Shown here piece after piece: positions 1-64,000 of a stretch of 64,000 nt of DNA (position 1 is the first letter of the stretch; each line of letters opens with the position of its first letter). The stretch is from Dendrobates tinctorius (taxonomy: Eukaryota). Position numbers and translations under genes: made by a program. The notes under the pieces are model-generated. The model was not told the DNA's origin. It ran no database searches and worked only from the letters and a program-made list of their open reading frames with translations. Location of the stretch: contig NW_027361826.1 in NCBI RefSeq assembly GCF_039654945.1, positions 19,344,001-19,408,000 on the forward strand, written 5' to 3'.

Positions 1-203
1 AGCTGCATGATATGCGGCTGCTAGACAGGCTGAATACATGTGTGGAATGCCTGTTTGCTAGGGAATTCCCACATGTATTCAGCCTGTCTACAAGTCGCAA
101 ATCATGCAGATAAGACGACAAAAACTAAATCTCCGAGCACGCCAAAATACTTGGAGGACAGCCGAGCATGCCCGGGAAAACACGAGTATACTCCCTCATC
201 AAT
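1..203. mobile_element. Partial palindromic hAT-like MITE, cut by the window start
   Basis: Internal palindrome (ctgcatga..caggctgaatacatgtg / cacatgtattcagcctg..tcatgcag). Ends in ctcatcaata, resembling the ctcatcacta terminus of the copy at 972-1248. Confidence 0.5.
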
Positions 204-971
204 AAATGTAATGCAACCTGCGTGCAACTTATCTGCGATTTAACAATTTTTTTTTCTTTTGTTACTGCAAAAGCGCAGCTTTAATATAGTTGTGTGGCAG
301 CAAGTCACGGACATTGGTTGCACAACTTGTGTCAGAAATTCTGTCGCCCGACACATGTCGCCATGTAGCCCCATGAAGATAATCATTTACAACTTTGTTA
401 ATCTTCGTTCTGACTAATTATCGCCATTATTGCTCATCAACAGAAAAATGAATTTTGCGATCTCTGCCACGATACTAATTCATTCCTACCTTCGATGATG
501 CTACATTTCGTAGTAGCTAATTTACATATATTGAATATTGAAATCTTCCAAAACAAAAGACACTGCACAAAGTGATTGATTTTGACATTCTGTTGGAATG
601 GTCCAAAGCTCGGGGGCCGGGAAAAGCCACTGCTTGTTCTGGTGGTGAATGGGTTAATTATACCTAGATCATCCCTAGCAGTGTGGAATATTTCCATGTA
701 TAATAGTCTGGATTTCCGCCAATCTTTTGTGACCTTTCCTCTAATTCCATGTAATAACAGCCCTGGGAAGATGACGAGAGAGCTCCGCGCTAGCTCGTTC
801 TAGCACTTTTGGAAGATGACAGCTCACACTGGTAATCACATCGCATGTCCTTGTGACCTTCAAGCCACGGTCATCTGTAATGTAGACCACTGTATTTTGC
901 GTCACAGGCTGCTTGTACTACAGTGGATGTTGCAAGGAGCCCGGATACTGTGCACCTACTCTCCCCACCAC

Positions 972-1248
972 TAGCGATGAGCGAATGTGCTGGGATAAGG
1001 TGTTATCTGAGCATGCTCAGGTGCTGAGTGTCTTCACCCGTGCTCGAAAAATATGTATGAGTCCTTGCGGCTGCATGTCTCGCAGCGGTTCCACAGCCTC
1101 AACCCATGTAGGGATTGCATGTTTGTTAGGCAATCAATCCCTCGTGTTGCTGCTGTCAAATGGCCACGAGACATGCAGCCGCAGTGACCCGACCATAGTA
1201 TTCGAGCACGGTGAAGACAGATTATCCGAGCACGTTTGCTCATCACTA
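972..1248. mobile_element. hAT-like MITE with TAG...CTA termini
   Basis: Terminal inverted repeats (TIRs) tagcgatgagc / gctcatcacta, internal palindrome, and degenerate 8-bp flanking repeat cccaccac / gtcaccac. Confidence 0.65.
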
Positions 1249-2387
1249 GTCACCACTTTTAGAGCATGATTCATAATGCAGTGATTTTTCTCCTATGCAG
1301 TTCATATATTTTAATCCAGGGTTAATTTAGTGTGATATATGAAGGATATCTCAGCGCAGACGTATACCTATGCTTACAATTTTCACTTACAACGTTGTGG
1401 TGTGTTGTTCTGTCGTGCGGCGGGCATTCCTTTATAAGTACTAGCGCCCCCAAACATATATTTTTCTTCGATAATACCGAAGTGATGACGTGTTTCTATG
1501 ACACTTTTCCTCTGATTGTCCCACTCCTGTTTGTTTGACTTATAAATCATCATGAGATAAAATACTGACCAAATCCTGAAGGTGTGAACGTGGCCTATGC
1601 AAGTGAAATAGAAAATTACATTGTCAATCTCAGGATCTCAGGAGTGTACACAAACATGCATACTATAGTGCCTAATTCTTATGGAAACAACACAAAGGGT
1701 GCTACGTATGGCGACATTTACGGTAGATATTGCAGCATCATTAGAATTATTGGTGCAAAATAGATCACTGCTTTAATGTTGGATGAAGAGCACAGTGGGA
1801 AAACCACAGATTAAAGGGGCGTATTTATATTACAGTCTTCTGACAATGGGCAGCATTGGCTTCTGTCTGATCTGCTGCCAATGTGTACCTTCTGGCTGAT
1901 GGCGCCGGACTAACAGTAATGGGAAGGTAATCCAGCATTGGATGTTTCCCAGATTTGCAGGATTTCCAGACCTCTGGACGCAAATTGTAATATTTGCCAG
2001 TGAACGTGTAAGGCCGGTGTCACACTAGAGAGAAATACGGACGAGTAAGAGGCGCAAAAACCACGCATTGCACACGGACCAATGATTCTCTATGGGGCAG
2101 CTCCCATCAGCCGTATATTTCTCGGCCGTATTGTACGGGCTGAGACAATCGCAGCATACTGCGATTGTCAGCGTATTACGGGCAAAATACACCAATGCAA
2201 GTCTATGGGGGCGAGAAAACTACAGATTACACGCGGACCACATGTGTGACTTGCGAGAAATACGCACCGGTGTCCTTTACCAAAAGCCGGCAATTCATTT
2301 TGCGATACAGTAAAATCACACTGACAGGTTTAATAAAGAAGAGAAAGAATAGATATATACACATAGAATATATATATATATTATACA

Positions 2388-4015
2388 CAGTACAGACCAA
2401 AAGTTTGGACACACCTTCTCATTCAAAGAGTTTTCTTTATTTTCATGTCTATGAAAATTGTAGATTCACTCTGAAGGCATCAAAACTATGAATTAACACA
2501 TGTGGAATTACATAATTAGCAAAAAAGTGTGAAACTGAAGATATGTCTTATATTCTAAGTTCTTCAAAGTAGCCACCTTTTGCTTTGATTACTGCTTTGC
2601 ACACTCTTGGCATTCTCTTGATGAGCTTCAAGAGGTAGTTGCCGGAAATGATCATCCAACAGTCTTGAAGGAGATTCCCAGAGATGCTTAGCACTTGCTG
2701 GCCCTTTTGCCTTCACTCTGCGGTCCAGCTCACCCCAAACCATCTCGATTGGGTTCAGGTCTGGTAACTGTGGAGGCCAGGTCATCTGGCGTAGCACCCC
2801 TTTACTCTCCTTCTTGGCCAAATAGCCCTTACACAGACTGGAGGTGTGTTTGGGGTCATTGTCCTGTTGAAAAATAAATGATGGTCCAACTAAATGCAAA
2901 CCGGATGGAATAGCATGCCGCTGCAAGATGCTGTGGTAGCCATGCTGGTTCAGTATGCCTTCAATTTTGAATAAATCCCCAACAGTGTCACCAGCAAAGC
3001 ACCCCCACACCATCACACCTCCTCCTCCATGCTTCACAGTAGGAACCAGGCATGTAGAGTCCATCCGTTCACCTTTTCTGTCGCACAAAGACACGGTGGT
3101 TGGAACCAAAGATCTCAAATTTGGACTCATCAGACCAAAGCACAGATTTCCACTGGTCTAATGTCCATTCCTTGTGTTCTTTAGCCCAAACAAGTCTCTT
3201 CTGCTTGTTGCCTGTCCTTAGCAGTGGTTTCCTAGCAGCTATTTTACCATGAAGGCCTGCTGCACAAAGTCTCCTCTTAACAGTTGTTGTAGAGATGTGT
3301 CTGCTGCTACAACTCTGTGTGGCATTGACCTGGTCTCTATTCTGAGCTGCTGTTAACCTGCGATTTCTGAGGCTGGTGACTCGGATGAACTTATCCTCCA
3401 CAGCAGAGGTGACTCTTGGTCTTCCTTTCCTGGGGCGGTCCTCATGTGAGCCAGTTTGTTTGTAGTGCTTGATGGTTTTGCCACTGCACTTGGGGATACT
3501 TTCAAAGTTTTCCCAATTTTTTGGACTGACTAACCTTCATTTCTTAAAGTAATGATGGCCACTCGTTTTTCTTTATTTAGCTGCTTTTTTTCTTGCCATA
3601 ATACAAATTCTAACAGTCTATTCAGTAGGACTATCAGCTGTGTATACACCAGACTTCTGCACAACACAACTGATGGTCCCAGCCCCATTTAATAAGGCAA
3701 GAAATCCCACTTATTAAACCTGACAGGGAACACCTGTGAAGTGAAAACCATTTCCGGTGACTACCTCTTGAAGCTCATCAAGAGAATGCCAAGAGTGTGC
3801 AAAGCAGAAATCAAAGCAAAAGGTGGCTACTTTGAAGAACCTAGAATATAAGACACAGTATTTTCAGTTGTCTCACACTTTTTTGTTAATTATATAATTC
3901 CACATGTGTTAATTCATTGTTTTGATGCCTCCAGAGTGAATCTACAATTTTCATAGTCATGAAAATAAAGAAAACTCTTTGAATGAGAGGGTGTGTCCAA
4001 ACTTTTGGTTTGTAC

Positions 4016-4017
<2 letters not shown>
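2388..4017 (-). mobile_element. Tc1/mariner DNA transposon, DD38E (Intruder-type), with ~265-bp TIRs
   Basis: TIR cagtacagaccaaaagtttggacacacc at 2388-~2650 is inverted at ~3749-4017. The element sits in a TA/CA microsatellite and contains transposase fragments. Confidence 0.93.
2564..3599 (-). pseudogene. Frameshifted Tc1 transposase
   Basis: Motifs WSDESKF, VMVWGCF, FQQDNDPKH and WPPQLPDLNPIE are split across ORFs 3069-3401 and 2564-3130. Start ATG is near 3599. There are 38 residues between the second D and the E. Confidence 0.9.
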
Positions 4018-4056
<39 letters not shown>

Positions 4057-4058
<2 letters not shown>

Positions 4059-6796
4059 TCCCGGCTCTCACTGAAACCTGGATCCGGCAGTCAGATACTA
4101 CCGTTGCTGCTGCTCTTTCATACGGGGGGCTTCACTTCTCTCATACCCCAAGATCAGACAATAGAGCTGGTGGAGGCGTTGGTCTGCTCCTATCACCAAA
4201 ATGTACCTTTCAGGTTATCCCTCAAGTACCCTCACTTGTCTTCCCTTCTTTTGAGGTCCATGCCGTCAGACTCTACACCCCCTTCTCCATGCAAGTGGCG
4301 GTGGTGTATCGTTCTCCCGGCCCCTCCCATCAGTTCCTGGATCATTTTGCCACTTGGCTTCCACATTTTCTCTCCTGTGACATCCCTACCCTCATCATGG
4401 GAGATTTCAACATCCCCATTGCTCTTCCCCTCTCCCCATCTGCTACTCACCTTTTATCTCTAACCTCCTCATTTGGCCTTTCGCAGCTTACTAATTCTCC
4501 AACACATGAAGACGGAAACTCCCTCGACTTGGTCTTCTCTCGGCTTTGTGCAGTGGATGATTTTGCAAACTCCCCTCTCCCGCTCTCTGACCACAATCTT
4601 CTTTCATTCTCTATAAAGAACTGCCAGGCTGCTCAGGTCACCCCCACTGTCCATACTTATAGAAACATACAGGCCATTAACACCCAGAAACTTCTGAAGA
4701 ACTTGCAGTCTTCATTGGCCCCTATCTCCTCCCTCTCATGTCCTGATTCTGCATTGAAGCATTACAATGAAACACTTCAAAGTGCCCTGGATGAATTTGC
4801 ACCCCCTATAAATAGAACACCACAACACAGACGGCGACAACCCTGGCACACGGTGCAAACACGTTTCCTGCAGCGGTGCTCCAGGTGCGCCGAACGTCTG
4901 TGGAGAAAATCCAATCTACACGAAGATTTCATCCATTTTAAGTTTATGCTTAGAACATACAACACTGCCCTTCACCTCTCAAAACAAACCTATTTCAACA
5001 CCCTCATCACCTCACTGTCCAATAACCCGAAACGTCTCTTTGACACTTTTCATTCTCTACTCAATCCAAGAGTACAGGCCCCAACCACGGAGCTCCGAGC
5101 TGACGATCTGGCCAATTACTTCAAAGAAAAAATTGACCAGATCCGACAGGAAATTATCTCCCAATCACCTCATACCATGCACTGTCCTCCCTCCCCCACT
5201 GCATCTAACTCACTCTCTGATTTTGAACCAGTCACAGAAGAAGAAGTAAGCAGGCTCCTTGCATCTTCTCGCCCAACTACTTGCACCAGTGACCCAATTC
5301 CGTCACATCTCCTCCAGTCCCTTTCCCCTGCTGTCACCCCTCGCCTAACTAAAATATTTAACCTCTCTCTCTCTTCTGGTATTTTTCCCTCCTCTTTTAA
5401 GCATGCCATCATATATCCACTACTTAAAAAACCATCCCTCGACCAAAACTGTGCCGCTAACTATAGACCTGTCTCTAATCTTCCCTTCATCTCTAAACTC
5501 CTGGAACGCCTGGTCCACTCCCGTCTTATCCACTATCTCTCAAAAAACTCTCTTCTCGACCCTCTCCAATCCGGTTTCCGCTCTTTACACTCCACTGAAA
5601 CTGCCCTCACTAAAGTCTCTAATGATCTGCTAACAGCTAAATCAAATGGTCATTACTCCATGCTAATTCTCTTGGATCTCTCTGCAGCATTCGACACTGT
5701 GGATCATCAGCTCCTCCTCACTATGCTCCATTCCATTGGCCTCAAGGACACCGTTCTCTCCTGGTTCTCCTCCTATCTCTCCGACCGCTCCTTTACTGTT
5801 TCTTTTGCCGGTTCCTCCTCCTCTCACCTTCCCCTTACTGTTGGGGTTCCTCAAGGATCGGTTCTAGGCCCCCTCCTCTTCTCCTTGTACACTGCCCCTA
5901 TTGGTCAAACAATCAGTAGATTTGGTTTCCAGTACCATCTCTATGCTGATGACACCCAATTATACGCTTCTTCTCCTGACATCACGCCAGCCTTTCTAGA
6001 AAACACTGGCGATTGTCTAAACGCTGTGTCTAATATCATGTCCTCACTATATCTGAAACTGAACCTGTCAAAGACTGAACTCCTGGTGTTTCCTCCCACT
6101 ACTAATGTACCTATACCCGACATTGCTATTTCTGTGTGTGGTTCCACTATTACTCCCCAGCAACATGCCCGCTGTCTTGGGGTCATACTTGATTCCGAGC
6201 TTTCCTTTGCCCCCCACATTCGATCACTGGCTCGCTCTGGTCATCTGCACCTCAAAAACATTTCTAGAATTCGACCTTTTCTTACTTTTGACTCTGCAAA
6301 GACTCTTACTGTTTCTCTTATTCATTCTCGTCTCGACTATTGTAATTCTCTTTTAATAGGTCTCCCTCTTACCAAACTCTCCCCTCTCCAATCTGTCTTG
6401 AATGCTGCAGCCATGATCATATTCCTCACCAATCGTTACACCGATGCCTCTACCTTGTGCCAGTCATTACACTGGCTACCCATCCACTCCAGAATTCAGT
6501 ATAAACTTATTACCCTCACCCACAAAGCCCTCCATGGCTCAGCACCACCCTACATCTCCTCCCTTGTTTCAGTATACCACCCTACCCGCGCCCTCCGTTC
6601 TGCTGATGACCTGAGGTTAGTATCCTCAATAGTCAGAACCTCCCACTCCCGTCTCCAAGACTTTACACGTGCCGCGCCAATTCTTTGGAATGCACTTCCC
6701 AGGTCAATACGATTAGTCCCCAATCCCCACAATTTAAAGCGTGTTCTGAAAACGCATTTATTCAGACTGGCCTATCGCCTCAACACATTAACCTAA
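4057..6796 (+). CDS. L2 ORF2 (APE endonuclease + RT), N-terminally truncated but uninterrupted
   Basis: Motifs [46 protein letters not shown] and YADD. The start at 3983 in the ORF track is read-through from the Tc1 TIR and (TA)n. Confidence 0.85.
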
Positions 6797-7139
6797 CCTA
6801 TCCCTGTGTGGCAGAGCCAAAAGTTTTACCATAACCAGGTTCCCAGCATCATGTTCCCACATGCTTTATGCATCCATTAGCCCTCTGTGTCTGTACTGTT
6901 ACACACTTAACATTATGGCTGGTCCGTACAATCAGAGCAACTGTTACCACCCACCTTTCGTGTCTCCCTCTTTCCTCATAGACTGTAAGCTTGCGAGCAG
7001 GGCCCTCACTCCTCTTGTTATTTGTTATAATCTACTGTATGTGATTATTGTTATGCTGTAATGTCTATTGTCTACAAATCCCCTCTGAAATGTAAAGTGC
7101 TGCGGAATATGTCGGCGCTATAAAAATAAAATTTATTAT

Positions 7140-7143
<4 letters not shown>
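4057..7143 (+). mobile_element. 5'-truncated L2 (CR1/L2 group) non-LTR retrotransposon
   Basis: APE endonuclease and reverse transcriptase (RT) ORF, ~350-bp 3' UTR ending tgcggaatatgtcggcgctataaaaataaa(att)n, flanked by (TA)n on both sides. Confidence 0.92.

Positions 7144-7205
<62 letters not shown>
7143..7205. repeat. (TA)n microsatellite
   Basis: About 30 TA units. Confidence 0.95.
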
Positions 7206-7207
<2 letters not shown>

Positions 7208-8367
7208 CATAGAGTTCTGCATAGCAGAATAGCCGCTAATTCAATTGCCGGCTTCTGAAAATAATTCCAAAACCCGACATGAAATGACACATGGTTTACA
7301 TACAGTAAACCATTTCATGTCATTTATTTTTTATATGTCTTTGACTAATAATTAGATTAGGGTTTGTGTGTAAAATTTGGGACATCTAAGTTGTAAATAA
7401 AGGGGTTAATTCGTTGTATAAAAATGCGTGGGCTCCAGCGGTAATTTCGCAACCAGAGAGGGAAAGCCAGTGAGTGAGGGCAGATATTAATAGCCGTGAG
7501 AGGGACCATTGTTTTCGGCCTCATTTCCCCCTCCCTAAGACACCTATCCATTATTAACGCTAGACTATTAAACGGTTAAAAAAAACACAGACATTAAGAA
7601 TTCTTTTACTGAAATAAAGACACCAAGTTTTTGACCATATTTATTCCTCTGCTAATCCATAAATAAACCATGGACCTGTACCAAAAAAGCAACAATATCC
7701 TTACATCTCAGCTGGTCAGTCAGGTCCCCCGCTGCAATCCATTAGAAGGGGTTAACAGGTTTACAACGGGATCGGTGCTAATGCGACCAGCCCGCCATAA
7801 AATTAATTCATTCTGGCAGTGGTTATCTCTACGCAGCCTCCCCGGCTGGCCGGAGATGAACTAATGAGCGTGGGAAAGTTTCTGCATTTTTTTCCCACGC
7901 TCATCAGTTCACCTCAGGTCAGCCAGGGGACTCCGGGCAGCCTCACTGACGTCCCTGGCTGACCTGAATAGAAATCTATTAGGGCTGCAAAATCGGGCGG
8001 CAAAAACACGGTAAGTGTAAAAGCAGCATAAAGGAAGCAATGTCTCCATAAGGTACACTAGAGGTATAATAGTGTGTCCCTGCTAATTGACAAACACAGC
8101 CCAGAAGTTTACATACGGGCAAAGAAAGGGCACATGCTGGTAAGAGCACATGTTGGTAAGGAGATATGCTGGTAAGGCCTGCTTCACACTTCAGTTTTTT
8201 GACGTCAGTCAAAATCCGCCAATTTTTTTTTTAAAAATCGGATCCGCCAAAAAAGGGACGGTTCCTTTTTTTTTTTCCCCCATAGACTTACATTAGTGGC
8301 GGATCTTGACACTGACGGTCGTCCGTCCCACCCGTTTTTTGACGGATCCGTCAAAATGTTAGCGTCT

Positions 8368-9003
8368 CCCGGGCGGATGGGACGGACAATGCAACGTTTT
8401 TTTGCAGCGACGGTCTGCTATTTTGTAGTGCGCATGCCCGGCAGATTTCCCCTGCAGAGCATATTAACCCTAAATACTGTTCCAGGCGGATGGGACGGAC
8501 GATGCAACGTTTTTTTGCAGCGACGGTCTGCTATTTTGTAGTGCGCATGCCCGGCAGATTTCCCCTGCAGAGCATATTAACCCTAAATACTGTTCCGGGC
8601 GGATGGGACGGACGATGCAACGGTCTGCTATTTTGTAATGCGCATGCTCGGCAGATTTCCCCTGCAGAGCATATTAACCCTAAATACTGTTCCGGGCGGA
8701 TGGGACGGACGATGCAACGGTCTGCTATTTTGTAATGCGCATGCTCGGCAGATTTCCCCTGCAGAGCATATTAACCCTAAATACTGTTCCGGGCGGATGG
8801 GACGGACGATGCAACGGTCTGCTATTTTGTAATGCGCATGCTCGGCAGATTTCCCCTGCAGAGCATATTAACCCTAAATACTGTTCCGGGCGGATGGGAC
8901 GGACGATGCAACGTTTTTTTTTGCAGCGAAGGTCCGCTATTTTGTAGTGCGCATGCCCGGCAGATTTCCCCTCCAGAGCATATTAACCCTAAATACTGTT
9001 CTG
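8368..9003. repeat. Tandem repeat with 97-bp core unit (some units ~112-115 bp), about 6 copies
   Basis: Unit ccgggcggatgggacggacgatgcaac...cagagcatattaaccctaaatactgtt. Repeated ORF starts at 8638, 8735 and 8832 are spaced 97 bp apart. The array lies downstream of a taa|ggcctgcttcacac TIR-like end at ~8175. Confidence 0.9.
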
Positions 9004-11659
9004 GAAGCGCTGAAAAAAAAAACACAACATATCTCTCTCTCTCTTTCTCGTTTGTTTTTTTCTTTGTATTATGTTAGGTTGCTTTCTGTTTCATGTGTTT
9101 GTAACTGTGTATTTTTTAAATCTTCCCTGGGACAGATAAATTGGAGAATGCACCCCTCCAATTTATATTGTCTATCTAGGCAGTACTGTAGGGTTTGGGT
9201 GCATTATGGCTGCATAAAGTAATGCGTGTTAGTCAGTGTCACAGATTGTTACAGCCTAGAGTGTAAAGGAATGCTAGAGAATGTGGGGTTAAATATGCAC
9301 CGTGCAATCTGTCGCTATCTGCAGTGACCACTAGAGGGCGCATTCTAGCAAACTACATGTGTGATTGTTATAGATATGAATGGGTCCTGTGTTTACCATC
9401 ATTGACTGCTGAAATGATGGTTTTTCACCCCTTATTGTAATGTGTATGGCTTTGGGATTCTCTCGCCATATTAAAGCGGTTGTCTCCTTTACAAGATTAT
9501 TCCTCAGAGGCAGAAAAAGAAAACCCAAGTTGAGATCTTAATCACCCTTTTGGGGTCCGGCGCTGCTTCTCTCCGCAGCTCTGGTCTTTGTTGATCGGCT
9601 GCAGTGACGTCACATCGACAGCTCTTGCAGTCAATCACTGAGCTCAGCAGCTTGTGCCGTCTATGTCGTGTTGGGAATGTACTGTGTGAACACGGCTTAA
9701 TGGATACACGGCTGTATCTGTGAAAAACGGATGTCTGAATGAGTCCTTATGTAAAGTTTTACAGATGGGCACTAATCCTGGCATAGATCTTTTGTTGTAA
9801 GATCTTGTACTTTATTTTAGAGTAACTTAAAAACCGCACTGGCTTCCATTTATTATTTGCAGGTTTTTTTAGTTACTTTCTTTTTTATTGTGGAATTAGT
9901 TAATGTTTTTAGGTCCAAATTTATCAAAAATTGCACACAATGTTAATAAGTTCGGCGCAATGTCAAAAACAGGCTTTCTTCTTGTCTTGCACTGTTTTTC
10001 CAAATTTCGGCACCAAAAGTCACGCAAAATGTGCAGAAAGTTTGGCAAACTCAAAAATACACCCTGGGGGGGAGTTGCGCCAAATTTTGGACTAATTGAA
10101 AAATCACAATCAATGAATCAGACGATCGACGTGGACTTGCTAGACTCTGTCCACGAAGCGGAAAACTAAAAAACAAACAGGCAAACACATGTAAAATAGA
10201 CTTGGAAAAAAAAAAAATCGCAAATAAAATAATGAACTGGGGCGAAACAAATAAAGGTCAAAACACCGAAAAAATCAAGCGCAACGGAAATGATGAATCA
10301 GGGTCCTGTGTTTAACCACTGAAGCATAGAGGATGGGGAGTTCATGAAAACTTCAGCCCCCTGTGCCTTTAAAGTGAATTTTGGTGTGTTTTTCCTTATA
10401 GGCTTTTATATTGAACCTGATAAAATGGATCTTAAAAAAGGTGCAGAATCTCAGCATTTCTGCAGTACAAAATACATTAAAAAACTGCTGCTTAAAATCT
10501 GCACTAACTTAATAACTCGGCAAAAACGTAATAATCAGAACAGATTGCTGTTGCGAATTTTTTTTTTTGTTTTTTTTTGGCATTCCCGGGGCAGCGGCTT
10601 ACTTCTATATGACGGTAAATATGTTATTGGAGGTGATAGATGCCTTTTATATGTGTGAGCAGTGGAGAAGAGCAGAGACGTTTGGTTTTGATATGTGAAT
10701 TGCATCCATAAATAAGGAATAGAGGGAAAATAGTGATATCTTGGTGACCTTTAGTGGTGCGAGACTGGTTGTGGAACATTCTCCAGCTACTTACTTGCAA
10801 TACCTTAAAATGACCACTAGGTGGGGCCAGAACACCACTTATATATAATCGTATACCGCCAAACCTCTAAGTGATTTCTACCCAAAAGTTATTTTCCAAA
10901 TGCTAAAATAACATTGCATACACCACACCATGGTCATATAAATGATTTATGTTAATATTTTCCACCATAAATTGGGATTATTCTTTAAGGCATTTCATTT
11001 TTTTTTTTTTTTAGGAAAGAATTTAGAAAAAAAACACCCAAGCTGATTCAGATGACCTTGAGGGAATGGGGGATGAAATAATGATCTGATGGAGTGTTCG
11101 GTTTTTTATTTTCAGGACAAAACAGCGCATTCTAAAGTCCTACAGCCATAATGGTTGAGCTGTCTTCAGCCCAAAAAATACCAGTTCACTGCTGCAAGTG
11201 ATTGTGAACTTGTCGCATGGTGTTTTACTAGTTATTAAACCCTGTCGACTTTTTTTTTTTTTTTTTTAGATAGAAAGATGCACTCCGACAAGTTTTGCAA
11301 CTTTTTTTTGTAGCCGAAAACTGTCGTCATGGAGGGAATGATAATACTCCGCGGACAGATTAGCTTGAAGTCAGCAGCAAAAATTGAAACTCTACAAACC
11401 CCACTTGTTTATATGGCTGTGGCGGATTGCACAGAGGAAGGGGGTGTTGACTTCGATCACCTCGGGGGGAGGGGAGAGAAGGACCCAGCAGGGATCGGCT
11501 CTCTGGCACCACCACTTTCCCCAGGTCAGTCAGGGAACTGCACGAGGGGAATAAACACATAGTGTTTGACAAGTGTGACCAACTTGTTACTATTTAGGCT
11601 GCCTATGCGGCATCAGTAGTGAAAAGATATAATGTTAGAAATAATAAAAAAAATTAAAA

Positions 11660-11920
11660 ACAATCAAATCGTGATATTCTCACCTTTCGGTATCCCCCAC
11701 AGTGTTCCCAGGCCTCAGCGATGCTCCCGGCAAGTCCCGTTCCCAGCAATGCCTTGCGACAATGACCCGAGATGATGTAGCATCATGCGAGACCGCTACG
11801 TCATCACAGGTCATTGTCACAAGGCATCACTGGGAACGGGACTTGCCGGGAGCATTGCTGAGGCCTGGGAATGCTGCAGGGGACGCCGGAAGGTGAGAAT
11901 ATCATGATTTTTTATTTTGA
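11660..11920. repeat. Long imperfect palindrome inside a non-autonomous DNA transposon (~11598-12214)
   Basis: atattctcacctt...cccaggcctcagc.atgctcccggcaagtcccgttcccag is inverted as ctgggaacgggacttgccgggagcattgctgaggcctggg...aaggtgagaatat. Confidence 0.7.
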
Positions 11921-12300
11921 TTCTTTTTTTAACAGGGATATGGTACCCAGGGCCTGGAGGAGTATCTCCTCTCCTCCAGACCCTGGGTACCATCCGCACA
12001 TTTTCCGCTTACTTTGCGCATGGTGTGCACAGCCACATGCGGAAAGTAAGCAGAACAATGCATTCCTATGTGTGTGGAATCCCCGCGATTCCGCAAAAAG
12101 AATGAGCATGCTGCGTATTTTTCTGCGATGCGATTCCGCTACGCGTTTTTGCAGTGAAAAAACGCAGCAAAAACGCATGAAATCTGCGGTAATTCCGCAC
12201 GTGTGCACATAGCCTCAATGTATTAGGCCGATAGAAGAAGCTAAAAAAAATTAAACATGTGCATAGCAAGTTGTTTTGGCATTGCTGTTCATGGATCTGA

Positions 12301-12745
12301 TCAATACGATTAGTCCCCAATCCCCACAATTTAAAGCGTGTTCTGAAAACGCATTTATTCAGACTGGCCTATCGCCTCAACACATTAACCTAACCTATCC
12401 CTGTGTGGCAGAGCCAAAAGTTTTACCATAACCAGGTTCCCAGCATCATGTTCCCACATGCTTTATGCATCCATTAGCCCTCTGTGTCTGTACTGTTACA
12501 CACTTAACATTATGGCTGGTCCGTACAATCAGAGCAACTGTTACCACCCACCTTTCGTGTCTACCTCTTTCCTCATAGACTGTAAGCTTGCGAGCAGGGC
12601 CCTCATTCCTCTTGGTATTTGTTATAATCTACTGTATGTGATTATTGTTATGCTGTAATGTCTATTGTCTGTACAAATCCCCTCTGAAATGTAAAGTGCT
12701 GCGGAATATGTCGGCGCTATAAAAATAAAATTTATTATATTATTA
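12301..12745 (+). mobile_element. Short 3' fragment of the same L2 family as 4057-7143
   Basis: Nearly identical to 6704-7143, with only a few substitutions and one 2-bp indel. Ends in the same aataaa/(att)n tail. Confidence 0.93.
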
Positions 12746-14059
12746 TGGTTTTTTCATAGTGTTTTTAGGGCTTTTTCATTCAGGTTTCAGGAGGAATCTG
12801 CATAAAAAAGACGTGTGCGGATACCCTAAAAATGGAACTGACATGGTCAAATCTGGTCACTTAGTATTGTTGGGGAGCATCGACAACAGCCCCCCTAACG
12901 TCTACCGAACCCACTCTGATATCAGGCTGTGTCGACAGACACCAGATCCAACATTCTTGATTTCTGACTGCTGATCCTTTTATTCTTCCTGGAAATAAGC
13001 TGCCAAAGTAGTCTGGCAGCGGCTTTCTCACAGAGAACACAGGCAGAGCTAGCGCTCTTCGGTATGTGAGAGCCAAGAATGATACATGCCGGCAAAACAA
13101 TTGGCTGAACCATAGACTATCTTTTTACTATAAGTCTGCAGACATGCAGTCACGTGCCAACTAGATGTGCGCGGCCTCGCTCAATGCAAGTGTATTGAGT
13201 GAGGCCGGACACATCTAGTCTGAATGTGGCCGAAAGCATACAAATCACATACTTGTGGTCACGCACCTGCTACTTCCAACACCGGAGAATCCTCGCAGCA
13301 TGCAATGTTTTTTTTTCAACATATTCATATGCGGATTTCCCTGTGGGGATGCAGACTCTGAGCTGGGCATTTATTGCAAATATTGGTTACATCCTTCTTA
13401 TCTACGGGGAAAATCTGCAATAAAGCCACATTATTTACTGGTGAAATTACCTTGTTTTTGATCGAAAAATCCTCAAAGTAGGTCAGTTTCCAGTTTGAAG
13501 GGAAAAAAAACATTTTTTGTATGAGATTAGGAACATCTCAATCACTATGCAAGGACTTTATGCCATTGAGGATTTTCTCCATCCGAAAATCTGGACAAAA
13601 AAAATCTGACTGCCAATTCTGGAATTAGCAAGCGTGGACGAATTCTAGCTGTGTGCACATTACACACCATTGGCCTATGTTCACACTATTTGCAACAGCG
13701 TTTTCGGCACCAAAAACTAAAGTGTCAAGAAATGCTGCATAAAATACACACTTTACTAACGTGGTTTTATGTGTGGTTTTTTTATGCATTTTTACTTGCT
13801 CTTTTTTTTTAATTTTATTTAAATGGGTGAAAGACACTGAAAGTTTTGTCATGCTGCAAAAAAGCCCTTTGATGGTTCAAACCTGCAAGGAACAAATAAG
13901 TATCATGTGCAGATTTCAGAAATCTCATTCACTTTGCAGGTGTTGTAAAGTGCAGAATTTTATAGCCTTGAAAAAAACGCAGCGTGTAAACAAGCACTTT
14001 AGAATTTGGCGCTCCGCAAGGTTTTCCAAATTCTTCCTTGGGGATGGAGGGCCTCTTTA

Positions 14060-15005
14060 GGCTGCGGTCATACTATGGTTTTTAACCACAGCAGCCTGGT
14101 GTCCATGCGGTCTTTTTACCGGTAATAGCTATTTTACCTGCAAAACCATCCGGGCCGGGGGTTCTTGTAGGAGAAACCACTAATTCCCTGCAAGATGAAA
14201 TGATTTTGCAGAGAAGCTGTAAAAAGATCACAGAGTCATAGAGACGATGTGGTTAAAAGCTGCACCCATGGTGTGTAAATGCAGCCTGAGGCTGCATGCA
14301 CACGCTGTGGATTCACCTGCTGGTTTTTCCACGCGGATTTGCAGGTAAAACGGCAGGTAAAGTGGCCTGCGGTTTTCCCCTGCGGATTGACACCTGGACA
14401 ATGGAGCAGGTGTCAAACCGCTGCGGAATCCGCAGAAAGAATTGACATACTGCGGATTCCGCAGCAAAACCGCGCGGAAAAATCCGCAGCATGTGCACTG
14501 CGGATTTGAAATCCCATTGGCTAACATTGTACTGTACACTGTCTGCGGATCTGTTGCGGATCCACAGGGCCAAATCCGCTGCTTATTCACAGCAGAATCT
14601 GCAGCGTGTGCACATACCCTTAAACCGCTTCTGGACCACCCATAGACTTTAGGGTATGTGCACACGTAGTTGTTAGGTGCTGCGGATTTTTTAAAATCCG
14701 CAGGTAAATTTCAGGTCAAAAGACCTGCTGATAAGGCTGCGGTTTTGCACTGTTGTTTATCACCTCTACAATGGAGGAGATGGTAAACCGCAGCGGAATC
14801 CGCAGAAAAGAAGTGACATGTCATTTCTTTCTGCGGATTTGAAACCGCAGCAAAACCGCGTGGAAAATTCCACAGCATGTGCACAGCGGTTTCCATTTTA
14901 CATAGAGTAAAATGGTACCGTACAACGCAGCAGATTCTGCTGCGGACCCGCAGGGCCAGAAACGCTGCGAATCTGCAGCAAAATCTGCAGCGTGTGCACA
15001 CACCC
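14060..15005. mobile_element. Cluster of three PIF/Harbinger-like MITEs (14060-14286, 14290-14619, 14652-15005)
   Basis: GG-starting TIRs such as gggtatgtgcacacg / cgtgtgcacacaccc, 3-bp TTA/TGA flanks, and internal tccgca/tgcgga repeats. Confidence 0.65.
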
Positions 15006-15557
15006 TTAAAAATTCTGGCGATCCAACTTCTAATCTGCAGTGACATTCCAAAACGCCACAGCATAGTATTTCAGATACATGCAACTGGGTCAGAGACAGC
15101 CCGAGTCCCCATACAGGAAGGCAGAGACTGTTTATTACTGTTTCTGTCTTCTCGATCGCGGTATACACAGCACTAACCCGATCATGTGTACTGTATACGG
15201 AAGGAGCAGGAGCTGCTGGGTTATAGCAGACAGCTCTGCTATTCAGTCAGGAGGCCGCATTTCCCCTGTAACTGGGGCTAATATTAATAATTTATATTTT
15301 TACAGCAATAAACATATTGCGCAGCACTTTACAATTTTAGGGTAGATTTGTACAGACAATAAGACATTATAGAATAAGCATAACTCGGATACCTAGAGGA
15401 ATGAGGGCCCTGCTCACAAGCTTACAATATGAGGAAATAAGGGAGACACGAATGGTGGATGATAACCATTTTTTGTATTGTTCGGTCCAGCCATCAATAT
15501 TAAATACGGTGTTCACTTAATGCTGCATGAACCGATTACCAATCAGTATGTGTACGG

Positions 15558-15859
15558 CAGGTACGGACTGGGGCTGAAATTCAGCCCTGGCATTTGAAAT
15601 CACACAGGCCCATGTTGTTCCCATCCCCAAGCACCAAAAGAGACATGTTACTACTAATATTACCCTGGATGGAGGAAAGCAAGATTTAGTACAAGACCAA
15701 TATGATGGTGTCCGCGACTTTGTGCTCTGTCTCAACTCTTAGCAGTATTGGTGTCTTGAGAACACCGATTCTACTAAGAAAGTAGCAGACAAGGCGGCCC
15801 ACGACCAGACAGGCCCTTCTGGCATTTTACAGAATTGCCAGATGGCCAGTCCGGCCCTG
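15558..15859. mobile_element. hAT-type MITE
   Basis: TIRs caggtacggactgg / ccagtccggccctg. Perfect 8-bp target site duplication (TSD) gtgtacgg at 15550-15557 and 15860-15867. Confidence 0.85.
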
Positions 15860-16098
15860 GTGTACGGACACAGAGGGCTATTAAGTGTATAGAGGGTGTG
15901 TGAACAGATGATACGAGGCTCCAAGTTTTGAAGAAGTTTTTTATGGACAAAACACGGACAGTTAGATAAGCATGTTGAGGCCATAAGCCAGTCTAAATAA
16001 ATGTGTTTTTAGGGCATGCTTAAAACTGTGGGTATTGGGGATTCATTGAAGTGTCCTAGTTAGTGCATTATAAAGAATTGGCGTAGCTGAGGGGAATC

Positions 16099-16967
16099 TG
16101 TTATGAATGGGTCACCGAGGAGGGGAAAAAAAGACAACAAGCTAAGTCTCAGAAAACCAGAGAAGTTGGTAACTATGCAGATCCCTGATCTTAACTGCAC
16201 AACTAGCAGCAGTCGTGGAGCGTTCCTACGATGGTCCTAGACACCTCGTCACAACCGGAGAGCTATATAAGCCTAAAGCAGGAAAAGAGGAAAACTAACT
16301 GCCCCAGAGCAGACCCCAAAGGAAAGACAGCCCCCCACATGTATTGACGGTGAAGCAAGATGAAAATACAAACAAAGGCAGGAAAATAGGCTGAGCAAAC
16401 GATGGGGCCCGGCTAACTAAAAAGGACCGGAAAGGAAAGACACTGTCTGCAATCTGCCAAAAAAACCTACAAAAATATTGTCCAACACTTCTGATAGCAA
16501 AATTAACCCTGAAGTCACTAGACTTCAACACCTATATCAGCACTCTGAAATATTCTGAGACAGAGCAAAAAAAGAGGCCAATCTAATAAGGGACAAAAAG
16601 CAGATTGGCAAATACTGATAAATAGGAGTGGAAATTCAGCATAGCCCCAGCAGGGGCAGGCTGATTACACAAGAAACTGAATTGACCAACAAGCGCAAGT
16701 GTGAACATTAGCAAAAAACAAACTTAACTTGAGAAGACTGGAAGAGAGCTGAAGTCCAGGATCTGAGAAGCAGACTGAATCACCAGCACCAGGATAGGGC
16801 GTCAGCTGTCTTGTATCCAGTCTGATACTCCAGAGATCCAATCGTTATCTTGCTCATCAGGTGGCAGATCACCACCACTTAAACCAACCTCACTAACTCC
16901 TGTCACCACCAGAGGGAGAACGGAAGGGGAACTCTCAAGTGGTGGAGCCAAAAATGAGTTCATAACA
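16099..16967 (-). repeat. 3' LTR
   Basis: Direct repeat of 27680-28544 with TG...CA ends. Polypurine tract (minus strand aagggggggtac) at 16968-16979. Confidence 0.95.
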
Positions 16968-16988
16968 GTACCCCCCCTTGAGGAGGGG

Positions 16989-17584
16989 TCACCGAACCCT
17001 CATCCATGCCACCAGGCCGATCAGGTCCTGGCCACAACCCTTCCATTTGACCAAATACTGGAGTCTCCGTCTAACCAAACGAGAATACAATATTTTCTCT
17101 ACCTCATATTCCACATTGCCTTTAACCAATACAGGATCAGGAGGTGCCGCCACAGGAACTACTGGCTCAACAAACCTCAACAGTGACTTGTGAAATACGT
17201 TATGGATTTTGAACGTAACTGGAAGAGCCAATCGAAAAGAAACAGGATTAAGAATCTCCAAAATCTTATAAGGTCCAATAAATCTTGGCTTAAATTCTGG
17301 AGATGCAACCTTCATAGGAATATTCTTAGACGACAGCCAAACCATATCACCCACTTTAAACCGGGGACCAATGGTCCTACGCCGGTTGGAAAAACGCTGG
17401 GCCTTTTCCTGAGAGTGACAATTTATCCACCACTTGGTCCCATATCTGCTGCATTCTCACAACCACAGTGTCCACACCTGGGCAGGACAAAGATTCCACT
17501 TGAGAATCGAGGATGAAACCCAAAATTACAGAAAAAGGGTGACATCAAAGTGGCAGAACTAGCTCTATTGTTCAGCGCAAATTC
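16989..17584 (-). pseudogene. Gypsy integrase C-terminus with GPY/F motif and chromodomain
   Basis: Motifs RFIGPYKI, IHNVFHKSLL and YEVEKILYSRLVRRRLQYLVKWKG. Confidence 0.88.
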
Positions 17585-18418
17585 TTTGAAAACCAGACAG
17601 GCCCAAATGCATCTGCACTAATCCAGGGTGCAGTGGACCCAAGTAAAAATGGCAGCTGCACGGGGGCGTGGCCTGGATCTCACACAGGGAGGACGTGTTT
17701 TATGGCAGCTCCCGCTCCTAGCCACAACATTGCCTTATTTGGCCCGGATAAAAGCGGCAAAAAGGATTTTTAGAGTGCCCCGGGCTTGGAGAAGAAGGTG
17801 AGGGGTGGTGTGGAGACGTGGCACCGGAGCGCTGAGCGGCCTCGTGGAGGGTGCTGCGGCGCTGGAGGGAGACGGGCGCCATCTTTATATATCCCCCTGA
17901 GCACAAGACCTGGAGATCCGGACCGCAGGAGGCCCTTGGTAGAGGTGTGAGACCACGGAACAGGGAGCGGTCTCGCCCGTTGGAGCACAAGGCGGTGAGA
18001 GGAAACCCCCGGTGAGCTGTCTGTGGGGCCTGCGGGGATTGCTGTCGCTGCATGCGGTGGAGGAGGGTGCTGGCTCTGGGCCAGACAGGTTGTTGACGGC
18101 CCCCGGTTTTGCTGAGACTTTCTGCAAGGCCTGAGTTGTTTTTGGAACGGGGGATATCGCTCCCCCTACATAGAAGTGCTGCTGTCTGCTGATTTATGAG
18201 ACCCTGGTGAGGAGAACATTGTGTCTTTTCTGAAACGCAGCAGTGGAGAGTTGGCGCTACCCTGTCTCTACCGGCTCCAGCAGATCCCCGCGGATGTTTC
18301 CAATTATTAACCCCTCGCCCTCCAAGTTACATGGGGTTATTTTTATATAGAAAAATGCTGTACTAGACTTTTCTTGACGCACGGGTGGTAAATTTTAGGC
18401 ACCCTTCAACTGAGCAAA

Positions 18419-19498
18419 ATGGTCAAAACTAATAAAGAGCGTGCAAAACCGCTGGCTGCGGAGGTGTATCGAAGCAAACAGGGTGAAATGGATAAATTTT
18501 TGAAAAACAAATCTGCTACGTCTAAGCCTAATGCTAAAAGGCTCCCTGTAGAAGTTGTGGAGGAGGAGCATGCCGAGGACTCGGACTCCAGTGACGATGC
18601 TTCTGGCAGCGATGTCACTCAATCAGACTCTGGGAAACTTTCTAGATCGTTTTTTAAAAAATTATTAGCACAGGCTATGAAACCATTGGTTAATGAAATA
18701 TCTGGTATGAGAGCGGACTTGTTACACATTGGTAATAGAGTGGAGTCTTTGGAGTCCTCTCAGTCCTCTATCATTAGCCACTCCAATGCCATGAGAGAGC
18801 ATCTAGATTACCACAGAGTACAGCTTAACAACTCTTTTCTGGCCCTTGAGGATCAGGAAAATCGGAGTCGCAGAAAGAACATACGGATAAAAGGCTTGCC
18901 TGAAAGTGTTTCCACAGAGATATTAGAAAAAGCTACTAAAGAGATCTTTGCCCTCTTAATCCCACAAGAAACATGTGACCGAATTGTAATAGAAAGGGTG
19001 CATAGATCGCTTAGACCAAAGCCGAAACCAACGGAACCTCCGAGGGATGTGATTTGCGGCCTATTGAGCTATTTGGATACCAATGCTATTTTGTCTGCTT
19101 CAAGAGACATTAAAAATCTTTCTTATGAGGGATCTGCTATTCATCTTTATCAGGACGTTGCGCCGTCGACCCTTGCAAAAAGAAGAGTCCTGAGGCCCCT
19201 CCTGGAGGTGTTACACTCACGTAAAATCTTATATAAATGGCTGTTTCCGTTTGGTATATCTATACAAGGAGATGGTAGGCAAATAATGGTTCGGACCCCT
19301 GAAGATTTACCCAAAATATGGGACGCTTTTGGCATTGCCCCTATGGACATTCCTTCCTGGCTACCTCTAGACATGGATCATCGCACACCTCCCCCTGTCC
19401 ATGCTTTTACTGGAGGACAGGGGGACTGGGTCTTGGGAAAGAGACGCTTGACTCCCAAAAGAGGGAAATCTGGAACGGAAAAGGAGATACCCCCTTGA
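18419..19498 (+). CDS. L1 ORF1p (coiled coil, RRM, CTD nucleic-acid chaperone)
   Basis: 359-aa ORF with typical L1 ORF1 motifs LEDQENRSRRKNIRIKGLPE, IERVHR, PRDVI and YQD. Confidence 0.9.
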   Translation: MVKTNKERAKPLAAEVYRSKQGEMDKFLKNKSATSKPNAKRLPVEVVEEEHAEDSDSSDDASGSDVTQSDSGKLSRSFFKKLLAQAMKPLVNEISGMRADLLHIGNRVESLESSQSSIISHSNAMREHLDYHRVQLNNSFLALEDQENRSRRKNIRIKGLPESVSTEILEKATKEIFALLIPQETCDRIVIERVHRSLRPKPKPTEPPRDVICGLLSYLDTNAILSASRDIKNLSYEGSAIHLYQDVAPSTLAKRRVLRPLLEVLHSRKILYKWLFPFGISIQGDGRQIMVRTPEDLPKIWDAFGIAPMDIPSWLPLDMDHRTPPPVHAFTGGQGDWVLGKRRLTPKRGKSGTEKEIPP

Positions 19499-19873
19499 GC
19501 TTTCTTGTGATTCTCCAGGTTGTATTTGTTTTTTCCATACTGGAGCCGGACCCCTCGGCCCGTTCGGACATGCTCTATCTTATTTTAGCTTGCTAAGTTT
19601 GACATTTACTCAGGTGTTGATATCATTCAATTGCCGTATAAGTTAACATATGCCACTCGTGTGTCAGAAATGTTTTTTCCTGTTCTGTTATGGGAGGTAT
19701 TTTTGACCCCCTGCCTCTGCCACAGACATGTAGTTGGTTCTTGTTGTATTTCTCATGTTTTATCTTAATAATTTTTAGGTTTTTTGTTATTTTTCTCATC
19801 TTTTTGTTTTTTTCTTTTAATTTCGGTGGTTTGATGATGGAGGAATCCTTTTTATTACTTTCTTTAACAAACT

Positions 19874-22800
19874 ATGGGTGATAAGGTGAACCTAGCCACT
19901 ATAACTGTGGCCTCGTATAATGTAAAGGGCTTACGCTCTCCGAATAAGAGAAGCCAAGTGATGAATCTTTTGCACTCAAAGAAGTCTAGTATAGTTTTCA
20001 TGCAGGAGACACATTTTAAAAAAGGGAGAGTCCCAGATATGTCTAGATCTCGCTACCCGACTTGGTATCACAGTACGGGCGGTTCAGCGTCGGGTGGAGT
20101 GAGTATTGCTATAAAGAAAAATGTTCCCTTTATTTTGAGCTATTGTTTATCGGATTCAGAAGGCAGGTACATTATAATTAAGGGCTTTTTGGCTAACACT
20201 AAGATTACCCTGTGTAACTTATATGCCCCAAATAGGAACCAGATAGGTTGGCTGTGTAAAACATTGAATGTTCTAGAACTTTTTACAGAGGGTCTGTTGT
20301 TGGTGGGAGGGGATTTTAATGTATCTTTGAACCCAGCCTTAGATACTTCGACGGGCAGATCGGCTCTTTCTCAGAGGGCGCTGAGACGATTACACCTTTC
20401 ATTACAAAAATTGCATCTGATAGACCCTTGGAGAACGCTTTTTCCTTCGGGCAGAGATTACACTTTTTATTCCCATCCGAATAATAGCTATCACAGAATT
20501 GATTACCTACTGATACAAACAGCTAATCTCCAATTAGTTAGGAAAGCTAATATAGATATCATCTCTCTCTCAGACCACGCTCCCATTTTTCTTGACATAG
20601 AGATAAAAACTTTACCACGGCCGGCTGGGTCGTGGTCACTGAATGAGACTCTTTTGGACTCGGATTCTCACATTGAAAAACTGACAAGCACTCTTGACTT
20701 CTTTTTTCAAAATAATTTGCACTCAGGCCCGCCCTTGCCTATGGTATGGGAATCACATAAAGCAGTAATGAGAGGGGAATTTATAGCCCTAGGCTCCCAT
20801 TTGAAAAAAGAGCGAACAAAAAAGGTTGTGTCTATTCTACATCAAATTAGTTCCTTCGAGAGACTACATAAGAGATCTCGGGTAAATAAAATATTGTCGG
20901 AACTGACAGATCTGAGAACCTCATTAAAAAACCTTTTAAACATTCAATCAGCAAAAATTTATATGAGAAGTAGACAGAAGTTTTATCTCCATGGCAATAA
21001 AAGTAGTAAGCTTATGACATCCCTACTTAAGAAACAAAAGGAAAAGACGTTTATTAGACAACTTAGAGCTTTAGATGGCTCTTCAATTCTTGGGACTGCA
21101 GATATTGCCAGGGAGTTTAAAACCTTTTATGAAAATTTATACAATTTAAATACACCTGATAGCATGCAGGAGCCAGTCACAGCCTTAGCAAAAATAAAAG
21201 AATTTTTGACCTCGTTACATCTCCCTAAAATAACTCTTGAAGGTCAGTCCTTGTTGACTGCCCCAGTTACCCCTACGGAGATCTTAGACACTCTTTCTAC
21301 TATTCCGAACGGAAAGGCACCGGGCCCAGATGGTCTTCCCATTATCTATTATAAAAAGTTTATAAAACCACTGTTACCTCACCTAGTGTCTTTGTTTAAT
21401 TCCTATTTAGCAGGCCAGCTCCCCCCTAGACAATCCTTGGAGGCATACATCACAGTCCTCCCTAAGGAGGGTAAAGATCCCAATCTGTGCACTAGCTACA
21501 GACCAATATCACTGCTTAATGCAGATATCAAGATGTGGGCTAAAATATTAGCGGGCAGATTAAGCAATTTCTTACCTAAGCTAATTTATGCAGATCAAGT
21601 AGGCTTTGTAAGAGGCAGGGAGGGGAAGGATAATTCTACTAAAGTCATTCAGTCTATAATGTTTGCTAAGACTCGGGATATGCCCTTGATGCTTTTGTCG
21701 ACGGATGCTGAGAAGGCTTTCGATAGAGTGAGCTGGAGGTTCATGGAACAAGTAATGATTAGGTTTGGCTTCCCTCCTCAATATATAACAGCAGTCCTCT
21801 CGCTTTATTCTCAACCGACGGCCAAGGTCAGAGTCAACGGCACCCTGTCAGATAGTTTTGGGATTAGCAACGGGACTAGACAGGGTTGCCCCTTGTCGCC
21901 TTCTTTGTTCATTTTAGTTATAGAAACTTTGATACAAAGCATCAGACAAGACCAACGTATAGAGGGGTTGACGGTGGGTCGGAGGTCACTTAAAACTCTA
22001 GCTTTCGCAGACGATTTGCTTTTCCTTATCTCCAATCCATCCCAGGCCTTTCCAATTATCCTTCAGGCCTTTCATCATTTTGGTCTCCTTTCTAATTTTA
22101 AAATCAATTTGTCAAAATCTGAAGTGTTAAACATTGGTCTCCCTCACTCTCAGACCTCCACCATTCGTACGCAGATTCCATTCTCTTGGGCCACTAATTC
22201 TATTAGATATTTGGGAATAATGATAACTAGAGACCCCACCAACCTATTCCATGACAATTACACTCCTTTAATTCAAAAGGTCAAAAACCTGATACAGAAG
22301 TATAGCTTACCCACTTTATCCTGGATGGGTCGTATTAATGTGTTTAAGGCATATATAATGCCTATTATACTATATACCATGAACATGGTTCCGATTCGGA
22401 TTCCCCTGACATTTTTTGGAACATTAAAATCCCTTATCGGAAAATTTATTTGGAAAGATAAAAGGGCTAGGTTACCATATAAGTTTCTTTCTCGCCCTAT
22501 CTCTTTTGGAGGGTTGGGGGTTCCAGACCTTCTTTTATATTATAAGGCTATTCATCTCAGTAGATGGTTAAAGGTGGTGTCCTGTGCTGAAAGGGAGGAG
22601 GGGGATAGTGTTGACTGGGCTTTATTGGGCCCGAGAGGTTTGCCGTATCTCTGGACTAGGGCTAAACCGCCGGCCTCTCTTAGGTTGGATGACGTAACTG
22701 CAACTACGTTGCGTATTAAAAGATTGGTAATGGGAGAGTTCCCGGAAGATACTTTCCCCTCCACATTGACACCGATTGGCTCAATTCCCTATTTGTTAGA

Positions 22801-23680
22801 GTTAGACTTTCAAGATCCATACAATTTATGGTCCAACCTCCCTAGAGAAACGTTAAATAGTTTTTATGGTAATAACACCTTGCGGGAGGGGTCTTGGCCA
22901 CAGGGGGCATCGACCCAACCAACAAATTTTCTCCAGAAACAACACATCAAACGCATACTTTTACAGTTTGGACGGAGATTCCCATCTAAATCTAATTGGT
23001 CCTGGTTAGATATTATGATTAAACTTCCATCCCCACGGCTGAAAATTATATCCCGCATTTACTCACATCTCATCTCTCCGAATGTACATTCTAAACCCTC
23101 ATTTATACACTCGTGGGAAATTGAACTTAATATCACGTTTACAGAGGATCAAATATCTAAAATGCTGTCAAATGCTCGGGGTTTTTCCAGATGTGTACTT
23201 TTGCAGGAGAATTCTTATAAAATATTAACTAGGTGGCATTTAACTCCAGCTAAGTTGTTCCAGTTAGGCCTCGTGGATAATGATGATTGTTGGCGATGCC
23301 TCAATCCTAGAGGACATCATACGCATATATTCTGGGAATGTCCTAGATTGCGAGTTTTTTGGGAGGGAGTTGAGCAAGTTCTCAAAAAATTAGGATTAAT
23401 AAAGGTTGATCTTAGAGCCACGGAAGCTCTCCTTTCATGCCCGTCAAAAGATTTTTTACCAAAAAAACATGGGCTTCTTCCACTGATGTTGAGTGCGGCG
23501 AGACAGTTGATAGCTACCCATTGGAAGGATGTAGCTCCTCCCACGTTGGGAGAATGGTATGCGAAAATAAATCAGATTTATCGTTTAGAGGAGCTGTCTA
23601 GCTGGGAAATTTATAATCATAGAGCTTTCGTGTCGACTTGGGCCCCTTGGAATAGGTACTTAGAAGACAACCCTCTTTAG
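19874..23680 (+). CDS. L1 ORF2p (APE endonuclease, RT, C-terminal CCHC)
   Basis: Intact 1268-aa ORF with SYNVKGL, MQETH, GDFN, SDH, KAPGPDG, YRPISLL, DAEKAFD, GTRQGCPLSP, FADD and CWRC..HIFWEC. Confidence 0.95.
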   Translation: MGDKVNLATITVASYNVKGLRSPNKRSQVMNLLHSKKSSIVFMQETHFKKGRVPDMSRSRYPTWYHSTGGSASGGVSIAIKKNVPFILSYCLSDSEGRYIIIKGFLANTKITLCNLYAPNRNQIGWLCKTLNVLELFTEGLLLVGGDFNVSLNPALDTSTGRSALSQRALRRLHLSLQKLHLIDPWRTLFPSGRDYTFYSHPNNSYHRIDYLLIQTANLQLVRKANIDIISLSDHAPIFLDIEIKTLPRPAGSWSLNETLLDSDSHIEKLTSTLDFFFQNNLHSGPPLPMVWESHKAVMRGEFIALGSHLKKERTKKVVSILHQISSFERLHKRSRVNKILSELTDLRTSLKNLLNIQSAKIYMRSRQKFYLHGNKSSKLMTSLLKKQKEKTFIRQLRALDGSSILGTADIAREFKTFYENLYNLNTPDSMQEPVTALAKIKEFLTSLHLPKITLEGQSLLTAPVTPTEILDTLSTIPNGKAPGPDGLPIIYYKKFIKPLLPHLVSLFNSYLAGQLPPRQSLEAYITVLPKEGKDPNLCTSYRPISLLNADIKMWAKILAGRLSNFLPKLIYADQVGFVRGREGKDNSTKVIQSIMFAKTRDMPLMLLSTDAEKAFDRVSWRFMEQVMIRFGFPPQYITAVLSLYSQPTAKVRVNGTLSDSFGISNGTRQGCPLSPSLFILVIETLIQSIRQDQRIEGLTVGRRSLKTLAFADDLLFLISNPSQAFPIILQAFHHFGLLSNFKINLSKSEVLNIGLPHSQTSTIRTQIPFSWATNSIRYLGIMITRDPTNLFHDNYTPLIQKVKNLIQKYSLPTLSWMGRINVFKAYIMPIILYTMNMVPIRIPLTFFGTLKSLIGKFIWKDKRARLPYKFLSRPISFGGLGVPDLLLYYKAIHLSRWLKVVSCAEREEGDSVDWALLGPRGLPYLWTRAKPPASLRLDDVTATTLRIKRLVMGEFPEDTFPSTLTPIGSIPYLLELDFQDPYNLWSNLPRETLNSFYGNNTLREGSWPQGASTQPTNFLQKQHIKRILLQFGRRFPSKSNWSWLDIMIKLPSPRLKIISRIYSHLISPNVHSKPSFIHSWEIELNITFTEDQISKMLSNARGFSRCVLLQENSYKILTRWHLTPAKLFQLGLVDNDDCWRCLNPRGHHTHIFWECPRLRVFWEGVEQVLKKLGLIKVDLRATEALLSCPSKDFLPKKHGLLPLMLSAARQLIATHWKDVAPPTLGEWYAKINQIYRLEELSSWEIYNHRAFVSTWAPWNRYLEDNPL

Positions 23681-24237
23681 GAACATTTTAGAGTTTTTTG
23701 TTAAGTTCTACTGAATTAGGTGGCTTCTGATATGGGGCTCCTAGCCTCACTACCCCATATTAGATAGCCCAATTGTAATACTTGGAGATGCGTTATTTTC
23801 TGAAGTGCACCCATTCAATGATTGTGCTCATGTTGTCAACCACATGTTGTTATTGTTAATGTTGTTGATATTGTATATGAATATGTACCCTTTTCTCCTT
23901 CCCTTTCTTTTTTCCTTTCCTCCCCTACCTATTTTTTCCTTATTTTCTCCTCCCTTCTCGCCCTAAACCAGACACTATTTAATATGTCGCCAACTGTACC
24001 TGAGAATTGGTGTTGTGTTTAATGGTGATGTTCAAAAACTTCAAAAATTTTAAAATAAAGAATTTACAAAAAAAAATGGCAGCTGCACAGGTGCATAAAT
24101 ACCAAATGAAACAGCCAGCCTACAATGAGGGATTGGCCGTGTGGTACACCAGTGCAGAAAAAAATAATCCGCATGTGGCAGTGTTCACACAGGGAATGCA
24201 GGGCTTCTGGCTAACAACCTCTTAGTAACACCATATA

Positions 24238-27200
24238 GGGCAAAAATGAGACCCAATCATCTTGATCAGCAGATATAAAGCATCTTAAATAAGACTCCAG
24301 GGTCTGGTTTGTTCTCTCAGTCTGCCCATTGGTCTGGGGCTGAAACGCGGAGGAGAAGGATAACTGAATTCCCAGATTGGAACAAAAGGCTTTCCAGAAT
24401 CTGGAGACAAACTGGACCCCTCTATCGGACACAATGTTCTCAGGAATCCCGTGTAACCGAACCACCTGTTGTAAAAACAAGGACACCAACTCAGCGGAAG
24501 ATGGCAACTTTGGGAGTGGTACAAGATCTATCACAAATCACCCAGATAACAGTCATTCTCTGAGAGACAGGAAGATCAGAAATAAAATCCATTGAGATAT
24601 GGGTCCATGGCCTCTTGGGCCCGGCAGGGGCATCAGCAACCCACTAGAACGAGAACAGGGTTTAGACCGAGAACAAGTCCCACAGGACTGTACAAAATTC
24701 CTGACATCACGAGATAAGGCAGGCCACCAAAACGACCGACTCACCAAATCTCTGGTACCAAAAATACCCGGATGACCAGCCAATGCAGAGCAATGGACTT
24801 CAGACATCACTCTCTTTCTCCACTGGTCAGGAACATACAATCTTCCCATAGGGCAACGCTCAGGTTTATCCTCCTGAAATTCCTCCAGGGCGTGTCTCAA
24901 ATCGGGCGAAATGGCAGAACTACCCCGTCACCTAGGATAGTAGTAGGCTCGGTCACATTAAGAGAATCAGCAAAGAAACTCCTAGAAAGGGCGTCTGCCT
25001 TAACATTCTTAGTGCCCGGAAGAAAAGAGACCACAAAATTAAAACGCGTGAAAAACAAGGCCCATCTAGCCTGTCTAGGATTCAAGCGTTTGGCCGACTC
25101 AAGATAAATCAGATTCTTGTGATCGGTGAGGACCACAAATTGATGTCTAGCTCCCTCCAACCAACGTCTCCACTCCTCAAATGCCCATTTCCTGGCCAAC
25201 AATTCCCGATTCCCCACGTCATAGTTGCGTTCAGATGGGGAAAACTTTCGAGAAAAGAAGGCACAGGGATTCATCTTAGAAGTCACAGGGTCTATTTGGG
25301 ACAACACCGCTCCTGCACCAATCTCAAAGCGTCCACCTCCACTTGAAATGGAAGTGAGACATCAGGTTGCCGTAAAACTGGAGCTGAAGTAAATCTCCGC
25401 TTAAGCTCCTGAAATGCTGAGACAGCCTCAGGAGACCAATTCAGCACATCAGCTCCCTTCTTGGTCCGATCAGTCAGTGGTTTGACAATACTAGAAAAAT
25501 TACCTATAAATTTACGATAGAAATTAGAAAAACCCAAAAACTTCTGGAGAGCCTTCAAAGAAGTAGGCTGAACCCAATCATAAATGGCCTGTACCTTGGC
25601 CGGGTCCATTTCAATAGTTGATGGAGACGAGATAAATCCCAAAAATGAAATCCTCTGTACACCAAAGAGGCACTTCGAGCCCTTAACAAACAGGGAATTC
25701 TCCCTCAAAATCCGGAACACTGTCCGGACATGTTCCACATGGGAATCCCAATCACTAGAAAAGATCAAAATATCATCCAGATAGATGATCAAAAACTTAT
25801 CCACAAAGTCTCGGAAAATATCATTCATAAAGGACTGGAAGACAGAAGGGGCATTAGAGAGCCCAAAAGGCATCACCAGGTGCTCAAAATGTCCCTCCGG
25901 AATATTATCGCCGTCTTCCATTCATCCCCGTGCTTGATGCGAATAAGATTATACGCCCCCCTGAGGTCAAGCTTAGTAGACCAGCAGACACTCTTAACTC
26001 TGGAGAATAAATCAGAAATCAGGGGTAACGGGTACTGATATTTAACCGACATCTTGTTAAGGGAACGATAATCAATACACGGTCTTAATGAACCATCTTT
26101 CTTGGCCACAAAAAAAAACCAGCGCCTAAAGGTGACGAGGATGGTCTAATATGACCCTTCTCCAACGACTCCTTAATATAGGATCGCATAGCATCATGTT
26201 CGGGTACAGATAAGTTGAAAAGCCGACCCTTGGAAAATTTACACCCAGGCATCAACTCAATTGCACAGTCATAACTCCTATGAGGAGGCAAAGACACAGA
26301 CTTACTCTCACTAAATACATCAGAGAATTCAGCCAGATAATCAGGAATATCATGAGACTGAGAAGAGGTGGAGAAACAGGAGCGTCCCTAAGAACACACT
26401 GACAACCCCAACTCACCACAGACACAGATTTCCAATCCAAAATTGGGTTATGAGTTTGCAACCAGGGGAACCCCAGAACAATAGTATCATGCAAATTATG
26501 CAGCACCAAAAATTTACAATTTTCTTGGTGGTCTGGGGCAACTCGCATTATCACCTGGGTCCAAAACTGAGGTTTATTCTCCGCCAAAGGAGTGGCATCA
26601 ATACCCCTCAAAGGAATGGGCGTCTGCAGAGGTGTCATGGACAAACCACAACGTTTAGCAAAGTCCAAATCGATCAGATTCAGAGCTGCTCCTGAATCCA
26701 CAAAAGCCTTAGTGGAAAATGTGGACAAGGAGCAGATCAGAGTAATTGCCAAAAGGAACTTAGGTTGTATACTGCCCACAGCAAATGTGTGTGCAAAACG
26801 TTTCTCTCGTTTAGGGCAGACAGAAATAGTATGAGAGGCGTCTCCACAGAAAAAACACAGCTTATTACGCCTTCTAAACTCCCGACGTTGCGCCCTAGAC
26901 AAAACCCCATCTCATTACATAGGTTCAGATATTTGTTCAAAAGGTGGCAGCGCCTCCCGTGTAGCTTTACGTTCACGTAAACGCCGATCAACTTGAATGG
27001 CTAATGACATAGAGCCATCCAGACCAGAGGGAACAGGAAATCCCACCATAACATCTTTTACGGTCTCTGACAAACCTTTCCGAAAGAGAGCTGCCAATGC
27101 ACTATCATTCCATGTAGTAAGGACCGCCCACTTTCGGAATTTTTGACAGTATAACTCTGCAGGATCCTGACCCTGGTCTAATGCCAACAGCTTGATTAAC

Positions 27201-27518
27201 AGCATTAGGTTCATCATACAACCCCAAGGCCTGAAAAAATGCATCCACATTAGTCAGAATAGGATTTTCAGGTGTCAGAGAAAAAGCCCAATCTTGGGAA
27301 TCGCCGCGCAGCAAGGAGATGACAATTTTAACCTGCTGCACAGAGCTCCCCGATGAGTTGGGCTTCAAAGCAAGAAATAATTTACAATTATTCTTAAAAT
27401 TCAGAAATTTAGACCGATCCCCAGAAAACACATCAGGAGTAGGAATCTTGGGTTCAGCAGCATGTGACTGAATAAGGTAGCTGGAAATTCCCTGTACTTC
27501 CGCATCAAGCTGCTCCAC
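24238..27518 (-). pseudogene. Gypsy gag-pol (Gag with CCHC knuckle, protease, RT, RNase H, integrase core), frameshifted
   Basis: Motifs [63 protein letters not shown] and QTNGQTER. Confidence 0.92.
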
Positions 27519-27668
27519 ACGATCAGACAGTTGCTTAATCTCCAGTAGGTAAAAAAAATCCTCCTACAGCCCCAGAGAAAAAGAGGAAAAAATACATAAA
27601 AAAATTCTGACCCTTTTTTTTTTTTACAATTCTTTCCTGCTTTTGAGTACCCTAGAATCTGCGGTATG

Positions 27669-27679
27669 GCTGGTGATTC
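27669..27679 (-). promoter_or_regulatory. Primer-binding site, self-priming type
   Basis: Minus-strand GAATCACCAGC abuts the 5' LTR and is complementary to minus-strand GCTGGTGATTC inside the LTR (28354-28364). Confidence 0.75.
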
Positions 27680-28544
27680 TGTTATGAATGGGTCACCGAG
27701 GAGGGAATAAAAGACAACAAGATAAGTCTCAGAAAACCAAAGAAGTTGGTAACTATGCAGATTGCAGATCCCTGATCTTAACCGCACAACTAGCAGCAGT
27801 CGTGGAGCGTGCCTACGATGGTCCTAGATGCCTCGTCACAATTGGAGAGCTACATAAGCCTAAAGCAGTTAAAAGGAAAACTAACTGCCCCAGAGCAGAC
27901 CCCAAAGGAAAGACAGCCCCCCACATGTATTGACGGTGAAGCAAGATGAAAATACAAACAAAGGCAGGAAAATAGGCTGAGCAAACGATGGGGCCCGGCT
28001 AACTAAAAAGGACTGGAAAGGAAAGACACTGTCTGCAATCTGCCAAAAAAAACCTACAAAAATATTGTCCAACACTTCTGATGGCAAAATTAACCCTGAA
28101 GTCACTAGACTTCAACACCTATATCAGCATTCTGAGACAGAGCAAAAAAGAGGCCAATCTAATACGGGACAAAAAGCAGATTGGCAAATACTGATAAATA
28201 GGAGTGATAATTCAGCATAGCCCCAGCAGGGGCAGGGTGATTTACACAAGAAACTGAATTGACCAACAAGCGCAAGTGTGAACATTAGCAAAAAACAAAC
28301 TTAACTTGAGAAGACTGGAAGAGAGCTGAAGTCCAGGACCTGAGAAGCAGACTGAATCACCAGCACCAGGATAGGGCGTCGGCTGTCTTATATCCAGTCT
28401 GATACTCCAGAGATCCAATCGTTATCTTCCTCATCAGGTGGCAGATCACTACCACTTAAACCAACCTCACTACCTCCTGTCACCACCAGAGGGAGAACGG
28501 AAGGGGAACTCTCAACTGGTGGAGCCGAAAATGAGTTCATAACA
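27680..28544 (-). repeat. 5' LTR
   Basis: Direct repeat of 16099-16967. Minus-strand TATAAG at 28387-28392. Confidence 0.95.
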
Positions 28545-28680
28545 GGAATCCTTGGAGACGGGAGTGGGAGGTTCTGATTATTGAGGATGTTAACCTCAGG
28601 TCATTAGCAGAAGGAAGGGCACGGGTATGGTGGTAGACTGAGACGAAGGAGGAGATGTAGGGTGGTGCTGAACCGTAGAG

Positions 28681-28849
28681 CAGGGTTCCCCAACTCCAGT
28701 CCTCAAGGTCCACCAACAGATCATGTTTTCAGGATTTCCTTAGTATTGCTCTGGTGATAATTGCATCACCTGTGCAATATGCAATACAATGGAAATCCTG
28801 AAAGCATGATCTGTTGGTGGGCCTTGAGGACTGGAGTTGGGGAACCCTG
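28681..28849. mobile_element. 169-bp palindromic hAT (Charlie-like) MITE
   Basis: Near-perfect hairpin cagggttccccaactccagtcctcaagg...ccttgaggactggagttggggaaccctg with an 8-bp TSD ccgtagag on both sides. Confidence 0.9.
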
Positions 28850-31800
28850 CCGTAGAGTGCTTTGTGGGTGAAAGTGATGAGTTTATTTTGAACTCTACAT
28901 CGTATGGGCAACCAGTGCAATGACTGGCACAGGGTAGAGGCATCGGTGTAGCGGTTGAAAAAGACTATCATCCTGGCTGTTGCATTCAGGACAGATTGGA
29001 GAGTGAAGAGTTTGGTAAGAGGGAGGCCGAGTAGTAGAGAGTTGCAATTGTCCAGACGAGAATGAATAAGAGCTACAGTAAGAGTTTTTGCCGAGTCAAA
29101 GGTAATAAATGGTCTAATTCTAGAAATGTTTGAGGTGTAGATGACAAGAGTGGGCGATTGATCGGATGTGGGAAGTGAAGAAAAGATCTGGCTCAAAGAT
29201 GGCAATAAGACATCGGGCATGTTGCTGGGGAGTAATGGTAGAACCACACATGGAGATGGCAATATTGGGCATAGGTAGGTTAGTGGAGGGAGGAAACGCA
29301 AGGAGTCCAGTTTTTGACAGGTTCAGTTTTAGATAGAGGGAAGATGTAATGGAGAATCGGGAGAGAACAGTGTTCTTGAGGTCTGTAGAGAGGAGCATAG
29401 TGAGGAAGCGCTGGTGATCCACAGTGACGAATGCTGCAGAGAGATCCAGGAGAATCAGCATGGAGTAGTGACCATTAGACTTAGTTGTTAGTAGATCATT
29501 TGACACTTTAGTGAGGGCAGTTTCGATAGTGTAAAGAGTGGAAACCAAATGTAGAGGGTCAAAAAGAGTTATATGGGTGATACAGGATTAGATGAGTGGA
29601 CCAAACGTTCCAGGAGTTTGGTGATGAGGAGGAGAGTAGAGACAGGTCTATAGTTAACAGCGGAGTTCTGGTCGAGGGATGTGTGTTTGTTTTTTGTTTT
29701 TTTTTCTAAATAATGGATGCATGCTGACGTGTTTAAATGAGGAGGGAGATACCAGAGGAAAAGGAGAGATTTAGTTGGGTGAGTGGTGACATCTGGTAAA
29801 ATGGACTGGAGGAGATGTGAGGGAATAGGATCACTGGTGCAAGTAGTAGGGTGAGAAGATGCAAGGAGCTTGATCACTTCTTGTTTGACTGCTTCAAACA
29901 CAGAATATAAGCAAGATGCAGTGCGGGAGGGAGGAGAATGCATAACATTAGGAGATTGTGAGAAAATTTCCTGTCGGATATGGTCAATTTTTTTCTTTGA
30001 AATAATTGGCCAGATCATCAGTGTTGAGGTCGTTGGTGGAGGCCCACACTGTTTGATTGAGGTGAAAGTGAAAAGTATCAAAGAGTTGTTTAGGATTATT
30101 GGATAGTGGGGTGATGAGGATATTAAAGTACATTTGCTTGGGGCGGTGAAGGGCGTAGTTGTTTGTTTTAAGCACAATATAAAATCTCCAATTTCAAGAT
30201 AAATAAGATGAAAATAAAAATATTGAAATACTGAAGTAATGTCCCCTCCAAATGACTTTTATCACCTTATGGGGGCACAATGTGTAAAATAAAATAATTG
30301 TAAAATTAACACACGAAATGTATTAATAAAATAAAATAAAAATGCTATTGTTAATCCAAATTGCTGTTAACCCTACCCCTGTAAAAACCTGTCTGATATA
30401 TGAAAATAATTGTTACAGGATGGAAAATATATTTTTAAATGTATATTAGTGGTCCTTTCTTGCCTTATAAAAATGGGGGGAAAACCCCTTATTTTCTCAC
30501 GGATATATCAGCACAAATAAGAGCGAAGAATATAACCGTAACATAAACATGAAGCACTATGCATCACAAAAAAATGCACAAAAATAACTTTTTTACAGCT
30601 CTTTCAACCACACGCATGGACAAAAAGAAAAAAAAGTGGCAGAAATGGGGTGTAAGTGGCCAATCTTGAAATGGGTAAAGTTCCCACTTTAGTGCTAAGA
30701 AACATTAATGAATTAAGAAGAAAACTGTTTGCTAAAAGTGTTCCTCTAGTCATTGTAGTGACAGTGCCACGTGTAACCCTGGACCTTTGGCTTGGTCTGA
30801 CAGCAGTATATGTAGATGGCTATGAGGGCACCAGTGTCAGCCATGTTGCTAAATGGTAGACAAAGGTTGAAGCAATTTACATTCCTGACAGTTGTAATAT
30901 GGTTCAGAAGTCAGAATTGAGTCATCCAATAGATAAAGACTGTTTGTTCTTTTTTTTTTTATTTGAAAAAAATAAAATAAAAAACGTTTGATATATTGCA
31001 AGGACATGCCTCGGCCCCATGTGGCTGCATTCACTCTAAAGAATCTGAGCCTCTGACAGGGTCTCTGTACCATAAACCTCCATCTAAATAAATAACGTGA
31101 CTTACCCCTCCGTAAGGCTAAGCTTACATGTGCTCATTACTTGTGTCCGTTTGCAAAATGGCTCCCACACAGAAGGAGCAATGTTTATCAATGTGGTCGT
31201 TTCAATGAACATTATTCCCAAACAGGCTAAAAATCTGTTGCAAAAGGATCACATTAAGGGCTCGTTCACACCACCGTATATTCGGTCTATGGAAAAAATG
31301 AACAGCACTCGGACCAATGTTATTCAATGGGGCGATTACTGTCACTGACTAAATCTACGTGTGAAAAAATGGCAGCGTGCTCTAGTTTGTTACAGAAACT
31401 GGATGAAGCTCACCCATTCAATCTATCGGTGCGCCAAAAAAAGTAGGATGCCACAAAGCCACAGTATAACATCCGACTATACGGTTACAGTGCAGTTCTG
31501 TAACATGGGAAACTGTCAATGTTCCTATAAATGATGAAACACTGCTGTATAAAACGGATAGTAAAGGGATGACAAGTGAGAAACAAAAAGCCCACTTTCT
31601 GGATGAAGCTGTGAACCACATTTTATGCGCTTGTGGGAACCTGCCCTTTGCGCTAGGCGCATCAATTTTTCAGATTTAAATTAGTGTGAAAAAAAGCAAA
31701 CAAATGGATTCTATATGGACAAAGATTTTGGTATAGAATTCATCTCGAAATTTGCTTTATATATGACACACGTGAATATACCTAAAGCTGTAAAACCTTT

Positions 31801-32014
31801 CCTGACATGGTTTCAATCCCATAAATGTACTTTTCCTCATAGTTTACCAGCCAATTTCCTTTATAGTTTACAAGCTGATTTTTATTTTTTTTTTCCTGTT
31901 TTCTGCTTCAGGCTACCATGTTGCTTGCAGAAACTAAGGCCACGTGGACATGTTGAGTATTTGCGGAATTTTTTTACCTCAGTATCAATTACTGAATGTG
32001 TGAATATGGCCTCA

Positions 32015-32206
32015 GGGTGCAGGGCCGTATAAATCAGACGGAGATCAGATCGCAATGCTCGGTCTGGCCCGCAGCTCTCCTCAACTGAGCGTGATGGCTG
32101 CGTAGAAATGCATGTATCTGTCACGCTCGGGGCAGGAGAGCTGCCGGCCAGTCCGAGAATTGTGATCTGATCTCCGTCTGATTTATACGGCTGCCTGACT
32201 GCACCC
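32015..32206. mobile_element. Palindromic Harbinger-like MITE
   Basis: gggtgcag..gccgtataaatcagacggagatcagatc is inverted as gatctgatctccgtctgatttatacggc..ctgcaccc, with tca/tta flanks. Confidence 0.65.
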
Positions 32207-32596
32207 TTAGTATCTTAAATAAAGTCTGTCAGCACAAAACGACAGTTCAAACCAAGCACTGGCGCTCAGTGCGACTTTAGAGTGCCCAAACGGTTCCGTG
32301 CTCCTTCCCAGCTCTGACTTTACAGGATTCAGAAAAAGGTAGAGATAAATGGCAAACAAGCAGGTGGGAGGCTGCACTGAGCTTTCTGGCCACACCATGA
32401 TGCATGGAGCGAGCGCCTATGCTTGGTCTGAACAGTCATTTTATGCTGATAGACTTCCTTTGAATGAAACGGGTCGAGAAGCTATGTTCCCAACTAAATG
32501 ACCAAAGCTGGATCATAGTACTGGGGATTATGGCCCCAATTCAGTAAGACTGGCTTGGTTTGAGCTGTCGTTTTCGAAATCTTGCAATTCTTTCTC

Positions 32597-34915
32597 AGAG
32601 GGGCTCTTATTGGGCAGTTCTTGTGCACCTGGAGGGGCATATATTGGGCAGTTCTTGTGCACCCAGAGGGGCTTATATTGGGCAGTTCTTGTGCACCCAG
32701 AGGGGCTTATATTGGGCAGTTCTTGTGCACCCGGAGGGGCTTATATTGGGCAGTGCTTGTGCACCCGGAGGGGCTTATATTGGGCAGTGATTGTTCACCC
32801 AGAGGGGCTTATATTGGGCAGTGCTTGTGCACCCGGAGGGGCTTATATTGGGCAGTTCTTGTGCACCCGGAGGGGCTTATATTGGGCAGTGCTTGTGCAC
32901 CCAGAGGGGCTTATATTGGGCAGTGCTTGTGCACCTAGAGGGGCATATATTGGGCAGTGCTTGTGCACCCAGAGGGGCATATAGTGGGCAGTGCTTGTGC
33001 ACCCGGAGGGGCTTATATTGGGCAGTGCTTGTGCACCCGGAGGGGCTTATATTGGGCAGTGATTGTTCACCCAGAGGGGCTTATATTGGGCAGTGCTTGT
33101 GCACCCGGAGGGGCTTATATTGGGCAGTTCTTGTGCACCCGGAGGGGCTTATATTGGGCAGTGCTTGTGCACCCAGAGGGGCTTATATTGGGCAGTGCTT
33201 GTGCACCTAGAGGGGCATATATTGGGCAGTGCTTGTGCACCCAGAGGGGCATATAGTGGGCAGTGCTTGTGCACCCAGAGGGGCATATAGTGGGCAGTGC
33301 TTGTGCACCCAGAGGAGCATATAGTGGGCAGTGCTTGTGCACCTAGAGGGGCATATATTGGGCAGTGCTTGTGCACCTAGAGGGGCATATAGTGGGCAGT
33401 GCTTGTGCACCCAGAGGGGCATATAGTGGGCAGTGCTTGTGCACCCAGAGGGGCATATAGTGGGCAGTGCTTGTGCACCTAGAGGGGCATATATTGGGCA
33501 GTGCTTGTGCACCTAGAGGGGCATATAGTGGGCAGTGCTTGTGCACCTAGAGGGGCATATAGTGGGCAGTGCTTGTGCACCTAGAGGGGCATATAGTGGG
33601 CAGTGCTTGTGCACCTAGAGGGGCTTATAGTGGGCAGTTCTTGTGCACCTAGAGGGGCTTATATTGGGCAGTGCTTGTGCACCTAGAGGGGCATATAGTG
33701 GGCAGTGCTTGTGCACCCAGAGGGGCTTATATTGGGCAGTTCTTGTGCACCTGGAGGGGCTTATATTGTTCAGTGCTTGTGCACCTAGAGGGGCATATAG
33801 TGGGCAGTGCTTGTGCACCTAGAGGGGCTTATATTGGGCAGTTCTTGTGCACCTGGAGGGGCTTATATTGTTTAGTGCTTGTGCACCTAGAGGGGCATAT
33901 AGTGGGCAGTGCTTGTGCACCTAGAGGGGCTTATATTAGGCAGTGCTTGTGCACCTAGAGGGGCATATATTGGGCAGTTCTTGTGCACCCAGAGGGGCAC
34001 ATATTGGGCAGTTCTTGTGCACCCAGAGGGGCATATATTGGTCAGTGCTTGTGCACCTAGAGGGGCATATATTGGGCAGTGCTTGTGCACCTAGAGGGGC
34101 TTATATTGGGCAGTGCTTGTGCACCCGGAGGGGCATATATTGGGCAGTTCTTGTGCACCCGGAGGGGCATATATTGGGCAGTTCTTGTGCACCCGGAGGG
34201 GCTTATATTGGGCAGTGCTTGTGCACCCGGAGGGGCTTATATTGGGCAGTGCTTGTGCACCCGGAGGGGCTTATATTGGGCAGTGCTTGTGCACCCGGAG
34301 GGGCTTATATTGGGCAGTGCTTGTGCACCCGGAGGGGCTTATATTGGGCAGTGCTTGTGCACCCGGAGGGGCTTATATTGGGCAGTGCTTGTGCACCCGG
34401 AGGGGCTTATATTGGGCAGTGCTTGTGCACCCAGAGGGGCTTATATTGGGCAGTTCTTGTTCACCCAGAGGGGCTTATATTGGGCAGTGCTTGTTCACCC
34501 AGAGGGGCTTATATTGGGCAGTGCTTGTTCACCCAGAGGGGCTTATATTGGGCAGTGCTTGTGCACCCAGAGGGGCTTATATTGGGCAGTGCTTGTGCAC
34601 CCAGAGGGGCTTATATTGGGCAGTGCTTGTGCACCCAGAGGGGCTTATATTGGGCAGTGCTTGTGCACCCAGAGGGGCTTATATTGGGCAGTGCTTGTGC
34701 ACCCGGAGGGGCTTATATTGGGCAGTTCTTGTGCACCCGGAGGGGCTTATATTGGGCAGTTCTTGTGCACCCAGAGGGGCTTATATTGGGCAGTGCTTGT
34801 GCACCCAGAGGGGCTTATATTGGGCAGTGCTTGTGCACCCAGAGGGGCTTATATTGGGCAGTGCTTGTGCACCCAGAGGGGCTTATATTGGGTAGTGCTT
34901 GTGCACCCAGAGGAA
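32597..34915. repeat. 34-bp minisatellite, about 68 copies
   Basis: Unit gcacc(c/t)(a/g)gaggggc(t/a)tata(t/g)tgggcagt(g/t)cttgt repeated head-to-tail without spacers. Confidence 0.97.
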
Positions 34916-34919
34916 CTTA

Positions 34920-35284
34920 CATTGGTTGGGAGCACTCTGCTCATACTATAAATGGGAGTCTCCATGGCATTTCCTTACAGTAACCCTATACACCACGTGA
35001 AAGAATAATTATATGTGAGTTTTTATCTAATAATTTTACAGTTTGTAGTTTGTTTTTTTGCTTGATAGACAAGCATGTAGCGGCTCCTAGGTGACATCGA
35101 GAAGGGATCAGTAGTGTGCGCGTCTTCTAGGAGAGTTACGGCAGACAGTAGTGGGTGGTGCGCCCGTACATGAGACTCTGCGGTAGCTGTGGGCGGGGCG
35201 CCGGTCAGGTCACTGATCAGGATATGTATGTCCGGGCTCGGTGCGGCTGAGTCGTGTGCGGTCGCCGTGTCGGTACTGGGAGAC
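34920..35284 (+). promoter_or_regulatory. Putative PFKFB4 promoter / 5' UTR (CpG-rich)
   Basis: CpG-rich stretch at ~35070-35800, GC box gggcgggg at ~35191, CACGTG at 34994-34999, and tataaa at 34947. Confidence 0.5.
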
Positions 35285-35384
35285 ATGGCGGACTCTCCCC
35301 GGGAGCTCACACAGAATCCTCTGAAGAAGATCTGGGTGCCGTATAACAATGGCCGTCCCGTGCAGCACACCGCGCAGAGGAGAG
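35285..35384 (+). CDS. PFKFB4: PFKFB4 coding exon 1
   Basis: [33 protein letters not shown] matches the vertebrate PFKFB4 N-terminus. Strong Kozak context gacATGG. Donor G|gtaacc, phase 1. Confidence 0.93.
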
Positions 35385-35809
35385 GTAACCGGCGCAGTGC
35401 TGGGCAGAGCTGCAGTGTGGGCACTATGTGATGGCACCGCACAGACCCCGCAGCGCTGCTGCTGCTGCCGCCCACGTGGCACCTGCGGACTGCTGACGGA
35501 TTGCTGTTAACCCCTTGCCTCCCCATCACCTGTGATTGCTCCGTAGCCGGTACCGTGTGTGGTGCAGCCGTGCCTGCCGGCGTCTCTGGTGTCGCAGCAG
35601 CTCAGGCACCGTCACACACTGCAGCACCGTGTGCGGAACCGCAGTCACATCCCAGGCCCCTCACTAATCTGCGTCCGGAACTTTGTAGCCGAGCAGCAGA
35701 ACTTCATCCGTCAGCAGATCCGCTGCCTGCGCTGTGCCCGAGGTGCTGAGTGTCACCCACCGGCTCCTGCTGCACCCAGAAGCCGCCCCTGCAGTTATAG
35801 GGAGGCATA

Positions 35810-37606
35810 ACTAATCAGCAGGGTTATACCGGGGTGCGGGGAGCTAATGGGGGGGTATATTACTAATCAGCAGGGTTATACCGGGGTGCGGGGAGCTAAT
35901 GGGGGGGTATATTACTAATCAGCAGGGTTATACCGGGGTGCGGGGAGCTAATGGGGGGGTATATTACTAATCAGCAGGGTTATACCGGGGTGCGGGGAGC
36001 TAATGGGGGGGTATATTACTAATCAGCAGGGTTATACCGGGGTCCGGGGAGCTAATGGGGGTATATTACTAATCAGCAGGGTTATACCGGGGTCCGGGGA
36101 GCTAATGGGGGTATATTACTAATCAGCAGGGTTATACCGGGGTCCGGGGAGCTAATGGGGGTATATTACTAATCAGCAGGGTTATACCGGGGTCCGGGGA
36201 GCTAATGGGGATATATTACTAATCAGCAGGGTTATACCGGGGTGCGGGGAGCTAATGGGGGTATATTACTAATCAGCAGGGTTATACCGGGGTGCGGGGA
36301 GCTAATAGGGGTATATTACTAATCAGCAGGGTTATACCGGGGTGCGGGGAGCTAATGGGGGTATATTACTAATCAGCAGGGTTATACCGGGGTCCGGGGA
36401 GCTAATGGGGATATATTACTAATCAGCAGGGTTATACCGGGGTGCGGGGAGCTAATGGGGGTATATTACTAATCAGCAGGGTTATACCGGGGTGCGGGGA
36501 GCTAATAGGGGTATATTACTAATCAGCAGGGTTATACCGGGGTCCGGGGAGCTAATGGGGGTATATTACTAATCAGCAGGGTTATACCGGGGTCCGGGGA
36601 GCTAATGGGGATATATTACTAATCAGCAGGGTTATACCGGGGTGCGGGGAGCTAATGGGGGTATATTACTAATCAGCAGGGTTATACCGGGGTCCGGGGA
36701 GCTAATGGGGGGGTATATTACTAATCAGCAGGGTTATACCGGGGTCCGGGGAGCTAATAGGGGTATATTACTAATCAGCAGGGTTATACCGGGGTCCGGG
36801 GAGCTAATGGGGGTATATTACTAATCAGCAGGGTTATACCGGGGTCCGGGGAGCTAATGGGGGTATATTACTAATCAGCAGGGTTATACCGGGGTGCGGG
36901 GAGCTAATGGGGGTATATTACTAATCAGCAGGGTTATACCGGGGTCCGGGGAGCTAATGGGGATATATTACTAATCAGCAGGGTTATACCGGGGTCCGGG
37001 GAGCTAATGGGGGTATATTACTAATCAGCAGGGTTATACCGGGGTCCGGGGAGCTAATGGGGGTATATTACTAATCAGCAGGGTTATACCGGGGTCCGAG
37101 GAGCTAATAGGGGTATATTACTAATCAGCAGGGTTATACCGGGGTCCGGGGAGCTAATGGGGGTATATTACTAATCAGCAGGGTTATACCGGGGTCCGGG
37201 GAGCTAATGGGGGTATATTACTAATCAGCAGGGTTATACCGGGGTCCGGGGAGCTAATGGGGGGGTATATTACTAATCAGCAGGGTTATACCGGGGTCCG
37301 GGGAGCTAATGGGGGTATATTACTAATCAGCAGGGTTATACCGGGGTGCGGGGAGCTAATGGGGGTATATTACTAATCAGCAGGGTTATACCGGGGTCCG
37401 GGGAGCTAATGGGGATATATTACTAATCAGCAGGGTTATACCGGGGTCCGGGGAGCTAATGGGGGTATATTACTAATCAGCAGGGTTATACCGGGGTCCG
37501 GGGAGCTAATAGGGGTATATTAATCAGCAGGGTTATACCGGGGTCCGGGGAGCTAATAGGAGTATATTACTAACCAGCAGGGTTATACCGGGGTCCGGGG
37601 AGCTAA
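35810..37606. repeat. ~50-bp (50-52) G-rich minisatellite, about 36 copies, in PFKFB4 intron 1
   Basis: Unit ctaatcagcagggttataccggggt(c/g)cggggagctaat(g/a)ggggtatatta. Confidence 0.97.
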
Positions 37607-39391
37607 GTGCCAAGCTCTATATTTGGGGCCTTTCCCCACAGAATGAACCCAGCGTGCCGATCCTCCAGGATGCCTCCCCTTTTCCTGTAGTGATGAGTGT
37701 GCACATAGGTGGCGATTTGGTTGCGAGATACCGTGTGACATAATGTTGCAATAAGGCGGCAGAGATCAGATGTCTTTTCTCTCTTTTTTTGCTATTTTTT
37801 TGAAAAATAATCCTCATTCTTTTTTGCTACTTCTAAATATGTTCAGGTTCGCTGTAGTTGGATATTCACAGATTTTGGATTCGCTCCTATTTGCGATTAA
37901 ATCGGACGAATGAGATTGCATTCATACAATTTTTAATCCTATCCTTCTGGTCTCGGATTTTTTTTTTTTTTTTTTTTTTTTCTTCCCTGCTGTGCTCAGA
38001 TAGGAAAGAAAAAATCACAGCATGCTGCTACTGCCTGCTGAATTTGGATCCCATATAAGTCTATGGGTGCGTGTGAAACATTGCACTGCACTTGGATGTC
38101 ACCTGAGTGCAGTGCGATTGCCGCCGGCAGCAGAGGAGATGGAGAAATTAAGAGAGGATCAGAGCACTGACGCTCTGAGTGATCACACTCGCAGCAGAGC
38201 TGGTGTCGAGTGTCATTAGCATCTAGCATCAGATGTGATAGTAGTGAGTCCTCCGGCCTTACAGTTGTGTTCAGTGACGCTTCCTCAGGCCATGTAAAAC
38301 ATGTCTTGCTGTTCCTGCAGACCCAAGGCAGATACATGGGCTGTGCTACATGATCGTAGGTGGCCTGGCATCTCCTAAACTACTGCAGCTTTAGTCTAGT
38401 CTAATGCCCCCCTATGCCCAATAGATAGCTGTCGACTGAATGATGCTTTGGTAGCCAGCTATGTCTCCTGACCCCTCCATACACCGGAGCGCTGCTGTCC
38501 TATCTTGACAGAGCTGCTGCCAGAGAATCCTTCTCCCACCTTGACATCATCTGTCGGGAGAATCGGGAAGCCCCCATGCACGTTACTGTCGGCCTATTTC
38601 ACCAATATCAGTGGGTTTTGATGGAGACCCTAAATGTCTACAGGTCAATATTAAATATTTTTTAATCCGCCCCCCTTCTAGAGATCTTGGGGTGCTCATG
38701 GGACCACAAACTGGTGACCTAGAGCAGACAGTTGTTCTCTTGGCAGAACTATTGGTCACTGCTCTGAAGGACAGCATACACATGAGTTTAAAGCTTTCCA
38801 GACTTGCTGACCGTCTGATGTGTATGGAGGCCTCCTGACACTGGTGGTTGATCCTCTTGTGCTCAGGAGATAGAGGTGGAGGAGAGGTGTCTGGCAGTGG
38901 CAACTTCCTCTCCCCCTATGGAATACACATGAATGCTGGGCCAAGCACCCATCGGGAGTTTTGGTTGAATACTCGTTGGGCCGTCCGGGAATTGCCAGCG
39001 CCAAGGCCCTTACCTGTCAGAACTGCCACCATTTGTTTTATCATATGGTGTTGAATGCAATTTTCCTTAGTGGAAAAACCACTCCTGATGGCAGTCACCC
39101 AGTTGGATCTATACCGGCAAGGTTGAATGAAGGCAGTCTTGCTTAGTGACATCTGGCTCTTGCGAATAGGGTGCACACCATGCTTAACTACTGGGCACAT
39201 GCAGATTTTTATGGAAGAACCCTGGCTGTTTGGAATATGCCATTGTCATGTAAGCCTATGTGTACACTGTTTTTTCTAGGAGTTTTTGGAGCCAAAACTG
39301 TGTGTAAACCCTCCACATTTCAGCTCCTCAAACTTTGCATTTCTGCTCCAAAAAACTCTGTGTGCACACAGCCCAATATCTGTGGCTTTAA

Positions 39392-39580
<189 letters not shown>

Positions 39581-40462
39581 TGAGCGTGAATGAAGTCCCC
39601 CCCATGCACAGTAATGGTGGCCGACCATCTAAAGTTTAACCGGGGGGCTCCCAATTCTTCTTCAGTTTATGATGTCTGAAAGAGAACCATGGGTCATTTT
39701 TCTAATAAACGCCCGCTCTATTAATTTTCCTCGTACAGAACACATGCACGCTCACCTGAGGGTGCATGTACATCATGTCGGGAAAGAATGCTGATGGCCA
39801 AACAAATGTTCGTAAAGCCCCTAATTAGAATGATGCATAGGAGGATCTTTCATTTTAAGGCCAATAAACCAGTTAATATAATATGAAGGCAATTTGGAGA
39901 GCCTGACTTCCCATTTGTCAGCAACTTGCTATTTTCTTTGCTTCACTAAATTGGCTTTTGAAGAGTCTGGACTCTGCTGTCATGATGAATGCAATGAGCG
40001 TGCAGGACGCTGCCGTGCCCTGGGGCTCGTGTGCCAGGATTGATTGCTATCGACAGCTCCGGTTTTTTGTTTCTCGAGGGCCCTGACTGTTGTTTTTTTT
40101 TTTTTTTTTTTTTTGCGCTTCCTTTTTGCGTTTGCATATATGCTGACTTGCAATAAAGGAGTTCAGCCCTGCACTTTCCTGGGACAAAGTCAGACGGCAT
40201 CCAGCCAGTGTACTCCACCATATAGGAGAGCAGCTGTCCAGTGCCGGACCCCATAGGGCTTTCATATGTGGGTCATTAGCGTGCCATGCAGAACAGGTCT
40301 TCATAATGGACCTTCCTGCTATGACTGCATGTGACCCACAGCTCGTCTCCGTAAAACTAGGACCTTGCTGGAGTGGCCTCTGATCCCAGACCAAGCGCCA
40401 TTCATTGGGGGCGTTGCCTATGGGTTTATTAAGAGACCCATTATTTTTCATGTATTAAATGA

Positions 40463-40603
<141 letters not shown>

Positions 40604-40766
40604 TGAGTACATTTTTGTTTGCCAACATAATCATATTTAATTGTTCATACAGTGAAATCATAAATGTCTGTTTAATGTTGTAATATACTTTAATGAAAAA
40701 GTCCCTATCTTTCCCTCTCTGTCAACAGTAAAACATATAAATGTCCTACTTGATAGCTTTGTTTCA

Positions 40767-41295
40767 GAATCCCAGTGCATGCTGCATTACTCAAAGGCGT
40801 CATCATCAGGGGGTAGAGGTTACAGTCAGTGTCGCGGCTTCTGTCCCCACCCTGTAACGAAGTGTCATCAGTGACCCCTGTTTCAGGGGCTGGGCTAGAC
40901 CCTGCTCTTCTGAGCATGCATTGGTTGTCGATTCCAATGTTTGCTCAGTAAGATCTTGTCTCTGTGCAATATGCACAGTGACAGTGCACCCCCTCACCGG
41001 GTCTTATCAGAAGTGACTCACCAACAAGAGAGTGCACTGTCAATACGGATTGTGAGGAGAGAATTAGCAAGCATAGACCAATCCCTCTCCTCGCAAGTGA
41101 AATCACTTCAGAACTGTGAGGGAGCGCACTGTCACTATATACTGAGAAGAATATTGCACAGTGACAAGATCGTACTGAGCATACGTTAGAATTGACAATT
41201 GACGCATGCTCAGTAGAACAGGGACTAGCCTAGTCCTTGAAATGGACATCACTGATGACAACTCACTTGAGTATCTCAGCATGTACTGGGATTCT
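40767..41295. mobile_element. Degenerate palindromic MITE in intron 3
   Basis: Inverted pairs gaatcccagtgcatgctg / cagcatgtactgggattc and tgctcagtaagatcttgtc / gacaagatcgtactgagca. Confidence 0.6.
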
Positions 41296-42259
41296 CATAT
41301 AAAGTCTCATCATATAGGAAGTATTGTAAAAAATAAATCAGTTAGGTGGTGTAGTGAGGGAGGGATAGGGAATGTTCAAATAAAGTATATTAGAAAATAA
41401 GTAGATTATGACAATTAGGATTAAAAATAAATTTTGTGAAGGTGTTAGAATTCTGGCATAAATCTGCTTCAAATTTCTCAAAATTTTTGCTCGATTGTAT
41501 CGACTTTTGCTGTATTCACACCAGTCCCAGCCAGCTTCTCCTACCTAGCAGCTGCAGTCAGGCACGGCTAATCTCTCCTCTGTGATTCATCAAAATTTCC
41601 GCCACTTAGGTGCAATTAGCTGAATGCTCCCCGGCTTTATGCTAATGCTCAGTGCAGCGTATTTAACCCATTAATGCTCCATGATTACTGTTGAGAGTGA
41701 GCGTTACTTGGTGCACCATGACCGATTTTTATATCATGTCCGACTTGTCAGTGGCAGGAGCACGGCTCACACAGTCGGGTTTCTGTAACTTTTGATGTCC
41801 TGGTCATCGGCTACAGATTAGATCCTATAATCCAGTACGTTCTGACTTGGAGAGACTAATAAGATGATTTCTCATCGGTGTCATTAGGGGACACAGAGGC
41901 TGTACCTCGTAGCTCCACTAGGGGGCGGACGCTAAGTGTTTGCAAGGCCCTATTCTACTCACTGGTGCAGCTTTTATCTAATTGTTTGGGTGACTTAGGA
42001 AACATTGCTTTGTATGAAGTTGCTGGACCTTAAGCCAGAGGATGCCAGAAATGTGTTCTCCCGAAGACTCGAGCCCCCTGTGCTGTGACCTAGATTCCAG
42101 ACAAAGCCGCCTCTGTTCTATTTCCGGGACCCTCTACTTACCAAGTCTGCCCCCGTCTGTTGGCAATGCACTCACTATTTTATATGCAGGTCATCTGTGT
42201 GTATGCACGTTTTATTATGTTTTTTTCTTTTTTTTTTTTTTTTTTTAAATCCTCCACAG

Positions 42260-42326
42260 ACAATGTGCCTTACTGGCTTTAAACGATGTGAAGAAATATC
42301 TGGCAGACGAAGGTGGACATGTAGCC
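42260..42326 (+). CDS. PFKFB4: PFKFB4 exon 4
   Basis: ccacag| QCALLALNDVKKYLADEGGHVA |gtaagt, 67 nt. Confidence 0.95.
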
Positions 42327-43791
42327 GTAAGTATTTATGCATGTCATGGCAGGTTTTTTATTTTTGCATCTTTGAATTTAATGTAAAGATGAGAACATGG
42401 CAGGTAAGTGATGTGAGTGAAGAGTGTGCGAGCCATCATATGAAGTAATGACTTGTCGCCAGGATATCCCACTGGTTGGGATCTTCTGGATAAAGAAGCT
42501 GCAGCAATGACCTAAAGCTATGATGTAGCGCCATTCACATCATGCAGCCAGAAACATAGCTCCATATGAGGGCTGCAGGAGGGCTTACTCTGTCGCCTCA
42601 TTGGGGGACACAGAACCATGGGTGTTATGCTGCTGTCCACTAGGAGGCAACACTATGCATAATCTGAAAAAGATTAACTTTGGCTACTCCTCTGCAGTAT
42701 ACACCCCTGGACGGCGTCAGCCTTCTCCAGTTTTTGCTTAGTGTCGCATAGGAGGCACACCTAAAAAAAAATTTTCACTCTGTTTTTTCTTTTCCGGATG
42801 ACAGATGAAGAAAAGTGGGTCTCCTGTGAGACTCCCGGCATGGCTCCTTCCTCGGACCCCTATTATGGGGTGCCCGGTTGAAGTTGAGATGGCTGTTCCC
42901 CATTTCGCTCCTTCCCCAGTCCTGCGGGTGCTGGTTTGAAGTCGAGACCTCCCTCCTTCCCCAATTCCTTTTGGTCTTGGGTTGAGGTTGAGGCGAGGAA
43001 GAAGCCCCCTGATGGTGACAGCAGCACCCTCCCTAATCCCCCTCTGGGGGAATTAGGTTGAGACGCCTCAGGTATTGTCTGTACCACAGCAATCTGCAGC
43101 TCACAGTATCCAGGGATCCCAGCCCAGCTGCGGGCTCCTGTCGGGGCTGGGGGGGGAGTGCGGGCAGGCATGGCACATACAGACACAGGGCTCCCTGCGC
43201 CCCTGTCTCTGCGGCAGCACCAGCTCCATAGCGCCTCAGGGGGACCCATCACAGTGCCCCACTTCCGATTGTGGCCCCACCGCTATCCTGCCTTTCAATC
43301 CGAGGGGGTCCGGTTCAGATCTGACCCCCCTCCCGGACTTCCGCGCCGGCCTGGAGCCCTTTCTGGGCATCGGTAACTAATTTAGGCCACGGCTTCGGCC
43401 TAGCTGAGGTCGCCGCCTCCTCTCCGCCCCCGGATGAAAAATATGACACTCTACGGTGTCATAGAAGGGGCGGATCGAGACAGGGCACGTTTTTACACAT
43501 CTATGCGTGCTCTTTCTCAGCTCTCCGCCCCCTTCTTCTCCCTCCTCATCCTCTCGGCGGCCACTTCTGCTGCAGGCATCAGCAGCACCACACCAGCCAG
43601 TCTCCGTAGGGCACAGAACTGTGGATCTTCGGTGCTGGACCCAGGGGCACGCTGGTGGGGTAAGATCACAGCTTGGGTTTTTTACTCAGCTGTGAATCCA
43701 GATTCCCTGTAAGGCACTCCTATAGGTCTTTCCCTGCATAGCCACCCCTGTAGGGCCCTCTCATAGCCAGCCCTTCCGCACTCTGTGCACT

Positions 43792-45325
43792 ATGCCGGGC
43801 TCAAGGTCCAAGAGAACCAGGCAGGACTGCTTTTATGCACTCTCCCCAGTGGCAGCACGTACCCGCACTGTCGGGACTGTATCCAGAATACTGGGTCAGA
43901 ACCCCAAGAGGCTCCTACCAATGCTTCTGTGGCTGCTACCACGCCGGAATGGGCTACCCAGATGTCGCAGTCTATGATGCAGTCCATAGATAACCTAACC
44001 TCCACATTGCTCCAGGCTCTGCATTGTCATGTCTCGGCTATGAGCGTTACCCAGCAAAGGGACAGCTCCACTCAGGGACAGGCCGTTTCTGGCTCTCCCA
44101 GACGTAAGCGCACCCACACGTCGCCTTCCTCTGCGTCATCCCATAGCACACGGTCATCCCCCTCTAGGAAGAGACATCGTAGTTCCAGGTCACCTAGACC
44201 GTCCCCTACCAGAGACAGACAACGCAGATCTCCACAGCGATCCCCGACGACAGAAGGCCTTTGCCCCAGCTCGCCCACCAGGGAACGCCTCAGCGATACG
44301 CAGGATTCGGAAGGCATCTGTGACTCCGACTCAGACAACGAAACGGTCTCTGGTCCCTTGTCCCCCTAGCAATACAGCACTAATTGAGGACATAATATCT
44401 TCCATCCATCAGGTGCTGGACATTTCCGATCCAACCCCGGAAGCCCCAGAACACAAGATTTGCTTTGAAGGTGTTCTGAAACCACCTAAGGTCCTCTCTA
44501 ACCACCCGGAATTTCAGGCGATCCTTACTAAGCAGTTTTTGCAGCCTGAGAAGAAATTCACCAATTCCAAATATTTGGAGGCTAGGTACCCCTTCCCACA
44601 AAAGGACACCAAGGAGTGGACAGATCCGCCTGAAGTGGACCGCCCAGTCTCTAGGCTAGCAGCACAGACCCTCCTATCACTGCCAGATAGCTCAACCCTC
44701 AGGGACGCTGTAGAACGCATGGCTTGTTCAGTTTTCGAAGCGGCAGGGGCCTCCCTGGCTCCCTCGTTCGCTTCAGTATGGGCGGCCAAGGCCATTCTGG
44801 CTTGGGCCAAAAAATTGCAAACTGGCCTCCAAGCTTCAAACCCTGAGCTGTCGGACCAAGCCGTTCAAATAGCAGTGGTAGCAGATTACATTCTTCATGC
44901 AGCCCTGGATTCCGCAAGAGGTGTAGCGGGATAGCATCAAACGCCATCACGATTCGGCGTATCCTCTGGCTGCGGGAATGGAAAGCGGATGCGGCCTCAA
45001 AGAAGTCCCTCACGCATCTCCCGTACCTCAGTGGACGGCTTTTCGGTGAAAAGTTGGACACAATGATATCCAATGCCACTGGGGGTAAGAGTACCTATCT
45101 CCCTCAACTAAAACCTAAACGCACGTTCAAACGGCGTAACCAAACACGATTCCGATCCTTTCGGAATTCTTCGACTGGTCTGCCTTGCGTCCAGCACAAA
45201 ATCGTAACCGCTCTCCACGCAGGGACAACCCATGGGCAGCGCAGAGGCCAGACAGGAACTGGCAGTAGAGAACAGGCCAGGTGAAGCCCAAAGGAGGAAA
45301 ACCTCAGAATTTCTCCTCATCATGA
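43792..45325 (+). pseudogene. DIRS-A Gag-like ORF1, frameshifted
   Basis: Motifs YPHCRDC, W.DPPEVD.PVSRL, RRILWLREW and ATGGKS. Homologous to 62239-63806. Confidence 0.8.
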
Positions 45326-45329
45326 CTCA

Positions 45330-47235
45330 CGAACTCCGGAAGACACCCCACCCGTAGGCGGACGACTTCTACTCTTTCAGCAAGTCTGGCTGCCTATTAC
45401 AGAAGACAGGTGGGTTAGGGAAATAGTGTCTTCCGGATACAAGATAGAGTTCACTTCCAGTCCACCGAACCGGTTCTTCCTCTCTGTTCCTCCTCTCTGT
45501 TCCACCAAAACCGCCAGAAAAGGCTCATGCTTTCCACCAAGCGGTTTCCTCTCTCTTTCAAGCAGGATTCGTAGTACCGGTTCCCTCGGCCGAACGTTTC
45601 CAAGGGTTCTACTCCAATCTATTCGTAGTCCCCAAGAAAGGAGGCAGCGTCCGGCCCATACTAGACCTAAAACAACTCAACAAGTATGTACGAGTTCGTC
45701 ATTTTCGCATGGAGTCCCTTCGGTCCATCATTGCGTCCATGGAGCAAGGACAATATCTCGCCTCCATAGACATACAGGACACATACCTGCATATACCGAT
45801 TGCTCCCACCCATCAGATATTTCTCAGGTTCGCAATCGACCAGGACCACTACCAGTTCGTGGCTCTCCCGTTCGGACTCGTCACGGCTCCCAGAACATTT
45901 ACCAAGGTCATGGCTGCCACCATGGACATTCTACACTCCAGAGGCAGAGTAGTCATTCCATACCTGGACGACCTTCTCATCAAGGCTTCCACCTTCAAGG
46001 ACTGCGAGGTCAGCGTCTCAATCACAATCGACACTCTGAGTCTCCTGGGCTGGTTAGTCAACTTACAAAAGTCATCGACTACCCCGAGTCAGTCTCTGAC
46101 CTTCCTGGGGATGTTATTCGACACCTCCAGGGGTCTGGTGCTCCTTCCCAGAGACAAGGCACTGGCTCTTCGTCTAGGAGTTCGCATACTCCGCCGCAAT
46201 CCCCCCGATCTCTACGGTTTGCCATGAGAGTCCTCGGCAGGATGGCAGCAGCAATGGAGGCAGTACCATTTGCCCAGTTTCACCTCAGGCTTCTTCAACT
46301 AGCCATCCTCAAGTCCTGGGACAGGAATCCTTTCTCCCTCGACAGGGAGTTCCGGCTAACATCGGCAATCAGGAGGTCCCTGCACTGGTGGCTCAAGCCA
46401 ACCTCACTGGCAATGGGAAAAGCCTTTCTCTCAGGTCAATGGAAGGACCTGACCACCGACGCGAGCCTGACAGGTTTGGGTGCGGTGCACCTACATCACA
46501 GGGCAAGTGGTCACCAGTGGAAGCGAACATGCCCATCAACGTCTTGGAAATTCGGGCCATCTTCCTGGCATTGAGAGCCTTTCGTCACTTACTGGCAGCC
46601 TCTCATATCAGAGTACAGTCGGACAATGCCACTGCAATGGCATATGTGAATGACCAAGGCGGGACCCGCAGTACCCAGGCGATGAGAGAAGTGGCACATA
46701 TCCTCCATTGGGCGGAAGACACGAGGTCGGTACTCCTCTGCGGTCCACATTCCGGGTGTGGACAACTGGGAAGCAGACTTCCTAAGCAGACAAGGGATGG
46801 ACTCGGGAGAGTGGTCTCTCCATCCCGAAATCTTTCAACAGATCTGCCATCGCTGGGGGACCCCGGACGTGGACCTAATGGCATCCCACCTCAATAGCCA
46901 AGGTCTCCAACTTCATGGCCAGGACACGCGATCTGAGGTCGCTCGCAGCAGATGCCCTGGTTCAGGACTAGACCCAGTTCCAGCTTCTTTACATCTTTCC
47001 ACCTCTCCCCATGATATCCAGAGTCGTGAGGAAGATCAAACACGAGGGAGTTCCAACCATCCTGATCGCGCCAGACTGGCCCAGACGTACATGGTACGCC
47101 GACGTCGTACACCTTACAGCAGACGTCCTCTGGCGTCTCCCCGACCGTCCCGATCTTCTGTCACAAGGCCCGTTCTACCACCAGAACTCAGGGGCTCTCA
47201 ATTTGATGGCGTGGCCCTTGAGACCTGGGTTCTAA
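45330..47235 (+). pseudogene. DIRS-A RT / RNase H / methyltransferase-like ORF, frameshifted
   Basis: Motifs ALPFGLVTAPRTFTK, YLDD, TTDAS, INVLE, SDNATA, DLMAS and APDWPRR. Confidence 0.88.
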
Positions 47236-48255
47236 CCCAGGCAGGACTCTCAACGGACGTCTTTAGAACCATGATCAGGGCATGGAAGCCAGCCTCCGCC
47301 AAGATTTATTACCGTATCTGGAGAGCTTTCTTCACCTGGTGCGAATCTCGCGGCCAGATTCCACTCCCTTTATTCCCTCCCAAAAGTCCTTGGCTTTCTC
47401 TAATCGGGCCTGGACTCCAGGCTATCCTTGGGCTCGCTTAAGAGCCAGGTGTCAGCGTTCTCAGTGCTATTTCAGAGGCGCATCGCTAACCAGCCGCAAG
47501 TAAGGACCTTTCTCCAGGGGGTTTCCCGATTGGTTCCCCCCTACAGACGTCCACTGGAAACGTGGGACCTCAACCTGGTCCTGACAGCATTGCCGGCACC
47601 TCCTTTCGAACCCCTTAAGGAAGTCCCTCTCCGCATTTTATCACAGAAGGTGGTTTTTCTGGTGGCAATCACCTCGCTTTGCAGGGTGTCTGAATTGTCA
47701 GCACTCTCCTGCAGACGGCCCTTCCTAGCCTTTCACCAGGACAAGGTGGTTCTCCGTACAGTCACATCCTTCCTTCCGAAGGTTGTGTCCAACTTCCACC
47801 TCAATGAGGAAATTTCACTGCCATCCCTTTGCCCGGTTCCAGTTCGTAGAGTGGAGAATGCTCTGCATACGCTTGAGCTCGTTAGGGCATTGCGTATATA
47901 CGTGTCTAGGACTGCACCCTTCCTGAAGTCTGATTCCCTTTTTTCCATCTTCCGGAAGGCGTTTTCAAGGGTTTGCCGACTTCCAAAGCTACCCTTGCCA
48001 GGTGGATCAAGTCCAACATACAAGAGGCTTACCGCGTCAACAATTCTCCTCATCCGGCCGGTATCACGGCACACTACGCGGGCGGTAGGGGCCTCCTGGG
48101 CCATTTGGCACCAGGCTTCGGCACAACAGGTGTGTAAGGCGGCCACTTGGACTAGCTTACACACGTTTACCAAACACTACAGAGTTCATACCCAGTCCTC
48201 AGCGGATGCGAGCCTGGGTAGACTGGTTCTGCAGGCGGCAGTGCCCCAAGTTTAG
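47200..48255 (+). pseudogene. DIRS-A tyrosine recombinase
   Basis: Motifs WDLNLVL, RVSELSAL, HTTR and ATWTS.HTF.KHY. Confidence 0.88.
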
Positions 48256-50285
48256 GGACCTGTCTGCACAATATTCGTCTCTTGCTTCCCACCCAGGGAC
48301 TGCTTTAGGACGTCCCATGGTTCTGTGTCCCCCAATGAGGTGACAGAGTAAAGGAGATTTTTGTGTACTCACCGTAAAATCTTTCTCTTGGCCTCTAATT
48401 GGGGGACACAGCTCCCACCCTGTTGCCCTTACGGGCCGTTGTTTACGGTGAGTTCTCATATTGTTCTTTGAGCTCGTACATGGTGGCCTTATTACAGGCA
48501 TGGTTGTGTTATTTCTGTTAACTTCCTCCTAATGCTTTTGCACAAAACTGGAGAAGGCTGACGCCGTCCAGGGGTGTATACTGCAGAGGAGGAGCCATAG
48601 TTAATCTTTTTCAGATTATGCATAGTGTCGCCTCCTAGTGGACAGCAGCATAACACCCATGGTTCTGTGTCCCCCAATTAGAGGCTAAGAGAGAGAGATT
48701 TTACGGTGAGTACACAAATCTCCTTTTTTGGGTCCAATAATGGTCGCAAGGGTCAGACACCCACAGTGATGATATTAAGGTGTAATCAGCAATGTGCCGT
48801 AACATTACAAGATGGGACATTGATTTTTGCATCGGAAATGTGAGCAGTTTGCCCAGCACAATAAACACTGAACAGCAACCTACTGATAAGTGCTGTTTTT
48901 TTTTTTCAAGCAGTGCTGGCTTCCCCCTCTATTTTCTTGTTGTTGGTTTGTGGCTCACCACCACTGTTGCCGTGCACGCTTGGTTATGTCCGCCATAATT
49001 TTTCTGTGTTCATTGTGATGGATTAGGCTGCTGTGCACACACACGGCAGCCCCACCCTGCCCCAAGCTTTATTTAATTGTGCACCTGTGTCTGGACCAAC
49101 ATCGCCCTTCATCTATGTTTGCTGGTCAGGCAATGTGTGGAGGCCATTCCTGATATGTCTGTGTTCAGACCTGGTTGGCCTTCATCTGCACTTGCTTCAT
49201 CTGGCTTCATGGGAGCGATCCAGCAATGTTCAGGTACAGATTGCACTTGATGTGGTGATGCTCTAAATGTATTTAGGAGGCCGTAATGGCACAGCATTTA
49301 TTAAAAATATATAGAGTAGGACCCCCCATATGAGATTGCCTTGGCGCGGCGGGGTGGCTCAATTGAATTGATCAATTTCTTTTGCTAAATATCTCATTTT
49401 GAATACAGCTAGACATTATGTGCATATGCACTCCAATTGATGCGTTCTAACCTTAAGCAGTGCTGGCTTCCCCCTCTATTTTCCTGTTTTTTTTTAATGT
49501 ATTGTAATAAATATAAAGTGTATGCATATTGGCGATGAGAGAGATATATATATACTTTTTAACCCCTTCACGACCAATGACGCCACATAGGCGTCATGAA
49601 ACCTGGTTCAAATCTGACCAGTGACGCCTATGTGGCGTCATAACTTCAAAGCCCCCCTGCGGGTCGGGTGACCGGGGTCACTGAAAGGTCACCCGACCCG
49701 CAGATACAGGGGGCTTTGTAATTCACCACAGGGGGCGTGGCTTCGCCCCCACGTGGATACGATCGCTCTGATTGGCTGTTTCACTTTTAACAGCCAATCA
49801 GAGCGATAGTAATATTTCATCAATGAAAATTGATGAAATATTACAATCCAGCCATGTCCGACGCTGCTGTAGCATCGGACATGGCTGGAGACACCGATTC
49901 CACCCCCCCCCCCCACCGGCGATCGCCCCCCCGCAACTGAATGACAGCGGCGATCTGCCGCCGCTGTCATCATCTGCCCCCCTCCCATTCCCTCTGCTCC
50001 CCGCCAGCCTCCGATCCCCCCTCACCCCCCCCGGTACCTCCTGAGTCCCCCCGTCCCTCCCGGTGTCCCTCGGGTCCGGATGATGGGCGCCGCCATCTTT
50101 GAAAATGGCGGGCGCATGCGCAGTGCGCCCGCCCGAATCTGCCGGCTGCAGATTCCATTCTTTCATTTTGATCACTCTTACAGTGATCAAAATGAAAGAA
50201 AAAGTAAATAAACCCCCCGATTATCACCCCCATAGGTAGGCAGAACTAATAAAATAAAGAAAATATTTTTATTTTTACTTTTCCA

Positions 50286-50625
50286 TTAGGGTTAGGCTTG
50301 AAAAGAGGGTTAGGCTTGAAAAGAGGGTTAGGGTTGAAAAGAGGGTTAGGGTTGAAAAGAGGGTTAGGGTTGAAAAGAGGGTTAGGGTTGAAAAGAGGGT
50401 TAGGGTTGGAATTAGGGTTAGGGTTGGAATTAGGGTTAGGGTTGGAATTAGGGTTAGGGTTGGAATTAGGGTTAGGGTTGGAATTAGGGTTAGGGTTGGA
50501 ATTAGGGTTAGGGTTGGGATTAGGGTTCGGGGTCTGTTGGGGTTAGGGTTATGGTTAGGGTTGGAATTAGGGTTAGGGATGTGTTGGGGTTAGGGCTGTG
50601 GTTAGGGGTGTGTTGGGGTTAGGGC
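50286..50625 (+). repeat. Telomere-like (TTAGGG-derived) 18-bp repeats
   Basis: (gggttagggttgaaaaga)n followed by (gggttagggttggaatta)n and degenerate units. Confidence 0.9.
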
Positions 50626-50639
50626 TGGAGTTAGAATTG

Positions 50640-53280
50640 AGGGGTTTCCACTGTTTAGGCACATCAGGGGGTCACCAAACGCGACATGGTGCAACCATTG
50701 ATTCCAGCCAATTTTGCGTTCAAAAAGTTAAACGGTGCTTCCTCCCTTCCAAGCCCCGACATGTGCCCAAACAGTGGTTTACCCCATCATATGGGGTTTC
50801 TGCGTACTCAGGAAAAATTGCACAACAACTTTGGGGGTCTAATTTCTCCTGGTACCCTTGGGAAAATAAAAAATTGGGGGCTAAAAAAATATTTTTGTGG
50901 AAAAATTTTTTTTTTTAATTTTCACGTCTCTGCGTTTTAAACTTCTGTGAAGCACTTGGGGGTCCAAAGTGCTCACCAGGCATCTAGATAAGTTACTTGG
51001 GAGGTCTAGTTTCCAAAATGGGGTCACTTGTGGGGGGTTTCTATTGTTTAGGCACATCAGGGGCTCTGCAAACGTAATGACGACCGCAGACCATTCCATC
51101 AAAGTCTGCATTTCAAAACGCCACTACTTCCATTCCGAGCCCTTACGTGTGCCCAAACAATAGTTCCCCCCCAAATATGGGGCACCAGCGTACTCAGGAC
51201 AAACTGGACAACAACTTTTGGGGTCCAATTTATCCTGCTACCCTTATGAAAAAAAAAATTGCTAGGTAAAAATCATTTTTTTGGAGGAAAAAAAAATATT
51301 TTTTATTTTCACGGCTCTGCGTTATAAACTTCTGTGAAGCACTTGGGGGTTCAAGGTGCTCACCACACATCTAGATAAGTTCCTTGGGGGGTCTAGTTTC
51401 CAAAATGGGGTCACTTGTGGAGGGGTTCCACAGTTTAGGTACATCAGGGGTTCTGCAAATGTAACATGATGCCCGCAGACCATTCCATCAAAGTCAGCAT
51501 TTCATAATGTCACTACTTCCCTTCCGAGCCCCGACTTGTACCCAGACAGTGGTCCCCACCCACATATGAGGTATCAGCGTACTCAGGACAAACTGGACAA
51601 CAACTTTTGGGGCCAATTTATCCTGCTACCCCTGTAAAAAAAAAAAAAATTGCTGGCTAAAAATCATTTTTTTTTTTGTGGAAAAAATTTTTTTTTATTT
51701 TCACGGCTCTGCGTTATAAACTTCTGTGAAGCGCTTGGGGGTTCAAGGTGCTCACCACACATCTAGATAAGTTCCTTGGGGGGTCTAGTCTCCAAAATGG
51801 GGTCACTTGTGGGGGGGTTCCACAGTTTAGGTACATCAGGGGCTCTGCAAATGTAACATGACACCCGCAGACCATTCCATCAAAGTCAGCATTTCAAAAT
51901 GTCACTACTTCCCTTCCGAGCCCCGACGTGTGCCCAAACAGTGGTTCCCCCCCACATGTGGGGTACCAGCGTACTCAGGACAAACTGGACAACAAATTTT
52001 GGGTCTAATTTATCCTGGTACCCTTGTGAAAATAAAAAATTGCGCACTAAAAATTTTTTTGAGGGAAAAAATTTTTTTTTTATTTCACGGCTCTGCGTCA
52101 TAAACTTTTGTGAAGCACTTGAGGGTTCAAGGTGCTCACTACACATCTAGGTAAGTTCCTTAGGGGGTCTAGTTTCCAAAATGGGGTCATTTGTGTGGGA
52201 GCTCCAATGTTTAGGCATACAGGGGCTCTCCAAACACGACATGGTGTCCGCTAACGATTGGAAGTAATTTGCATTTCAAAAAGTCAAATGGCGCTCCTTC
52301 CCTTCTGAGCCCTGCCGTGTGCCCAAACAGTGGTTCCCCCCCACATATGGGGTACCAGCGTACTCAGGACAAACTGGACAACAAGATTTGTGGTCCAATT
52401 TCTCCTGTTAGCCTTGTGAAAATTAAAAATAGTGTGCTAAAAATCATTTTTGAGGAAAAAATTTTTTTTATTTTCACTGCTCTGTGTTATAAACTTTTGT
52501 GAAGCACTTGGGGGTTCAAAGTGCTCCCTACACGTCTAGATAAGTTCCTTAGGGGGTCTAGTTTCCAAAATGGGGTCACTTGTGGGGGAGCTCCAATGTT
52601 TAGGTGCACAGGGGCTCTCCAAATGCGACATGGTGTCCGATAACGATTGGAGCTAATTTTCCATTCAAAAAGTCAAATGGTGCTCCTTGCCTTCCGGGCC
52701 ATGCCGTGCACCCAAACAGTGGTTTATGACCACATATGAGGTATCTGTGCACTCAGGAGAAATTGCTCATCAAATTTTAGGATCCATTTTATCCTGTTTC
52801 CCATGTGAAAATGAAAAAACTGAGGCTAAAAGAAAATTTTTGTGAAAAAAAAGTATTTTTTTTTTTTTTACAGATCAATTTGTGAAGTACCTGGGGGTTC
52901 AAAGTGATCACTATGCATCTAGATAAGTTCCTTGGGGGGTCTAGTTTCCAAAATGGGGTCACTTGTGGAGGAGCTCCAATGTTTATGCACACAGGGGCTC
53001 TCCAAACACGACATGGCAAGCGCTAAATATTCCAGCATATTTTCCATTCAAAAAGTCAAATGGTGCTCCTTCCCTTCTGAGCCATGCCGTGCGCCCAAAC
53101 AGTGGTTTATGACCACATATGAGGTATCGTTGTACTCAGGAGAAATTGCCCAACAAATTTTAGGATCCATTTTATCCTGTTTCCCATGTGAAAATGAAAA
53201 AATTGATGCTAAAAGAAAATTTTTGTTGGAAAAATTAAAATGTCCATTTTTTCTTTCCACATTGCTTTAGTTCCTGTGAA
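50640..53280. repeat. ~390-bp tandem repeat, 6-7 diverged copies, inside the TTAA element
   Basis: aaactt.tgtgaagc.cttg...tctagataagttcc...gtctagtttccaaaatggggtcac recurs at about 50940, 51328, 51719, 52102, 52490 and 52880. Confidence 0.9.
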
Positions 53281-54509
53281 ACACCTGAAGGGTTAATAAT
53301 CTTCTTGAATGTAGTTTTGAGTAGCTTGAGGGGTGCAGTTTTTAGAATGGTGTAAATTTTGGGTATTTTCTGCCATATAGACCCCTCAAAGTGACTTCAA
53401 ATGTGAGGTGGTCCCTAAAAAAAAATGGTTTTGTAAATTTTATTGTAAAAATGAGAAATCGCTGGTCAACTTTTAACCCTTATAACTTCCTAACAAAAAA
53501 ATATTTTGTTTCCAAAATTGTGCTGATGTAAAGTAGACATATGGGAAATGTTATTTATTAACTATTTTGTGTCACATAACTCTCTGGTTTAACAGAATAA
53601 AAATTCAAAATTTGAAAATTGCAAAATTTTCTAAATTTTCACCAAATTTCTGATTTTTGACAAATAAACGCAAAAATTATCAACCTAAATTTACCACTAA
53701 CATGAAGCCCAATATGTCACGAAAAAACAATCTCAGAATCGCTAGGATCCGTTGAAGCGTTCCTGAGTTATTACCTCATAAAGGGACACTGGTCAGAATT
53801 GCAAAAAATGGCCTGGTCATTAAGGTCAAAATAGGCTTGGTCATGAAGGGGTTAAGCAATTTTCAAACTTGCTGTACAAGGTGATAGTCAATGGTGACTT
53901 GGAAGTACGCTAACTTTTTGACTAATGGCTGGCTACTGGGATCCCAATACAAGCTAAGTTTGGAAGTAGGAGGCAGAGGACAGGCTCACAATTAGTATGG
54001 CATACCCTTGCATTATGTGTGTCTTTTTAGTATAACCCTTTCCCCAAGTTGTATTGCATAACCCGGTACAGATTGTATTTCGGTTGCTGGTCAAAGAGGT
54101 TATCCACTACTCAAACTACCCTTTCTCAATTTGTATTTTTTCGCCCAATAAAATAACCCTTATTGTCCCCTCCAGCGCCTTTCTAGCGTTATTGACACTG
54201 GCTCACCCGATTCTCCCTGCTTTCGGATGTATCACATCACATACATGCAGAGAAAATGAGAGCACTAGCTTTTTCTCCAGATTTGTGCAAAGGTGGGGAG
54301 AGTGAAGTGGCCACAGTGATCGCTTGACATAAAGTCACGCAATCCCCAGGGAGAGTCGGTACCTGTGCTGTTCCAGGTCAGCATAGGAGTTATTATTTTA
54401 CTTGGGCAAACATACAGATTGAGAAGTGGCAAACCCCTTTTAAATGACTGATCCCGTTGGGATTCCATTGTCAATCATTGTTACTGACAGCAACAAATGG
54501 AAATGGTAA

Positions 54510-54674
<165 letters not shown>

Positions 54675-57600
54675 TGAATGTCTTTCGCGCACAAAGGTGG
54701 AACCGTAATTTCCTTTACAATATGATGGCTGATAAGACTTGATCCTGCCATTTTCTTTGCCATCTTTGCTGTAATCTTTAGAAAAGCTTATATATTTTTT
54801 TTTAATTAAAGTAAGCCTATGTTTTTTCGGAGCTGCATTCAGAATTTACCTGACCCAATACACATTAGAAAAAAATGTACCTGCCGATATCGATGGGATC
54901 AGCCTACCATCCTTATATGGGAGATGGGGGACCTCTCGACTCTTGCACAACAGATCATCAGAATAGGACAGCATCCAAACTTGAGTGAAGCAAAAAATCT
55001 TTTTCTCGTTCGCCTTATAGGGGGACACAGAGACCATGGGTGTATGCTGCTGCCACTAGGAGGCTGACACTACGCACAAAAAAAGGTTAGCTCCTCCTCC
55101 GCTGTCACCCCACCGACCGGCAGGGAATTCCTCAGTTTAGCTTAGTGTCAGTAGGAGGTGGACACGGGTCTTTGATTAGACCCATATATACCTTGATGTG
55201 CGTCGTTCCTTTTCAGGTCTTTCCGGAGGGATACAGAGTGAATAGTCACATCTGTACTCCCACAAGGAGTCTGTGAGTACGGCGTGTACTGCCACCCCGT
55301 ACCCTCGCAGATCTCCGTAGCAGGACCAGCAGCCTTCCAGGCGGACGCCAACACGAAGACATGTCAGCGATTCAAAGGGTCCTTATCAGTCTCCCACCCA
55401 CTCGCCTACCAGAGCCTGTCGTTTGGACGAGACGCGGACGTCCTTCAGGAACATGGTACCTTTATTCTGGCCCGGGACGGGTGAGTATTGGGACCCTTTG
55501 GTCTCCTCAGTGGGCACGGTGGCGTTCCCCTTGGAGCAGGGATGCGGTAGCGCTGCGGACACCTGCGGTCATCCTGCGCATCCGGGCAGCCTCCGCTCTC
55601 TTTTACAGCCCGTTCCCTTCTCCCCTGACAGGTTTCTTTTGCGGCAGCGCTCATGCTGCGGCACATCCGCGCCGACCCCGTGCTGACAGGCGGCCGCCGC
55701 TATTAATTTAGGCCCCGGCTTCAATTCGGGCCTACTTCAGCGTCGCGGCCACGCCCCCCCGCCCCTTTCTACTAAGCGGGCTTCTCTCCCGCCCGTTCCA
55801 GGTCCTCCCACCGCCTCTTTCTTGCACCCCAGCCTGTTATTGCCCACCGCCTCTTTCTTGCACCCCAGCCTGTGGTTGGCCAGCGGGCCGTGCCTCTTTC
55901 AGTCTGGCGGTTAGCTCCGCCCTTCTTCTTCCCCTGGAAGCGCGCGTCTTCCCCATTCCTCTCAGGCGGTCCCCATCTTCTCAGCCTGTCAGCAGGACAC
56001 GTACGGTCAGACGGATATCGCTCTCTGGGCCTGTCAGCCGGATTTCGCTCTGACCTGCAGCTGCAGACAAGTCGGATAGCATTGTCTCTGGGGACACCGG
56101 ACCATGAGTAGCTCTGCATCTGCAGACTGACACCCTCCTCTGCCTTCTGTCCCCCAACCTTCCGGCACTACCTCAGTTATCACTATGTCTAACTCTAAGT
56201 CTGATCGTACCCGCTCTACGGCTCCCCCCTGCACTCTAGTCAAGTACTTTGCGTGCTCTTCTTGCAATCGCAAACTTCCCTCAGGTCAGTCCACGCCTCT
56301 CTGCCTGGACTATAGCAATCCAATTCAGCCTGACACCGCCCAGGAGCCATCTATGGCACCAGGTGAGAGTGAGCCCCCCATGCCTGGCTGGGCTTCATCT
56401 CTTTCACAATCAGTGGCAGACCTCACCAGAGTGTCTCAGTCCCTAGTAGCCTTTCTGGATAAGTTGCCCCTGGACACTTCTGCAGGGTCCAGCAGGTCTC
56501 AAGAGATTTACTTCTGAGTCAGCCAGCGTTAGTCCCAAAAGACCCAGGCAGGATCTCCAGCCGGAAGCCTCTCCTCGTCCCATCTCACCGCATAGTCCTT
56601 CTCAGCAGCCTCCTTCCCGGGCCTCCTCTCCTGAGTCAGGTGAAGCGTTCTCGGACAGGTCTTCTGAGGGGATTTTAGAGCTGGATTCGGACCAGGATGC
56701 GAACATGAAGGTTACGGTGCAGAACCTCATTGCAGCGATTCACCAGACCTTCGAGATTGCTGACCCCCCCCCCCCCCCCCCCCCTGCGAAATCCTCAGAT
56801 CGGGAGGTTTCGTTCAGACGGGTGTAAACACCCTCCAGGGTATTTCCTTTCCATTCCGAGTTTGGAAAGATTTTTACCAGGAGAAGAGAGGATCCGACCA
56901 GATGCTTTCAAAGAGGAAAGCGTCTCGGCGTACTGTACCCATTTGCTAAAGAGCTCACGGACAACTGGTCTGCTTCTCCCTCGGTGGACCCGCCCGTGTC
57001 CAGTCTTTCTAATAACACGGTTCTCCCGCTTTCAGGCATGGCGTCTCTAAAGGATTCTAATGATAGGATTATAGAATCCCTAGCTAAGTCTGCCTTCGAA
57101 GCGGCTTCAGCGGCGGTATGTCCAAGCTTTGCTTCATCTTGGGCTGCAAAGGCCATGGCAACTTCGGCAGAGGATCTTCGTCAGGACATCCTAGATAAAG
57201 CACAACCAGAGCAATTGGCTGATCTCGCCAATCAGATTTCCCATGCGGGGGATTATCTGCTTTCTGCTTCTTTGGATGCCGCAATCCTGCGCAAGTTCAG
57301 GCGTCGAGCAACGTTGTGGCAATCCGACGTACAATTTGGCTCAAGGTCTGGCAGGCGGACTTGTCTTCTAAAAAGTCTCTTACTAATCTGCCTTTTCAGG
57401 GAGTACGCCTCTTTGGATCCCAATTGGACCAGATTATTAAGGATGCCACCGGAGGCACGAGTTCCCTCCTCCCTCAGTCCAAGCCTCGCAGACCTCCACT
57501 AAGGCGTCCGTTTCGACCCTTTCGGGCTTTCCACCATTTCAATACGGCGAAGAACCCATCCAACCAACAAAGACCGCAGGCGCGCCAAGATAGAAAGTTT

Positions 57601-57699
57601 CCTTCAGGCCCACTCCCTCCTGGCGATCCCACTCTTCCCAGGGCAGACCATCCAGATCCAGATCTCGACTGTCTACATCTGCATGACTATCGTCGGACT

Positions 57700-59585
57700 C
57701 CCGAGGGTCCCTTCCAATTGGGAGGGCGACTTCTCTTCTTCAGGGACGTCTGACTGGCCTCAGTAGAGGACGCTTGGGTCAGGGAGGTTGTATCGTCGGG
57801 ATACAAGATAGAGTTCGTCTCTCTTCCACGGGATCGTTTCTTCGAATCCCGTCCTCCAAAAGATCCAGCCTTGATCCCGGGGTTCTTTACGGCCATCGCC
57901 TCTCTCCTCAGTTCCGGGGTGATTGTGCCCATTCCCGACTCGGAGCGGTTCACAGGGTTTTATTCGAACCTTTTTGTGGTGCCGAAAAAAGGCGGGACGG
58001 TCCGGCCCATCTTGGATCAAGCTTCTCAACAAGAGTCCGCCTTCGCCACTTCCGGATGGAGCCGGTTCGTTCGGTAATCGCTTCCATGGAGGAGCAGGAA
58101 TTCATGTGTTCAATAGACATCCAAGATGCCTATCTACATGTGCCCATATTCTCCGGACATCAGAAGTTCCTGCGTTTTGCGATTCGCCAGGAACATTACC
58201 AGTTTGTCGCGCTGCCCTACGGTCTCGCCACCGCTCCCAGAGTCTTCACGAAGATCATGGCTGCGCTGATGGCCTTGTTGAGGATCAGAGGTCTCGTTCT
58301 TTTTCTGTACCTCGACGATATTCTGATCAAAGCTTCCTCTTTTCAACAGGTTCGCCTAAGTTTGACGATCGTCCTAGACACCCTTTCCAATTTCGGGTGG
58401 ATCGTCAACAGGAAAAAGTCCTGACTGATTCCTTCTCAACGTCTTGTGTTTCTGGACCTACTGTTCGACACTCGTCGGTCAAGGGTCTTTCTCCCACGAG
58501 AGAAGATTCTTTCCCTGCAGCAAAATGTACGATCGCTGCAGACCACACGATTTCCGTCCCTCCGAACATCTATGAGGGTCCTGGGAAAGATGGTGGCGGC
58601 GATAGAGGCAGTTCCCTTTGCCCAATTTCACGCTAGACTTCTCCAGCACGCCATTCTGTCGAGGTGGAGCAGGTCGGCTCTGTCCCTGGATCGCCCTGTT
58701 CGTCTTTCATGCCGGATCAAGCGGTCACTCAACTGGTGGTTGACGTCACCTCTCATCCACTTGGGTCAGTCTTTTCTTCCCATTCACTGGCAGATTGTAA
58801 CAACGGATGCCATCCTCCTCGGCTGGGGTGCAGTGTTCCGCAATCACACTGTTCAGGGTCGTTGGTCGACTCAGGAATCGGCTCTGCCGATCAACGTCCT
58901 AGAGATACGAGCGATCTATCTGGCTCTCGTCCACTGGGAGAGGCTGCTCAGGGGCTTGCCTGTCCGGATTCAGACAGGCAATGCCACAGCGGTGGCATAT
59001 GTCAACCGCCAAGGAGGGACACGGAGTGTCTCAGCTCTGGCAGAAGTGTCCAAGATTCTTCATTGGGCAGAGATTTCTGTCCCGACAATTTCCGCGGTAC
59101 ACATTCCTGGCGTAGACAACTGGGCCGCCGATTTTCTCAGCCGCGAGGGTCTCGCGGCGGGAGAGTGGTCCCTACATCCAGAGGTGTTTCATCTGCTCTG
59201 CCGTCGATGGGGAACCCCGGATGTAGACCTGATGGCGTCTCGCCTCAACAGGAAGGTCCCACAGTTTGTTTCCAGGTCTCGAGACCCTCTGGCAGTGGGC
59301 GCCGACGCTCTGGCCATTCCTTGGTCGCAGTTCGAACTCCCCTACCTGTTCCCTCCTCTGCCGCTTCTTCCCAAGCTGTTGAAGATCAAAGTAGAAGGTA
59401 TTCCAGTCATTCTCATCTCCCCGAATTGGCCCAGAAGGTCTTGGTTCGCGGACATTGTCAACCTTCTCGCGGACGCCCCCTGGAAGCTTCCAGACAGGGC
59501 AGATCTGCTGTCTCAAGGCCCAATTTGCCACCCCAATTCTCGGCCGCTCAATTTAACGGCGTGGCTGTTGAGACTGAGGTTTTGA
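57700..59585 (+). pseudogene. DIRS-B RT / RNase H / methyltransferase-like ORF
   Basis: Motifs DIQDAYLH, LPYGLATAPRVFTK, YLDD, TTDA, INVLE, HIPGVDN.AD.LSR, DLMAS and YLFPP. Confidence 0.88.
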
Positions 59586-60606
59586 AACGGGCAGGATTCT
59601 CCGATCGAGTAATTCATACCATGATCCGAGCAAGAAAGCCATCATCTTCCAAAATTTATTATCGTACTTGGAAGGCCTATTTCCCCTGGTGTGAGGCCAA
59701 TGACATCGTGCCCATGTGCTTTTCGCTCCCTTCTGTTCTGGCGATTCTTCAGGCAGGGCTGGATGCGGGACTTGCCCTCAGTTCTTTGAAGCGTCAGGTT
59801 TCGGCGCTATTTTATTTCAGAAGACGTTGGCCTCCCGCCCTCAGGTCAAAACCTTTCTTCAGGGCGTGGCTCACACGGCTCCTCCGTACCGAGCGCCCGT
59901 GGTTCCATGGGATCTTAATCTGGTTCTTGAGGTTCTGCAAGGTCCTCCTTTTGAACCTCTCAGGGATGTTTCTCTTTCTCTCCTTTCTTGGAAGGTAGCT
60001 TTTCTGGTGGCCATCATTTCCATCCGGCACGTGTCAGAATTGGCGGCTCTTTCTTGCCGCTTGCCTTTTTTGGTACTTCACCAGGATAAGGTAGTTCTGC
60101 GGCCTCTGCCCTCTTTTCTTCCGAAGGTGGTGTCCTCCTTTCACCTCAATGAGGATATTGTTCTGCCTTCCTTCTGTCCGAGTCCATCTCATCCTCGGGA
60201 GCGGTCCTTGAACAAGCTGGATCTGGTCAGGGCGCTGAGAGTCTATCTGTCTAGGACGACTTCCTTGCGAAAGACAGACTCTCTTTTCGTCATTCCAGAT
60301 GAGGTGCGGAAAGGTCACCCGGCCTCCAAGGCTACTATTGCTCGCTGGATCAGATCGGCAATTTTGGAGGCCTACCGGGTTAAGCATCGAGTGGCTCCTC
60401 CGGGGATCAGAGCGCACTCTACCCGGGCAGTGGGTGCTTCCTGGGCGGTACGCCACAGAGCTTCCGCGCTGCAGCTTTGCAAAGCTGCAACCTGGCCATC
60501 GGTTCACACGTTTGTGAAATTCTACAAAGTCCACACCTACGCTTCGGCGGACACCAGCCTAGGTAAAAGGATTTTGCAGGCTGCGGTGGTGAGTCCGCTG
60601 GCCTGA
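59570..60606 (+). pseudogene. DIRS-B tyrosine recombinase
   Basis: Motifs WDLNLVL, RHVSELAAL, AHSTRA and ATW.S.HTF.KFY. Frameshift near 59810. Confidence 0.88.
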
Positions 60607-61026
60607 TGGAAGTTTGTTTCCCACCCCAGGGACTGCTTTAGGACGTCCCATGGTCTCTGTGTCCCCCAATAAGGCGAACGAGAAAACAGGATTTTTGGGT
60701 TGCTTACCGTAAAATCTGTTTCTCGGAACCTTCATTGGGGAACACAGCACCCTCCCATGTTTTTCAGCTCCTTTTCTTCCTTTGGTTGATTGGTTACAGT
60801 TGAGTTGTTTGTTCTGTTTTCAATCTTTTCTGTTGCTTCTCCTACTGCTTTTCTCACTAACTGAGGAATTCCCTGCTGGTCGGTGGGGTGTACACTGTGG
60901 AGGAGCTAACCTTTTTTTGTGCATAGTGTCAGCCTCCTAGTGGCAGCAGCATACACCCATGGTCTCTGTGTCCCCCAATGAAGGCTCAGAGAAACAGATT
61001 TTACGGTAAGCAACCCAAAAATCCTG

Positions 61027-64000
61027 TTACTCTGTCGCCTAATTGGGGGACACAGAACCGTGGGTGTTATGCTGCTGTCCACTAGGAGGCGACACTATGC
61101 ATAATCTGAAAAAGATTAACTTTGGCTCCTCCTCTGCAGTATACACCCCTGGACGGCGTCAGCCTTCTCCAGTTTTTGCTTAGTGTCGCAAGGAGGCACA
61201 CCTCTTTTCTTCCGTTTTTTTCCTTTTTTCGTCCGGAAATACAGATGAAGAAAAGAGGGTCTCCAGCGAGACTCCCGGCATGGCTCCCTCCTCGGTCCCC
61301 TATTAGGGGTACCCGGTTGAGGTCGAGGTGGCTATTCCCCATGTCGCTCCCTCCCCAGTCCCTCGGGTCCTGGTTCGAGGTCGAGACCCCCCTCCTTCCC
61401 CAACCCCTTTAAGGGGTCTGGGTTGAGGTTGAGGCGAGGATGAAGACCCCCTGACGGTGACAGACGCACCCTCCCTAATGCCCCGCAGGGGGCATTAGGT
61501 TGAGACGCCTCAGGTAGTTTCGGAGATCAGGCAGCATTCCGCAGCTTCCAGGGACCCCAGGCCGGCTGAGGGATCCTGTTGGGGCCGGGAGAGGGTGCGG
61601 ACTGGATGGCACAGCAGAGACAGGGCTTTTTCTGCGTCCCTGCCTCTGCAGCAGCAGCGGCTCCATAGCGCTTCAGGGGCCCCACATACAGAAACCGCTA
61701 CCCCTGCTACCCCCACTGCTATCCAGTTGACCATTCTGGGGGGGTCTGGTACAAGTCCGCCCCCCCCCCCCTCCCAGACTACCGCGCCGCTCTGGAGCCC
61801 TCCTGGGCATCAGGCCTCTAATTTAGACCGCGGCTTCGGCCTAGCCGAAGCCGCCGCCTTTTCCCGCGCCCCGCCCCGCCCCCCGGATGACCAAAATGAC
61901 ACACTGGAGTGTCATAGAAGGGGCAGATTGAGGCAGAAAGGGGGCGTTTTTACACAGCCCAGCGCGCCCTTTTCAGCTCTCCGCCCCCTCCTCCCTCTCC
62001 TCAGAGTCCCGGTGGCCATTTTTTCTGGATGAGATCCAGGAGAGGAGCATCACAGCGGTCTCCGGGGGGCACAGAACTGGGATCTGTCGGCGCTGGACCT
62101 AGGGGCACACCGGTGGGGTAAGCTCACAGCTGGGTTCTCATTACTCAGCTGTGAATCTATACTTCCTGTAAGGCTCTCTGTGGGTTCCCTCTGCGTAGCC
62201 ACCCCTGTACGATCCCTTATAGCCAGCCTCTGTGCACTATGCCGGGCTCAAGGAAGAGAACCAGGCAGGAATGTTTCTATGCATTCTGCACAGCCTGCAA
62301 AGCCACGCTCCCTAGTGGCAGCACGTATCCGCACTGCCGGGACTGCATCCTGAACTCTGGGTCAGAACCCCAGGGAGTCCCTACTGACGCTTCAGTGTCA
62401 CAGGCCACGCCGGAATGGGCAACTCAGATGTCTCAGGCCATGACACAGTCCATAGACAACCTAACTGCTACATTGCTGCAAGCTCTGCAGAGTCGGGCCC
62501 CGGCTATGGACGGTACACAGCAAACGGACAGCTTGTCTCAGGAACATGCTGCTTCCGACTCTCACAGACGTAAGCGGACCCACAGGTCTCGATCACCTGA
62601 GTCGCACTATAGTACAAGGTCGTCCCCCTCCAGGGAGAGACAGCGTCATTCCAGGTCTCCTGGGCAGTCCCCTGCCACAGACAGTACAATTTACCACAGG
62701 GATCCCCCACCACAGAAGACCCCCTCCCCAGGTCGCCCTCCAGGGATCACCTTAGCGAGGCACAGGATTCGGAGGGCATCTGTGACTCCGACTCAGATAA
62801 CGAAACGGACAGGTCCGTGGTACCTTCTCCCCCTAGCAATACAGCGCTAGTTGAGGACATAATTTCTGCCATTCATCGGGTGCTAAAAATTCCAGATTCG
62901 GCCCCGGAAGTCCCAGAACATAGGATTTGCTTCGAAAGTGTTCAGAAACCACCTAAGGTCTTCCCTAATCACCATGAGTTTGAGAAAATACTTACCAAAC
63001 AGTTTGCGCAGCCTGAGAAAAAATTCGCTAATCGCAAATATTTGGAAGCGAAGTACCCCTTCCCACAGAAAGACACCAAACAATGGACAGATCCACCTGA
63101 AGTGGACCCTCCGGTTTCTAGGCTAGCAGCGCAGACTTTACTCTCTCTGCCGGATAGCTCAACCCTCAGGGACGCAGCAGACCGGCAAGTAGAACGCATG
63201 GCTCGTTCTATTTTCGAAGCGGCAGGCGCCTCTCTGGGCCCTGCGTTTGCTTCAGTTTGGGCAACCAAGGCCATCCTGGCTTGGGCCAAAAAACTACAGG
63301 AGGGTCTTCAGGCTTCAAATCCTGAGCTCTCGGACCAAGCGGTCCAGATAGCAGTGGTAGCAGACTACATGATTCATGCAGCCCTGGATTCCGCCAGAGG
63401 TGTAGCGGGAATAGCATCAAACGCCATCACGATCCTACGCATCCTCTGGCTGCGAGAATGGAAAGCGGATGCGGCCTCAAAGAAGTCCCTCACGCGACTT
63501 CCGTATTTTACTGGAAGACTTTTCGGCGAAAAGTTGGACACCATGATAGCCAATGCCACTGGGGGTAAGAGTACTTCTCTCCCTCCACTAAAACCGAAAC
63601 GCACGTTTAAATGAAGAAACCAGACGCGATTCCGATCCTCTCGGAATTCCTCGGGCTGGTCTGTTTCGCGCCCAGTGCAAAACCGTAACCGTTCTCCACG
63701 CAGGGACAACCCACGGACGCAGCAGCGACCGGACAGGGCTTGGCAGTCGAAAGCAGGCCAAGCGAAACCCAAGGGAGGAAAACCTCAGAACTTCGCTTCA
63801 TCATGACTCGCGTCCTCCGGAAGACACCCCACCAGTAGGCGGCCGACTTTTACTCATTCAGCAAGTCTGGCTGCCTATTACAGAAGACAGGTGGGTCAGG
63901 GAAATAGTGTCTTCCGGATACAAGATAGAGTTCACTTCCGTTCCACCGAACCGGTTCTTCCTTTCTATTCCTCCAACGCCACCAGAAAAGGCTTGTGCTT
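61027..64000 (+). mobile_element. DIRS1-type retrotransposon (copy C, same family as A), truncated by the window end
   Basis: Left ITR is nearly identical to 42585-42760. Gag at 62239-63806 (frameshift, stop) and the start of pol. Confidence 0.93.

Follow-up and report, generated by a model that had tools for sequence, protein, structure and literature searches.

A covarying multi-hairpin RNA domain in the leader of frog DIRS-like retrotransposons, putatively a Gag or packaging platform

One clade of DIRS-like retrotransposons in frogs carries, in the leader upstream of gag, a domain of ~250 nt that is very probably a selected RNA structure of the sense strand. The domain was recognised in two elements of the window (i.e., the whole 64-kb stretch of DNA that was analysed) and in leaders from related frogs, and across ten distinct leaders the double substitutions that keep base pairs intact exceed controls that preserve the phylogeny of the copies. 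Taken as comparative evidence, this argues firmly that the helices were kept by natural selection while the elements were active. It probably serves the element as a functional RNA signal. We consider it fairly likely to be a cis-acting folded part of the sense-strand, full-length DIRS transcript that would provide a putative platform for Gag or packaging; a role in Gag binding or packaging specifically is advanced more tentatively, as one possible use of the fold.

Host elements and architecture of the domain

Three DIRS-like elements, designated copies A, B, and C, lie within the window, which is dendrobatid frog DNA with protein relatives in Ranitomeya, Dendrobates, and Anomaloglossus. Copy A extends on the plus strand from 42590 to ~48690; its left inverted terminal repeat (ITR; 42597–42734, plus strand) has its partner at 48544–48681, with arms that are 97% complementary, and its internal complementary region (~48314–48346) is an inverse copy of the first 33 nt of the element. 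Copy C begins at 61032, runs past the end of the window, and is 79% identical to copy A over 1.2 kb, while copy B (54994–61002) belongs to a family other than that of A and C. The DIRS-like assignment follows from the mapped ITRs, internal complementary region, Gag C-terminal part, and pieces of reverse transcriptase and recombinase, with the reading frames broken in copy A, as they are in copy C.

The gag AUG is at 43792 in copy A and 62239 in copy C, giving a leader of ~1.05 kb. In copy C, the C-terminal part of gag (62817–63611) matches the Pfam family LAP2alpha at 46.5 bits, above the cut-off; the C-terminal domain of LAP2alpha is itself derived from a DIRS Gag, and the match fits this origin. 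The N terminus of Gag bears a Cys4 motif (CxxC...CxxC) followed by a basic Arg/Ser-rich tract. This zinc motif is present in all DIRS families encountered here, including those with different leaders, and thus offers no co-occurrence signal with the hairpin domain. For DIRS elements at large, neither the primers nor the packaging signal nor the way in which expression is controlled is known (PMC7192593), and minus-strand cDNA is a known single-stranded intermediate (PMC7192593). Apart from the ITRs and the internal complementary region, the non-coding features on record comprise a 3' hairpin put forward as a primer (PMC7192593, PMC9210276, PMC3266345). Two further kinds of repeat were seen in the window: (i) a satellite of at least 68 head-to-tail copies of a 34-nt unit, 88–96% identical (32462 to ~34800), and (ii) several long inverted-repeat blocks at 4937–6659 and 28551–30184, ~22–25 kb apart and 77–88% complementary, which probably mark two copies of another repeat in opposite orientation.

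The leader domain lies ~70–330 nt inside the left ITR and ~730–950 nt upstream of the gag AUG. In copy A, where all of its parts are on the plus strand, it opens with a single-stranded purine tract, GAAGAAAAG (42807–42815), directly 5' of the first hairpin and identical in nine of the ten leaders, Anomaloglossus copies included. Hairpin H0 (42817–42834) has the form GGGUCUC–loop CUGU–GAGACUC, with 42817–42823 pairing with 42828–42834 (97% of alignment cells pair). It is followed by the long-range stem P1, the 5' strand of which (CGGCAUG, 42836–42842) includes the conserved start codon of a short upstream frame and pairs with 42901–42907 (98.6% of cells pair). Enclosed by P1 is module 1 (42844–42888), a bulged hairpin of the form CUC-CUUC...GAAG-UU-GAG, and module 2 (42908–42946), a second bulged hairpin, sits directly 3' of P1 and is also present in the Anomaloglossus leaders. 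Module 3 (42953–42992), with a U.G at its base in CUUC:GAGG, and module 4 (43029–43062), which has the form CUC-C-CUAAU-CCCCC...GGGGG-AUUAG-GUU-GAG and folds alone, were seen in the Ranitomeya-type family (A-type below) only. The domain ends with a sequence resembling a 5' splice site, AG/GUA (43070–43074), which the Anomaloglossus leaders have retained. The same parts recur on the plus strand of copy C (whole domain, 61247–61516), with the purine tract at 61247–61255, H0 at 61257–61274, P1 formed by 61276–61282 with 61340–61346, the first three modules at 61284–61327, 61347–61385, and 61392–61433, the fourth at 61471–61504, and AGGUA at 61512–61516.

An initial annotation of this DNA had reported three repeated bulged hairpins in copies A and C, plus a fourth, related one in copy A; their coordinates and sequences proved correct throughout, and each module folds alone as described. 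Its placement of the modules right after the left ITR holds approximately, since ~110 nt separate the end of the ITR repeat (42734) from the first module. The modular picture was sound yet incomplete: the fold also includes H0, which is its most covarying part, and the enclosing long-range stem P1, and the purine tract GAAGAAAAG likewise lay beyond that description.

The 3' strand of P1 reads CAUUUCG in copy A, against a consensus of CAUGYCG. At 42904, G (as in CAUG) is found in seven of the nine other leaders, with L003 and L010 unreadable in the alignment at this position, and all aligned contigs from sequencing runs read G where copy A reads T; by this comparison, the T of copy A is a private change that disrupts P1. 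Two competing pairings were set aside. The first, a 13-nt pairing of 42842–42854 with 42994–43006, is strong in copy A only, is not kept in copy C or L004, and was treated as a copy-specific alternative. The second, a small hairpin (AUGG...CCAU) 3' of module 1, competes with P1, which is longer, covaries, and is present in the Anomaloglossus leaders.

Modules 3 and 4 are 92% identical in sequence within the Ranitomeya-type family and show little covariation. A covariance model of the domain (see below) matches module 3 weakly, over the part of the model that describes module 2 (E 0.016), and module 3 is thus probably a duplicate of module 2. After module 2, the Anomaloglossus leaders bear other hairpins, including one read by eye as CUCC-AUCC...GGAU-NC-GGAG, which may correspond to module 4. 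Half-sites recur along the domain at irregular spacing (CTCCTTCC three times, GGTTGARGTYGAG three to four times); a regular tandem repeat was rejected, with none found by TRF and spacings of 64, 45, and 76 nt. Within the window, the GAAGAAAAG pattern occurs in both leaders and in one unrelated minus-strand match, GAAGAAAAGAGGG (60109–60121), which is antisense to the recombinase region of copy B and was dismissed as a chance match.

Two observations concern the sequence 3' of the domain. A perfect 10-nt palindrome, CCUGUACAGG, which could serve in dimerisation or as a DNA site, follows the AG/GUA after module 4 in four of the six A-type copies (L004, ~5896–5915; L001; L003; L010) and is decayed in window copies A and C. 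Further downstream, ~130 nt before the gag AUG, GGUGGGGUAAG is a good match to a 5' splice site (43654–43664 and 62112–62122), and all DIRS families seen (including those in L005, L002, L003, and L007) have G/GUAAG or GUGAGU in the corresponding position; GGUGGGGUAAG is a candidate for a conserved donor from which subgenomic RNAs would be spliced. Both donor-like motifs (43070 and 43660) are thus located 3' of the domain.

Descent, covariation, and strand

Further leaders were obtained by tracing annotated proteins of related frogs to their genomic loci. Ten distinct leaders resulted, six of Ranitomeya type (copies A and C, L001, L003, L004, and L010) and four from Anomaloglossus. L001, L010, and L003 come from Ranitomeya imitator, with L003 containing its leader twice as a segmental duplicate, and L004 comes from Ranitomeya variabilis; over the module region, the Ranitomeya copies are 88–90% identical to copy A. 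Anomaloglossus baeobatrachus contributes four elements, of which L005 contains three and L006 the other; in these, the C-terminal part of Gag is 39–42% identical to that of copy C and the leaders are barely aligned by BLAST. At L005 1913–13400, one Anomaloglossus DIRS (left end at 5432) is inserted in another (left end near 1790). The order of parts is nonetheless kept in the Anomaloglossus leaders, namely GAAGAAAAG, a hairpin, C(C/A)GCAUG, a CUC-CCUU...AAGG-UU-GAG module, CAUGC(C/U)G, and a CUUC...GAAG module, so that the Ranitomeya and Anomaloglossus types share the succession of purine tract, H0, P1 around module 1, and module 2. In a phylogeny of the recombinase, the two lineages with this leader group as sisters (support 93/92), apart from the other DIRS families in these loci, and the domain was thus inherited with the element.

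The initial annotation had called for a search of other DIRS leaders with a covariance model. The model built from the ten leaders (142 positions, 41 pairs) scores 87–162 bits on the eleven known leaders, i.e., the ten distinct ones plus the L003 duplicate, and finds nothing significant in the leaders of B-type or D-type DIRS or in a Xenopus laevis locus (L132) that is without a left element end and is therefore uninformative; its significant matches are hence confined to known leaders of its own clade. A metagenome scan with a 17-nt leader pattern returned only chance matches in GC-rich contigs, without leader similarity; one of these contigs, labelled as human-gut metagenome, likewise gave no match by BLAST. 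Other families bear hairpins of their own inside the ITR, as seen in copy B and its relatives, L007, and L009. The B-type hairpin, GGGUCU-loop-AGACCC, lies directly 3' of the ITR (window 55166–55183 in copy B, and from L002 17365, L003 23515, and L007 27346), with an invariant stem and a loop of UUGAUU, UUUAUU, or UUCAUU. D-type leaders (L007 5640–5860; L009 5900–6000) contain a bulged hairpin, GGGGGCGACGGA...UCCGAUCUCCCC, followed by GAGCAC-GGGAG...CCUC, and this unit is duplicated in L007. Judged from these loci, a hairpin-bearing leader is a general theme of DIRS in these frogs, and the A/C-type RNA is specific to one clade.

The ten leaders, from two clades, were aligned over 174 columns. 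Standard pairs occupy 92.1% of 406 cells over the 41 pairs, compared with 34–52% when the 3' partners are slid by 1–3 columns, and 13 pairs are changed on both sides, compared with 0–3 after sliding, the structure having been derived from these same sequences; none of 500 column shuffles matched the observed values. As a control that keeps the relatedness of the copies, the 9280 other column pairs of the same alignment were scored in the same manner: a double change together with at least 90% canonical pairing is seen in 12 of the 41 pairs of the structure, where 0.86 would be expected, as against 2.1% of the other column pairs (P ~3e-11). Where both columns vary, 12 of 14 structure pairs stay paired, compared with 6% of background column pairs. 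RNAalifold, run unguided, recovers H0, P1, and the helices of modules 1 and 2.

Covariation is strongest in H0, in which five of the seven pairs are changed on both sides across leaders (variants GGGUCUC/GAGACUC, GGGUCCA/UGGACCC, GGGCCC/GGGCCC, GGGCCCUU/AAGGGCCC, and GGACAC/GUGUUC). In P1, pairs 35:126 and 36:125 switch among G:C, G.U, and A:U, and the central CAUG:CAUG pairs are invariant, which suggests a sequence constraint beyond pairing. At the base of module 1, pairs 46:81 (U:A or C:G) and 48:79 (C:G or U:A) covary, the latter separating the two lineages by C:G versus U:A; in module 2, pairs 130:171 and 134:165 covary. The two compensatory swaps between copies that had been noted at the outset, CUUC:GAAG in A against CCUC:GAGG in C for modules 1 and 2, are real and correspond to pairs 46:81 and 134:165. 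Broken pairs are mostly isolated in single decayed copies, with the exception of 141:156, unpaired in all four Anomaloglossus copies. As we read the table of pairs, it would take a dozen or more independent pair-keeping events, over four helices, to account for these changes. The apices had been described as varying freely while still pairing. This holds for module 3, whose apex is CC-UUUU-GG in copy A and CCCCUU-U-AAGGGG in copy C as claimed, and holds less well for module 1, whose apex is poorly kept in the Anomaloglossus copies (66–77% of cells paired).

The pattern of mismatches bears on which strand folds. G.U accounts for 19 cells at seven sites and A.C, which would be G.U on the opposite strand, for 3 cells, and the U.G of module 3 is kept in every A-type copy; both identify the sense strand as the one that folds and point to RNA rather than minus-strand cDNA (PMC7192593). 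Among the six A-type copies, identity over the module region (0.87–0.90) resembles that of gag and exceeds the 0.70–0.85 of the rest of the leader; summed contig depth over four sequencing runs is also higher over the module region. Variable columns make up 22% of paired and 38% of unpaired positions, and substitutions are spread evenly over codon positions (13/14/14). A coding reading was rejected on this even spread and because no frame is shared: the frames of L005a and L005c differ, L003 and L006 lack the AUGAAG start, and copies A and C differ by a 1-nt indel. Thermodynamics is not decisive here, given that modules folded singly reach only modest energy z-scores (-1.1 to -2.2, with -5.7 for module 4 of copy C only), that whole-region minimum-energy folds differ between A and C, and that the antisense strand folds equally well by energy. 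The conserved, multimerised RNA structure that the initial annotation had proposed is thus supported by covariation in ten leaders from two frog families, strand-specific G.U pairs, and non-coding-like evolution.

Candidate roles of the domain

In the model that we propose, the leader of the sense-strand transcript would fold into the purine tract, H0, P1 over module 1, and module 2, followed in the Ranitomeya type by modules 3 and 4. Each module has a base of two short helices and U-rich bulges with a conserved sequence, whereas its apex can change freely, and the modules would have increased from two or three to four; this combination is consistent with reiterated protein-docking sites. Of the possible binding partners, the element's own Gag, with its N-terminal Cys4 motif and Arg/Ser-rich tract, would be the likeliest; these features, together with the docking-site pattern, favour a Gag-binding or packaging role among the candidates. 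Binding of Gag would then mark the full-length RNA for assembly into particles or ribonucleoprotein, in the manner of a packaging signal. In retroviruses, the packaging signal is as a rule found 3' of the major splice donor; the DIRS domain lies upstream of the donor-like motifs, and this may count against packaging. A more speculative extension, to which we attach less weight than to Gag binding or packaging itself, is that the domain is a cis signal of DIRS replication through which Gag would select, and perhaps pair, genomic RNAs, with GAAGAAAAG and H0 possibly forming a site of plus-strand priming. Were this so, the domain would for the first time open template choice and copying by tyrosine-recombinase retrotransposons to experiment. 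Other roles also have to be weighed, in light of the invariant CAUG and upstream AUG, the invariant GAAGAAAAG, the donor-like motifs, and the sharing of the Gag motif across leader types; we take GAAGAAAAG to resemble both a polypurine tract and a purine-rich splicing enhancer.

Among these, control of translation is the alternative that survives best, though we regard it as unlikely. Here, the AUG in P1 would open a short frame ending in module 1, which together with the hairpins would throttle or redirect ribosomes by shunting or reinitiation. The AUG is invariant in all ten leaders, the invariant CAUG pairs suggest a sequence constraint, and the frame spans 13 codons in five of the six A-type copies and 8–16 codons in copy C and three of the four Anomaloglossus copies (counted by eye), its stop usually falling within the 3' strand of the module 1 base; a leader of ~1.05 kb with structure of about -100 kcal/mol in its first 250 nt would also suit such control. 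However, neither length nor stop is kept in L005c, where the frame is far longer, and copy C is frameshifted; the short-frame peptide is without a coding signature; and the second CAUG simply pairs with the first. In known shunt leaders, moreover, the short frame stops before the stem, whereas here it stops inside module 1, and the gag AUG is more than 700 nt downstream.

Alternatively, and with still lower probability, the domain might by analogy serve as a platform on which host factors act upon unspliced RNA, i.e., for nuclear export, stability, or splice control, with repeated internal loops like those of a constitutive transport element. Its bulged helices are indeed repeated and conserved in sequence, a GAAGAA-type purine tract lies 5' of it, and 5' splice-like motifs follow downstream in every DIRS family seen (AG/GUA after module 4; GGUGGGGUAAG at 43654 and 62112). 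Those motifs may nonetheless be unused; joints in contigs gave no signal of splicing. Related sequence occurs in runs, guessed to be RNA, from two other species, as short Logan contigs of uncertain kind that carry no strand information. One joint, 43074>43326, appears in three runs and is absent from the DNA run; its ends are non-canonical, its flanks short, and the letters inserted at it unknown, so that divergent copies rather than splicing are its most likely source. Nor is there similarity to any Rfam transport element by sequence or model. More broadly, an Rfam search, as the initial annotation had advised, matched the domain to no described family: permissive scans against Rfam 15 of window 42500–44000 and L006 1850–3100 stayed at chance level (best scores, 19.1 bits against a threshold of 90 and 24.9 against 40). 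A tRNA-like or SINE-type origin was likewise rejected; module 2 of most copies has a B box-like GGTTCGAAGTC, but ARAGORN finds no tRNA or tmRNA in window 42500–43900 or L004 5400–6800.

An action at the DNA level is improbable. In this account, the module halves would be repeated transcription-factor sites of an internal promoter or enhancer, likened to the monomers of the mouse L1 5' UTR, or the domain would be a single-stranded DNA structure in second-strand priming with the purine tract as primer. The halves do form direct repeats (three occurrences of CTCCTTCC and three to four of GGTTGARGTYGAG), an ETS-like core is contained in GGAAGGAG on the other strand, and the invariant GAAGAAAAG-N-GGG resembles retroviral polypurine tracts. 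The primers of DIRS are unknown as well (PMC7192593), leaving room for such a site. Against this stand the matched double changes in both arms, unexpected for independent factor sites, and the excess of G.U over A.C (19 versus 3), which fits RNA and neither duplex DNA nor minus-strand cDNA (PMC7192593).

Finally, it is very improbable that the domain has no selected function and that its hairpins were made or "repaired" by template-switch mutation or local conversion in a pyrimidine/purine-skewed repeat and persisted by descent: the multi-base event that turned the module 3 apex of copy C into a perfect inverted repeat, the modest energy z-scores, and the close kinship of copies within a family would allow it, but at least a dozen pair-keeping changes in four helices between lineages with Gag ~40% identical, the presence of G.U intermediates where template switching would yield perfect complements, conservation equal to that of gag, and the pairing retained by 12 of 14 doubly variable pairs over a background of 6% all speak against it.

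Relation to known structured leaders and DIRS features

A full-text literature search found no leader RNA structure described in DIRS, the papers retrieved covering other features (PMC7192593, PMC9210276, PMC3266345), in agreement with the initial annotation, which had known of no such cis element. DIRS elements are abundant in amphibian genomes, and their replication is the least understood among retrotransposons; with a covarying leader domain, binding assays, structure probing, and marked-element tests would have a defined target that can be mutated, and its covariance model should be useful for annotating and subdividing DIRS families.

The closest parallels are the packaging and dimerisation domains of retroviral 5' leaders, such as the twin SL-C/SL-D of MLV Psi and SL1–SL4 of HIV-1, which are likewise sense-strand, multi-hairpin cis domains in the leader of a reverse-transcribing element. 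Serial similar hairpins, nearby donor-like motifs, and a Gag with a zinc motif and basic tract are common to both. Unlike the retroviral domains, it is placed 5' of the donor-like motifs and not between donor and gag, it shows no Rfam similarity, and its host is a tyrosine-recombinase retrotransposon with ITRs in place of LTRs. The shunt leaders of pararetroviruses and foamy viruses resemble it in being long and structured, with a conserved short upstream frame beside stable helices; in DIRS, however, this frame starts in a stem strand, ends in a hairpin, and is not strictly kept in length. With the constitutive transport element of simian type D retroviruses, it shares repeated, conserved internal loops and bulges suited to multivalent protein binding, yet the fold and the loop sequences are different, no Rfam match was obtained, and the DIRS domain is at the 5' rather than the 3' end.

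Closer to home, the described features of DIRS (ITRs, the internal complementary region, and the 3' hairpin of Dictyostelium DIRS-1) belong to the same class of element but act at element ends and in end repair (PMC7192593, PMC9210276, PMC3266345). The leader hairpins of copy B, L007, and L009 share the theme, lying likewise just within the left ITR, but are different RNAs, as the A/C model gives no match to them. On comparative grounds, the domain described here is a new, previously undescribed instance of the structured leader of a reverse-transcribing element, in an order without a known example. Ultimately, structured leaders are familiar from retroviruses, and what the frog elements would add is thus a new instance in an unexplored order, and not a new principle.
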